Positions 1 through 64,000 of a DNA stretch of 64,000 nucleotides are shown one piece after another; within the stretch, counting starts at the first letter, position 1; the number at the start of each line of letters is the position of its first letter. Source of the DNA: Iphione sp. A-MEVVRFRX5 (taxonomy: Eukaryota); assembly GCA_976226885.1 (NCBI GenBank), contig OZ320314.1, positions 76,508,001 to 76,572,000 of the forward strand, in the 5' to 3' direction. A program made the position numbers and the translations under genes. The notes beneath the pieces are model-generated. The model was not told the origin of the DNA. It saw only the letters and a program-made list of their open reading frames with translations, and did no database searches.

Positions 1-215
1 GAACGACAAGCTGGTGGCCTCCCATTATACATAAAAAAAATCTTCTAAACTTTTTGAAGTTTTTTAATTGCTCTGGTTTTTAAGAAATATCATTACACTG
101 TGTAGATGCTTGCTACTACCTTATTTTTTCATTTCAAGTGATTTATAGTGTGTATTTTATTAGGTTTTAAGGTCTGGAGCTCTAAAAGCGTCTGCAGTGA
201 TCACACAGCCCAAAG

Positions 216-1473
216 TAATTAGTTCCACTTGATTGAATGGCTGGGGGAGGACCATAGTCCCCGTAGGTCCTTGTCCTCTCTCCTCTCACCCCTTTCCCCT
301 TTGATCTTGCTTTCTTGTCCTCTCCCCATGCCTTTCAAACCTTCCCTCCTTTCCCTTCCATTCCCTTGATGCCTGTTCCTTTTTCCTGGCTCTCTTGTCC
401 TTTGTCCCGTTTCCTTTCCTCCTAATTCAATTCAGGACTAATTGGTGTCTTGATTAGAGATGTTTTGTTATATTGCTTAAGCATATGAAATGAAACGGTT
501 CTCTTTCAAATTGTCTACATTTCGGGCGCATCTAGTTTGTAGATATGTCTATTAGGAGAGAGTCGACTGTAGTTTCAACTCTCTTGTCCTGTCCCATTGT
601 ACCCCACCCTCGTTCAATTCCATCCATAACCCCCTCTTCTTTAACGTATCCCTCTTGTCCCCTTTGCACTTGAGTTTTGATGCAGGAGACTGAAAACTGG
701 CTGTGTAGGAAGTACCTTTCCAGTAGGACTAAAGTTCCCCACCTCAAAGAGAGGGGGATACCTTAGGAATACTGCTAACCAACCATTCGACTTTCCATCA
801 CAGTGTTGTGGGTCTTATAACTCTAAGGCTCGGTTTCCATTTGTGCATTGGGCTGCTACTGTAGATCTATGATAGATATACAAAAGACGGCAAATTTCAT
901 GGAAAGTTAGCAAAAAAAACAGCAAAATTGATGAAGAGAAGTGAGACAATGTTAGGAATATGTAAGAAATGTCCATGCATTCCCTTGCGTGTGTGCGTGA
1001 AATTATCAGATATGTCCAATAATGAACAATGGACACTCAACACACACACACACACACACACGACACCCCCCAGTAGATTAAACCTGCCTTTAAAACGCAA
1101 GGTAATTAACACGGATGGACACCCATGCTCACATGGAAACCAGACCTAAAACCGTTTAGTCAGTTGAACTGATTTTGGTATATGATACTCATGAATATAA
1201 ACCTATGGAACTGAATAATGCTGGCAGTAGTTCAAGTATTCTATATGTAAAATTAGGTCAATTTACTGTTTTTAACACACCCACAAGTATACATAGATAG
1301 TTTGGGGATATGTAGGTCTGATAATGCACACACACACGCCCATACATGTATCCCCGTCACCACCACCACCATCACCTACTAGCTACTGGAGCAGGTTGTA
1401 TAAAATTGTGTTCACCTGGCCAGAACTAATTAGTTCCCCTTGATTGAATGGCTGGTCGGGGACAATAGTCCTC
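216..1473 (+). repeat. Dispersed 47-bp direct repeat (216-262 and 1427-1473)
   Basis: taattagttcc(a/c)cttgattgaatggctgg...atagtcc occurs twice, with 41/47 identity by manual alignment. Probably fragments of an interspersed repeat. Confidence 0.75.
1040..1061. repeat. (CA)n microsatellite
   Basis: Direct reading of the sequence. Confidence 0.95.
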
Positions 1474-2651
1474 GTCCTCGTTGATCCTTACCGCATTATA
1501 TTTCCTTTTTTGTATCAAGGTAGCATCTGCAGGAAGACAGTCATACTCTTGCCACGTCTTTTCGACTCATTATATTTCCCATAAAGAAACTTTTTCATGA
1601 TGTATCTATCACTCATACACAAATCACCTGTACACATGCATACATAACATATGTGTACGTTCTGCTTTACTGACCCGAAATTATGGCAACTGACATCTGG
1701 ATGAGTTTGTACAGGAGGTGTGTGGTTACCGATTGAATTTGTTTTTCAAGTTCAATTTCAGCTTTATTGGGTAGAAGTTTCCGACACAATGTGGAGGTTT
1801 TAAGTATAATACACATGGATTTCCAGGGCAGCTAGTTGCCCCCAGACCCATGCCATGTCAGGTCAGAGGCAGTAACTTGCCCTCTCAAAAAGTGATAACT
1901 GCGTTTATAATAATCAAAGAAAAGGAGAACAAAGCCAAAAAATAAATCATGATTAATACATGCAAATTCACATAAGCTGTGGGGCTGCATGTAACCCTCA
2001 TTCTTTGAAAATGATACGCAACCACCAGTATCAATAATGAGCTATGTCCCTGAGGTTAAATCATACATTAGACGACATAGAGACATGAGGTTATATCATT
2101 CAATAGACAGGAAAGGTCACGGTTCAAAATATATTTCCTGACTTCTTCAGTTTCAAGTGACTTTCATTCAAATGGGTGACTTCCATAGGTTTCCATGTCT
2201 GCAAGGGAAGGAGTTCAGAAAATGATTAGAAGTAGGATGAGATAGCAAGACTAGGGATGTTGGACTAGTTTTGGTATTGCTTTTCTTCTTTATATCTGTA
2301 ATGGTAGATGATCTAGAACTATAAGATCATACATAGTAAACGCAGAAAGCGTTGGTGCCTCAGCAGGAGTGGCAGGTAGTTGTGCTTTTGGAAGAAAGCT
2401 TCATTAATGTCTTTGGACCGTAGGTTCACACATTGCTTGAGTGCTTTCTTCTAACAGATAACGCTTCACTAAGAATTGATTCTTTGGCAGCATTTCACCA
2501 GTAAATGATGAATCGCGTTTGGCAGGCAATTTAGAAGGCAAACAGCACTTCACAGAGAATTGAAATACATGTACCTAATAACGCTTCACCAAAATAATTG
2601 ACCCCCTTGTTGAAATGGTATATTTCTGAACATTTCCGAACATTTACCCAA

Positions 2652-2790
2652 CAAATTTGCTGCAAATCAGTATTTTACTCTTCAAATTTCCAGAAATCAT
2701 TATATTATCATCAAATTCACCAAGAGTCAGTATTTTACACCTTAAATTTGCTGAAAATTGGATAGTTTCCCTTCAAATTTTCTACACCAA
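2652..2790. repeat. Degenerate ~30-bp tandem repeat (~5 units)
   Basis: Recurring caaattt...tcagtattttac units about 29-31 bp apart. Confidence 0.55.
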
Positions 2791-2978
2791 CGGCAGCAAT
2801 GAAGGCAAATGCAGGGAAATGCGACACACTGCAAATGCAGGTAGCTGGACACGTACCCATTAGTGAAACCCAATACACACAGATATGGAAAGTAGCCCTT
2901 AGACTGCAATGTTCAATATCTAAGGATGGATTTCCCTGTGCATGTGTAGGCATGTTTGTGAGCATGTTTTCAGCATGA

Positions 2979-3040
2979 AAAATTTAATCTGTTCTATACA
3001 CAAAATTTAATCTGTTCTATACACTAACTGTTCTATACAC
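2979..3040. repeat. 23-bp tandem duplication plus a partial third copy
   Basis: aaaatttaatctgttctatacac at 2979-3001 and 3002-3024, followed by ctgttctatacac. Confidence 0.85.
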
Positions 3041-3485
3041 ACTGTAAAGCATGTTTTGCCATGTATTTAGTTTACATATCTGTTTATAATAATTTAGTCT
3101 AAAAAACACGCCAAAACCATGGCAACATGCCCATGAAAATACGCCACACACCCCACGCTTACATGGAAACATATATGCATATTCGTGTATTTCCAAAAGC
3201 CATGCGGCAAATATGCCTACACACTCCTTGCTGACACATATGCATGGAAACCCAGCATACAGCTGTGAAATGGTTCCATATTTTGTATGGGCTTCTATAA
3301 CAAATTTCCACCATTGTTGCATAAAGCCCCAAGGTAATATTGAAATATGGAGTTTCTAATAGGCCTAAGCAAATATGATCTGTGCATTTTCTGCTGTGGT
3401 TGAGTAGGTGTATTTGTTCATAAATACAGATATGACAAGCTTCCTTGTATTATTTTGAAATGTAGTTGCTTATCTTTGTCTCCAG

Positions 3486-4304
3486 ACTCGTCGACAACGT
3501 GCAATACAAGAGATCGTGCGAATCCTTAGACCTGGCGGACAAGCTTTGATTTATGTGTGGGCGCTGGAACAAGAGAAAGATAACATTAAGTCGAACTATT
3601 TGAAAGCATCCAGGATTGAAATGAAAGACGTCCTCAAGTCATCAGAGGAGAAATATCTTTGTGTTCAGAATGACATACTGTCTACCAGCGAGAGCGGTTG
3701 CCATGATGCTGAAAACATGACACCTGCGGCGCATCTGCTACCAAATGAATCGACCAAAGGGTGTTCGAACATAATTCAGAATGTAACCAAATGCGCCGCT
3801 GCGGATCCAGAAATAACCTCATTCAGTGATGATGACAATGTCATAACTGCCCTCAGCTCATTGAGACCTTGTTCGTCAGGTGGCGCCACTGTGACAGGAG
3901 GTCCACCAGATGGCCATACTGTGTCGCCCGACCAAGGCCCTCGGTGCGCCACGGCGGAGGTGGTGGCGGGAGCGACCCCAGCAGCGCCCGTCGGGGGTGG
4001 CCACCGAGGGGGCGGATCTAGCGGGCAGGAGGCCGTGTCGTCATTGGTAGTGCACGTTAACCGCACGCACTTTGAGAACCAGGACCTGCTGGTGCCCTGG
4101 CACAGTAAAGCGACACCAAAAAAGTCCATCGAGACATCCCTAGTCGCGGCGGACAAAGATAAAGTGCTGCACAGGTTTTATCACGTCTTCCAAGAGGGTG
4201 AACTAGAAAAGTTGTGTGACACTGTTCCCGCGGTGAGGGTGAAAGAGTCTTACTATGATAAAGGCAACTGGTGTGTTGTAATTGAGAAAGAGGCCGGAGA
4301 TTAA
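3486..4304 (+). CDS. ALKBH8: Terminal coding exon of ALKBH8 (Trm9-type tRNA wobble-uridine methyltransferase domain, C-terminal part)
   Basis: Acceptor tctttgtctccag ends at 3485. The phase-0 exon reads TRRQRAIQEIVRILRPGGQALIYVWALEQ...VHVNRTHFENQDLLVPWH...HRFYHVFQEGEL...ESYYDKGNWCVVIEK-stop, matching the C-terminal motifs of animal ALKBH8. I found no upstream exons in the window. Confidence 0.9.
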   Translation, partial: TRRQRAIQEIVRILRPGGQALIYVWALEQEKDNIKSNYLKASRIEMKDVLKSSEEKYLCVQNDILSTSESGCHDAENMTPAAHLLPNESTKGCSNIIQNVTKCAAADPEITSFSDDDNVITALSSLRPCSSGGATVTGGPPDGHTVSPDQGPRCATAEVVAGATPAAPVGGGHRGGGSSGQEAVSSLVVHVNRTHFENQDLLVPWHSKATPKKSIETSLVAADKDKVLHRFYHVFQEGELEKLCDTVPAVRVKESYYDKGNWCVVIEKEAGD

Positions 4305-6249
4305 AGCTCTACGAAATTTAAGACGAGAGTTCATTTGATTATTAAAAAAAGTATTTATATGCATGTATGTAGCAAACTTCTATATTGCGACAGCCCTAAG
4401 ATATACATGTACTGGCAGTTATGGAACTGCACGTGTTGTCATAGATCTGTCTGTATAACAATCATTTATGTAGATGTAATTAAGTTCTCACTCTTATAAA
4501 ATGACATGCATCCAGAAGGAAAATGCTCATAAAGCGAATTGTGTATAGTCCATAAAGCACCTTTTTTTACTTTATTACCATAGCGTTCCAGCTTATCGCA
4601 TGCAGTACATCAGGCGACACGGTTATGTCGATTGTAAAGAGGTTGACAGTAAAAGAAGCATTTAATAGTTTTACAGAGCTTATAAAGGAAGTCTGTTGGG
4701 CCTGTTTGGTGTCAATAATGGAAAATAGGCCTTCTTTATCGACTAAAAGAAACATGTACGTGATTATTTTCCAGTATCATGTCTAACCACCCCATTTGCC
4801 CACAAGTACCATGTGTCCCACATAAATTGTCCTGTTTCAGTTTATTACATTTTTTAACTTTCCGCCTTTCTTGTCAACATATTCTGAAAATGCATTCTTT
4901 TCTACCTGACCCTGCAGGCTCACATATCAATGTAAACCTGATTATTATCGGTAGAATAAATTAACAAATACCACGTCCACGGTTAAGATAAATAGCTTAA
5001 AAAGACTATGTGATAGCTTTCCTTTACAATGGCAACGCAAACACCATGAGCTCTTTGCGACAGTTGGTATGCTCAAGACACCGTGACATTTTCTTTCTTA
5101 TCCCTCCCGTCTCGCTGTTCTTACGTGACATTATTGCGGGGTGCCCCGTTCACATCGTCCTAACGTTTTCTCGGTACTCTATCAATCGACAGTCCTTTTT
5201 TTAAAGCCGATCAGTAGGATCTGATAATATTGGCGTAGCTCGCTTGCGTCTTTGCTTTTTAGATGGCTTTCTTACGTCATGCGACGGGCCTACGTGATTA
5301 AAATGGCATATGTCGATTTTGTCTGAAGCAGTCTTTGGGATGGACGTTGTTTCAGAATGGAGCCGCGAAGAGTCGCGTAAAGTTGTTCCGTAACCTTTGA
5401 AGGTCACCAAGGCTTCCGCTTACGCTTGCGTAGACGCGGGGCGGAAGTGGTCGCGACGACACTGCCCCAACCGTCTACGTCGGTACCTATTCGGTACCAA
5501 TATGCAGTTCGTCTGTCAACTTTATGCAGAGTTTCCCGGAGCCCGAGGTGACGTACAGTCTGTAGATCAAGATAGCTGTTTTGATTTGTATACAAGGTTG
5601 TGTTGGCGTTTCGCTGTGCAATATTATACATTGATAAATCTGAAGCAAAATACACCGTAGAAATACTAGCAACTTCCATCCCCATTCCCTCTACAGTCAA
5701 ATGCGTCGCCCTTTGTTTTTTTGCCAATCCCTTGTCTGTAAGGCCTCAGTACTGACGAGGCTGTTCCGCTAATAAAACTGTGGAAGGTGCTGGTCTGTAT
5801 CTGCCCGTCATTCAGTTGTACATTTAGATGTACCGGTATATGTATACATGTACATGCATATACAAGGCTGATGTATGCAGCCACCATTCTGTCCCTATAA
5901 GTTGGTTAACTTTTCTTTTTTTTCTGCTTGGTGTTACAAGTTCTCTTCATTTAGATACATATCCTAGCCCGTGATGGATCTAGAAGGTTAGTCCAAGTAA
6001 CAATGTTAGCGGAAAACTTCAGAACCCTAGAGAGGCACAGTTGCGGCTTGGCGAGACACGGGGCAAATGTTTAACGGTTTTACATCCTCAACCCTGAGTC
6101 TGCCCCTCTTAGCACTAACAGTTACTCACCACACCTCTTGTTATGATCATGTAGTACTAGCTCTGGTCGTGCTGCAAGAATCCACGTCTAGTACTACAGG
6201 TAGTTCCTCACTCCTACAGCCCCCACCAAATCAAAGATGGTGACCGCGC

Positions 6250-6271
6250 CTCCACTTTATATAAAGTGGAG
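6250..6271. repeat. Perfect 22-bp palindrome CTCCACTTTATATAAAGTGGAG
   Basis: The sequence equals its own reverse complement. Confidence 0.95.
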
Positions 6272-7247
6272 TACCTAGCCATATGGCCGTCATGTCAACG
6301 ATGTCCGCGCTAAAGGAAGATCCACTGATTTTCCGTGGTGAAATTGTCACTGTGTGGCATGTCACCGGGTGCACATGTAATGACCAGATCTGTTGAAATA
6401 ACCGGACGTTGCCATACTGTCCCGCCACGGTAAACGAGGAAGTGCCCTCGGGGGGACGAGGACTAAAGCTGAGGCCATGTACAACACACGGGTGTATCTA
6501 ACTGAACTGATTTTGACTGGTTACCTCGTTATTCAGCAACAGTCAAAATTTGTTAAAATCATTTATGAAATATTTGAGAAAAATAGGTGAGCTCTATATT
6601 TACTTCAACTCAAAACGGGCCATGCGAGTTTTATATAAGTCAGCTCTTCTGGGATTAGAGATGAAAAATCATCCACTGTTCAAGAGTTTATTTCCACACC
6701 TCTTAGGTAAATCCAAGATTACACATTGAGATCTCCCAGCAGAAACAACAATACATAGACTTATGTAGACATATACACAAAAGGATGACGCTTCGTACAC
6801 AAACATTACAGCATTGATACAAGTTGTTTCTTTGTTAATTCCTCTTCTTTGGAATATGAAGCAGGCCCGTATCCAAGGGGATATCGGGGGTATCGCCTGA
6901 TACCCCCCCACAAAAGCCAGGAGTCCCACCTGATTGCCATATTGACCACTTCTTCTGTCCGCAGAGTATATAGCCCAAAAACATATCTGTAAGTCTGCTA
7001 AGTTGAGAATTTATCCAAGAATTAATAAGATAGTACTGATATTTAAAATTCTGAAGAGAGTTCCACCTCTCTAACCAGAAGTTCCACCTCTCTAGTTTCA
7101 GATACTCCTCACAAAAGTTCCTGGCTATGGACCGGTGAAGTGAGTTTCACATTTGAGACCCCTGGTACAAGAAACTCTGGTGATGGAGACTGCTGTTATG
7201 ACTGCCTTAGTGGCAACACACCTCCAACACTTTGTCTAGTTTTCTTA

Positions 7248-7821
7248 GGCCCGGTTTCCTTACCTGCGGTGCCATCCGGGGGCGTTGGGGTGTGGTGAAT
7301 TATGTCATTATTGGGATGTAGGCAAACAGTGAGATGGTTTTCTTACCTGCGGTGACCTGCGGGTGTGGTGACCTGCGGTGCCCGTTTTCGGACCTGGTTC
7401 GTAAATTTGCCGCAGACGGACACCAACGCACAGTAACGCATGCCTATTTCTTCATATTTACTCACTTATACTCACTTTTGGATGCGACTACTGCACAAGT
7501 CTGCACATGTTGGTTTAGTTTTTTTTTTAATTTTTCCGCACAATTTTGCCGTTTTTCAGCCGAATTTGCATGAAGTAAGCCGTTTTTCGGCCGAATTTGC
7601 ATGAAATAAGTGGTTTTCAACCCAGTTTGCATGTAATTTGCTGTTTTTCGGTGTTTTTTGGGCCATTTTTGTATTTTTTTGCTTGGTTTCACGCACACAA
7701 ACGCACACATGATCAGGGACACCCCTCTGCGGGAGACTGCGGGAAATAAAAAAACGCATGGTGACGCACATGGACACCTCCGCAGTCTGCCACAGCTCAA
7801 CGCATGTAAGGAAACCGGGCC
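7248..7821. mobile_element. Non-autonomous PIF/Harbinger-type (Tourist-like) MITE
   Basis: TIRs GGCCCGGTTTCCTTAC(C/A)TGCG at both ends. TTA on both sides (7245-7247, 7822-7824), the typical 3-bp Harbinger TSD. Internal ~32-bp tandem repeats at ~7550-7650. No ORF. Confidence 0.85.
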
Positions 7822-7949
7822 TTACACTTCACTTGATAACGGCACTCACCAATCCTCACCAGATTCTGCATGAGCATCAGCGATTGCCTCTCACCTCTTT
7901 CCTTTATGGAGGTTAACCCTGCAGCATTTCTTAGACGAGACATCGACTC

Positions 7950-9230
7950 ACAGTGACCCTAGTAGTACATGTACTAACTTCAACATTCTATTCACTTCTG
8001 TTATTCATCCAAGAGGAGCTTGTTACTGTACATCATTATCGGCAGCCCGTAATCTCTCAGAAGCAGGAATGCGTTGAAAAGCCTCACTCTCTCCCTAAAC
8101 TTGAGGGGGCAGACCAACTTGGATAGTAGATATCCCCTTTAGCATAGTCGGCTCTTAACCATTGCACAATGTGACTTCCAGTTAACTTCATTGTCCTCCA
8201 TGTACCATAGTAACTTGAAACTATCTACCTTCTGTACTGCCATTCCATTCAATCTTAAGTCATAGTTGTTAGCTCAGTGGTAGAGCACTGGTCCACTGAC
8301 TGAGAGGTTCCAGGTTCAATCCTAGGCCTGGAACTCTTGATCAAGACCAGACAGATTTACTGTAGCCTCATCCCAGAGTGGTCCACTTGTAAAAAAGCCA
8401 TGTACAGGATTTTGGGTGTACAGGATTTTGTCCCCTATGCACAAAAAGACCCCAGAAACCTATTCAAAATAAGAGTAGGGGGCAACAGGTATTCTGGTCT
8501 CAATTCTCAATAATACATGGTAGTATGCTACCCAGGAGGATATGGAAGATCCCTGTGATATGATAGGTGAATATATTCCTGGTAAATGATACAATGAAAT
8601 GAAATGAATGACCTACCAAATACCATGTGCATGTATGGTGTTTTAGCCTCATTCAGACAGTCCATTTGATACACACCAGCTCTGGATATCATTCACAATA
8701 GCTTGCAACTTTAACATTAGTGTTATACTGGGTTTCAAGCTTTGCACACCATTGTCACGTCATCCACGTAGATGATGTCCCCTCCTTGTCTCAAACAGTC
8801 AGGCAGCCCGATAATGATGATTTGTGAACAGCAAAAGCCCCATAAGGCTTTATTGGGGGCACTCCTTGCCTTATGGGCATGCCGTCTGAGCTATGGACAT
8901 TACACTTGACAAATTGTATACACCAGCTCAAGTATGAATCAAACCACTGTAGTGATCTAACTCCTAGTCCCACTCGACTCCGTTGTTGCCAAAGAGTATA
9001 ATGTTCTATGGTGTCAGAAACTTTTCATCATCTCATAGTAGACCGTGCCCACATGGTAAACCTGATCTAGGCTATCATAGAGTTCTCGAAGTAGTGCAGC
9101 TACAGCCGTCACTGTTCCCTTTTTCGGTTGGAAGCCATGTTAAAGTAGTGCAATACATGTACACATATTCTAATGGCTGGTCACGGGCAATGTCACGGGA
9201 GAACAGACTAATATGGATCGGTACCTGCAT
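7950..9230 (-). pseudogene. Decayed LINE (CR1/L2-group-like) reverse transcriptase fragment, interrupted by a SINE
   Basis: Minus-strand remnants in RT order: RYRSILV (NYRPIS-like), GFQPKKGT, LQWFDSYLS...RQGVP, IIYVDD, LQAIVNDIQSWCVSNGL, LRLNG...VDSFKLL. Many stops and frameshifts. Confidence 0.75.
8265..8610 (+). mobile_element. tRNA-derived SINE
   Basis: Pol III A-box TAGCTCAGTGGTAGAGCA and B-box GGTTCAATCC at the 5' end, a ~280-bp body, and an (AAATG)n tail at ~8593-8610. It lies inside the LINE remnant. Confidence 0.75.
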
Positions 9231-12067
9231 GTTAGGTACTGCCTATTCTTCGAGTTGAAGCATTATAGATTCCAGGGTTTACACATTTTTCTGTCGAGAG
9301 GGGTTTTAACCTGAACATCATGGATTACCGCTGTTAAGTGCTGACCATTAAATCTACCCATTCACAGTTAGTTCATCAGACAGATGTGGTTTCCATGGAT
9401 TTTCCACGGGCTCAGTCGGTAGTATAATCTTATTTACTTAACATGAATTTGAGATTTGGATATTTTCATTTATCCTATTATTAATCATGCACACGTGTTG
9501 TCCTTACGGCCCACTGACGCAGGTATGTGTATATGTGTGCTCGAAATCCCCCGGTACATCAAAACATCTCAACGTCTCGTTTGCTTTTTTATTATTTTTA
9601 CGATCACTATTGAATTTGTATTTGTGAGTGATTTGGAAACATTGAAAATAACACTCCCTCCTTATTTCATACGTCAAGTCGCAGCATGATTCGCGGGTTT
9701 CCCCGCACATAGTACTGCAGAAGGTACATTCCCACGTTAGATTGCAGGGCTAGTGCTAAAAACATGAATGCGGTCGTGTTCCTTGGGTGCTGGCCTGAGC
9801 CCAGGCCCTTGCCGTCTCCATCCCCAATGCTGGCCGCAAGGAGGGCGTTTCCCCGCCGGAGGATCAGGTATACCGCCGTGCAGATAGTGTTGAATAATGT
9901 TCGCAGGTGGTGTTGGGGTTGGCGGCGGCAATGATGGTAGTAGTGGCGGAGGCTGTGGCGGAGAGTGATAATCTATGGAACAGTGGCAGCCCAGACACGA
10001 GCTAATCAATATCGGCCATGCTAATTATGCTTCGGTGAGCTGCTCGCCCCGATGCCACTTCTATCGGCGGAGTGTGGTTCACTCCCGATAGGTGGTGGCG
10101 GGCGGCCGCTCTTCACCCGCCCGTACAAACGCGAGCTGAATAACTCGAGCTGCTCCCCGACCATCTACTCGTCCAGCTCTCTTCGCCACCCACAGTGTGG
10201 CTCCATGTAGAACGCCGCCTTACTAGCAAGGGCTCGACTGCCTGCCCGGAACTAGTTCTCCGACAGAGCGCTGCGTTGTCACCTACACACAGAGGCACAG
10301 ACATCCTTACCTACATGCGTATTGTAGTCTGGTCAGAGACACTCGTCATAGAAATATGCACATCCTCTCAGAACGTTAAATGAGTTCTGTTGATATTATC
10401 CCGTACTTACTTAATAGCATTATATTTTGAGATACATGTACATGTAACGCACGCTTTTAAATTTTGCCAATGTGCTCTGAATTGAGCTCCATATATAGGT
10501 CCATAGATTCATGGGTGTATCTACATCAATGATATTAGTATACACAAAAATAGTCACCTGTGTGCTATGAATGAATATTCATGTATGTACATGTATATGC
10601 ACATGTATCTATGCACATGTACATACATTGTCCAAGAGGACAATGCAGCGACTAGGTATAAACAGACATTACCCACCCCCCACCCTGAATCTCCTTTCCT
10701 GTGTCCTTTCTGTACTTATATCTCAACCCAGCCCATCATGCTCTGTAATTCTGTGCACTAAGGAACAATCAGCGACTACAAACTCCATCTTTGAATTATG
10801 CATAAAATATCTACCCCAGGGTGCGACCGCCGTGAATTCCTGTCCATGATGGATGTCTCTTCCCATGGTATTTTTCACGTATTTATATAGTTACAGTGGC
10901 CTCTGATTTGTGTGTCCGGCGGCAGGACCCCAGGGATCACTTATTGCCTATTCAGATACGCAGCACCAGTACCAGACGTTTGCCATTCAAACTCCATTGT
11001 TCCCGTCAGTTGGTATTATCGTTCGTTTATTGGCAGCGACGGTATATTTACTTTTACACAAGTTAAAATGTTTATGAACACATTACCGCTCTTCACGAAA
11101 TGTTCTTGACGTCACTATAGAAATAGTAATCTTGTTACGCGATCATAATGCGTTACCCAACTCTTTAATCGAGTTGTATTCCGTATGCAGTACCATTCAT
11201 TTAGCAGGTAGGATGATATGCAGTTATCGGTCAGTTTTGAAAATTTGAATCGCCTCATGACCAACTCCTCACTCCAACCACATACATGTACATGGACATG
11301 TACTATTATCCTAACCACCCACCCATACCGTAAAGCCCCCTCCCACAAACCGCTACCAGGCGGACAGCCGCCGACAACTCCGACGATGGCGCTCTATCTA
11401 GGCGTGACCCGAAGTGAACTGAGACCGAGGTACAATCTCATCATTGTACATGCTGCCTTCTACTCCTCCTGCTCCTCCCCCAGCTCGTCCTGCTGTCGCC
11501 TAACCCCATCCCAACACCTCCCCGAGCCACCCCCGCCCCCATGCCCCTCGCCCCCTCCCCGTTAGCCCGCCGCCTCGTCCCGCCTCCCGCCGCCCACCGC
11601 CCCGGTGCCATGCCCGCACCGGGCCACCTTGCTAGGCGGAGCCCGTGCGTGCAGGCGCGGAATACGGTTCCATGTTGTTGCCGGCGGCGCGGGAGGTGCC
11701 CAATGCTATTGAATGATGCTGCCGTTTGTAGCAGTGCCCCAACTGCTACTGGTCCTTCTGCTACGGCTGCGGCTGCTGTTGCTGCTACTGCTTCTGCTGC
11801 TGGAGCAGCTGTTGTTGTTTCGAATGTCGGCCCTCCTCTTAGTCGGCATCAATCCAGAAACACCCAGTGTACACTACAGAAGTACTAGAATTGAAGTTAT
11901 TTGTAGGAGGGAAACGTTGACACACTGGCGCAAAAACAGAGAGAAATCTCAGCTCAATTGCTTGTGATGATGACCTATTTTAAATTCTGGATGATAAATT
12001 ACACAAAACATATTATAGTGACAAGTCTCGCAGGCAGTCAACCACGGATCCAAGCCAAGTTTGACCA

Positions 12068-12167
12068 TAATGTGGGCCAATTGGAAGGCGTTATAATTGG
12101 CGGTCATTGACGGGGGGCGGGGGTGGGCGAGCGAGGGTCATTCTCGCTTGCCTCGTGGTGCCGACAA
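12068..12167 (+). repeat. Split direct repeat A1 (identical copy A2 at 16342-16441)
   Basis: 100-bp exact repeat containing CCAAT and TTATAA motifs. Confidence 0.95.
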
Positions 12168-12168
12168 C

Positions 12169-13230
12169 ATGTCGTCCAGTCAGGCCTCCTCAGACCCGGT
12201 TTCTTCACAACATGTCATGGAACAAGTCCTTCTTAGGATAAGTACCATGGAGCAGAACATGGCGAAGCTCCTTCAAGACAAGGAGAAGAAGAAGAAGCGG
12301 TCTAAGATAACCTCGACGAAGACCAAAGTCAAGAGTAAGGTGGAAGTTGTACAGCACCCACCTACGTCTGCGCCTCGTGGGCCGGTGGTCACCGGTGCTG
12401 ACCCCGGTTCACTGCCCGCAGTAACCACGACCCATGGTCAATCATACAGCCATGCCCAGCATGATATGAGGGACGGCGCGGGCTACCACCGGGATGACGA
12501 CGATGACAACGACTATCATGACCTGGACGACAGAGTTACCCATGCCATGGAGATGGAGCGTGTGCACTTCGGGCGCTCTTCAGGTAAGAAGTACACTGAT
12601 CCCGTATCACGTCACTCACACCGGCATTGGCGCCCCTATTTATCGCTCCCCCGCGAGATGGTTAGGCAAGTTAAGAAGCGCGACAGCACTGACGACCTCA
12701 CTATGCCAGAGTATGTCTGTGCCCTCGCAGCTCGTCTTCGGGATGCCCTCCCAAAAGGATCAGAGTTGAGGCTTTTTGCTGCACATATATCAGAAGTCTG
12801 TGAAGACGCCACCCAGGCTACCTGGAATGGAGTACGTGAGTGGTCATTATCTACCATCGACCGGACCGAGCAGGAGACGCTTGCATGGCACAATCAAGAT
12901 GAGATACAGCGCATGCGGAATCGCATGTCTGTAACAAAGGGCAGCATGAGCGAGGACCAACGTCGACATCCATGCCCCCAGTACAATTCTGCTTTCTGTC
13001 ACGAATCAGATGGCCATGCTGAGGGCCCTTATACGTACTGGCACAGGTGCGCCGTGTGTTGGTACGGGGTTGCAAACAAGGAATGCCAACACGCGGCCAC
13101 CGTTTGTGCCAGAAAAGCTCGAATGCGCCCGAAGGACGACCCACAACCTCACAAGCAAGAAAAGGCTGCCGAGCAGCGGTGGAAAAGGGGAGACAAAGCC
13201 AATGACAACAAGGATAATGCAAAAAACTAG
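12169..13230 (+). CDS. Gag-like ORF1 of the YR retrotransposon
   Basis: ATG immediately after repeat A1 (MSSSQASS...). Contains a coiled-coil/basic N-terminal part, a LTMPEY...W.GVREW core and a Cys/His-rich C-terminal motif (CPQYNSAFC...HRCAVC...CQH...C). Confidence 0.85.
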   Translation: MSSSQASSDPVSSQHVMEQVLLRISTMEQNMAKLLQDKEKKKKRSKITSTKTKVKSKVEVVQHPPTSAPRGPVVTGADPGSLPAVTTTHGQSYSHAQHDMRDGAGYHRDDDDDNDYHDLDDRVTHAMEMERVHFGRSSGKKYTDPVSRHSHRHWRPYLSLPREMVRQVKKRDSTDDLTMPEYVCALAARLRDALPKGSELRLFAAHISEVCEDATQATWNGVREWSLSTIDRTEQETLAWHNQDEIQRMRNRMSVTKGSMSEDQRRHPCPQYNSAFCHESDGHAEGPYTYWHRCAVCWYGVANKECQHAATVCARKARMRPKDDPQPHKQEKAAEQRWKRGDKANDNKDNAKN

Positions 13231-13289
13231 CCCCCCCTTGTCGACGCTCTGACAGCGGGGGTGGGTATTATTGTCTCTCATCCACCCCT

Positions 13290-15203
13290 ATGAACCAGGA
13301 CTGTCCAATGGATTTTGATTCTATCTCTCCGATTCAACTTCGGATGCCTGTGCCCTCGCCCAGCGGTACATCCGATTCGGCCCAGGGCCCTGCCCCATGC
13401 AAGGTCGACATGTCTGCAGGTGGGTCGCCCATACTCAGCACCCCCCATAGCGCGGACGAGCCGGGATACAGTCCCCTAGCTCTACTCAACCGTGAACTGT
13501 TGGCCCACAACAGGCGAACAGTATGGCCTGCTGCACACCACGCCCTTGACCAGCGCTTGGCCTATATATATACAATTGTAGCGGGCACAGGACATACCAA
13601 TGCTCAGGCTGCATGCCTCCCACTTAATGCGCTGCCAGCACATAAATGGTCAGTTCATGCTACAGGTCACCCAGACGATGACATGGTGTTACGAGGGATA
13701 ATGTATGGCTTCCCACTGGGTTATGAGGGTCCGCCGCTGCTTCGACCTCCCCCTGCCAACCATGCCTCAGCACTCGCCTACCCCGATGCGATCAGGGAAT
13801 ATTTGAAAACTGAGGTTGCTCTCGGGGCGATTGTAGGCCCCTTTTCATCACCGCCGTTTTCTCCCTGGTTTGTAACGGCACCATTAATGACGCGGCCGAA
13901 GAACGACGGTAGTCGTCGCGTCATTGTTGATCTCTCATATCCAGAGCGATCAAATGTCAACCACTTCATCCACAAGAATGTCATCGATGGCCGTGAGTAC
14001 CAACACACACTGCCAACCGTGGATGATCTAGCCCAAATCCTTTCGGACACCACAGCCCCTCCATACTTGGCCGTCATAGACTTGAAGCGCGCATATCGCC
14101 ACTTCCGGGTCTGCCCTGCAGATTGGCCACTCTTAGGCATTATCGTCGATGGGCACTATTATTTCGATACAGCACTACCATTTGGTGCTAGATGCTCGTC
14201 GATGGTGATGCAGCATGTGGCAGAATTCATCATCAGGGCGGCCCGGGAGATCGGCATATGTGCGCTCATGTATCTCGATGACATAGTTATTGTGTCAGCG
14301 AATGAACAGATCGCATGGATCCATTACCATCAGATGATCAACTTGCTGGAGGACCTTGGCTTGACAGTCGCACGCGCTAAGCTTCAGCCTCCATCGCGCT
14401 GCATTACGTGGCTTGGCATTACAGTCGATACAGAGATCGCCCAATTGTCAATTCCCGTACAAAAGATCCAGGAATATGTAACGCTCTTCAATGACATTTG
14501 TGCCAAACAGTCCATTTCTAGGAAGCAGTGCCAGGAAGTCACCGGCAAGGTGAATCATATGGCCCGCATCATTCGCCCTGCTCGCCTCTTTATGTGCCGT
14601 CTGCTCTCAGCACTCAGGGGGGCTAAGCTGGATACCGTCGTTATTGACTCTACAGTTCGGGCAGATCTGAGATGGTTGGCTACGTTCCCGACGACATGCA
14701 ATGCTCGGTCGTACCATCCGGACAGACCGATAACAGTAACGATCGAGGCGGACGCCTGCCTGGTGGGTGCTGGTGCTACTGATGGACATCGCTGTTACTG
14801 CACAAGATGGTCTCCGGCTATGGCGAATAACCATCACATTAGCCAGCTGGAGGCCATCAACTGTCTCATGGCTGTGCGCACATTTCTTCAGTTCCTGTCC
14901 CCAGACGATCACATTCTAGTCAAGTGCGATAATCGCGCTGCAGTCGACGTGATGAATTTCGGACGGGGCAGAGACTATGTTATTAATGCTTGCGCACGTG
15001 CTTTGTGGATGGAATCCTATGCAACCGGCATCCTAATTACATTTGTGCATACTCCTGGCATACTCATGGATACGGCAGATGCACTAAGTCGCGCTTTCAT
15101 CTCCGGGGCAGCGAGGGAGAGGGCGCGCCAATGCATACAACGACATCACCTCAATGAGATTGCTGTCAACCCCTTGGCATCAAACTACCATCCGTTCATC
15201 TGA
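13290..15203 (+). CDS. Reverse transcriptase / RNase H ORF (frame open back to 13227)
   Basis: RT motifs RVIVDLS, DLKRAYRH, LPFGARCS, YLDD, WLGI. RNase H motifs EADAC...HISQLEA...CDN...ADALSR. Confidence 0.95.
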   Translation: MNQDCPMDFDSISPIQLRMPVPSPSGTSDSAQGPAPCKVDMSAGGSPILSTPHSADEPGYSPLALLNRELLAHNRRTVWPAAHHALDQRLAYIYTIVAGTGHTNAQAACLPLNALPAHKWSVHATGHPDDDMVLRGIMYGFPLGYEGPPLLRPPPANHASALAYPDAIREYLKTEVALGAIVGPFSSPPFSPWFVTAPLMTRPKNDGSRRVIVDLSYPERSNVNHFIHKNVIDGREYQHTLPTVDDLAQILSDTTAPPYLAVIDLKRAYRHFRVCPADWPLLGIIVDGHYYFDTALPFGARCSSMVMQHVAEFIIRAAREIGICALMYLDDIVIVSANEQIAWIHYHQMINLLEDLGLTVARAKLQPPSRCITWLGITVDTEIAQLSIPVQKIQEYVTLFNDICAKQSISRKQCQEVTGKVNHMARIIRPARLFMCRLLSALRGAKLDTVVIDSTVRADLRWLATFPTTCNARSYHPDRPITVTIEADACLVGAGATDGHRCYCTRWSPAMANNHHISQLEAINCLMAVRTFLQFLSPDDHILVKCDNRAAVDVMNFGRGRDYVINACARALWMESYATGILITFVHTPGILMDTADALSRAFISGAARERARQCIQRHHLNEIAVNPLASNYHPFI

Positions 15204-15221
15204 TCGCTTGATTCTTTGCAG

Positions 15222-16168
15222 ATCCGACGCATGAGTCACTTCTCCGGTCAGCTGAGGCGCGACAGGCCCAAGCATTTCGGCCTGGGTCAAATGCCAATCG
15301 AATGTCCGCGGTCAGGAAGTTCCTACGTTTCGCCCTTCGTTTCAATGTAGATCATCGACACCCTACGCCACAGCAAATTTGCGTATTCATAGAGGACTGT
15401 TCCCGCTACATGACAGCTGCCTCCGTGGCAAACACTTTGTCTGCCCTTAAGATACACTCTGCTAACCTGGGCCGGCCTGTGGCTTCATGGGAATCAAGAC
15501 TTGTCCGCAACGCGCTGCGCGCGTTGGCACGACAGCCGCAGCCCTTGCCGCGTCGCCCTGTGGTGCGCGGCCAGACCTTCATGCAGGTGCTCCATCGCAT
15601 GCAAGTCTCTCCCTTACATCGTACGGTGGCAGCGGGTTTAGCCATACTCTTCGTGACCATGCTGCGACAATCATCCGTCTTCCCGAGTACATCGAGGGCG
15701 TTCGATCCTGAACGTCAGCTCAGGCGATGCGACGTTCGGCTGTCGGCAGCTACGCTACAAGTCACCATAAGATGCACTAAGACCCGTCAGGTCGCTGGGC
15801 GACAGGAGGTGCTCACTGTCCCGCTTGTTCTTGATGGACTAGATGCTGCCCCGTACATATGCTGGCTACTCGCTGCGACGTCGGGGTCGTCCGCTACCGC
15901 CCCACTTTGTGCCTTCCCCGGTGAGACTGACGCAATACCAATCTCAGTCGTCAGGCGTTTGTGGGCTCAGGCGTTTAAGTCTCTCGGTTACCAAGACCCC
16001 CTGCCTACTATTCATGGCCTCCGCAGAGGGGCGGCGCAGGCCCTGCATCTGGCCGGAGTGTCGACATCTGAACTCATGCGCAGGGGGGATTGGAAATCGG
16101 CGGCAGTGTGTGCATACGTTCCCCAGCTTCGGCCAGCTCATGTTATTGCGGCTAAGAAACAACAGTAA
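15222..16168 (+). CDS. Tyrosine recombinase (integrase) of the retrotransposon; probably a spliced second exon
   Basis: Catalytic set MLRQSS (R), TKT (K), HGLRRG (HxxR), GDWKS (W), VCAY (Y). The frame is open from 15224, upstream of the first ATG (15302), just after the acceptor ttctttgcag ending at 15221. Confidence 0.88.
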
Positions 16169-16176
16169 CTTTGGCA

Positions 16177-16346
16177 TCTGTCCCTATATGAACTTGATCG
16201 GCAGCTCGCAATACCATGAAATATTCACTTTTTACATTTTACTTCATCTTATTCGTATTTTATCTACTTACCACTACTGTATTTTATGATGTCTGTTCTA
16301 TTGTATTAAAATCTGATTTCTCCACCCCCGCCTCTTGTCGTTAATG
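16177..16346 (+). repeat. Split direct repeat B1 (identical copy B2 at 16488-16657)
   Basis: 170-bp exact repeat containing an ATTAAA polyadenylation-like signal. Confidence 0.95.
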
Positions 16347-17799
16347 TGGGCCAATTGGAAGGCGTTATAATTGGCGGTCATTGACGGGGGGCGGGGGTGG
16401 GCGAGCGAGGGTCATTCTCGCTTGCCTCGTGGTGCCGACAAACCGCCCACCCACCCTACATTCTCTTGGACACGACACTCATAGGGCTCTGTCCCTATAT
16501 GAACTTGATCGGCAGCTCGCAATACCATGAAATATTCACTTTTTACATTTTACTTCATCTTATTCGTATTTTATCTACTTACCACTACTGTATTTTATGA
16601 TGTCTGTTCTATTGTATTAAAATCTGATTTCTCCACCCCCGCCTCTTGTCGTTAATGAGGGGTGACCACCGGGGTAAGTCTTAAGACTATACATGTACAC
16701 CCATATCTGGTGTGGGTAATATGTTCATAAGAGATATTTTCACTGAAAAAAAAAACTTTTATGATGAAACGTATATAGGCAATAGCAAAAACACAGGTGC
16801 CGGGACTTCAAAGATATACACTGGGGTAGGTGCAATGTCTGGACAGCTGCTCTAATCACACAGTAAACCACTACAATACATAGCCTAGGCTGACCTTAAC
16901 AGTAATTGCTATTAAGTTTCATACATTCAAATTTAAGATCTAACATGGTCACTGCGAAAAGAAGTAATCCATTAGTTGATATTTATAAAAATCCATTCTG
17001 ATATTAACCAAATGTTATTTGTGGGTGGTCACTTGGCCATCTGAAAGACCAATCCGCTATTTAGACCAGAGATCTCTGTTGAGACCAAGCTTGAAAAGGA
17101 CAAAATACAATTTTTCCATATTATCTGCTCTTAAATAATTTTAATCCTCAGACAAGACCACTTTTGAAAAAGATGTGTGGTATTATTTGTATAAAAATAA
17201 TAATAATAATATTAATTTAGTCCTGATAATTCACTTCATGAAGGCATTTGTCATACCAGGATAGATACATCAAAATAATGGAGTATCTGGATATTACACT
17301 TAGTCTTGAGTAATGTATAGTCATTTAAGAGTTACAATTAAAATTTTACAGGACATATAAATAATGAATTGTTAAAGCTTGAAAGGTCCTTATTATATCT
17401 TTGTGATCAATACACAAATCTTGATAATATCCTGAACTGATTGATAGTCTATTTACACTACCTATATAAAACGTTGCCTGAAAGTAGTACGGCAATGGGG
17501 GAGAGGTCTCATGCCTGTGAGACTCTTTCCAACCCTCCTTATTTGCCTCCTTTCACATATTTTTGTTGATACTTTTTCAAATCACATACAGTAGCACATG
17601 TTTTCTATCACAAAATGCAAAACAAAAGAAAATGAACCAAAAATTGTGTTACTTTGGACTACTTTGGACAGGGGAAGAGACAAAGAGAGTATCACTACGC
17701 CTGTCTGCCTGTAAACAAAAGACTGCAGTCTGTACTTTGACCCCTCCCCCCCACACACACACTTCTACAAGGGAGGGATGAATCGGTGCTGAAGGCGCT

Positions 17800-20420
17800 T
17801 GTCCCCTATAAAAATGGTCAAGATTGTTCCATTGCTTTATTGCCAGGTAGTGCACAGAATGTTTTATCAATTCAGTCCTTGGTTTAGGGATGCACAATAG
17901 ATTGACATCATGTTGTTTGGTGTTTAGCTGGTCTTGTCTCGGCAGGAGATAGAGCAAGTTCATATTATGTACTAAGTTTACAGTGAAATATTTCCTTTGA
18001 TGATTTACAGTCATCATGTTATATAGCATATGCAGGTCCTGGCTAGATAGCATGATCTTACTTTTATGATAGGCTTTTTCAGAGCTATAGATAATTGCTA
18101 CGGCTCAATTTTGCAATCTCTGTAACTGCAACAGATCTCTTTTGCTGTAGCAACTGATTAAGACCGTCAAGTAATCAACCTGTGGTAGGATAAAGCCCTT
18201 GTACAGCCTCAACAAATAAACAGTATTTAAATACCTTTTCAATCTATATAGCATACTGATATTCTATGTTATTTTCTTTGTTACCTTGAGTACCTCAGAT
18301 TTATATTTCATATTGCTTTCTAGAATCACACCTAGATACATGTAGGAGTTAACATATTCTATCGCATCATCACCAGCCAGTATTCTGTGATCCGGTGTCA
18401 CATCGGTTACATATACAGGCGAGATTTTGCTGGCGTTCATTACCAGGCAAATTTGAGCACACCACCTAACAAGATTTTGCATAATAGTTTGAGTCTTATT
18501 AGCTAAAGCACAAAGGTCTTTGGCTGAGATCAAAATCAAGGTATCATCTGCAAAGAGGGTAACATCTGCTTTAACATGCATTGGTAGATTATTAATATAC
18601 CATTGACAGAGCAATATTGTACCCTGTTTGATAGGTAACTCTCAAACGGTTTTATTGTTGTTTCTGCAAATCCAAATTGGTGGCATAGCTTTCTTATTAG
18701 TATATCATGGGTTACAGTGTCAAAAACCCTTTTGAGGGTAACACATACTACATTGCTATTTAATTTGGAATTCAGATTGGCATAGATTTTGTTCGTGACA
18801 CTAAAGATTGCTTCTCTAGTACCACGGGATGGCCTAAAGCCAAACTGTTGCTCAGTTAATTTCCTTTCTTTTTCGAGGTAGTCATATAATTTATTGTAGA
18901 TGATTTTTTCAAAGATTTTCGAAGGTGCAGGTAATAATGATATTGGTCTGCAATTGTCCATGAGCATTGTGTCACCCTTCTTGAATTAAGTGATCACTTT
19001 GCAGTCTTCCATTTGTGTGGAAATGTTGCAGTGCTTATTGCAGTATTCAAGAGGTGAGTGAACTGTTTTAAACATGAGTTTTGACAGTGCCAAAACAGTT
19101 TAGTCGGAATACCATTAATGTTGCAGTTCTTGGTTTTTCTTGATAGCTTTAATGGCATTGGCAACATCCAACTCATGAATTTTCCTGAGTTTGAATTCTA
19201 TACCTGACATATCATGTTGAGAGCTCGTATAGTAATCACAGTCAGATAGGTTTTTAGTGATTGCTGTTGCAATGTTGGTGAAGTGGTTATTAAATGCATT
19301 TGTCACTTTATGCGTGGGAATTTCTGAGCCATCCTTGTTGATCCTAACATTTGAGGATTCCTTTCTTTGTTGACCATATAGTTCTTTAATGACTGACCAA
19401 TACTCTGCTCCGTTCTTTCTACATTCATGCGATTTCTTTTTATAATAGAAAGATTTATGTGCTTTTATGTTTTTTTTACCTGGTTCTTTAGATGACTAGC
19501 TATTCTTTTAGTGTGGGTATCTTTGCGTTCCTTTGCCTTTTTAAGATAACGGTTTTTCAATCTGATGCTTTTCAACAATTCCTTGGTAACCCAAGGTGAC
19601 TTGTTATTACAAGAAACTCTTTTGGTGATTATAGGAGTAACTTTATCCAGGGTGCTCACCATGTTGTCTTCAAAGTTTTGCCAAATATAGTTCACATCAG
19701 TGCTGTTGTATGACCCATACCAGTTGCTGGACTTAGGGGTACCAGTGACACCATTTAGAATTTCTTGGCTGACACTTCTGTAATGTATGGTTTTTGTTTA
19801 AGACAAGTTTGATCTACGATTGTTGATCTTCTTGCACACGTTACATAGTGATCAGATAGGCCTAAGTCCATCATACCACTCTTAATGATATGCTTGCAAT
19901 TACTAGAGATTGTATCAATAAGAGTAGACTTCTGCACAACCCTGGTTGGTGATTGTATATGGTTAATCAAATATTTCTCGCTAAGCAGCTGTACAAATTT
20001 CTTCTTATTGATAAGGCCTTACATAATAGATCTATGTTAATATCACCAGTTATGTTAATATCTCTTCTATGATTGATGGAGTTTAGTACCTTGTTTAATT
20101 TCACAGTGAGGTTATTTATGGAGCCATTGGGAGGACAATAAACATTGATGATAACAGTTTTTTTCGTCTTTTTTGGTTGCATTTCTATTACTTGCACCTC
20201 AACATCTGTATCCACAAGATTAAGAGTGTGACCATATTCATTAGCAGAATATTCCTCCTGTAGTAAATTAGAAGTCCCCCACCATTCTTGGTCCTAACAG
20301 AGGTATCATCACTATTACATCTGTCAGGCCTAGATATATTATATCCTGGTAGCTGTAAGGAACAGGTTGGCACTTTATTGTTAAGCCAGGTTTCCTGAAT
20401 TGTTATAATATGAGTTTATT
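17800..20420 (-). pseudogene. Decayed LINE (CR1/L2-group-like) ORF2: APE endonuclease plus RT
   Basis: Ordered minus-strand fragments: LPGYNISRPDR...GGGLLIY, INVYCPPN, ITGDINIDL, SPWVTKELL, NCRPISLLPAPSKIFEK...QFGFRP, LFADDT, YMYLGVILE, PRTELIKHSVHYLAIKQWNNL. Many frameshifts. Confidence 0.9.
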
Positions 20421-23400
20421 CATGAAATATAAAACAGCCTACAATACATAGGGAAGAGTTCCATAGAGCTCCTCCCTATATATGTATACCATTGTTTTGT
20501 GATTCCTATTGCCATGTGATTTTCTGCTAGAATTGTTTTGGTGTGATTTTAACCCCTTCCTGACTGGCCATAGGCTTATGCAGCACTTTTGGCAGATAAG
20601 GCTATAAGTATTTCAGACATAGTTAATGTAATATATTAAGCATGATGGACAATAGAAGTCCTAAGAAGTGTAAAATAGATGACTAGATCAAAATTGAAAG
20701 AATTCCATTAAGGGTAGCTAATAAGAGGGTTATGTTTCTCATGCATAAGTCATTGGCTAGCCAATTTTAGAAGTTAGCATATATATATATTTTTTCTAAT
20801 AAGTAAACTCTATGGCACTTTAGAGTAAATTGTTGTCATCCATCAAGATAGCCTGTCAACTTGTTCAACTTGAATGTCTTTTGAAAAGATTTCTATTTCT
20901 ATTTTGCAAATGCGGAAGACTTTTTCAATTCAATAATGTGTATGGTAGAAGTTTGTATATTTGCATATAATAGTATCATATCCTATATATACTAGGTACA
21001 AACCATATCTATGTTATAAATATTTAATTTTCATTGTCAAATTTAAGATAAATTATAGTTATTACATTAACTTATCAAATAACAAGACATTTTATGAAAT
21101 AGAATTATCTGTTACAAATATTGTTACCATGGTAACATCTTATTATTAATGACATCATTTTTGGGTGTCAACAACCATCAACTCAAATAGATATAAAAAC
21201 TGAATTCAGACTGTTTCCATGGATTTATCATTTCAGTAAATCTTCCCAGTTACCAAATTCTCTGACTTAGTAATAAGCCTACCAGTAGCTGAGCGTATAA
21301 TATCTTCCAGTTTGATCTGAAATGTACAATCTGGGCTTGTATGGATACGGACTTTCACTTCATTTAAATGTGCACATGTAGATCCTCTATTTTCAAAATA
21401 ATAACTTTATTCCAAGTACAGATGTTGTGCTCTGATTTAAATGTATATACGATATGGCATGTTTGAACATTGATTTCCTTTTTGCATTGATTTGATGAAA
21501 ACTGTGGATCTGGCATTTGTGCATTATTGGAAATGTACCTCTCGCCACCTCCAGGCTCTTGCACCTTTATGTAGAGATGCTTGCCATGCCATACCTGTGT
21601 ATTTCATACCTGTGTACTCCTGTCTTTGTGCTCTCCTCCTGTGTGTGTCGACAGGGGCTTGTGTGCGTGTGTGCACCTGTGTCGACGTGTTGAAGGGTAT
21701 GCTTGACACGTGACGCGCGCGATGCCTATAGTTTAAAGGTGCCTTAGCTGATCCCGAATGCTGATGTAGCATCTTGATCCAGGGCCACAGAGACAACGGC
21801 AAGAGCTGCTTCAGCATTGGCGGCGGTTACTGAGTGGCGACGGTGAGCACACCAATGTATAGCAGCCACTTAGCAACGCTGAATAGACTTGCTTACTCAG
21901 CATGTTACAATTGACCATCATGTTATCCTTGTCTTTTTGATGTCGCCTTGTTTGGGCCGCCGGCAAATGACAAAGGTTCACCGAGCCCGATCAAAAAATG
22001 CCATCCGAGCTTTACTTAGTTTTCGATGTGTCTGGTGATGTTTTCTTTATTTTCGGGCGAGTTAATGAAGTGTTGGCTGTGGTGACTAGGCATGGCTTCA
22101 TAGTGCCAGAGGAGAAGGTTGAGGACCGACTTCTGCTCTGGTGCTCGTGGCGCCAACCTCATCTTGGCGACACGATAATAAGGGCACTATGGTCTCTTCC
22201 GTTAATTAAGGACCAATTTAGCCATTCTCAATCGATTTGATTTCGTATATCAGTTATAAAAATTAAACCAGGGCTTGGTTTTCTGTTTTAGATACTGGTT
22301 TCAAAATACAATTTCCAGCGGCTTGTATCTAAAATACATTCTGACATGTTCCATTATGTATTTCCCTTTTATTGAGCAATAAAGCGAGACATTTCTATTG
22401 AGTAAACATTTAAAGTTATACAAGTATAGTCGCAGTACACTATATTCCGCTGCATCTGCTTTCGAGTTCTCGACATGGAAATACGTATCAAGAATCGAAA
22501 TTGTCTATATGGGCCGCGCATTAGGCATGCATGGAATTAAAATAAATAATGCTATCCGACAGGACATCGCTTGCGCATGCTTTTCTTCCTTTGTACAATC
22601 TATCCGTCTATTTCTATCGTCGTATTTATATAATACTTGACTTCTGCGGGGATTCAATTATTTCTCTTTTCACTTTATCCAATATATCTTTTATTCCTTA
22701 TTTCCCATTTTGCCTCTCGTTCTCCTCCTGTCCCACCTTCCCCGTCCTCAGAGACGGGTTCCCAGGAAGCTAGTTCATGAACGCAAGCTATGCTTTAGTT
22801 TGCACCGTAGTCTATGTATTGATGACCAATATATTATGGATGACTCGGGATCTGGCCAGTTGTCGGAATAAATGAGATCATTAGGAAGGGCGCGCGCTGT
22901 TAGGGCGGGGCCAGTCACATTGACATTCTGTGGCTGACTTGAGGGTGAGTGCACCCACTACCACCGCAACCAGTACCACCTTCATCAGTACTACTAGCAA
23001 TGGCAGCCGCAGCAGGAACTGTTAGTCTTGAGATCCAGGGTTTGTATGTCAGTTTGTTGGCCAGGGAGGTTGCGGTGGGGGCTGCGGGGGAGACCGTTGA
23101 TGGTGGTGCTGCAGGGCAGCATGATTGGGGAGGCAGTGTCTGTAGTGCACGGCAGTCGTCTTGGTTGCTACGCAGGTGGTGATGCGGGAGAGCGTGGGTG
23201 AGTTGGGAAGTATGTGATGGTTTGCGCTGGGTGGGGTGGGGCCATGGGAAGGCGGGGGTGGGGGAGGGGATGGGTGGGCGGGTATAGCAAGGGATCTATA
23301 ACGGCCAAGATCGAGGCTGGACAGTCGCCGCAGCTGTATGCGATCTAGCGGACAAAGCGAGCTGCACAATCGCAGTCGCATAGAGGCGCGACCTTGAATG

Positions 23401-24404
23401 ACCTTGGTGCCCGCCATGTCCGGCTTAGCTTGTACACCCTGCTCACTAGGGGGCGTTGGCAACCATTACGAAGGATGAGCAGACCACTGCATGGCTACTT
23501 AAGGAAACATATCATGACCAGCTTTCACATGACTCCAGATAGTCCCAAATGAGTATCAGATCGAGAAATAATCCAGATTTGTAGCAAAAGTATACAAAAA
23601 GCGTCAATGAAACCTGACAATGCACATCAAGCTCCTAAAAGCATTATGAAATGGTCTGCTGGGACTGCATAATTTGTAGCCCGCTAGGGCAAACCTAGTT
23701 AAAAAATACATTTTAGAATTTGCTTGAACTAGAACAGTTGTTGGGATTCAATTTGTCACAAGAACTGTTTCGTGGTACGAGTGGAGGAAGGTGAAAAAAA
23801 ACTAAAATCCGCGTCTGCCATCTCCCTCCTCTGCCTCCAGCACCGTCGACCACAACCCTAGCATGTGACGCTAACGTTCGCCGCACACTGACCAGGAGAC
23901 TCTTTCGGAAAACGCGACACCCAATTCAGTACTCTCATGTCGGCATTGCGAGTTGCAAATGCAATTCTTCCAACGGAACCCAGTCTAAACATTTGTTTGT
24001 CGCATAAACGTCATACAGAGACAATTTACATTCCTGTCAGACAGTTCTAAACCAGTTGTCTGAACGCGTATGATTCTTTTTATCGATAAGACCCACTTAC
24101 ATAGAAAACACGGATTGATGATAAAACATTCGCAGTCCAACCTGCATCATGTACATGTACTACCAACATGGTTTCTGTAATGCATTAAACTTTAAGACAA
24201 CACAACATTAGTGGGACGCTCTTAACGGAACTTGTGTGGCTATCCGAACAAGCCCGCAGCCCTAGTAGTGATACATCAAGCGTCCGGATCAGGCGCCCGT
24301 CTGGGGATCGTCCGTACACATGGATCCGCACGGCTCTACGGCGCGGCTAGCCACCCGAGGTAGAGGAAGCAGACGTAGAGATTGCAGAAAGACAGCAATA
24401 TAGA

Positions 24405-24470
24405 TAGACAGACAGACAGAGAGAGAGACAGACAGACAGGCAGGCAGAGACAAGCCAAGTAAAACAGATA
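24405..24470. repeat. (GACA/GATA/GA)n compound microsatellite
   Basis: Direct reading of the sequence. Confidence 0.8.
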
Positions 24471-25325
24471 GTCAAAGAAAGATTAACAGGCACACACAGG
24501 TTTGCGATGTATGCACTCGTGTTCATACATGAAGGTTTGCATCGATGATTTTGGTGTTCTCTACGTCTGTGCATATTATGTACCCCCCAAAGGATAAATA
24601 AATAAATAAATAATGTGAAAAGATTATTTTGATCATGGGATGGAGGAAACGTGAACAGATGACCCCTACAGATATTGCATGTACATGCAACGGGGTCAAG
24701 CAGGCGAGTAATTAAGTGTCAAACAGAATAGGTCAAGGTGTGAAGACTGTGGAAGCTGGGAGACAAATGGAAAGGGATAATCACATCCAGAATATGAGCA
24801 ATGCAAATAGAAAATAAATTAACTGAAAGTTTGAGACAAATGGAAGCAGAGAGATACGTGTAAAGTAAAACCAGAGAAAGACAAAGAAAAATGGTCAGAC
24901 ACGAAGGGCGGACTTGGTCAATGAAGGAGACAGACAAGGAGAGCCAGTCGAAGGTCGGTGAGCGTGGGGGATGACGAGAGAGTGTTGGACGACCGGTACC
25001 GGCCCGGCCACTGTGATTGATGTAGCCGCGGCTGTGAGTAGAATTAGGGTAGTCCCACCAGGACGGAAAAAGAGGCGGCCTTACTCCCTTCCCGAAGACC
25101 TAGCAAGCAATGGACTTGTACTTTGCACATTTGTGTGGACTGCCTGGGAAAGAATGCCGTAAGGCATCTCAGTAAATACCATTGCTGCACTCCTCTCTTG
25201 TGCCTTTCGTTCCTACATGCTCACTCTCATTTGAATGACGGTTGCAATGGCTGTCTGTCTTAATGGCCGACGATCTGTATGGCCGTCCTTGGTCGTTTAT
25301 GGCTGGTATTTTTCTGTAAATATGG

Positions 25326-25348
25326 CTAACCCTAACCTAACCCTAACC
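25326..25348. repeat. Short interstitial telomere-like (CCCTAA/CCTAA) run
   Basis: ctaaccctaacctaaccctaacc. Confidence 0.7.
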
Positions 25349-28300
25349 ACTGCCAGGCATATAGACCGACCACCCCAGCCATAAGTTACACCGGCCATTC
25401 GGACTGGCACTGGGTCCGTCTGCATAAGGCTTCAACTACGTCTGTTTGTCTGTCTGTCGGTCTGTCTCTATCTCATTTTCTTGTTCTTTCACTTACATAT
25501 CTGGATCCTAGACAGCATATACTTTGTGATTCTGTTCGATTTTTTTTGGTCTGCTCAAATGAATATAATAGCACAGTGCTTGCTTGTATCATAATAACAG
25601 ACACTACTATTAATATGGCACGTATATGAGACAATAATTGAGAAGGGTACCCATATATGAACGTGCTACATAAATGATGATCTTCGCGACGTAAGGGATC
25701 TAGCATTTCTTAGGCTACGTAATACTACACGTATAGGGTCTATTTTTGTTACACCGTTCGTGATTAAAACGTGGCATTTTTTGTCGCTGTTTGATTTATG
25801 ATAAAGCATTGTTCATAGTAAAGACGCTATCTTGATGCGGAGGAGAACCTTTCAGTAGATGATGGCCTTTGAGTACATGAACAGATGGAAATTATAATGA
25901 ACTGAAGGTCAATGTGTGAAATTCGCACGTGTGTCCCGAGTAATTAAAGCACGTACTATCGTGTGGGTATTTTCAGAAGGCAGAGGCTGAATGCAATTGC
26001 CTGCAGTTCACGAAAGTTTAAACTGTTAACCATCACGTAAGTTCTGAGGTGCTTTTCATTTGCTTTGTTTAGCACATGCCCCGGCCATATAAAGTGCACA
26101 TATCACAAAGCGGCGTCTAAGGCCAGTTCTTTGGGATCACTCAGAGGAACGCCCAGGAGTCAGACCAGATACAGGTGTATCAGTGTTTGATCTGAGGACG
26201 CCCACACTCCGTACACAAGACGCCCTCCCTTACCCACCCACCCCTCTGAAGACTACCTTCGCGTTGTGGCAGAAAATAACGGCAAGGTGGCCATGATGCT
26301 GTCGGTACCAAGGCCATGGAAGCTTCATAGGATCGTTAGAGCATGCTGAGTATAAAGCCACGAGTTCAGCCGGTGAGGAGGCGGCGGCTGGCACGGGCAC
26401 AGTTGGCAGTACCCGCTTTTCGCCAAGGCACCCTCTCCCCACCCTGCCCCCAACAAACCCCACCTGCCCCGCTGTACCAGCCACCCCCCCCCTCTCCTAG
26501 TTTGGTTCGCCCCTCTCAACCTTTCCCAATCTTCTATGTAATGCACACGTCGATATGTCGGTCTGCGAGGTGGAGATGGGTGTGGGCGAGTGCATGGAGT
26601 ACAATCCCGCCTGTGCTGCATGTGATCGGCCAATGCCGCCTTCTGGCACAGCGCGCTTTCATCCCAATTGTCGTCTGCCTAAGCTTCTTCTCGCCATTTT
26701 GTCTGCGTTTGATGCTCGTGGTACGTCAGTCATAATGACCTCAAATCATTCGAATTATGGCTTTATACGTGTTTTATCGAGAAAAAAAAACACGAAGAGT
26801 CATAGGCGAAAGCGTTCCGACAAAGCACAACATTAAAAGGTCAAATAAGAAAAGGAAATTATATTTACAGTTGACAGAGTGTACAGACCTGCCTACAAGC
26901 ATGGCGCCTCACTGCATCAAATATCAAATTCAGTCAGTAATGTAATGGAAATACAAAGAAGAAAGTCATTTTGCCTGTGTTGGAATAAAAGGGATTTCAA
27001 GACTCAATAATAGCGGAGCTGCGTTAATCAATCCATTTATGTTTCTATTTTTGATTCAATAAATTTAGTTGACTTTAGAGAACGTAATGAGTACACGGTT
27101 AACACCTACGCTCATGACATCATCATTTGAAAATATGATATGCATTTAGTATACAGATTGGATCAGAAAGACATTTATATAAAACCTTGTAATATGGAGG
27201 TCGTTTGAACATTGTTACAAAACACTTTTCTCAATGAACAGCATTTGCTCTTTGTTAAGCTATGTTCTATTTCTATTAACCACGACAAAGTGTCTTGCCC
27301 AAGATGTACACGTTCATTCACCTGAACAGGTCTCTTTAAAAACCGCTTCCGTTTGACATAGGCTCAGAAGTTTTCGAGTTTTATATATAGAATTATTATT
27401 ACATTCACAGCAGAAGTGCCTATTTTGCGGACATATTGTAATCTTCAATTATCAGTGTACATGTACATGTGCATGAAAATTTCTCATTCTAGTACATGTA
27501 ATGCGACAGCAACGCTGCATTGGCCATTCCGTCATCGCCAGAGTCACTATAAGGATAAATCGATTGAACAATGTTTTGTACATGTACAATATTCTATGAA
27601 AGGGGTTAGGTACCCACAAAGAGGTTGCGAATGTCTTTTCCGTTGCAATATTAACTGTACGTAAAGCATATTACAACTACAAGTATTCATATATAGCCAT
27701 CAACGGAATTCATGTGGTTACATGCAAGAGGAACCAACGCAAAACAATTTGACTGACACAAGTCTTTTTATTCTTAGTATATGGTAGTATGCATACACTG
27801 CTGCCTGTAGCCAGATTAGTAGACTTTCGCTATTATGTATCTCCTTCCCAAAAATATAATACACTTTGTACCCTATCGCTTGACATCTAGTGTTGTCTTC
27901 TTGTCGAAACAGAAGTGAAAATAAAAAAGGACATCTATTACTACTATTGCTAATGTATATTACTTACTATATGGTACAAAATAACTCTGCTCTGCTGGAA
28001 TAAAAAAGATAAATGGGCAAGAAATGCATAACAGTATCCATATTAAATGGCGGCAGATATTCTCATATCGGGGTGACCATGATTCTTGTGTGTAGTAAAT
28101 ATTATGCTATGAGTTTGTTGCTTATCATGCTCTATGCCACAGGACCTCAGACTGGATACCAGCTCAAAATGGTTTACACGAGTAAATGTACTCCACATCT
28201 TCTACATGCTCTCAGTCAGGAGTTCCATGAATTAGCAAAAGAGATATTAACATTCGTACGAGAATATTTATCGTTTAAAGTCATACCAGTGGTTTTCTAA

Positions 28301-31300
28301 TAAACGAACGCCTGGTTTTACTGCAGTTAGTTTGTGACCGATGTGCAGCTGGTAAGTTCATTTGACACCAAATCCTCAGAAAGTATATTAAGTACATACG
28401 GAACGTCAGCTTAACAAATTAGTAAATATATTCCAAATAATGGGTTCAATAAGAATCAATACATTTGAATACGATGTTGCATTTGTTAACCAATGTAGAC
28501 AAATCAAGGGTCGATGGAGAGTCATTCCGATATGCACGCAATAATGACACTCGGTAAACAAACAACTCCCCCGGTGACTCAGAGAATACACGTATGTCGA
28601 CTGACAGTAGTAAAGTAGTTGTCCACAAACCACTGAACTGAGAACGGTTATAATAAAATGGGTAGCCCAATTCTGAGGTCCCGTCCCAACGTTCCAACTT
28701 CCGTTACGGTGACATTGTATTATGCAAAAGGATCTGAGACAACATGAACTTTACCTGTTTGGGTTTGTCTTCGATTCGACGAGCAACAAATCAGTTCTAC
28801 ATAAAAAAATCCCTTCAATTGTATCAACGGTCTACATCCTTGCATTGTCTTGCTTCGCAAATATTAAAAGACTTAAACTTGATGGGAAAACATACATGTA
28901 TGAGGGGAAACGAGCTGGAAATAAGCTGGGCTCAGGGTCATCATGCGTTTCTCGTGTAGTGAAGTACAATGTACATGTATATATAAACTGAAGATGCTTA
29001 GTTTGAGTGTGGTATGCGTAGCGCGGCTGACAGCGCGTCTGACAATGCGGCTATTCCTCTCCCTGTCATTGTACAGTCCACATCTGTAAATCTTACCTTC
29101 CAATACAATGAGAATCATCGCTACCTCCTATAGACATTGCAGCTAAAACTTACTGCGACGTGAACTACACAGAAGGACCTAATAGTGACGCAAGGTCTGT
29201 GACATTAACGCACTGGGACCATCCTAGGGGTAACCATGCAACCGCGGCTTAATATCAACAAAAACCCTTTACGCATAAGAATCTGAACGTTTTGCGAGTT
29301 CTAGGCACCGGGTGACGTAAAACACCATCCGCTTTGTCCGCATCTTTTCTTCAGTTTTTACTCGAAAAACACGACCGTACTGCTGTTTGAAATTCGAACG
29401 CAATCATTACATTCTCTTCAAACAGATAGTCTCGACAACTCGATCGTAGTACTATTCCTATTTCTATGAAGCGTCTACGATAATGCAATCGCGGCGGTGA
29501 AACTGAGAGCAAAATGACACAAGAACCATGACAGCTTATATAAACGAAGTAGGAATCACAAAAATAGTCGTACAGTTACCCTGATTGTTGTTACTCATAC
29601 AAGTGATCCATAACCTGATTTTTTTTTTCAGTAATAGCCTTGTTTATTGTGGACACAGGAGATACGACCGGTGGATAACAATCGCCCTTTCTTTCTTTTC
29701 AGATGATTTTAACCTACCAAAAGCCTTTCTTTCAAATACAAAGCAAAAGGTGTATAAATGTATGTATGATTGATACGTACGCAATCAAAAGGCTGGAACT
29801 GTGAACATTCGAGAGCATACTCTAGTTAAAACGTTACTGAAATCACCTTTAAATAAGTGCATAATTGAATGATGATAAGTCTGTAAGAAAACGACCAATT
29901 CGTTGTTAGGCCTGGTTTTGCCCTTGGAAGTCACAAAGTTTGAGGTATCTGAGGGGTGATTTCAAAAGAAAACGATAATATGCGTCACACAAATTATCCT
30001 GATATAGAGAGTGTTCATTGTCAAGACATCAGCCACTTTCTCTTTACTAATATTATCTCAACTTACGTTTTGCGAGCACTGAGTTTTTGTTAAATGTGCA
30101 CAACGGGGTGATAATCGTTCTTGATTACCACTGAAGCCGATCAGCTTGATACTGGTAACATGGATAAACACCTGCATGTACTGAGCCTGGGTCGGAGCTG
30201 CATCCGCTGAAAACCCTATGGTTCCAAACAGATCAGCCACGCAACAGCTAAATTTATTACCGCTTCCTTGCTTGGGACAAAAGGGAAAAGCTCTTGCCAT
30301 AAACTTACAACGAATGCCCAGTCACCAGTGACATAAACCCAGTGTTGTTTGCATACAAAAATAAGACAGTATCTTATAGCGATCGCCATACCTAGACATG
30401 AAAAACAATAATACAAAGGAGATCGTTATCCTTTGATTCCCCATGAACACAAAATATCTTTCAAAATAAAAGGATTTCAATGATAGTTTTATATAACACT
30501 TTTAACGCCTTCTTAACTAAACCTTTACTAAAACCTACCACAACAGTCATAGCAGTATTATAAAAACAAAAAGAACCTTTCTTCCTATCATAACTTTCGC
30601 TCCTGCGCAGAACACGACGACAATGCAGCATCGCAAAACCTTTTGGACGTTTCAAGAATAGTGATTATCATTTGGTAAATTACTTGAAAATACATGTACA
30701 CATATAGTTTGTACACCCCTGTGTTTCCCAACGGCTGTGGGATTTTTTTCACCCTATAAACGAAGTGGGCCTTCAAAACTATTTACAAAATAGAGAAAGC
30801 TATATCATATCTACACAACTCTCCTGTTGGTGGTTGTGAACGCGAGAATTTCGATGACACTCATTTCATTCGAACTCGAGATTTTCTGGAGTGTTGTTGA
30901 GGAGAGCGTTGGACCGATTCTCCTAGAGTAGCCGTCACGAAGAGCCCTACATGCCGTCTGCCATTGTGATGTGCGCAGGGCGAGATAGCAACACTCCTGG
31001 TTCAGAGACATTATCCTCGAAAAAAAACTTATCTTTCTGATACATTATCAGAGCTATTATCGTTAAAAGGTTTTGGTATATACTCAATATTGGCAAAAGA
31101 CCTGCTCTAAAAGACCCCACCAAGTACGTCGTTTTTTCAAAGGAGAGAAGACAAGTCTCTAATCCTGAGTGAGTGGTTACAACGCTACGTAATCGCAGTA
31201 GAAGTGTAGTACAGTGTATTTCTGACCACAGTACTAATAATGGTAGTTCCTGTTTCCATGACCACCCCCCATTTAAATCAGGCTGAGGAAGGTGGCTGGT

Positions 31301-34300
31301 TGGCAAGTTCATAACATGGTCAAAGCCATTCATTTTATGCTGCTCCACACAGTCAGTCCTAAGCCATAGATTAGTGCAAGTTAGATTCATTGTAAGTCAC
31401 AGTCAACGCCGGCCCGAGGCCCACATATATACATATCTGGCTATCAAGTCAAGAAGTGGAATTTCAACAAGGAAAACGGTATATGTTTTCTTCGTATGCA
31501 ATACAGCTAGACGATCTAAAATCTCAAGAACAGTAATGGGTAACACTCAGGACTATCACTTTTCTTATATAAACCTTGTTGAATAATCGTACTTCAAAAG
31601 AGTCCAAAAGACCTATTCTAAATCCTCTCTAAACTGGTGGCATGCTTTGAAAGGTGAAATACTCACATTTGTTGAAGAAATATCATAGTTGACTTGGCAG
31701 TTCTGGCAACATTATATATGTGAACATTTTCATCAGAAAGGAGTTAGACAATAATTTCCAAGACAAAGTGGAATACAAACCGAACCTATATTATTTATAC
31801 ACACATATATTGATATATATATACATATATATTCATATATATATGACTCTGTAAACGGCAAAGGTGGGCTTAACTACATCATGTGTAACCCGTCCAACAT
31901 GTGGCAGCGTTGTCATGGATACGAGCAAATACTCAAAAATGCTACACAAAAATAAAACTGTAATAACCGTAAAAGATAATTAATTATGCACGGAAAACAT
32001 CTAATACGTCCGATATAACTAGTTACATCCAATTTCCACAGATTCTGTCCACAGACTTACAACAATCAATGAGGTAATCCGGGTATGCAATTATTGGCTG
32101 TTGATAATGACGTTGTAATAAATTACATCAATATCGTAGTGTAAAATAGACAAATCGTCGCTTCCTCCAAGGTTAGAAAACGTTGGACTTGAAGGGGGTT
32201 CGTCACAGGTCGATTTTAGTGTCTGTCAAGTCTTCATGGAAGTCATCAAGAGTTACCGTCAGCTAACCCGGTTTCCACCAACACGGGACACTCACACCAT
32301 CTCATACCCTTGAAGAGTATGGGCCGGAAGGGGGGGGGGGGAGGCGGGGTTGGTTGCGGGTGGAGTGTTGCGTTCAAGGGTGGGTATTCGGTGGGAAAGT
32401 GATGTGGATAGATAGCTAACGGATGAACATTCATCGGTAACATGACATGCAACTGATTCGTGGAGAACCGGCATGATTTGATGCGATCCTCAGTATCCGA
32501 TCCTAACCACTAAAGCACCATTCACCATTAAGTCATTTTGAACACAAGTATTATAGTTTTCAGATCGCAGGTTCTCGGTGAAAACATGGACGAAAAATTC
32601 CGCACACACTGACACATATACCAATGTATAAGTGACAAGGACTTCGAGTCTGACATTCCAATAATCTGAGAGGGAAAGGGGCCTAGACGAGGATCTGCAA
32701 CGTTCCTATCTCAATGACGCATGTACTCGCAGAAATGCGGACACTCAGAAAATGAGCTCAGGGAATGTATTTGGTAGCAAATTCCATCCAACAACGTAAA
32801 ACACACAGGAGACAAAATGAGAAACAGTGACAAAAACAGGAAGAGAAATATGGATTTGCAAATACAGGGATTCGTACCCACAGCAAGATGTTAGCAGACT
32901 TGGTATAAATATACATAAAAAACGAAGGATGTTTTAACGTAACAAGGGACAGTCAACTGTCACGTGACGTGGTTACAAAAAAGGCTTCTATCTATAGCAA
33001 ATATATCGTGTCAAAAATCACAATGGTGGCAGTGCTTGCGTCTGGAAATAAATTTTGCGTTTTCTATTTGCGCTCTCCTTTAACTTTGCAGAATACTGAA
33101 CACAGGTTGTACAAACATCGTAAATGAACCAATTAAAATGCAGTAGTTACATCACTACTTTGTTAGTGTCTGTAGCTATCCTATCAACGTTACTATACAA
33201 CTAAAAACATGTATCTTTATTATGCATGGTGAATCACAAACTATACATAAAGCTCCATGACTGCGTATGTCTATCACTATGATATATCATATATGCGTAA
33301 ACTAAGAACCGACCACCGGAACATAAAAAATAATGTCTCCTGTACAAATGAAACAGACCCCTTTTATGTGTAGGGCAGGGAGCTATCTGAGGGGAAAAGC
33401 ATTTATCACGTAGTGACCCAAAACAGTTCTACAATGCCCACCTACAGCTAAAAACACACTGCTCTGCAGAAAGCTTCCTAGAACATAATTAAATGTAGAC
33501 AAGGTGATGCGTTGTTGTGTAAGCACTTGGATCGAAGCAACTTTTCGTTTTCACACTTTTTTAATTTCTGTGCATTTCTAGCAAAGACGAGATATAAGTT
33601 CCTATTGGCGAGGGGGACGTGGTAGTAAAAAGGAGCGGGGGGGGCGACAAGTGCTCATGACATACACTTGTAGTCGTGAACTCATACAGATAGATAAAAT
33701 TAGAAACGCTGAATTACACTAATTGCACACTCACATTCACACATACATCTACACTCGCGCGATGGAATACAGCTTCTCGCCAACTGGGTACATGGAGGTG
33801 TATATGGACAGTCTCATGTAGTCATAGAGCCCCTGGGCTGAGCTCCACCGACACACCTGGACCGCCCTGTTTGTACCGATGTAACCGTGAAGGGCAAGGC
33901 TCAAATCGGTTTTCCGATTACTTATTACGATATACGACACCCGACCATAGAAAAAAAACACACAGCTGTCCTCATAACAGGAGATGAACGGGTGGGATGT
34001 GTTCTCGCAAGAGCGACGGGTAAAGCTCCACAGGCGCTAAGGGATCATCACCCTGAGAGAGCAACTCACCACAACATGCACTTGCACACACCATCAAATG
34101 CGGCTGAAATTCAGAAGAAAGGCAAGGTAATCGTGCCCGCCATTCGATACCGAAACAAGGGGCGCCGATTCCTGCACCTCTCTCCGTTGGCGCACCCCTG
34201 CCGATGCATCTACCCGTTGACATCGATTTCTCCTCCATGCAACCAGAAACAAATAACAACGGTTAAAAAGATACACCCGGATAAAAAAAATGAGGGAAAC

Positions 34301-37300
34301 CTGGGCACGGAGGATGAACGTTGTGTTGTTTATTCTTGTGTTTTGTACCCTGTTGTCGACCACATATAACAGCCACCATGTTTATCGATATGTACTTCTC
34401 TATTGTGAGTGATCACCCCATTGCTTAGTGCGCATTATCACAAAGCCAAAAGGCCAGGTAGTGCATACGGCCGGCGGGAGGTGGCGCGGTGGGAGGGCGT
34501 TCTTAACCAATGAAGCAGAGTCCGAACGCACGTGGACATCGCTGGGCAAAGAGGTGAAGTTTGAGCAGAGTCCAACTCCGCGCATTAGCTCACCTTTTAT
34601 GTGTGTGCGAGTGCGTGCGGCGACGGGTGGATGGGTGGGTTTGAGGGCCCTGCCCTTAGTGCGTAGCATGGCATTACATTGATCAACAGCCACACCCATT
34701 CGTCATAAGATATTGATAGCTCGCGCGTCAGCGGCTCACTCAGCACAGTTACACACACAGCTCGCGCACAATGCACTCGGATAACTCACATACGTTCTCC
34801 GCCTGCGCACAACACATGGACATCGATCTACAAGAACACGACCGCATCACACATGGACACGAAAACAGGAGGCATGGTGAAGCTAGCATGACACAAGTTT
34901 CTATGGCAACGGTACCTTAAGAGACACACTGAAGTACGTCTATCGCGCCAGTGATGTCAACTTTGTCCGCCGTACTGCCAATGTCGCCGTCGGTCTCTGG
35001 AGACTCAAAGCGCGTTATTAACAATAGAATTCTCCTGAATGTTAACAACCAATCGGCGTGAATAATAGTTCGCGTACCTCGTACAACAAGTACATACATG
35101 TACATGTACATGGTAGAAATTTGCTACGAAAATATCCATTTGACAAGTGGCATCCCACTCCCTCCAAAATACACTAAGCAAATTATGACATGAGTGTTTT
35201 ATCGGCCATAATGAAGGTCACGCTGCCATAGAAACTTCATTTGCGTATTCAGCTACCTTCAAAGGAAATCTCTCGGATTTGCATATCTACAAGAAATCAA
35301 TTATCTACGGCTAGACCCTTCTTTCATAAATGACTTCGATCATATTACTCCCACAAGAAACGTTATACATTTACATGCATTAAGAACTGTCAGTCAAGTC
35401 ATGGAATAACTGCTGATCTTCCATCGACGTGGATAATAGCGACATTTTGATTCGAAATTGAGTAGTTTTTTTTCTTTGGTAATTGGTTCAATTGCTTTTA
35501 TGCTTTGATTATCTACGAGATTAAATTGCGTGTCTGGGTTGTTTTCGTTTTTGATAACATGATTCTTCGCCACTTTTTCTCATGTTTCGAGTCCACTATG
35601 AAAAGGGGTGACTATCGGAAAATAAAGGAGGAGGGCAACATATAATATATATTTGTATATATACTGCATACTAAGCACCACAAACATGGTCGCAATACAA
35701 ACAATAACAGTAGAACAGTTCAAGCTGGGAGTAGCATTCATGCAATACCCGTTAAAAGCACATTCCAGAAGTTGGCGCTATTTAAGCACGTTATGGGGAT
35801 ACACCATTAAGGGACTTCCTCGATTACTAACTTTCCGTCGGAGTTCATGCTGACGCATGCCTATCCGATTGACTCACAACTTTTCGACGAACACCTAACC
35901 AGTGCGAAAACATTTGTGTAAGCGCTATTATAGTGAGCAACTGACAAGGTCGGGGGGGGGGGGGAGATATAGCAGTTTCGACTACAGTCATGACTTCAAG
36001 CGAGTGTTCATAGAAATGTATAGCATTCGTACAAGATCACAGAGAGTATGAAGGTGTATGACGAAAATCCATAGGTTTCATAGATGCAAATGATATACTC
36101 TAAACACAAAGAGAAAACAAGAAACAATGGAAAAAGTCCTTCGTGGAGGAAAAACAGATAGCAATTCGGATGAGGGGGCGGGGGGAAGGAAATGCCCTAC
36201 CGTTCATGGATCACCAAACACAAACTGATGAAAACCCCTCGACAAGACTCACGCATCAAAAAAAAAAAAAAATACTAAACCATACAAACAACAGTAAAAA
36301 GTAAAAACAAACGTCATGTGCTCGTTGCAAGGCTCCGTGTGCGGTGAGCTTGTAACGAACCTCCTGGATCATGGGTGATCAAAATAAACAGTAGTACACT
36401 AAACAGGTTTCTTCACACTTCAAGTGGGCAAAGTGACAACCATTCGACAAGGTGGGACATGTAAATAAGCTATTATGTCAGCACTTCACTAAAAAGAAAA
36501 ACGCCTAATCTACGCTAGTCTAACTACACGAGAATAACTCTGCGTCCATTATGCATGTTACAAGTCTTTTCGTTAAGTTTTGTTAACGACCACCCCTTTT
36601 TATATCTTGTAGACTCTTCCAAAATCACAGACAGGAAGGATACATGAGACACACCTAGGGGTGTTGGGGCAGATGAGTGAGGGTTGCAGTAGAGATACTC
36701 TGCTGTTTTCCCCTTATGAAGAAAGAAGTCTGTGGTGAATGGGGAAGAGACCGCCACGCTGAGGGGGACGCACCCCTTGCCGAGCATACGCACAGTACAA
36801 CATGGCGTCCCTCAAGGTGATGTTGCCTTCCTTCAACATCCAGCAGTGTAGGTGTATATCCTCACAATTTATACAGCCACTACTACAATAAACATACCCA
36901 GCATCTCTCATCTTAACTTCGCAAGTAGGTAAAAATATATATATGTATATATGTATATGCTAGTCAACAACGCTATACAGGTATTTCTGCGTAACTAAGT
37001 CACAATGGGTGTAAAGTACAGAATGGTTGTACTCTACGAGGGAGATTCTACGGCGATCACCTGGCAACATGAGATTCATCTGAACGGCAGTACCATTATA
37101 GGTAACGATCCATGAGCTTTGTCGTCGTGAGTGGCGAATCACACATACAACTGATAATTGTACATGTATGAAGAAAGATTACAAAAAGGACTTTCCTTCT
37201 AAGAGTGAGACACTTTAAACCCCCATACACGAAAAAAAACTTTGGATAAAGCTTTCTTCTTAAGTCTCTGCAGCGCCCCCGGTAGGCGATTATCAAGGGT

Positions 37301-38605
37301 AGCCGTGGTAACGGAGGGGGCCCATGGCTACCTCTGCAAGTCTTTTGCCATTGCTCACCCCCTCCTGGCTTCGCTATAGTTAAGACGGCGCCAAGCACCC
37401 TCCCATGGTAGCACCCTGTGGCAGGACGTGTAACAGCTGTCACGACCCTGCGACCCTGTATGTCTTGAGTCCGGTATTTTTTGTTTTGCGGGCTGCACAA
37501 CCTTCACAGCCTGCGTCCATGGTACATACACACACCACAGCTCGCTCAATTCTCGGGAAAATTTTGATTCCGGGACTGATCACCGATTTGCAACAGTGAA
37601 CCAAAGAGCCTTTTTCAGAAACACCCGTGTCCCGATAAGCTAACTTGTGTATTATGACACACATCATTCTGAAGTATTCTGTACTTTTTAGAGATCATGG
37701 TGGCCATTAACCAGGACTTTACATATATAATCAAGGTGTGCTTATCGCCGGATACATAACGACCATGTCCCAAAATGACAGTGCGTCCAAAGTGACAAAC
37801 AGTGAGCATGTATCATCGCTTCTTCATAAGACTTCTTATTTTCTCCTCTAGGGCCAAGCTTGCGATCTACACTATTTCTATAACAACTACGTATGGTAAG
37901 TAGAAACAGTGACAACTTCTCTAAACGCTGTTAGGGGGCGCTGAGACCTGTGTATACGTTTTTCATGTTTATATCAAGAAATTACTGGCTCGTACATTTT
38001 GGAGCGCCACAGACTCTTAAAATTCTCAAAACCCGAAAAGATGCAATATGCTGTACATATTTTTTTTTACCGAACAACCCACAACCCTTCCCCAACCTGT
38101 GAGACCTTTCGCTGTACTACCCGCGTAACATGCATTCGTTTGTGTAACCTTTTCACAACATATAAAAACCTATCGTCCTTTCGTCTATCTGGAATGGATT
38201 TGTTGACGTATCACTTTGTACTTTACCAGTTTATCACGGAGAGACCAGACATCTCCCCTTGCATTCAACATACACTTCAACATTGATAACTTATAAACCA
38301 AGAAAAGAAGGCAACAAGCCAAGCCTTGGGTACCTGCCCTTCGCAACGGACGAAACCCTTTCCCAACTCTTCAGCCTGCTTTTTGGGGTGCCGGCTTGCA
38401 TCTTTTCGGAATGTGAGAATTTTGTCCACATCAGTCCTTTTTGTCGTTTTCCCCTCCTGTTGTTGTTGATGTGGCTGTTTTGCCTTCTTGCTTATTTCTA
38501 CATGTCATACTTCAGACTTTTCACTTGGAGTGCTACGGTGTCCACTCTTGGCGCGGCCGGCGGCAGCGGCGGATCGTGAGCGGCGACATGCAGATGGTTG
38601 GGCCA

Positions 38606-40540
38606 TCATTCACTGGTCGTGGTGCCAGGACTGCCGCTGGCGGACGTGTCCTCGCCGCCTATGCTCTCGGGTCCGCCGCCCACAGGAGCTATGGAACCCG
38701 TTCCCGGTACCGAGGTGACCGGCGCCATAGGGTGAGGTGACGGCGCCAGCGTGTAGTCGAGCGCGTTCGTGTCCGGATTGTCCTTGTGACGAAGCAGGTG
38801 ATTGCGCAGGTAGACGGGCTTGTGAAACTTCTGGCCGCAGATGGTGCACTCGTGCCGCTTAGGCGGCTCGCGTCCCTTGTGGATCTTCTGGTAGTGCACC
38901 TTCATGTTGTGCCGGTACGTGAAGGTCTTGTGGCAAGCAGGGCAAGGGTACGTAGGGCGCTGGTAGTTTTTGTCGTGCAAGGGGATGTGCTCGCGGAGGC
39001 GCTGAGAGCTCTTATAGAATTTGCCACACACGGGGCAGCAGTAGGCGTCGGCGCTGGGCGAAATGATAAGATTGGACGTCTTCTCAGCGGTCAGCCCAGG
39101 GCCGACGGCGTGGGTTGTCATCATGTGTTCCTGTAGCGCGTCAGCGTTAGAGAACCCGGCGAAGCAGGCCGAGCACTTGTAGAACTGGTCGTCGTAGTCT
39201 TCCTCCATTCCTTCGGGCACGCTGCCTGGTGGTCGAGGCGGCCAGCCCGGCATGTCCTTGGCCGTGGACCGTGCTCCTCCACCACAAGCAGTTCCCCCGC
39301 CGGACCCACCGCCGCCGACACTGCGGTCTTTGGGTGGCATGATGGGGGTAGTAGTATAGGTCTTGGATGGTTCGGGCGTGTAACGTTCCTTGTCGCCGTC
39401 AGTATCGCCGAGCACGCCAGCCAGCGCCTTACTCTGTGTGTCTTGGATGCGCCCCTCAAGCAGCGCCAACTCGACGGCCGCTAGGCGGTAGTTCTGTGAC
39501 ATGAACGGCGGTCGCAGCGCCATCTCGGGGTCGGGCGCGGGCGAATTTTGCGAGGTGCGAAAATGCGGTCCGTACGGGAGACCAGACCCCAACAACTGGG
39601 CTGATATCATACCCTCGGCCGTCATGCCCATCTTAGGGTCGGCGTACTTGGCATTGTCACGCATGGAGGGCGTCTTGTTGGCAAGAGCTTGCGTCATTGC
39701 TTGTAGTGGATTTATGCTCGGCTTGGCGCCGCCACTGGTCGTCGAGCCATTGTGCTCGCCATAGCTGGGTAGCGGTTTCAGGTCCCCGGTGACACCGTCG
39801 TCGGTGGCTCGACTCGACGGTCGGCCGTTCTTGCCGCTCAGGTCTTCAATGTTTCCGCCTCCCGAGCGCGGTAGGCGTGGAGAACCGGGACCCTGGGAGG
39901 TCTCGTCCTCGGACACGGCAATGGCCAGCGTGTTGTCGCCGTCGTCGGCGTCGCGGTAGGATTCAGCGTCCTCCTTAGCGCCGTCGTACTTTTCAAGGCG
40001 TGGAGGATCAAGTTCCTTCTTCAGGTTGAGCGGCGTGTCTTCGCGCGGCGGCGGTTCGAGTGGGTTGGCTGAGCGACGACCGCCATGGCCGCTCTGTCCC
40101 TCCAGCTGCTGCATGTGAGCAGCCATCTGCTGGGCGAGATGAGCGCCTGCCACCATCTGGTGGTTCAACGTGGCCGCCCACTGCGCATAGGCGATCTGCC
40201 GCTGCTGCATCTCCTCGTAGATTTTGAGATGGTTCTCCTCGGTTGACTGACCCGTCAGGCCGAAGGCCTTCTGCAAGTCCACCTTCGACACGGGCCCATT
40301 ACGCATCGACTTCTGAGCTTGCACTTGCAGGCAGAACTCTTCGAGCACGAGATGAGCCTTCTTCATACACTCCCATTCTCCTTGTAACATACAGATGCCG
40401 TGCGATGGTTGCACGCACAATACCCCGGCCCGCTCTTGCAATGTTTGAAACAAGGCATCTCTGCGCCCCTCTAATGTCTCAACCACTTTGGGCGACAGCA
40501 GTGCTGTCATAACGGAGAACATCTTGCCCGGTGGCACAAC
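38606..40540 (-). CDS. Large terminal exon of a C2H2 zinc-finger protein (4 fingers) with an N-terminal alpha/beta domain
   Basis: Acceptor tttacttccag (40543-40541), phase 0, first Met at 40522. Fingers: CSACFAGFSNADALQEHMMTTH, CPVCGKFYKSSQRLREHIPLH, CPACHKTFTYRHNMKVHYQKIH, CTICGQKFHKPVYLRNHLLRH. Open for >640 codons with coding-like GC content. Confidence 0.9.
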   Translation of the reverse strand, partial: VVPPGKMFSVMTALLSPKVVETLEGRRDALFQTLQERAGVLCVQPSHGICMLQGEWECMKKAHLVLEEFCLQVQAQKSMRNGPVSKVDLQKAFGLTGQSTEENHLKIYEEMQQRQIAYAQWAATLNHQMVAGAHLAQQMAAHMQQLEGQSGHGGRRSANPLEPPPREDTPLNLKKELDPPRLEKYDGAKEDAESYRDADDGDNTLAIAVSEDETSQGPGSPRLPRSGGGNIEDLSGKNGRPSSRATDDGVTGDLKPLPSYGEHNGSTTSGGAKPSINPLQAMTQALANKTPSMRDNAKYADPKMGMTAEGMISAQLLGSGLPYGPHFRTSQNSPAPDPEMALRPPFMSQNYRLAAVELALLEGRIQDTQSKALAGVLGDTDGDKERYTPEPSKTYTTTPIMPPKDRSVGGGGSGGGTACGGGARSTAKDMPGWPPRPPGSVPEGMEEDYDDQFYKCSACFAGFSNADALQEHMMTTHAVGPGLTAEKTSNLIISPSADAYCCPVCGKFYKSSQRLREHIPLHDKNYQRPTYPCPACHKTFTYRHNMKVHYQKIHKGREPPKRHECTICGQKFHKPVYLRNHLLRHKDNPDTNALDYTLAPSPHPMAPVTSVPGTGSIAPVGGGPESIGGEDTSASGSPGTTTSE

Positions 40541-43500
40541 CTGGAAGTAAATGCAAGACGATGTACATGTATTGTCAACATCTGTAGTAATGTACATGTA
40601 CATTTATATGAGCTGTTAATGAAGGTTCACATTTGTATTAAACAAAATGGTGGTCCGTCATAAACTAAACTCGCAATACATCAAAATACTAGGATAACAT
40701 AGAAATACGCGACAAATCCCATCGTTTTGTAAGCAGAACAACAATGAACATGAGAATATTACATTTCTAACAGCTTACGCAGTGCATTTGAAAAATGATC
40801 CCATTGAATTATTTTCGAAAATTGTATTTTGGGCTTAATATTTTTTCAGTTTAGAATCCCATCTAACATAATTCGTATCTAACGACTGTACCGCTCATTG
40901 ATCGACTATTACAAACATCTAGCAACCAAATGATGTTAAATACAGCTGAGATAGCTTGTTCAGCTGTTAGTGTATGCTATAAGTTAATAGTTAATGAATT
41001 TCTTTAAACCATTTCTCATCAAAGGCTAAAAATCGGCGGGAACCACTTTGTTTCAATATTTCCGATAAATACCGATGGGATAGAGACGGAGCACGATTTC
41101 GACATTATGTACTGAATAAAATCATTAACCATTGAGAAGTTATGACGTATAGCCGAATACATTTCGTCTACTTTCAACAAGGAAACATCATTCTTGGCAT
41201 GCAATAAGGTATATTTTCGAAAATGACATCCTTTCCGTACTTAGCATTTAGGATATATTCGTGCGGCAAAGATCAAGGATATAGGCATGAATGACTGCTT
41301 TTGTAAATGCTTCCTCTGGACCGATAAGGCGATGTACGTTAAATTCCTGTTTCAGAAGGTCTTGTCTGAACATGAACATCCTAAATGCTTTTCATTTCAA
41401 ACAACATGATGAATATTCAATTAAGATAAACAATAACAATCATATGCACGATATACAAACAGGCACAAAGGGAATGTGGCAGATATAGATCGTGATGACC
41501 ACGTTCAACAACCTCGCATGCAAATCAGAGTCAGAAATCTGTGTAATGCTATCTTCACGAGTCGCCCCACCGGTCGCTGGCTGTGCCCTGGTCGGTGGGC
41601 ACAAAGAACTCGACACAAAACAAGACGTGCGACAGGCAGTTGAACCCTAACCTTCTCGTGACAGCACCGTTTACGGGGGTCATAACTCACCATTATTAAG
41701 TCTTAACATGTAACCAGCCAGCCTGTGTTCACCTTGCGGTACAAAGCGTGTGCCATGCACGCACCAATGCACGTTGCGTGATCGCCTGCCGAGTAACTGT
41801 TCTCACCGTGTTCGTTATCTCCCAAGTGTGCCTCGTTAGAAATTGGGTCAGACGTTTCACGGCCGTCGTCAGACGGGACCGCATGTCACGGCAACCCAAC
41901 ATGCCATTGTCTCACTCTCACACACGCCCGTCTTCCTCCCCGCGCTGAGCTTACTCCGGTAACGGGCCACCTCTTAGACAAGACATGCCTTGTAACAACC
42001 AAGCCGCCGAGTCAACTCAGCAAAATGATTTAGGTTAATGGCTAGACTCACGGCCGCGGCTAAGGAGACCGTTTGGTCGATAGTTTTTGGCGGCAGCAGC
42101 GGCACATGGTTCACGCATAGACGGCGGTTGCTGATCAAAAGCCTCGGGCAGCATCACTGGCGCTTGACAAGGTCCTACTCGGCGGTGTTCCCTCGCTAAA
42201 ATCAACCACAGAAAGAGAGGAGGGGCGGCTTTGTAATGGCATTAAACAGCCAATAAACCTGCCCTAGTATATGCATAGCTCATGTATAATGCCATGTTAG
42301 TATGTTGTGACTAGCGGTGACTGGAATCCATGACAAACCATTGTGATACTTTGTCATTCCGCATTCGGAGCATTGTGTTTCGCTCCCGTATTATCGCTCA
42401 GCAGCAAAATTTGCTTATCCTGTTCGGCGCTCGCCTGACATTTTGCAACGGTGATAGGGCTCGTTCGGGAGCTTGTGGGAAGACAAAACATTGTACTTAC
42501 CATTTGACTGCCTCTAAGTTCAATTCCCTACACATTAACGGCCCCAGTGCGACATTTTGCTACATCCTCCTTTGTCTGCCTAGCGCTGAGATGCATGACA
42601 TGTTTGCACTTGTTGACCCGACGGTATAGTGAGTGTGGTGCGCGCGGCGCTCGGCGGCTAACTACCTGTTCTAGCGATTCGCGCCACTGTGGCTAACAAA
42701 GGTAGTCTCCTCCATACATGATGCGCACATGGGCACATGCCTCCCGACCCACATCCTGCTGGGGCGGCCGCCGACTGGCCCTATGAGCAGTCAGGTTCAG
42801 TGGAGGGGAACGAAGGGGGCAGACAGCACACACCGGTGAGACATGTTGATGAGCAGGGCTCAACTGGACAAAGGCCAGAGGGTTGTGACATCGGTCACCA
42901 CCCTACTCTGACACGGTGACCTCTGCAGCCGGCAGCCACTGGGCAGACGGCCGCCCTCTGTGTCCACTCTACCCCAACCATGCTGGGGGCTCAAAATAGG
43001 TCCCAACCTCTGACCAAACCATTAAAAATTCACTACCCCTAGGGATCGCAAATTTAGGATGAAACTCAACCAAGTGGTTTGGCCCTGACGGTAAGAATGT
43101 TCTTCGAATGTTTGGGCGATAAGAATGATGAGATGAAAGTTTATTTTCCTAAATGAAATATTCTCTCCTCGAGGTCATCTTGAGCACGTGGATAGTGATC
43201 AGAACAGTTGTCCGACAGCCTCTCGGCCAGCACCCGTCCGTGGTGCGTCTGCATGACCCTTGTCGTCTGAGTTCTTATTTTAGCCATGTCTGCCATTACC
43301 ATGACACTGAATCTGAAATTAGGCCCCGCGTCTCAGTGGCTGCCCTCAGACATTGGCGGTCTAGACTCGTCTCCCGAAATAAAAGATGTCCAATAAAACG
43401 GCATGCAAACAACTTTAAACATCTGAGCTTAGTCAGTCACCTGGCGCTAAAACTCACCTGGCTAGATGTTGGCGTTCAAATAGATGGGGTACTTGGACGT

Positions 43501-46500
43501 AAATTGGTATGAATTTGAGAATCCTTATTTTAAGTCTATGGGGGTAGACACGACGGGCAGGTAGAATTTCAAATCGCTAGCAATAAGTGACAAAGCCTTA
43601 TATTTGCAAGACCGTAACACCTATATATCCTAGTGAATACAATGTAAACGATACACATATATTCACATGTGCGATTTTATAAATAGTACGACCAACATTT
43701 GTACCCATACACACAATTATTCATTATGAGGAAATGGCATCGTTTGCCGTAAAATCATCGTGTAAGCATGCTATACACAGTTTTCCATTCGAGACAAAAT
43801 GTCTCAGAATCACTGATACTGTAGGCATCTGATATTTAACATGGATCATACCTTAAGGACAAAGGAAGTATCAAGTATGTGTAAATGCGGTGACGTCTGA
43901 GTAGAACTGTTCGTCGACTAAAACTATGCTCAGTAGTAAAATATACGTTCATGGTTCCCACAAATTTAGGAATGAGAACCAAGTCACACGACACTTTGCA
44001 AACAGCTGTTGCAGGTATTTTGTAAAAAGACGAGAAGGGACTGTTCCTGCATGCATGGATGCCTTTTCTAATCGTGAGCTTCGCCAAGCAATCATGACCA
44101 TAGGTCGTGGCCAAGTTCATCGACTCTTTGTTGTGCGAGAGAGATTTGTCAACATTCCGTTAGGTGTGTCCCATGTGCTTCCCTTAGTGCCACTTCCTGT
44201 CGGTTGTTTGTCTCCAAAGACAGAAAGGTGCGCGCCCTCAGCAGTAAGACACTACAGGTCCTTTATGTACATTAGGGATGAACTGCTGGCCCAAGTGTTG
44301 ACTACATGAGCCAACGTGCACACCCAGTCATGTCATGACAGCGACGGAGAACGTTAGTCTATAAATGTTTTGAATTTTCAGACAAAGACCTCACACACGT
44401 TGACATTGCCCTCCTTTATGTATAAAGGTCTAACTCATGCAGGTAAAGGAAAAGCATTTTTAATGGGTTCACACACATTGGCAAACTTGTTGGAAATCGC
44501 TCCAAGGAAGTTCGGGGACGCCATTATGCCTAAATTATACCCTTCCTCCAATCATGCGTTTGAATCCGACTATTCGGCAGACGGAGGGCTTGTTCTTTGT
44601 TAGCAGGTTATTTTCGTGGTCAGGGTTGGTTATGTATGCAGAACACAGTTCACCACATGAAGTCCAGGTGTTCCAAACAATTACGTGTGATCAGTGAGTG
44701 GTTTTTATTCCCAGCGGGAGAAAAAGATGTTTAGACATACTCATAAAAAGACAAGCAGGAAGATGGAATGGTGTGATTGTGGAGGAGGGTAGAGGGGGAT
44801 GAATTATAGCTTGGTGGGAGTATGAGGAAGACCTGGTGCGACCTGCTGTTGAACATGTCTACTCCACTCGCTGCACACAATAATATGTCATATGGGACAG
44901 TCCCCGAGGCGACCGTTTTAAGGGCTGTAGATGAACAAAGACTGACTTCTTATACGCTTAATAGATAAATGTTTATTCACAAGGATATGTAGACCTGGGA
45001 TATCTAGTCGTGAACCGTCACAGTTCTGCACGCGATCACAATTAATGGCATAGTCTTTCTTTGGTTGCTCCAGTATATAGAGGGGCACACCTTGACAAGC
45101 CTTTTGTTAATCCGCCCCATGTGGAGCAAACCGACGCGATGAAATATATTCAAAGCCTTATCTCACCAATTTTAAGTAACGTGGACACGTTCGAAGCTAC
45201 GTGTGGATGTTCTTGATCATGTCATTTTTTGATAGACAAGAAAACTGAAAAGTGTAATCCACTAAATGTTTGCGCCACAATTACCAGTGCTCAACTGAGG
45301 TTTTGTGGAAAATTTCCTTTTACACGCAATGCCACGCGCATGGCGACCACACGATGTGCCTTTTTAACTACGATTAATTGTCTCGTCACACCAAGAGAGA
45401 GAGAGCCTTGTAATTATGTTGATTAAAATGATTATTAGTAGCATGTGGCACGGCCTACAACATATGGATTTGTTTCCGTGACGGCCAGAGAGTTGATGCT
45501 ACGTCTGAAGTTAGATCACTGTGATTTCAGTGGATTTTTTTACTACTTTTATGTCTATAGCATGAAAAGGCTTTTGTATTGGGGCATCCAGGCATGTAAC
45601 CTTTGAGGGCCGCGTGTTAAACCGCCATGTTGTTTACTTTAAACTCAACGATCGTTCATGTAAATGGAGACACACCATGATCGGTAGTTCTTTCCTAGAT
45701 CCGGCTTGTCTGCTTTGTCGTCCCCCGGGCAGACCATAGAATCTTGAAGTAAATATGTGCGGCAATTCTTTTCAGCGACCTAACATAAAAACTGGACGCA
45801 GTTGACCCCTTTGTCAGAACAAGTCATCCATGTCTATGCTACCACAGAATGCTGAACTGTCTTTGCCTGCATAGGAAGATGGAGGTGGGGGATGTTAACG
45901 AAGAAACCCAGTTGAAATTTGATATGGAGCACTAGCTAAGAGTAATGATGATCTACACAGGCAATTTTTAAAGGCACATACTATATATTTCCTTTTTTTT
46001 CAAACCTCTCAATACATTTGGCATATTTTTCATCTGAGAAAATTCAGTGTTGCAGCCTCGTCCCCACTGGAATGTGACATTTAACTGCCATTTAGAGGTC
46101 CCTTATCTGACCCTTGACGGGTACATATCAGGTTATGGCTGAATTGAATGAATAGAGTAAGCACAAGGGGAATACGCGCATGCGGGTAACATGGCAAGCA
46201 CATGAAAAGAGGCACTCTTTGCGCCCTACGCCCTTAAGCCCCTCTCTTTCCCGCTGCCCCTTCAGTCAGTCTACAGCTTTGTTCTTTACATTTTTCATGA
46301 AAAGGACCATCTGCCTGTCATGCCACACCTATAGAGGTGCTTTACATTGAAAGCAAAATGGTAGTCCATGCACAGTGTAATCATTCACTAGTAACTATAC
46401 CAGCGATGTTATGTGAACCATTAAGTGATGTGTCGAAAGTCACTCTGTGGCAGCAGTTACATGTACATGTATATGCCATATGACACATTCCCCTTCCAGA

Positions 46501-48539
46501 CATAACTCCGTTAACATACACAGGTGTATTCGAGCATGTATTTCATGAAAATCGTATGGACACTCCTTATTCCACGCTTCGATATATGTGGTTGGCGTCA
46601 TTGGGTGTTCCCTGCCTACTCGATGTTGCACGATTTAAAAAATACATGTACATATATCATCCTGAAGCAAATGCGCCTATTCGCAGAAAAAAGTGTCCTG
46701 TTTACTTGCTTATATTGACGAGTATAGCGACCTCCTTTGTTCATATTCAACTATACAATAAATGTAGTCCATCATTGTAATAGAAATGAGGGCAACAAAG
46801 CAAAGAGAAACGAAGCATGTGAAAACCTCGCCCACCGCATTCCCAAACAGCCTACTCTCGATAGAATATCTTAAGGTAAACCAACGAATAAACACCGAAA
46901 TGTTTTTCTTCAGAATCAAAATTAAAGTCAGGGATCGGTGAGGGTAATGTCTCCTCTTAATTGAGAGATAGGACAACAGGTCCTCATGATATGTTACTGA
47001 ACCACCGAGCGTCATTGAAACCAGATGTGTTGGTACAGAATGGTGAAGCACCAGGCACCGAACCCCTCCTGCCCCCATAAAAAATAAGCTTGAATAAACC
47101 TTTTAGAGTATGAAACTTTACCAAACGTGCCCATCAAAATGTACGTGCATGTATACGGGATCTGCAAGGAGGAATACCTGATCTATGCATGTGTTACGCG
47201 TATTACCTAATGGAAAAACAACTTTGTAAATAGATTCGACAATAACGGTAAAGTCATGTCAAATAGGTTACTATAAAGTAAAGCATGGTAAAAATCGTAC
47301 ACATTTAAGACCGTACCAGCCCGGGCGGAGTAACTCTGTGATCCCCGGATGTGTGCACATATAAAATTCTTAGAAGGGGGTCTATTTTGGGGGTAAATGG
47401 TGGACACAGTAGTGCTGGCCATTTTGGGTCTGCTTGGTCGATGTTGCTCAATATAAACCATGGACGTTCTGTCTTGATGTCTGGACATAAATCTAATAGA
47501 ATAGCATTCCTTATGGAGACACTGGCAGCATTGCTACCTGTTGATTCTGGGTTCACATCGGGATTATTTAACCATAGTTTTGAATATATTTCCAGCCCAG
47601 ACTTGATGACTTGGTGACGTTAAATTTATAAAATAAATGGAAATGGTGAAATTTTCGATGGATGGATGGATGGATGTAGGCCAGCTTCAAGTTGATCAAG
47701 TGATATGCGGAATATTTGACTGTATAGATGGATTCAGGAATAGCAGGGCACATAGTTGATGATAAGACGAGGGCATGTGAGCAGATGTCCGAGGCTAGAA
47801 GGCACGAACTGGTAATTGTACATGTATATGATATTTACCTTCATATACATATATGTACTCATGTCATACGCTTCTATAAACTGGAATAAAAGATGGATGG
47901 CACTACAGCCTGTTATTTAATGCATGTACGCGTACAATTCATCGTTATGGGTATATATTCCACGCCCACTTTTCGACACAAGATTGACTTTTAACATTTT
48001 GGTGCACATGACTACTAAATATTTATATATATAAAACGCACAATTTTTTTAATCTAATGTAAATATTGATATCGTTGTTTCTTTAGTTATGGATCAATTT
48101 CTACAATACAAGTAAAGTACAGGGGCCAGTAACTGAAGTAACCGATCGCCGTCGAAGGGTTATCACCTTTAGGTATGACCAGACGCCAAGAAAGCTCCTA
48201 GAAAATCTGGTTACTACGAGAAGGTGTTTAATGCGCCACATCTATGTAAGACAATATATACATACACTTCTGATGCTTCTTATGTAATTAATAGTGTACC
48301 TTATCAGGCTGTCTTTGGCTCCTCTATACGACTGCTTCACTACATGTCCTCTATATTGGACGATTTCGCTGCCTCCTACATGCACATTACATCCACTATT
48401 TTATACAAGAAAAGAACAGTACGTGCTTGCTTACATGAGCTGATGACAATTATCTGCTATAAAAGTATTTCACCATACATTCCAGCTCAGCCTCGTTTCC
48501 CTCAAAACTGTTGGCCTTGCATGTGCATATCTACTCTTC

Positions 48540-48542
<3 letters not shown>

Positions 48543-48578
<36 letters not shown>
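48543..48578. repeat. (TA)n microsatellite
   Basis: Direct reading of the sequence. Confidence 0.95.
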
Positions 48579-48581
<3 letters not shown>

Positions 48582-51500
48582 GAATACTGCAGTGCAACCA
48601 GACTGTGAAGCGACCAAAACCCCTATTGCAGCAAATATGCCCCGAACCGACTTTTTTGCCTATGTTTACCATTAACAAATTAACTACAAGTGGCCAGACC
48701 ATAAAGCGGCCAAACCAGCCTGCAACCACACGTCTTAGGATGATATTCATACGAATCCAATGCCACAATGCGGCAAAAAGTGTTATGCTATCTTTCATGT
48801 ACACGTATTTTACTCAAATAGAAGCGGTGCCAGGAGTCCATGAAATACAAAGTCTCTATCTAGTGTAACCTACCCATCTGTGTATATTTTATGCACCATG
48901 GGCCTTGAAATACATATTGATTGCATGGGTACCAGTTTTCCTGCAGCCAGATCAATGTGCATGGTGCGTGATTAGTACATATCCTACCAAATAGTTTTCA
49001 ACCATCCCCCCTAGGGGCTGCTGTGTCTATTATCTTGGTCATGTACACATGGAAAGGCCTAGTCCTTATCGCGCGTGATCGTGCATAACTTTTAGATCCG
49101 AAACTGGAAATGTGCGTATTTTTCATGTACATGGAAAGACTGCCTTAGCACGACCACGATGTCCATTGCTCAAAGCATTGAAGTTTACAAATGCGGCCAC
49201 AGCTCCCATAACATCTCTGAACATACATGAAATGCAATTTCTTATAGTAAACCCTAACTGTTCAATACCTCCTATATGCATTTATTTCTATTAAGTCTTT
49301 CAGTATACATGTATTCATAAGGCATGTATTTATAACTTTATTTCCATTGAGTATGAGCTCAGGCCATAATGCGACCAAAACTGCTAATGTGACCATTTTG
49401 GCGAAGTAGGGACAAGTGGTTGCATTGTAGCATTCGACTGTACGTAATATCACCGACTACATTGCAAGTAAAGTGATCTATAGAAAATTAATTAAACAGT
49501 ATTTCTTCTGCAAAGGAAAGGTATGCATACAATATATTATACAATATATTCACATCCACGGGAGAAAAATCAAAGTTATGCATATGAGTACATGTATGAC
49601 TAAGTTTAACAGATACATGTGATATATTACAATTTCGTGCGCTTTCCTTATATTATATGAAAGAGATACCACTGTTGTAACTCAAACAAAGCTCGGTATA
49701 AAGTCCCTCTGCTATTTGTTTGCTCCTTTAAAAGGATTAACTTCGACGGTATTGTCCCAATTGTACAGCGGGCATCCCGAAGATGTTTTCCGAAGAATGC
49801 CCTATATAGGGGCATAAAGTCGCAATAGACAAGTCCTATAAAATACACCTCGAAGAAAACAGCCTACTGATACAAAATTATCTAGATTATACAGTTTGTA
49901 CAGGAGCATTGGTAGGATTTTTTTTCATACTGTAGGCGAAAAATGGAAAGAAACGTCCATATATAAACGTGTCTACAAACAGGTAAGAGTCCATCCCTTT
50001 ATCAATCGTCTACTTGCTCATGATTCCCATTATAGGATGACCTCTTTCTTTATATAACATGCGTTATCATGTTCAATGTAACTTTATCATTTATCATGTG
50101 ATGATATCCGGTGAGACCAAGTTGTTCAAACACTTGCTCTATAGACATCCTGTGTTTAAGTGCGTCCATAGAAGTCTGCCACTCGCCAAACATTCCCTTA
50201 TCCGGTGCTGCCACCTGATAGTAAAGAACTGATCCCAGAGCTTATTTGAGATTAATGACCAGATGAAGCATCATGTTCGGTTGGCTTTGACCTCTTTTCA
50301 GATATGGCCACAATACTCCTACAATATACAAATATGGTAAAGACTTCTTTGAGATCCATCGATGTCTTCGAAATAAATAAAACCTCAGACACATAGATAA
50401 TGTACTTGTACATGTATGTACATGTTTAAATGTATGATACTCTAGCGGGTGCGCTGTTGGATACATGCCTACACACTTCCATTTTTAAGGAATGATTTGA
50501 AATGAAACAATATTATCAAACCTTAGATTCAAAATAAAATTACTTTTACCTTTTATACGCCTGCTCGAACATAACGCGTCAAGGTCTTTACATCAAATTT
50601 CGAGTGGGTCACGAGACTTCACTGGCTTGCCCGTTTCAGCAGCTTTCTTGGAAATCATTCAAGAAGCCCTGCATTAAGCCGTTTCATTGGCATCATACAG
50701 AAACGGATTTAGACGTTACCCTCCATATTGAGGTACCATATACGGAGTTTGTTAACCACTCTTTTCATTATACATGAATATACACATGTTTACGTTAATT
50801 TGTGTCATAATAGCAGCATATTTTCAAAACAAATGATTCCAGTCACAGCTAGAATTGCATGGGCTAGCTCCTATAAGTAAGATAAGATCTGTGAAATCAT
50901 AGCGTTGTTGCAAAGCATAAGAGTGTGAGACTTAACATGGATGTTACAAAACTACATATGTAACCCCTTCTGGCAAAATGAGTCAGAAGTCAGAAAAAAT
51001 CATATTTGAGTTATATATTCCATGATAAAATGCTATTTCTTACCTTTCAAAGGAGGTATAGCATGTCTTCCTACCATAATTAGGCAAAATATAATGCACC
51101 GACAAAGTTATGTAGTGATGCGGTAAACCATAAAAAAGAAACCAAGATATTTGCATTTGCAGTTTTGGTACAACACTCTACCGCGGTCCCCTTAATAAAA
51201 ATAAAAATGAACTGTCTTGAAAAAAGTCTTTGTAAAACTTATTAGTAAACAACCACTTGTGGTTTTCGATTCTAGTCTAGTAACCAATCACACATTCAAA
51301 CATCGGCAGTAGAACAAGGTCATCTGGTCTTTTTTGGTTGACCACGACCTCCTTTAGCACGCTTATGTTGTGGCTTTGGTTGTGGCTTGGGTTCAAAGTC
51401 AGAGTCTTGGTCCGAGCTGGACCTCTCCATTTGCCTGAACATCTCCTCCTCCTCCTCTGAAGTGTTAGGGGTCCGGGCATGCCCACGGCCCCTACCACTG

Positions 51501-53625
51501 CCTCTGCCTCTGTCCCTGTCCCTGCCTCTGCCCCTGCCTCATGCAGGGTCTTCCTCACTAGGCCTGGAGCTGGGCCTGGAGCTGGTCCTGGCTCTGTATC
51601 CAACTCTGCTTCTGTCACCATGGGCTCAGGAACAGAGGGCTTCAGGCACATGATGTCTTTGGACTCCTTTGTGCAAAAGTCTCTGATGTTCTTAAACAGA
51701 TACAACTGTCTCTTGGTAGACAAACCAGGGGAGGGAACAGGTGCAGTAGGGTCCCTGGGGACTGCTAGGGGGTCAACATTTAACATCTTGAAAGTGTTTG
51801 GCTGGCTGTCTGCATACTCACGGAAAGAGATAACCCCAGGGTTTTGGTTTGAGAACTCAAAATGGTGAAGTTGCTTGATACCTTGCAAACGTCGATGAGA
51901 GGAGGTAAAAGGAAAGCTTGCCAGTCATAGGTTGGGACATGGACATTCCCAGACTCATCGCCAACAAGTTGGGGAACATTGACCTGATCCTGGGTACTCT
52001 TCAGTACTGTCTGAGATAACTCGGATAGGCTAGATACTGACTCATGTCGAAACTTTAGCAAACCAAAGCACCAGTCTGGGGCAAATTTCGTGTGGCCAGT
52101 AATAAGAAAGTTCAGAGTTATTGTTTGGTGCCGACCAGTCAGGACCCTCCACATGAGATATGCTAGCACCCAATTGTTCTTGTTCTGGCCACTGCAAATG
52201 TTACGGTGCAGATCCATAGAGCATGACCCCAGATCAAACATGTGAAAATAGTGGTGCAAATACGAGATTACAGCATTGGATCCCTTGCTCCCACAGTGTT
52301 CCTCATCTATAAGATAGTTGACCTGCTTGGGAATAGCCTCATTACACACCTCAAAGATACCCAACTTCCGTGGGACTAGAAAACAAAGTGGCCTGGGCTG
52401 CATGGGGGAAGGGGGGAGGTAGACCTGCTGGGCATAATCAAAACTGATGTGAGTAGCTATGTCTACAGAACAGGACGGGTGTGGACCAAGGGCTGGGGTA
52501 TTGGCTTTCCAATAGGCAGCCTTGGCATTCTTTCCCATATTCTGATAAAATGTCCTTTCCACTGTTACGACCTGTAAATGTTTCTACTGCTTCTTAAGTT
52601 TTGCTACCTTGACTACCTCAGGGAGATTACTAGATGAGGAAATGTCCCTGTAGTTAAGCTCATATTCCCAACATAGGTCAGTTTTCTGGCAGGAACAAAC
52701 TATATGGGGGAGAAGTTGCAACCACAAATTCCAGAATGTGGAGTCTGTACTCAGACTCCTCCATAGCTTGACAATACAGTTTGTAGATGTCTGCCTTAGT
52801 GGCAGACGAGGGGAAGAGGAGAATATCATTGCGCTTGTGGGTAGCTACATGGCCAGGTAGGACAAGGGCATTGGTCTCTGCATATGAGGTGATGAACCCT
52901 GCAACTCTTTGGATGTCGGTGAGGTGGAGGATTTTGGTTTTTGACTGTCTGCCACCAGCCCTCTTGATACGGGGGACAACTCTGTTGTCCTTATACCATT
53001 GAATAATGTTGGTGAGTTTGTGTTGGCTGATGCTGGAAGGTAAAGTGAAACACCCTAAATATTTAACCAAAAGAGTAAGCCATAAATACAAGTACATGAA
53101 GGTTGTAACGTCTAATTGGTGGGTGGTTACATACTCCATGACTCCTCTGACATACTTATCTATTAACTCATACTGTTAGCACTATAAATACATGAAAATT
53201 ACATTTCATCATTAAGGTACCTGTAAGGAAATAAGTAGAAAGATGAGGGATACTCATGCATACATAAACTTAAAGGTGTCCCTGCAAATGACCTTGGAAC
53301 TAATCATGTAGTGACTGTGTGGAGCACATCTCTCATGCTTCCCCCTTTCCCCCTTCTTCCACACTGATGTCATGACACTTATGTCTGTCACCATACTTAT
53401 TATGCCTTGGAGTAGCATGTCCTTTACCCCTAGAAGAGATAGGTATACATGACATCTCATCAAGATGGATAAGATTGACATAGTATTGTTTTTTTCTGGC
53501 AAGGGTGAAACTGATTAATTTAATAATACTTATGATTTTCCACATGTCAAATTGAAGTGATCTTTGCAGTTACAAATCTTCATGAAGAATTGCGAAATGG
53601 TCATCAGGTTTAGCAATGGAGTAGA

Positions 53626-56024
53626 GGTATGAGTCCCAGGTTTTGATGCGATTTGCCAAGGGCTGGGACGATAGTTCTAATATGGTTAAGAGTGACCCCG
53701 CTATGTTTTCAATGTCCCAGAGGCATCTTTAAACCTGCAACAAATCCCTAGGGAAAAAGCCATCCCAGAATATGAAACGAAGCCTTCCATTGGATGTTAT
53801 GAGCAAGGCGGAAGCGGAAATGGTATTATTTGATTTATTTGGCGGGGAAGTAACCATGGCGACTGCTGATGAGACGACAGCGAAGATGTCTCTGCTACGA
53901 GGAAAAGTGTGTATGCTCGAAGGCAAAAACGTCGTGATTGATGATGAATACACACTCCCGGGGAAGAAATACAAAATGTACGATGTGCGAGAGGTTGGAA
54001 ACGGGAAGAAAAGCAGTGTTCGGGGCGACCAGCTTAAATTCCGCGATGAAGCAACTTTTGACATTGGGTTGGAGAGGACGACGAAGATGATTTCACCCCC
54101 GAAAGTCTAGCTACGAATTGCTTTTACATGCCCGAGCAGGCGGAAATCGATAAGATGAAAGGCGAGGTTAGTCGCAAGAGTACGCTGGAGCAGACAAAAT
54201 GGGCAGTAAAAATTCTGCGAGGTGGTTATCAGTTTTGGGGGGGTGATTATATGACTGGATAATATGGGTCGATTTCTGTGTGAAAAGCTGGAAATAACTA
54301 ATCATATTCACTTTCTTTGTTACAGAATGGCTACTGACCGTGGACAAACTGTTGGATTTCGAGCAACTACCTGAAAAGCAGCTTGCGGAAATCCTGGAGG
54401 GTTTCTATACAGCGGTTCAGACAAAAAACAGGGAAATGTATTCCAAGAGTGCGCACAAGAATATACGCTGTGGTATTCAGAGGCACTTGCAGGCACCCCC
54501 ACATAGTCGCAATATAAACATAATGCAGGACATGGCTTTCCGTCAAGCCAACCTTGCCTATATGGGCTATATGGCAAAGATAAGAATGGCTGGAAAAGAC
54601 AAAAGCGCACACAAACCCCTCATCGAGCCGGAGGACATTAACCTACTTCATGAAAGAATTTTCACTGACACCCCAACAGGGCTACAGAGAAAAGTGTTTT
54701 TTGATATCCTACTGCACTTCAGAGGGCGGGGGAGGGAGGGTTTGCGCGAGCTGACCCGTGACTCATTTGTCATCTCCAAGGATGCAGCTGGCAGTGAATA
54801 TGTGAGCATGCGATACAATGAAGTGGAAAAAACACGTAGTGGGCTCAAGCATGACGAGGAAGATGTCTACAAAACCATGTATGCCCTACCTGAGGATGAA
54901 TCCCGATGCCCAGTGCATTCCCTGCGGAAGTATCTATCCCTGCTGAATCTGGCCTGCTCGGCGTTTTTCCAACGTCCGAAACGCAACTATGACAAGCGAG
55001 GAACACTTTGGTACGATAATATGGCTGTAGGGGTTAACACCCTGTACAGCATGATGGCGTCAATGTCCAAGGAGGGAGGCCTTTCTCGTATATACACGAA
55101 CCACTGCATTCGTCGGACAACTGTCACCACTCTCGACCAAGCTGGATACTCCGCAGATAAGATCCAGAGTGTAACTGGGCACAAGTCCGCTGATTCATTG
55201 AAAGCATATCGTGGATTGCCCAACAAGAGCGTCAAGAAGGGGATGTCGAACCTCCTAACGACTTATGGAAAGGAGAACCGTGATAATCCAGACAAACAGA
55301 AGAAACACGATGACAAAGACAGCGGCGTAGTAGTGGCACCGGCTGGTCCGGGTATCGCGGCCAGGGTTGACACCGAGGGAGCGGGTACATTGGAGAAAGA
55401 CACGATGCCGTTGGTTGTAAACACATCTGTAATGGTTAGGAAGGATGACATCTTGCACTCCTTGTTCTCTGGAAACACGTCGCTTAATCAGTGCACGTTT
55501 AACATCCATTATGGAAAATAAACAGTAAATTTTGTGTGGAGACGGACAACGACCAGGTTCCTTACACGTGTGGAGATACGCTAGACCGGAAGTGCGAGCT
55601 TGATGGTAGTTTTTGGATATTTCTGTTTTTTACGGTTACTATCACTAAAAAGCTGACTTTTATACCCAAATTAATACTGAAGGGTAATATTTCATGTTCG
55701 TTTAAGTTTGAAGAAGTTCGGATGTTATTTGCTTGCATCATATCATACTCGACCAATGAGAGAGAGTGACAGTATCGTTGTTGTCAATAAAAAAGCAAAA
55801 TGGTGACCGCCTTCGAGTATGTAAGACACTGCATTCTTTCTTTCTTCAATAAATAATTATATTGCATTTTTAACATATATTTGTAGTGGGGAACTAAATC
55901 AGAACCACGATTAAGGACTTTATGTCGGGAAAGGTCGAGAGTTTAAGCCGCTCGGGCCTCCATGCCGTCCATAATCGTGTAGTCCCAGCCCGAGGCAATA
56001 GCGTTGAAACCTGGGACTCATACC
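53626..56024. repeat. ~44-bp inverted repeat pair flanking YR gene 1 (53626-53669 and 55982-56024)
   Basis: GGTATGAGTCCCAGGTTT (18/18) and GGGCTGGGAC (10/10) are shared in inverted orientation. Confidence 0.85.
53886..55521 (+). CDS. Crypton-type (DUF3504 / KIAA1958-KCTD1-like) tyrosine recombinase, copy 1; one upstream frameshift
   Basis: Exon 1 runs 53886-54221, with an apparent 1-nt deletion near 54070 between ...ATFDIGL and EDDEDDF...FYMPEQ. A phase-1 GT-AG intron lies at 54222-54325, then exon 2 at 54326-55521. Motifs: FYTAVQTKNREMYSK, TPTGLQRKVFF, GRGREG, EVEK, NHCIRRT, TGHKS...SLKAY. An in-frame ATG at 54128 would give a 429-aa product. Confidence 0.8.
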
Positions 56025-56063
56025 GACACTAAGTCATTAAATTCGGTTCTAAAATTATTCCCC
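55888..56063. repeat. ~176-bp imperfect palindrome between the two convergent YR genes
   Basis: Outer arms 55888-55928 and 56023-56063 (29/41 identical as inverted repeats). Inner CTCGGGC (55951-57) / GCCCGAG (55988-94) pair is nearly concentric. Confidence 0.75.
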
Positions 56064-56399
56064 ATCCCTTAAATTAAAATATAATAAGGATAGTTCAGTT
56101 GAAAAACAAAGACGCAGAAATGCATGTGCCATATGATGCCATCTTGGTTTTTATTGAATACACTGAATAAGTCGAAGCATGTCATTGGTTGGTTGTTTTT
56201 GGCCTGCAAAGTCGTCATCTTGGCAGGAAAATCAACATAAATAAGATAACATGCACTGAATGCAATACTTTTTGAGGCAAAATAGTTCAAAAATCTGGAA
56301 ATCCAAAAAAAGTTATTGGCCACTTCCGCCGTGAAACTACATGAAAACACTCACTTTGAGCAAGGAGCCCAAGCCGAACGGAGGTACATGAAATGCATG

Positions 56400-58064
56400 T
56401 TACTTGTTGAAAGTGATGTTAAAAGTGCAGTTATTCAAAGTGGTGTGGCCACTAAATAGCGACTGGAATAAATCTTCATCCTGGACATTCACTGCCGTAT
56501 TTGTGGTGACCGTTTGGGTTAATTGCAAGTTTTCCTCATCAGAACTCGTTTCGCGGGGGTCCGGCTTCACTGTAGTTATGGCTACTATTTTATTTTTACC
56601 TACTTTGACCAAATCAGCTGATCCAGTTGCGGTGTCTTCGTCCTTGCCATAATTCGTCAGGGCATTCGACATGGACAGCTTCACTTTCTTCGATGGGCCC
56701 CCTAAATAGTGCTTTAGGGACTCCGCGCTCTTGTGGCCCGTTACTGATTGAATTTTTTTGGCACTGTACCCAGCCTTGTCCAAAGTGGTCATGCAGGTGC
56801 GGTGAATTGAATGATTCATATGCACACGGCTGAGCCCTCCTTCCTTGCTCATTGCGGACATCATTCCATATAAACTGTTTACTCTGAGAGGTGCATTGTC
56901 ACACCAAGTGGTCAAGGCTGCATCCACCTTACATTTAGGCCGTTGGAAGAAGGCCTCGCACTGCTCGCTCAACAAAGACAGGTATTTCTTAAACGAAGTT
57001 ACCGGGCAGCGACTAAGATCTGAAGGTAGGCCATACATAGTTTTTTTGGTGTCCTCCTCATCCTTGTTTAACCCACTGCGCATTTTCTCGGCCTCATTGA
57101 ATGACATTGTGACATATTCATGGCTGGCAGCATCATGGACCAACACAAATGAGTCCTTCTTCAGGTAGCGCAATCCTTCCCTTCCACGACGCCCAAAATG
57201 AAATAGGATATCGTAAAAAACCTTTCTCTGCAGTCCAGTAGGGGTATCCCTGGACACTTTTTCGTATAGCAGAGCAATGTCCTCAGTTTTGATCACAGGT
57301 TTGTGGGCACTCACATCTCAACCAGAGGTACGTATTTTCGCCATGTATCCGCTGTACGCTAAATTTGCCTGGCGAAAATCACTGTCATGAAGCAGGTTGA
57401 TGTTACGGGAGTGGGGAGGTAAAGTCAGGTGTTGTTGCAAGCCACATCTAATGTTCTTAAATGCACTCTTGGAGTACATTTGAAACGATTTAGTGCATAC
57501 ACTGGTGTAAAACTTCTCCAGACATTCTGCCAGTTCAACCGATGTCAAATACTCAAAGGCCAGATCGTGTCCGACCGAACCAAGCCAATCTGAAAAATAT
57601 AATGAAAGGGCCATCAATTAACATATGTTTAGTACAGTTTTAAAGTGATTCATTTCTTTCTTTAGCCCATTCGAAGGCACATTCTGTCATCAACACACAC
57701 CTCGAAATTTTTTTACCGCCCAGCGGATTTGGTCGACTGTGCCTTTGTGGTTAACTTCTTTTTTCATTGTGTCCACCTCGCTCTGATCTGGCATGTAAAA
57801 ACTTCCCTTATGTCCATCTAGATTGTTGTTTTCAGTCTCCTCCAAAATATTCGCATCTATTTCACCCATCACATCTAGTCCCAGATTGAAGGTGGCAGCT
57901 GCCTCTCCCACCAGTTCATCGGGACATGTAGTGTGCTTCTCCTTCGTTAGCAGATCTTCCACCTACAGGACGGGGTTATCCAACCCTCTATGAAAGAATT
58001 CATTAATCACTCTGACGTTTCGACCATTTAGGCCACAAAATTTGCCACATCGAGGAACATCCAT
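56400..58064 (-). pseudogene. Crypton-type (DUF3504-like) tyrosine recombinase, copy 2 (pseudogene)
   Basis: ATG at 58064, exon 1 to 57701, phase-1 intron 57700-57590 at the same position as in copy 1, exon 2 57589-56400. In-frame stops at 57965-63 (TAG) and 57320-18 (TGA). HxxR is changed to HSIH. Roughly 60% identical to copy 1 by eye. Confidence 0.85.
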
Positions 58065-58404
58065 CTTGCTTTCTCAAAATAATGTTGCTAGGGCCCGCCT
58101 TGCCGCCAAACAGTTGAAACAAGTGTTTCCGGTTTAGTTTTCTCCAATGGCAGCCGTTGAAACATTTTTTCTGCGGGTGATGAGTACCTCGTTTCAATTC
58201 ATTCGTTTAATCCAAAAAATAATACAACTGTCACTTCAAATCATTTTAGAACATAAAATTATAGTCTCAACAAGTTAGACAAGTTTGGGAAACAATAAGT
58301 ACCTGAAGACAGCTGGAAAACTTCCTGCCATCTGTCTGCCAACTTGGTTGCCGTGAACTGTTTGCTGCAGTTGTCATCATTGTAGTGTTTACAAGAGCAC
58401 CTGC

Positions 58405-58580
58405 AGGAAATGTTCATGTGGTTAGTTTTCCAGTTTACAAAATTTTATAATGGCCCTAAATACACCAGTCAAAACCCATTAATTTTGCACAAACTCCTAG
58501 AGGAAATGTTTACATGGTTAGTTTCTCATAGTTTAAAAAATTTTTAAATGGCCCTAAATACAAATGCAATGATAAAAACC
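58405..58580. repeat. ~96-bp diverged tandem duplication in intron 1 of the transposase gene
   Basis: aggaaatgtt...tggttagttt...atggccctaaatac occurs twice (~58405 and ~58501). Confidence 0.75.
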
Positions 58581-59726
58581 TATTCTAACATGTTCACAAG
58601 ATACTTCAGAATCTGCAAGGGGATTTGCATCTATAGAGACAATTTTCTAATAAGTTTGTTCTTCGATTGTTGGGAGCAACTGCATGTCAGATTAAAAGAA
58701 CTCACCTGAAGTTTTCACAGTGTGCCCACTCATCTTTCAGGATCTACTCAGTAGGATCTGTGACTACAAGTAAATCATTGACATCTCCTAAGGGTTCCTT
58801 CTCTTCCTCCAATTGTTCTTCTACCTCCTCAACACCCTTCTCATCCACCAGGCCCTCCTCCACCTCCTCCTCATAGAGAAAGTACTCATCTACAAAATGC
58901 CACCATTGTGCCTCTCCAGCCACGCCATGTAAATTGGCCCGACTGATGTTTAAAGCGTCTGCCAAGGCTTGAGCCCGATCCGTGGCCATGCCTGGTTGTT
59001 TGCAGACACTTCTGCATTAAAATACTATGTTATTCCCATCTCTATTGATTATTATTCAACGCTAGAGCAGAGACCCATGTCCGCTCACCATCAAGCCAGA
59101 CATTTAAACTGACCCAAACACACACACGTGGGAGGCTCTCGACCAATCGGTGCACTGCATTCACTACACATGACCCCTATAGCAACGATTGTTTAGATGA
59201 CGTCTCCCTTTAAATGGCTGGTCATTGGTCAGAAAGAATGTACTTTCAAAATCTAAAAACATCATTGACTAGGTAAATTCACACGCTTTCAGCAGGTACC
59301 TGGGAAGTAGGGCCTAGGATGATGGGAGGACCAGAAAGCAAGCTGCTAAAGTTTGGAAAAATAGCCCTGAGCGAGGGTTCTTTGGTCTTTGTGCATTCAA
59401 GCATCTACTACCTTCAGAGCTATATTGCAGGCACTTATAGTCCACGTGGGATTCTAATATTTTCACAGAATAAACTTCAGACATGATAGATATGAAAACA
59501 ATCAAAACCCCATTTTCAATATTTTGACCGACATCCACCTTTGGAGGCCCATATCTCAGTTTTAGTCCCTGCAACTTCTGACTCATTTGACTAGAATGGG
59601 TCAGATATTTTTTTTTAGATGATTATCCTATCTTAAATATATTTAAACAGGCTGAAGTGTGTATTCAATTGGTAATATTACCCGCACATTAAAAATGTGC
59701 TTTCTAGCAAACTTAGGGCTACCCCA

Positions 59727-59880
59727 TTTATTCCAGCCTTGTGGTGGGATACAGTGAGGTTACATACCTCTAGTGGGGGGTATGGTAAACAAGTGTGCAC
59801 CAACACTGTTGTTATGCAAAAGAAAATAGGTCCACACACAAAGAATATGTCATTTATTTAAATGTCAAGGCTGGAATAAA
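59727..59880. repeat. 154-bp segment bounded by a perfect 15-bp inverted repeat (possible MITE)
   Basis: TTTATTCCAGCCTTG at 59727-59741 and CAAGGCTGGAATAAA at 59866-59880. No TSD recognised. Confidence 0.55.
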
Positions 59881-62800
59881 GACAAAACATGTATGGTGAG
59901 CTGTGGATGAAGCAAAGTACTCATTTAGGCAGCATTATCATACCAAACTCAGCCTTCTGGCCTTGTTTCATATTCATGCTACCTGAATTCATATTTTGCT
60001 TCATCCAAGCACCCCATACCTGTTTTGTCCATATATTTTATGGGAAGAAATGTGCTAATATAAAAAAAATTAATAAATACACTCTGAACTTTTTAACCCT
60101 TAAAACTTTCATTTAACGGCTGCTGGTCTTCACCACCAACCTTTTTGTAGCCTACTTTATGTAAACGTTGATATATATTAGTCAACTTCAAATGGTATCA
60201 TAATTTTTTTGCAGACGTTGAAGGGTCGCTTTAGAACCATGTTGTAATGGTAAAATGTTATATCCATAAGAACACGTGTGTACAAATCTTATCTCTACCA
60301 TCAAACACAAAAAAGATTCACTGCGTTATGCAATGTTAAAAGCAATTTCTAAATTGTCTCTCTGGATTATTTTGGAAAGGCAGGTGAAGGATATTAATCA
60401 AAAATGACTGAAAACACTGGACGTGCAGACGGCGCCAGGGACATTCTCCACATGCAGACAAGTACTCCTTTGTACCATGATGAGGGCGACTAAGATCACA
60501 TGCGCGCGATGCGTGCGCGCCGATAACACGCACGAATTGTTTACATCTCCCTGCACCTGCTGAATCCCCACGACTGATAGAGACCGCTCAATGAACGGAA
60601 ACGTTGATAACTAAAGAGGCTCACGCCGATAAAAACGTACCCTTACATGCTTTGCATTATCAGCTTCGGAAGTTGTAGAGCTGCTAACGACCACGCCGTT
60701 CGTCCTTGCAACATGTTCTGTTCTCTGAGGAGCTTGCCCATGTAGGCTGCATCCGTACTGCCTCATAGCTCGTGAACGTATGCTTAACGGGGAGTCCTTA
60801 CCTTTTTGTTTTTGCAAAATGTGATATTTTTTTCTGGTTTCATTCGGCCCATCCAGTCTCGTCCTTATTAGTCTTCCCTTGAATATGACGTGTGCCTTGC
60901 AACCTTCCCCTGAGGCCTAATTTTCACGGACCTATGTAGCGTGTAGAATTTTCAGTAAACGTGGAGCACTGTGAAAGGTAAAGCTCTGTCACCATACTCA
61001 AGTGTATGCATGTAGTTTGACCATCATGTACACCTTACAATTCCCATACAGAACACGCTGCCATTGACACAGATTTGTGGCAGAATGGGATATGCTCCAT
61101 TCTGAAAATATATGACACACATCCTACACACTACACGTGTGCATGGAGACACAGTGGAGACACTCCTGCTGTTATCCTATGGATCCCTAAACAGTGACAA
61201 CACAGAAAAATGGCACATGGAGACATGGGATCATGGAAATTAGTCCTAATGGTCTCACTAGTGCGAATCTCAAGGTTTTCTTTCCTTTTGTTTTACCATC
61301 TACGTTCACTATGCCCCTTCGCTTCATAACCTTGTTATCCTTCGATAACAATATTTTCAAATCTCTGTGTATTTTTAGGCGGGGAGAGCCAGCTGTTTCC
61401 CTGCTTGTACTATTACCTTGGACCATTTTCCCAATCAACCTTCACAATGTCTAGATAACCTTCCAAAGGCCTCCAAGTTGTTTTAGTTTCTCATCCAGCA
61501 CTCTATGATAAGTAGCAGAATCGTAATTTTAAAATATCTGCTCAGTGTGTTTTTGGGTGTAACTTGCCGCCCAACATTCCTATTATTCTTTGAGAAAAAC
61601 GCCCAAACACAAGCTTACGAGTGACAGAAACCGCCACAGTTAAACATACCTCTTACATCATTTCTTGTTGTACATGTATATGATGGTGTGACCCTATGTC
61701 CCGGGCCCTATGTAGACAGAATGGCAGGCCTACTGCCCTCTGACTTTGTGAACTGCTTATATAGAGATAATATCTATATCAGCGACTAGTATCAATCAAC
61801 ATGCTTTGCATCCCCTGATACAAAAGTCTCTTTTGTGAGTGCTACTGAAGATAAGTTATGGGAATTTCTCGATGCGTGAGGACACTACAGATGGAAAGGT
61901 CACGAGTTTCCCATAATGACAAGGGAAGGATCACAAAAGAAAACACACACACCATCATGTACAAATCCTTTACATAAGTTACAGGATCCTGTCTCACCAT
62001 TGTCTCCCCTGAATTCTTTATACCTGCTAGACTTGAGACACTTTGAACATATACAGTTATGTACCAGTAATACCCACTGCCATGTTGGATATATGGCAGT
62101 ATAGTAGTCTGCAGCGCATAAGAAATACAGTATTCACACAGTTTATTACATCTTGTAATATGTTATCTCCAACAAGACGTCAGATATATGAATTATTATG
62201 ACAGAGGCACAGACACGCAACAATCTCTATATAGGTAGTTTTATTCATTCATCATCGGTATTCTATGCTGTTATGCCTATTTAGTTATCAATACATGTAT
62301 ACACTTAATGGGGAGAGTGAAAAGATGGTATGTGTTGTAACAACAAAGTGCACACCATACCAGTAGGTTTGATTGCAGCCTTTATTCTTCTTCATAGCAT
62401 ACAGCATGGCAGAGTTCAGCAAATCCAGCAAGTCCAACAAGAGTGCCAGAGCTACTCTCTATATATACCCAAACCTTTTGACAAACACTATGTACAAACA
62501 TTGTGTAAACAGGAAATAGTCATTAATTACTGTCATTCAAACTATACACTTTACATTACACCAACACTTTGAGAACATTATTAGTAACAACACATTCTCT
62601 ATCACAACAATTACAGTGTGCATTTTATTTAATGACACACGTCTATAAAAACAAAACATATATATCTTGTTAAATATTTCTAGGGCTATCATGTCATGTC
62701 CGTACAATGATGGATATCGTTTTTGATAATACCTATTGACAACAGCATTTTTGTTGAAATTAAGAAAGCCTTTCATACTTTCTTTAATGCGTTTGCTGTC

Positions 62801-63628
62801 ATCGAGGCTGAGCTCAATGGAAGGTAACCATTGCAGTGTACATTGTATATCTGTACACCCGTTTCAGTCTCATAACATATATTGCACCGCCATCTCTTGT
62901 GAAGTTGTGCGACACATTGTGTAATACATGACGCCACCTGCCAGTTAAAGCTGGCATAAATAACCCAATAGCAAACCTCTCGCTTGGTAGATGCCCCGCA
63001 AGTGATCAGGCATGCATGTACATGTACATGCCTAGTCACAAGGTACAGTCAGAGGGTGACGGACACACTAATGGCAAACCAAGTTATCACAATGCCTTGA
63101 TGAATTGTCTTATCGCCATAGAGTATAGGTCTCGACAATCCAGTCACTCTTACGGGCTTTTTCCAAATACATGTAAGGACCCTATTCTTACATTTTTGAG
63201 GGTGTGCTCCATTGTTGATAATACTTACGTAACTATAATGCTGGGTGTGAATGGGCTTAGCTAGAATAACGTTACACACTACAAAGATAAATCTAGAATA
63301 AAGTTGCACGCTACACAGATAAATCTATCTTAACAGTCAAAGAAACCGGAAAATACATTGAAATAAGCAATATCAAATAACATACATTATGCACATAAAA
63401 TATTTGGCAGAAATAAGTTGGGTGAAATTCACTATGACTGTATGAAGAATACGTTAATAGTGGGTTGGGTAGTCTTCCTACCCAATGAGCCTTTACAGGA
63501 GGGGTCCATTGTCATCCGGACTGACTCTCATTGTGCAGCCCAGGTGACCTTTTCATCCCATTGAGCTGGGATAACTAGTGGGTTCCTGTGATGGTCATGG
63601 TTCATCTTCATTCTCTCCCTTCCTTCAG

Positions 63629-63737
63629 GTATTTTCGTCATATTGTAATAGAAGATGAATACGACGTTGAGTGTGTACAAGTGTGCTACCACCTGGGATT
63701 TATTTCCCAGAGCTCCATTACAGTGGGGTATACCTGA
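63629..63737 (+). other. Candidate exon of an unidentified gene
   Basis: Strong polypyrimidine tract plus CAG (63601-63628), then an open frame YFRHIVIEDEYDVECVQVCYHLGFISQSSITVGYT-stop. No family recognised. Confidence 0.25.
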
Positions 63738-64000
63738 ATTTAAATGTTTTATGAACAGACGCTTTCATTGGTCAAGGCTACCTCCTGTAGTATCCCATCA
63801 TTCTAGATTGATTTATGAAAGCATCAGATTTTGATCTAGGGCAGGACCATTGTTTATATTATAGTGTTTCTGGTGTGTAGGGAAGAGTGTAGGTAAGAAA
63901 TAATATGTTTAGGAAATTATAAGTGTTAGGTGTCACTACACAGAATTCCCTGTGCCGATGTGTGGCCGGTGGTTTCGACTGAGTGTCTCCTCAGGTGTTA

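Follow-up and report, generated by a model that had tools for sequence, protein, structure and literature searches.

A candidate -1 ribosomal frameshift signal at the gag/pol junction of a Ngaro-like retrotransposon

Background

How does a retrotransposon whose pol gene lies out of frame with gag obtain its reverse transcriptase? The question is raised by a stretch of 64,000 nucleotides from Iphione sp. A-MEVVRFRX5 (contig OZ320314.1, positions 76,508,001 to 76,572,000), hereafter called the window, whose own numbering is used throughout. A gag-like open reading frame (ORF) in it stops directly after the sequence A AAA AAC, and a reverse transcriptase (RT) ORF continues in the -1 frame.

According to the available text of a review of frameshifting, -1 frameshifting between gag and pol is common in animal LTR retrotransposons, A_AAA_AAC ranks among the most shift-prone heptamers on mammalian ribosomes, and neither DIRS nor Ngaro elements are mentioned (PMC5009743). 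[quoted passage not shown] The accessible portions of PMC9210276, PMC4157794 and PMC7192593 describe no gag-pol recoding signal in Ngaro elements, and none appears in those of PMC3266345, PMC3783388, PMC6681497, PMC2632668, PMC13465315, PMC8547959 and bioRxiv 2022.06.16.496473. Neither a gag-pol heptamer, nor readthrough, nor a YR intron of Ngaro elements was found in the literature searched; Goodwin and Poulter 2004 and Poulter and Butler 2015 may discuss the overlap. In the original prediction for this locus, made from the sequence alone, such a signal was described as not known to be well characterised for Ngaro/PAT elements.

We argue here that the signal is real, very likely functional and, judged from the amino acids encoded by relatives, conserved across a broad clade of Ngaro-like elements.

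Results and discussion

An intact Ngaro-like element

The element extends approximately from 12068 to 16657 and comprises three unbroken ORFs and the repeats A1, B1, A2 and B2 (Table 1). No match was obtained for the gag-like ORF in a Pfam search. In pol, RVT_1 was the only Pfam domain detected, and neither a protease nor an integrase domain was found; the part following RT is presumably RNase H, as identified by its motifs. Like nearly all its relatives, pol stops 36 aa past a D-x-L-S-R motif, which leaves no room for a methyltransferase.

Ngaro-like elements are defined by split direct repeats in the arrangement A1 ... B1-A2-B2, by gag, RT/RNase H and YR genes and by lack of a methyltransferase, according to the available text of three sources (PMC9210276, PMC4157794, PMC7192593). 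PAT-like elements are defined by the methyltransferase domain, which one PAT-derived lineage has lost (PMC4157794, PMC7192593, likewise in part). The element shares with Ngaro-like retrotransposons of the DIRS order the repeat arrangement, the gene order gag-RT/RNase H-YR and the missing methyltransferase. Judged by its ORFs and repeats it is thus an intact Ngaro-like retrotransposon, a class assigned by published definitions. The locus had been predicted to be a DIRS-order element of Ngaro or PAT type; the first affiliation stands and the second is rejected for want of the methyltransferase domain. DIRS1-like elements have inverted terminal repeats and an internal complementary region; this identity was rejected as well, as no inverted repeat enclosing the element was found.

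No second copy of the element was found within the 64-kb window, and a look-up listed no sequencing run for it, which says nothing about its expression. The sequence TAATG is common to both element ends and to the B1/A2 junction (12061-12076, 16646-16661 and 16335-16350, respectively), and the flanks resemble this internal junction, as expected of recombinase-type integration at a similar target.

Table 1. Features of the Ngaro-like element in the window and gag stops of related loci
Feature	Position	Strand	Evidence
Split direct repeat A1	12068..12167	+	100/100 nt identical to 16342-16441
gag-like ORF, 353 aa, Cys/His knuckle, ends Ala-Lys-Asn-stop	12169..13230	+	279 homologues at E<=0.001; Cys/His columns conserved
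Predicted phase-1 splice donor CAG/GTAAGA	12581..12589	+	exon end 12583; best donor-like site of gag, crude consensus score
pol ORF, -1 frame, RT (YLDD) and RNase H-like part, no methyltransferase	13218..15203	+	PF00078, E 1.4e-15; located motifs
Slippery heptamer A AAA AAC	13221..13227	+	in phase with gag; Lys-Asn ends in 71/150 homologues
gag stop codon TAG	13228..13230	+	adjoins 3' side of heptamer; sequence
Predicted stimulatory hairpin	13231..13264	+	inner stem 13238-43/13250-55, outer C/G stem; folding prediction
Predicted competing helix, 10 bp	13257..13289	+	13257-66/13280-89; excludes outer C/G stem; pair probabilities 0.14-0.24 unconstrained
Predicted branch point, pyrimidine tract and phase-1 acceptor (..TTCTTTGCAG/)	15198..15221	+	just past pol stop
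Tyrosine recombinase (YR) ORF	15212..16168	+	PF02899, E 3e-4, and PF00589, E 0.014, both under curated cut-off; H-x-x-R and Tyr motifs
Split direct repeat B1	16177..16350	+	173/174 nt identical to B2
Split direct repeat A2	16342..16441	+	identical to A1
Split direct repeat B2	16488..16661	+	matches B1; element ends near 16657
TGA-CTA gag stops of sister-clade loci	L001, L002, L004, L009, L010, L012, L013, L014, L018, L019, L020, L022		in frame with pol

Geometry of the gag/pol junction

The gag ORF ends with GCA (13219-21), AAA (13222-24), AAC (13225-27) and TAG (13228-30), and A AAA AAC indeed stands in phase, directly before the stop codon, as had been claimed. The -1 frame contains stop codons at 13203-05 and 13215-17 and is thereafter open from 13218 to 15203, including the predicted run of 21 codons that separates the heptamer from ATG 13290. 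The two frames overlap by 13 nt, nearly all of them occupied by the heptamer. Since the -1 frame is closed at 13215-17, a direct -1 shift is possible only inside 13218-13230, where the heptamer sits. The fusion had been estimated at about 1,010 aa; 353 aa of Gag and 658 aa of the shifted part would amount to a Gag-RT/RNase H product of 1,011 aa. AAAAAAC has a single occurrence in the coding region of the element. Two canonical hallmarks of programmed -1 ribosomal frameshifting (PRF) are present, an in-phase X XXY YYZ heptamer and a -1 frame open through to the downstream domain.

Predicted RNA structure downstream of the heptamer

Stimulatory structures of -1 PRF typically sit about 5-9 nt downstream of the heptamer. 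In the predicted hairpin an inner stem of 6 bp (13238-43/13250-55) is extended, past the bulged C13256, by pairing of C13233-37 with G13257-61. The 43 nt that follow the heptamer (13228-13270) fold at -20.9 kcal/mol (z -2.9), a value equalled by one of 200 shuffled sequences. The window contains 477 XXXYYYZ heptamers, counted on both strands, and the strongest 40-nt downstream fold belongs to the one at the gag end (-19.4; the runner-up has -14.3). Nine of 1,980 40-nt windows within the element fold equally well or better, and longer windows at the junction are unremarkable (z -0.5 for 73 nt, -0.26 for 120 nt and -0.85 for 121 nt).

An alternative fold of -20.3 retains the inner stem and pairs 13257-66 with 13280-89; it becomes the minimum once the first five bases 3' of the heptamer are held open. 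The hairpin exactly as first proposed, taken alone with its 5-nt spacer, has -16.3. The predicted fold is thus strong, but two forms of it compete, in which the spacer measures about 5 and about 10 nt, respectively. Of the proposed hairpin CCCCC-TTGTC/GACAG-C-GGGGG, the inner stem occurs in both folds, and the outer part competes with the second helix. This helix could be the actual stimulator or a switch. It stops immediately before ATG 13290 and its energy is nearly equal to that of the outer stem. Folding and pseudoknot predictions had been named as a check, and they gave a divided answer: the 43-nt fold stands out, whereas folds of 73-121 nt are not significant and no loop-to-downstream helix of at least 5 bp, as needed for an H-type pseudoknot, was found in the junction fold. 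An Rfam search of 13100-13400 returned zero matches at E<=5.

Lys-Asn ends of Gag homologues

Conservation of the heptamer was approached through proteins. A word-indexed search with Gag found no homologue, unlike the HMMER search, which yielded 279 at E<=0.001; the best 150 of these were analysed, as amino acids. C-terminal Lys-Asn (KN) is present in 71 of the 150; by chance, 0.7 would be expected given the overall composition and 1.0 given that of the tails. KN lies at most 25 residues from the end in 120 of the 150 homologues, compared with 103 of 1,780 control windows. When only the 137 homologues that reach the last knuckle Cys are counted, 70 end with KN, 113 have it at most 10 residues from the end and 18 lack it in the last 25 residues. 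This regularity is retained between highly divergent proteins: the median identity of 119 compared KN-bearing cores is 26%, and the tails are otherwise unalignable.

The residue preceding the near-terminal KN is also strongly restricted (P 60, S 40, A 14, G 2, T 2, V 1 and Q 1, n=120). It is P, S, A or T in 116 of the 120, and in all 120 it has a codon able to end in A. The eight residues without such a codon never precede a tail KN, yet they make up 31% of tails and precede 28 of 123 internal KN. Such a bias is expected from the pattern N-C-A AAA AAC, and a bias in the two bases preceding -1 heptamers has been noted earlier, in the available part of PMC5009743. Near-variant ends are practically missing among the 150: RN, KD, KQ and KH do not occur and KS occurs once. 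Taken together, this is strong but indirect evidence, read from amino acids, that the heptamer is conserved in relatives of the element.

Gag homologues with a length of 645-2,000 aa were sought and none was found, which is weak evidence given the search tool. Searched viral contigs contained no relative, and the matching clusters in ESM Atlas were exclusively eukaryote-dominated.

A sister clade with an in-frame TGA-CTA junction

DNA of more distant relatives was obtained from scans of metagenomes (21 loci) and genomes (2 loci); 22 of these loci have 23-41% best-segment identity to the RT query, and a 600-nt fragment has 38%. The gag end is included in 15 of the 23 loci, one of which, the degraded L017 (TAG-TGA), was excluded (n=14). 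Slippery sites in phase with gag are absent from the last 30 gag codons of all 14. In all 14 the gag stop is TGA, followed by CTA in 12 (9 CTAG and 3 CTAT), by CTC in L016 and by TAT in L006, and pol continues in the gag frame in 13, L016 being broken there.

These loci are themselves diverse, the 15 Pols compared being 31-82% identical. In a midpoint-rooted FastTree phylogeny of Gag (157 of 164 rows passed the filter, with L022 among those dropped), 11 locus Gags form their own clade (support 1.0), separate from the 146 others. In the corresponding tree of Pol (FastTree, midpoint root, 80 rows, matches shorter than 480 aa excluded), all 15 locus Pols fall into a clade of 26 tips, apart from the 54-tip clade of the window element (0.994).

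Readthrough of UGA-CUA(G) has been shown experimentally in alphaviruses and in the mammalian genes OPRK1, OPRL1, AQP4 and MAPK10 (PMC4132726, available text). The same UGA-CUA context is found in 12 of the 14 loci, with TGA-CTAG in 9, and the likeness concerns these sister-clade relatives, not the element in the window. The sister clade thus likely makes the same Gag-Pol product by stop-codon readthrough, as far as the nucleotide context tells. Relatives without the heptamer, which the original prediction had named as evidence against itself, are literally represented by the 14 distant loci, but these belong to a separate lineage that carries another recoding signal at the same junction. Conservation is accordingly upheld at the amino-acid level by the KN ends and does not extend to these 14 loci with DNA; as a universal signal of such elements the heptamer has to be given up.

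The Gag of L006 groups among KN-bearing Gags, yet its junction (1122-1130) is an in-frame TGA-TAT with no heptamer. L022 and L023, a Ngaro-like element and a fragment, lie on contigs filed as bacterial metagenome-assembled genomes and are likely misbinned eukaryotic DNA. The bases CTA G open the pol frame both in the window (AAA-CTA-G, 13227-13231) and in 9 readthrough loci (TGA-CTA-G); the agreement may be due to chance or left over from a change of one signal into the other.

Other routes to Pol

Pol could also be translated from its own AUG, at 13290 or later, either by reinitiation once gag has been terminated or on a shorter transcript, with the heptamer being incidental. In-frame ATGs are available at 13290, 13308, 13344 and 13410, and gene callers begin every Pol homologue at a Met. 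The start itself is, however, not conserved, the first Met being offset by 72-262 residues (22 of 48 homologues measured), and ATG 13290 has C at -3, A at +4 and 33 ATGs upstream. Initiation at an AUG also leaves unexplained both the 71 KN ends among 150 Gags and the in-frame TGA-CTA of the sister clade, and we regard it as highly unlikely.

The terminal [P/S/A]-K-N might instead be a protein signal of the Gag C-terminus. All conservation data for the window's clade are indeed amino acids. In 49 of the 120 homologues, however, KN is trailed by 1-25 residues, which would mask a terminal protein signal; the conservative ends RN, KD and KQ are absent; and the -1-frame read-outs K-K-L-V, described below, need Lys codons composed of A only. 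A role at the protein level alone thus appears barely plausible.

These read-outs come from the 30 homologues without a tail KN. Two apparently frameshifted copies, P0177 and P0121, read A/P-K-K-L-V at the junction, which corresponds to -1 translation; the window element itself would read C-K-K-L-A. P0177 continues for 376 further residues past the junction, into the N-terminal motif of RT. P0167 and P0185 read Q-K-T, corresponding to +1 translation, and P0186 and P0170 read K-K-R, which is doubtful. P0105 and P0118 keep P-K-N and continue beyond it. A scan of 71 Pol homologues for K-K-L/R within residues 1-320 gave no junction read-outs. The longest contig of 7 of the 18 Gag homologues looked up has exactly the same size as that of a Pol match from the window's clade; all 7 end with KN, their Gag and Pol are separate gene calls, and each pair presumably shares one contig.

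P0121 resembles, fixed in DNA, the form expected if RNA polymerase slipped on the six-A run, so that some mRNAs with one added A would encode Gag-Pol in frame. The A6 run is present and one extra A leads to the same product, but six As are short for efficient transcriptional slippage; moreover, the run is always closed by an in-phase Asn codon and is followed by a strong fold at ribosome spacing. Slippage of the polymerase is, to our judgement, scarcely more than a formal alternative. Splicing of a gag donor into the start of pol is the least credible route of all. In its favour, a CAG that follows a pyrimidine-rich stretch ends at 13298, but this acceptor has phase 0 in the pol frame and the conserved donor has phase 1. 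Among the top 8 acceptors of 13231-13560 a single one has phase 1, and it is weak (9/17 pyrimidines, 2 T); no phase-0 donor scores above 6/9.

Own AUG, protein motif, transcriptional slippage and spliced Gag-Pol therefore each fail one test. The -1 frameshift reading draws support from the geometry of the 13-nt overlap and from conservation of the heptamer-encoded residues in 150 divergent Gag homologues, and on these sequence grounds we hold with considerable confidence that A AAA AAC directs programmed -1 ribosomal frameshifting where gag ends in this intact Ngaro-like element.

A predicted intron joining Gag-N to YR

The YR ORF has its first Met at codon 31, downstream of its conserved start motif. 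A predicted phase-1 intron, 12584-15221, would join the N-terminal part of Gag (Gag-N) to YR in a stop-free frame of 453 aa. The donor column is Gly in 118 of 120 aligned scorable Gags (window included), and in 116 the next residue has a codon that begins with A (G-K/R/N). At the DNA level, each of the 10 loci with a downstream anchor, out of 14 examined, has a phase-1 G/GTAA 19-28 codons before this anchor (G/GTAAG in 9). In 12 of 16 loci the start motif of YR is preceded, at a distance of 16-19 codons, by a phase-1 acceptor; in the window the distance is 18 codons. The splice signals and their phase are thus kept in the clade of the window and in the sister clade. This retention of donor and acceptor supports the earlier suggestion of three proteins from one ATG, the third being the predicted spliced Gag-N/YR protein of 453 aa.

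A proposed plan of expression

On unspliced RNA, the majority of ribosomes would halt at TAG and release the 353-aa Gag. In a minority of ribosomes, held up by the structure 5-10 nt further on, tRNA-Lys and tRNA-Asn would slip back by one base, and these ribosomes would go on to complete the Gag-RT/RNase H fusion. Spliced RNA, lacking the phase-1 intron, would separately give rise to the Gag-N/recombinase. One start codon would in this way serve Gag and both enzyme products, and the enzymes would be linked to Gag sequences. We think it probable that this is the common plan of Ngaro-like elements, Gag, recoded Gag-RT/RNase H and spliced Gag-N/recombinase being made from one start codon, and recoding having switched between A AAA AAC and UGA-CUA at the same junction.

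With -1 gag-pol frameshifting of retroviruses and LTR elements the locus shares the shift-prone in-phase heptamer and the short overlap; the predicted downstream structure and the proposed production of Gag and Gag-Pol from one start also resemble those systems. Unlike there, no protease or integrase was detected in pol, and it is splicing that would supply the enzyme for integration. The locus also differs from the proposal of Poulter and Butler 2015 as quoted: between pol and YR there is a predicted splice acceptor and no overlap, and the candidate frameshift signal sits at gag/pol instead. If true, the shared plan replaces a recombinase reached by frameshifting from pol.

The surprise is limited, since the frameshift mechanism is classical; its use in Ngaro elements is what was not found in print. 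The conserved gag-pol heptamer, the probable readthrough alternative of the sister clade and the conserved signals of a predicted intron are exact and testable, and they would allow frameshifting to be compared with readthrough in nature, at one homologous junction. They are also relevant to annotators, as Pol and YR proteins entered in databases with a Met start are probably incomplete.

Other features of the window

A broken LINE-like reverse-transcriptase element (18264-20293, minus strand; RVT_1, E 1.7e-12) adjoins the Ngaro-like element. Further along, a C2H2 zinc-finger ORF of 665 aa (38606-40603, minus strand) lies within a GC-rich patch, and a DUF7869 ORF occupies 51780-52583 (minus strand). 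Two DUF3504/phage-integrase ORFs, at 54298-55521 (plus strand) and 56400-57317 (minus strand), face each other and are CryptonA-like.

Follow-up and report, generated by a model that had tools for sequence, protein, structure and literature searches.

In the window, the 64,000-nucleotide stretch of Iphione sp. DNA that was analysed, positions 50960-59604 are occupied by an 8,645-bp unit bounded by imperfect terminal inverted repeats (TIRs) and a duplication of ATAT. The unit has three levels: a DUF7869 transposon, a Crypton (YR2) in its intron 2, and a second Crypton (YR1) inside YR2. The host transposon's 4-bp target-site duplications (TSDs) lie at 50956-50959 on the left and 59605-59608 on the right, and its TIRs at 50960-50990 (3′ end in transposase orientation, terminus mutated to GTAACCCC) and 59574-59604 (5′ end, terminus mutated to CTGACCC). 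The inverted repeat as a whole (50948-50990 and 59574-59616) is 79% complementary, so the TIRs and ATAT TSD reported around this unit in an earlier note are confirmed, with the qualification that the repeats are imperfect. The termini of other copies of the family read GTGACCCGTTCC... and ...GGGTCAC, and identical 4-bp duplications (ATAT, AAAT or ATTT; AWAT-type) flank 20 of the 23 copies in which both ends are present.

The 3′ part of the host (50960-53601, minus strand) covers the last stretch of intron 2, then exon 3, intron 3 and a degenerate last exon; it is supported by tblastn to P0012 and P0011 and by matches to at least 29 other copies, at 87-89% identity with one match at 84%. The 5′ part (58253-59604, minus strand), which contains the TIR, exons 1 and 2 and the beginning of intron 2, also matches other copies. 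The host is a multi-copy family of cut-and-paste transposons of about 4.4 kb, with a four-exon DUF7869 transposase whose core is RNase H-like and carries candidate DDD residues. At each position of the candidate triad, D210, D289 and D331, 90% or more of 25 homologues keep the residue, and in the structure model, where pLDDT exceeds 90 over most of the core, the three map to β1, to a point following β4 and to the beginning of the helix that follows β5. Foldseek matches of the model, used as support for the fold class only, are weak (best E = 2.5e-4, TM of about 0.2-0.4) and are nearly all to DDE transposases or integrases. A literature search on DUF7869 found no papers; the present family, whose TIR, TSD and exon structure are defined, places this Pfam domain of unknown function in the context of a transposase.

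The part of exon 2 that homology supports (58303-58402, minus strand) reads RCSCKHYNDDNC...FQLSS followed by a G, and its last base, 58303, is followed by the donor (tcttcag/gtactt, the slash marking the junction). Exon 3 (53257-53429, minus strand; GVKDMLLQG...FKFMY) has its first base at 53429, directly downstream of the acceptor (tctcttctag/gggtaaaggacatg). Both junctions of intron 2 (53430-58302, minus strand) are phase 1, with GT-AG boundaries, and in a comparison of the exons with homologues one by one (tblastn), the join is collinear with the homologue P0012, exon 2 aligning ungapped on residues 105-137 and exon 3 from residue 138. The phase 1 splice sites proposed earlier at 58303 and 53429 therefore hold at the level of the sequence. 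The intron, which measures 4,873 bp in this copy against about 220 bp where the insert is missing, does contain both recombinase genes, as had been proposed (ORFs at 54340-55521, plus strand, and 56400-57962, minus strand). The accompanying idea that splicing would remove them without harming the transposase is inapplicable, since the transposase of the present copy is a pseudogene, disrupted by two stops and by two or more frameshifts and carrying a D to N change at a candidate catalytic residue. One stop is found in exon 1 (58744-58746). The broken last exon (51277-53049, minus strand), which encodes about 600 residues in intact copies, has frameshifts near 52750 and 51900, a stop between KKQ and KHL, a shifted C-terminal tail, and HRNIC in place of HCDNC, the latter being the D to N change.

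YR2 (53602-58252, minus strand) has about 2.34 kb of its own sequence, in two pieces (53602-53673 and 55983-58252), and has one C/G in common with its target in intron 2. Its recombinase gene remains as three ORF pieces (56400-57962, minus strand) and is dead in the present copy, with an in-frame stop at 57318-57320 and a catalytic R to H change that has turned HSIRRT, which intact YR2-family copies keep, into HSIHRT. The 90-nt subterminal palindrome of YR2 is split into an outer arm at 53626-53669 and an inner partner arm at 55983-56024, the latter placed by the inverted repeat and by alignment with solo copies. YR2 occurs alone in at least 25 copies, which are 75-84% identical and extend between the same two ends. 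The YR2 end is placed at 53602 and not at 53600, which would put GTC inside the element, because the AC that follows ...CGACG in solo copies fits the target consensus W-C.

YR1 (53674-55982, plus strand) is a 2,309-bp element (GTTCTAATATGG...CGTGTAG) in the loop of the YR2 palindrome (GGGACGATA[G...G]TCCCAG). Its recombinase ORF (54340-55521, plus strand) is open and encodes 393 residues with DUF3504 and Phage_integrase similarity and the motifs HCIRRT, GHKS and a Y box (LKAY). Four solo copies at unrelated loci, 91-94% identical, have the same ends, and dozens of more diverged copies are found at 83-90%, at least one of which (L055) is a short non-autonomous derivative. The genome has about 330 Crypton 5′ ends. 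Compared with the solo copies, of 2,374 bp, YR1 here has a deletion of about 65 nt, which removed the tip and the right arm of its own 3′ palindrome; the left arm survives at 55928-55960 (plus strand). YR1 and YR2 are about 59% identical in protein and about 64% in DNA.

Both recombinases score above the Pfam cut-off for DUF3504 (44.7 and 37.7 bits, cut-off 29.7), in agreement with their previous assignment to the Crypton-type recombinases of this family, and they reach 25.2 and 27.0 bits for Phage_integrase (cut-off 27.1). On the basis of DUF3504 similarity and the R-H-R-Y residues of a tyrosine recombinase, the first R of which was assigned by eye, the YR1 and YR2 families can be classed as CryptonA-like. 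The 2.3-kb units carry YR ORFs only and no reverse transcriptase, and hence are not DIRS or Ngaro elements. Their ends, GTTCTAA... and ...GTGTAG (YR1) or ...CGACG (YR2), show no TIRs, LTRs or DDE-type TSD. These ends lack the 4-6 bp terminal direct repeats that serve as the recombination substrate in fungal Cryptons; one G is all that the two ends and the target have in common. Duplications of 2 bp (AG) or 3 bp (CAT) at the Crypton ends were considered and rejected, as the base before GTTCT varies among 48 copies and the nearer empty sites disagree.

Copies of the host and of YR2 without their inserts define both integration sites. The uninterrupted intron target, AAATGGT-C-ACAAAATT, is present in 35 of 35 other host copies inspected (25/25 aligned copies and 10/10 nearer relatives, 91-95% identical), and at least 29 host copies join query position 2642 to 7298, with 5 bp between them. 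After in silico excision of YR1, alignments of seven solo YR2-family copies run unbroken over the breakpoint. At the point occupied by YR1 in the window, six of these copies have GGGACGATAGTCCCAG or something very near it, and the seventh has lost its palindrome tip. The two recombinase genes are not neighbouring cargo genes, YR1 being nested within YR2. Both Crypton integrations are precise, with zero target bases lost and one G common to the element end and the target, which is expected of a recombinase crossover and not of the staggered cuts of a DDE enzyme. For animal Cryptons, which have poorly defined ends and targets, base-precise empty sites such as those of these two integrations are seldom available. 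This precision also bears on the idea that the structure is an assembly artefact joining unrelated repeats: repeats are prone to mis-assembly, but here the junctions are exact to the base, the flanking targets rebuild known empty sites with no loss or gain beyond the one shared G, and a chimera would not yield such precision three times over, so that an artefact has a very low probability.

The convergent orientation of the two genes, with palindromic DNA between them at 55888-56063, could also indicate that the paralogous recombinases are a functional heteromeric pair, similar to XerC/XerD, that acts on the palindrome. This apparent palindrome, however, consists of the truncated half of the YR1 3′ palindrome abutting one arm of the split YR2 palindrome. 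Each recombinase family transposes alone elsewhere, and YR2 carries the stop and the R to H change, which together make a working pair extremely unlikely.

The interpretation that the earlier note had promoted is a stable, MarCry-like composite, in which the DDE host carries a dual-YR module as intron cargo and mobilises it via the outer TIRs. The TIRs and the ATAT TSD do bound the whole 8.6-kb unit, the module is intronic and could be spliced out, and MarCry-1_FO is a precedent, but the copies elsewhere in the genome speak against it. The earlier note had proposed looking for the YR pair at the same intron position in other host copies, and the module is missing in every one of those inspected. 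Probes of 100 nt over the host-YR2, YR2-YR1, YR1-YR2 and YR2-host junctions each match full-length only themselves in the 1.18-Gb genome, where for the host junctions the best 40 of 650-679 candidates were scored and a diverged second composite copy could be missed. The ends of either YR unit are conserved and belong to that unit, each occurs in solo copies at unrelated loci, YR1 lies inside YR2 and not beside it, and both the transposase and YR2 of the present copy are dead. A travelling composite of this kind is consequently very improbable. The occurrence of host copies without the module and of YR units alone at unrelated loci is the pattern that had been named in advance as evidence for simple nesting. 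Of the two alternatives originally offered, serial nested Crypton insertion is thus supported by the empty sites and solo copies, while the composite loses its standing to the unique junctions and empty host copies.

Very probably, the unit arose as three independent mobile elements became nested one after another at this site, which is ordinary nesting and not a new composite. First, a cut-and-paste DNA transposon of about 4.4 kb entered the locus and generated the ATAT duplication. The 2.3-kb CryptonA-like YR2 then integrated into the intron 2 of about 220 bp, 50 nt from the donor, at the target AAATGGT-C-ACAAAATT, and finally YR1, a related Crypton of another family, into the 4-nt loop of the 90-nt subterminal palindrome of YR2. 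The insertions probably took place at the present locus rather than on a travelling composite. The TSD flanking the whole unit would also fit, with much lower probability, the arrival of an already nested element at the present site in one transposition.

The flanks of YR1-type elements suggest a target preference. The -7 position of the target flank is a purine in 48/48 copies, TGGG stands at exactly -10 in 6/48 copies (p = 3.6e-8), and the 3′ flank reads WCCMA. With the 5′ and 3′ flank sets drawn mostly from different Crypton copies, YR1-type Cryptons appear to prefer a palindromic target, TGGGAC N4-5 GTCCCA, which matches their own palindrome tip. YR1 may have landed in the YR2 loop because the palindrome tip there supplies this preferred target. 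This target-site consensus, for one Crypton lineage, mirrors that lineage's own palindrome tip.

Single-sequence DNA folds of the Crypton palindromes show full stems, and RNAalifold on the mixed-family alignment retains the inner 15 pairs only, since that alignment fails to match up the outer arms of the two families. The 90-nt palindrome keeps one-sided mismatches and is adjoined by an internal inverted copy of the circle junction. A tentative proposal, with less than an even chance of being right, is that the recombinase reads a palindromic core (CTGGGAC, a spacer of 3-5 nt, GTCCCAG) which serves as the favoured chromosomal target and also forms the tip of the element's own conserved 90-nt palindrome, and that the palindrome with its one-sided mismatches and the adjoining inverted circle-junction copy make up the recombination site that has long been missing for animal Cryptons and that may be read in the form of folded DNA. 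Recognition of a shared core would make one Crypton tend to insert in the palindrome of another, as happened when YR1 entered that of YR2.

Among known systems, the Sola superfamily, said to have been described by Bao and co-workers in 2009, reportedly combines a 4-bp TSD with a DDD triad, is 4-5 kb long and occurs in marine invertebrates and fishes. The host transposon resembles it in the 4-bp TSD, a candidate DDD triad, the 4-5 kb length and the marine invertebrate/fish distribution. Pfam assigns it only DUF7869, other literature yielded no motifs that define the superfamily, and any Sola membership would be putative.

Animal Cryptons have been described as lacking terminal repeats (Kojima and Jurka, 2011; PMC3212892). 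YR1 and YR2 resemble the CryptonA elements of animals in their length of about 2.3 kb, a sole DUF3504/Phage_integrase-type YR, the lack of TIRs, LTRs and a classical TSD, and the existence of short non-autonomous derivatives. They differ from CryptonA as published in that they have a 90-nt subterminal palindrome, which is conserved, and, inside the element, the circle junction repeated in inverted orientation, and their end repeat is 1 nt (G) as opposed to 4-6 bp.

MarCry-1_FO of Fusarium oxysporum is a composite of a Mariner-type DDE transposon and a Crypton YR (Kojima and Jurka, 2011; PMC3212892), several copies of which are more than 97% identical and have the fused architecture in common, and which therefore moves as a unit (PMC3212892). 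The unit in the window is similar in that one TIR pair, with a TSD, encloses both a DDE transposase gene and a YR gene of Crypton type; in contrast to MarCry-1_FO, its architecture is found at a single locus and its parts have independent ends and copies. Given this published element, the combination of DDE and Crypton cannot be called undescribed. The idea that the unit represents a new class of composite, joining DDE with tyrosine-recombinase mobility, is not upheld. Compared with the ordinary nesting of transposable elements within one another, the younger element likewise lies within the older, empty sites are likewise provided by sister copies, and the order can be read from the interruptions. 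There is no essential difference; what is special here is that the first hit fell in a transposase intron and the second in the loop of a palindrome.

The unit at positions 50960-59604 is, by sequence comparison, a nest of three transposons: a DUF7869 transposon carries the Crypton YR2 in intron 2 of its transposase gene, and YR2 in turn carries a second Crypton, YR1. Its window is G000:C2:76508001-76572000, and the genome searched was the 1.18-Gb eukaryotic assembly. The outline drawn in the earlier note stands, with an inverted repeat (50948-50990 / 59574-59616, 79% complementary) and ATAT immediately beyond each end. The minus-strand splice sites of intron 2 are also exactly where that note had placed them, the donor tcttcag/gtactt with its last exon base at 58303 and the acceptor tctcttctag/gg gta aag gac atg with its first exon base at 53429. 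As it had also stated, two recombinase genes lie between them, the YR1 ORF (54340-55521, plus strand) and the YR2 ORF, in pieces (56400-57962, minus strand), each with a DUF3504 match above the Pfam cut-off and a Phage_integrase match close to it.

The host transposon is of an ordinary cut-and-paste type and present in many copies. A genome search with the whole unit found at least 29 other copies (82-89% identity, one alignment 79%), which are 4.4-4.5 kb long and have the termini GTGACCCGTTCCAGCGAAATGAGTCGGAAGTC... / ...GGGTCAC. Of the 23 copies that retain both ends, 20 are flanked by identical 4-bp duplications, most commonly ATAT but also AAAT and ATTT, and many copies preserve a last exon of 590-607 aa plus shorter upstream exons. 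DUF7869 is the sole Pfam match of the host protein, and its hundreds of homologues, from molluscs, annelids, echinoderms, priapulids, sponges and fishes, include no named protein. D210, D289 and D331 are each retained in at least 90% of 25 aligned homologues, and an AlphaFold model (mean pLDDT 77, >90 across most of the core) places them on β1, immediately past β4 and where the helix after β5 begins, in a predicted RNase H-like core. Foldseek matches are weak, but almost all of the leading ones are to transposases of the DDE type or to integrases of retroviruses (TnsB, Mos1, IstA, RSV integrase). The family is a candidate Sola, its 4-bp duplication and candidate DDD triad fitting that superfamily (Bao et al. 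2009).

Other host copies carry about 334 bp extra between positions 229 and 235 of the unit (window ~51188-51194); either this copy or its subfamily has lost the stretch, or the others have gained it by insertion. The transposase has a low-complexity C-terminal tail made of GPAP repeats followed by RG repeats and an acidic stretch; the repeat number varies among copies (L020, L021, L026), and the window copy is frameshifted there (51483-51542). Just right of the host unit, nested short inverted repeats (59727-60034) may be a small MITE-like insertion. Elsewhere, a rearranged or truncated host copy (L014, G000:C19:53294400-53299866) lies ~9 kb from a YR2-family Crypton (C19:53308884-53311162), the two being unnested neighbours.

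Homology, with each exon compared singly, argues that intron 2 is real and would be spliced. Exon 2 (…RCSCKHYNDDNC…FQLSS) aligns without gaps to the fish homologue P0012 at residues 105-137, scoring 45 where shuffles have a mean of 28.5 (s.d. 4.4), and more strongly (score 62) to P0019, while exon 3 (GVKDMLLQG…) begins at residue 138 of P0012. The intron measures ~220 bp in copies without the insert. The idea that splicing leaves a working transposase unharmed does not apply at this locus, since the host gene is broken by stops and frameshifts: exon 1 has a stop at 58744-58746, frameshifts lie near 52750 and 51900, a further stop falls within KKQ*KHL, HCDNC has become HRNIC with loss of the candidate catalytic D289, and the C-terminal tail is out of frame. 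YR2 carries an in-frame stop (57318-57320) and a change of HSIRRT to HSIHRT. The 393-aa ORF of YR1 is open, and its 3' palindrome is shortened by ~65 nt, the whole element measuring 2,309 bp vs 2,374 bp in solo copies.

The earlier note offered two readings, serial nested Crypton insertions and a stable composite in which the DDE transposon travels with both recombinase genes, and put the composite forward as the novelty. In the genome search, position 2642 of the unit is joined to 7298, with 5 bp between, in every other host copy; the insertion point is uninterrupted in 25/25 aligned copies, and ten nearer relatives (91-95% identical across the probe) have AAATGGTCACAAAATTATAG or a near match to it. 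The recombinase pair is thus absent from this intron position in every other copy examined. With 100-nt probes for the host/YR2, YR2/YR1, YR1/YR2 and YR2/host junctions, the candidates scored in the genome (the best 40 of 650-679 for the two host junction probes) gave no full-length match except the locus itself, and all other matches end at the junction. Both recombinase units also occur free of the host: YR1 in four solo copies (91-94% identity, identical ends) and dozens of more distant relatives (83-90%), and YR2 in at least 25 solo relatives (75-84%) covering the same ends, several with open 393-aa reading frames. Empty host copies and independent recombinase units together refute the composite, as that note itself had reasoned they would, and support serial nesting. 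Nesting of transposons within transposons is commonplace.

The ends shared by the four solo YR1 copies, GTTCTAATATGG… and …CGTAATCGTGTAG, place YR1 at 53674-55982. Once this stretch was excised in silico, for comparison only, seven solo YR2-family copies aligned unbroken across the breakpoint. Six of them have a 90-nt palindrome with the tip GGGAC GATA GTCCCAG or a close variant; the tip is missing from the seventh. There the window has GGGACGATA[G…YR1…G]TCCCAG, so YR1 sits in the loop of the YR2 palindrome, which accounts for the inverted repeat 53626-53669 / 55982-56024. YR2 itself spans 53602-58252. The host site reads AAATGGT-C-ACAAAATT when empty and AAATGGT[C ATCAGG…TTTTAGAA C]ATAAAATT when occupied. 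Each integration is exact to the base, and the two element ends and the target have a single G in common (C on the opposite strand), which a recombinase crossover predicts, unlike a staggered DDE cut.

Target preference was read from the 5' flanks of 48 independent YR1-type copies (L002-L005, L053-L095) and the 3' flanks of 27 (including L096-L115). All 48 5' flanks have a purine at -7, within the consensus C-T-K-R-R-W-Y from -11 to -5, and TGGG starts exactly at -10 in six of them, against a background of 0.4% per position (binomial p = 3.6e-8, or 2e-6 corrected for 57 positions, for a motif picked post hoc). The 3' consensus from +1 to +5 is W-C-C-M-A, giving the layout CTKRRWY N4 / element / WCCMA. 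Taken together, the two flank sets, mostly from different copies, outline a palindromic target, TGGGAC N4-5 GTCCCA, which is also the tip sequence of the Cryptons' own palindrome; the preference itself is well supported. YR1 may have entered the YR2 loop since the tip would offer its preferred target, and the motif is a putative recombinase binding site.

In both Crypton families the imperfect 90-nt palindrome is subterminal, ~24 nt from the 3' end (window 53626-53673 + 55983-56024; L036:3608-3697; L037:1455-1544; L004:1444-1533; L061:2255-2344). Its DNA folding energy is -32 to -51 kcal/mol (z-scores -9 to -19). The same two internal mismatches of 2 nt recur in three of four folded copies, representing both families, whereas L061 is paired throughout, and seven of 15 inner pairs show compensatory changes between copies. 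Just upstream, the circle junction (3' tail joined to 5' end) is repeated in reverse complement without the three bases TAG (element positions ~2224-2280 of ~2375 in L004, L002 and L005; window ~55892-55918), so that circularisation would lengthen the palindrome and leave a 3-nt bulge where the ends meet. Among the more distant YR1 relatives at least one (L055:231-525, G000:C1:112473780-112474074) is a short non-autonomous derivative of ~300 bp, which keeps only the 5' ~100 nt and the 3' palindrome and tail.

A DDE-plus-recombinase architecture, regarded in the earlier note as undescribed, is already known from MarCry-1_FO of Fusarium oxysporum, a Mariner-type DDE and Crypton composite whose several copies are >97% identical and have common TIRs and TA duplications (PMC3212892). 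The YR1 and YR2 units classify as CryptonA: they encode nothing but a tyrosine recombinase, resemble DUF3504, have neither TIRs nor LTRs, and have given rise to non-autonomous derivatives. The terminal repeats of 4-6 bp seen in fungal Cryptons are absent, and Kojima and Jurka found no terminal repeats in animal Cryptons either (PMC3212892). Whereas animal Cryptons in the literature are without end structure, both families here have the 90-nt subterminal palindrome.
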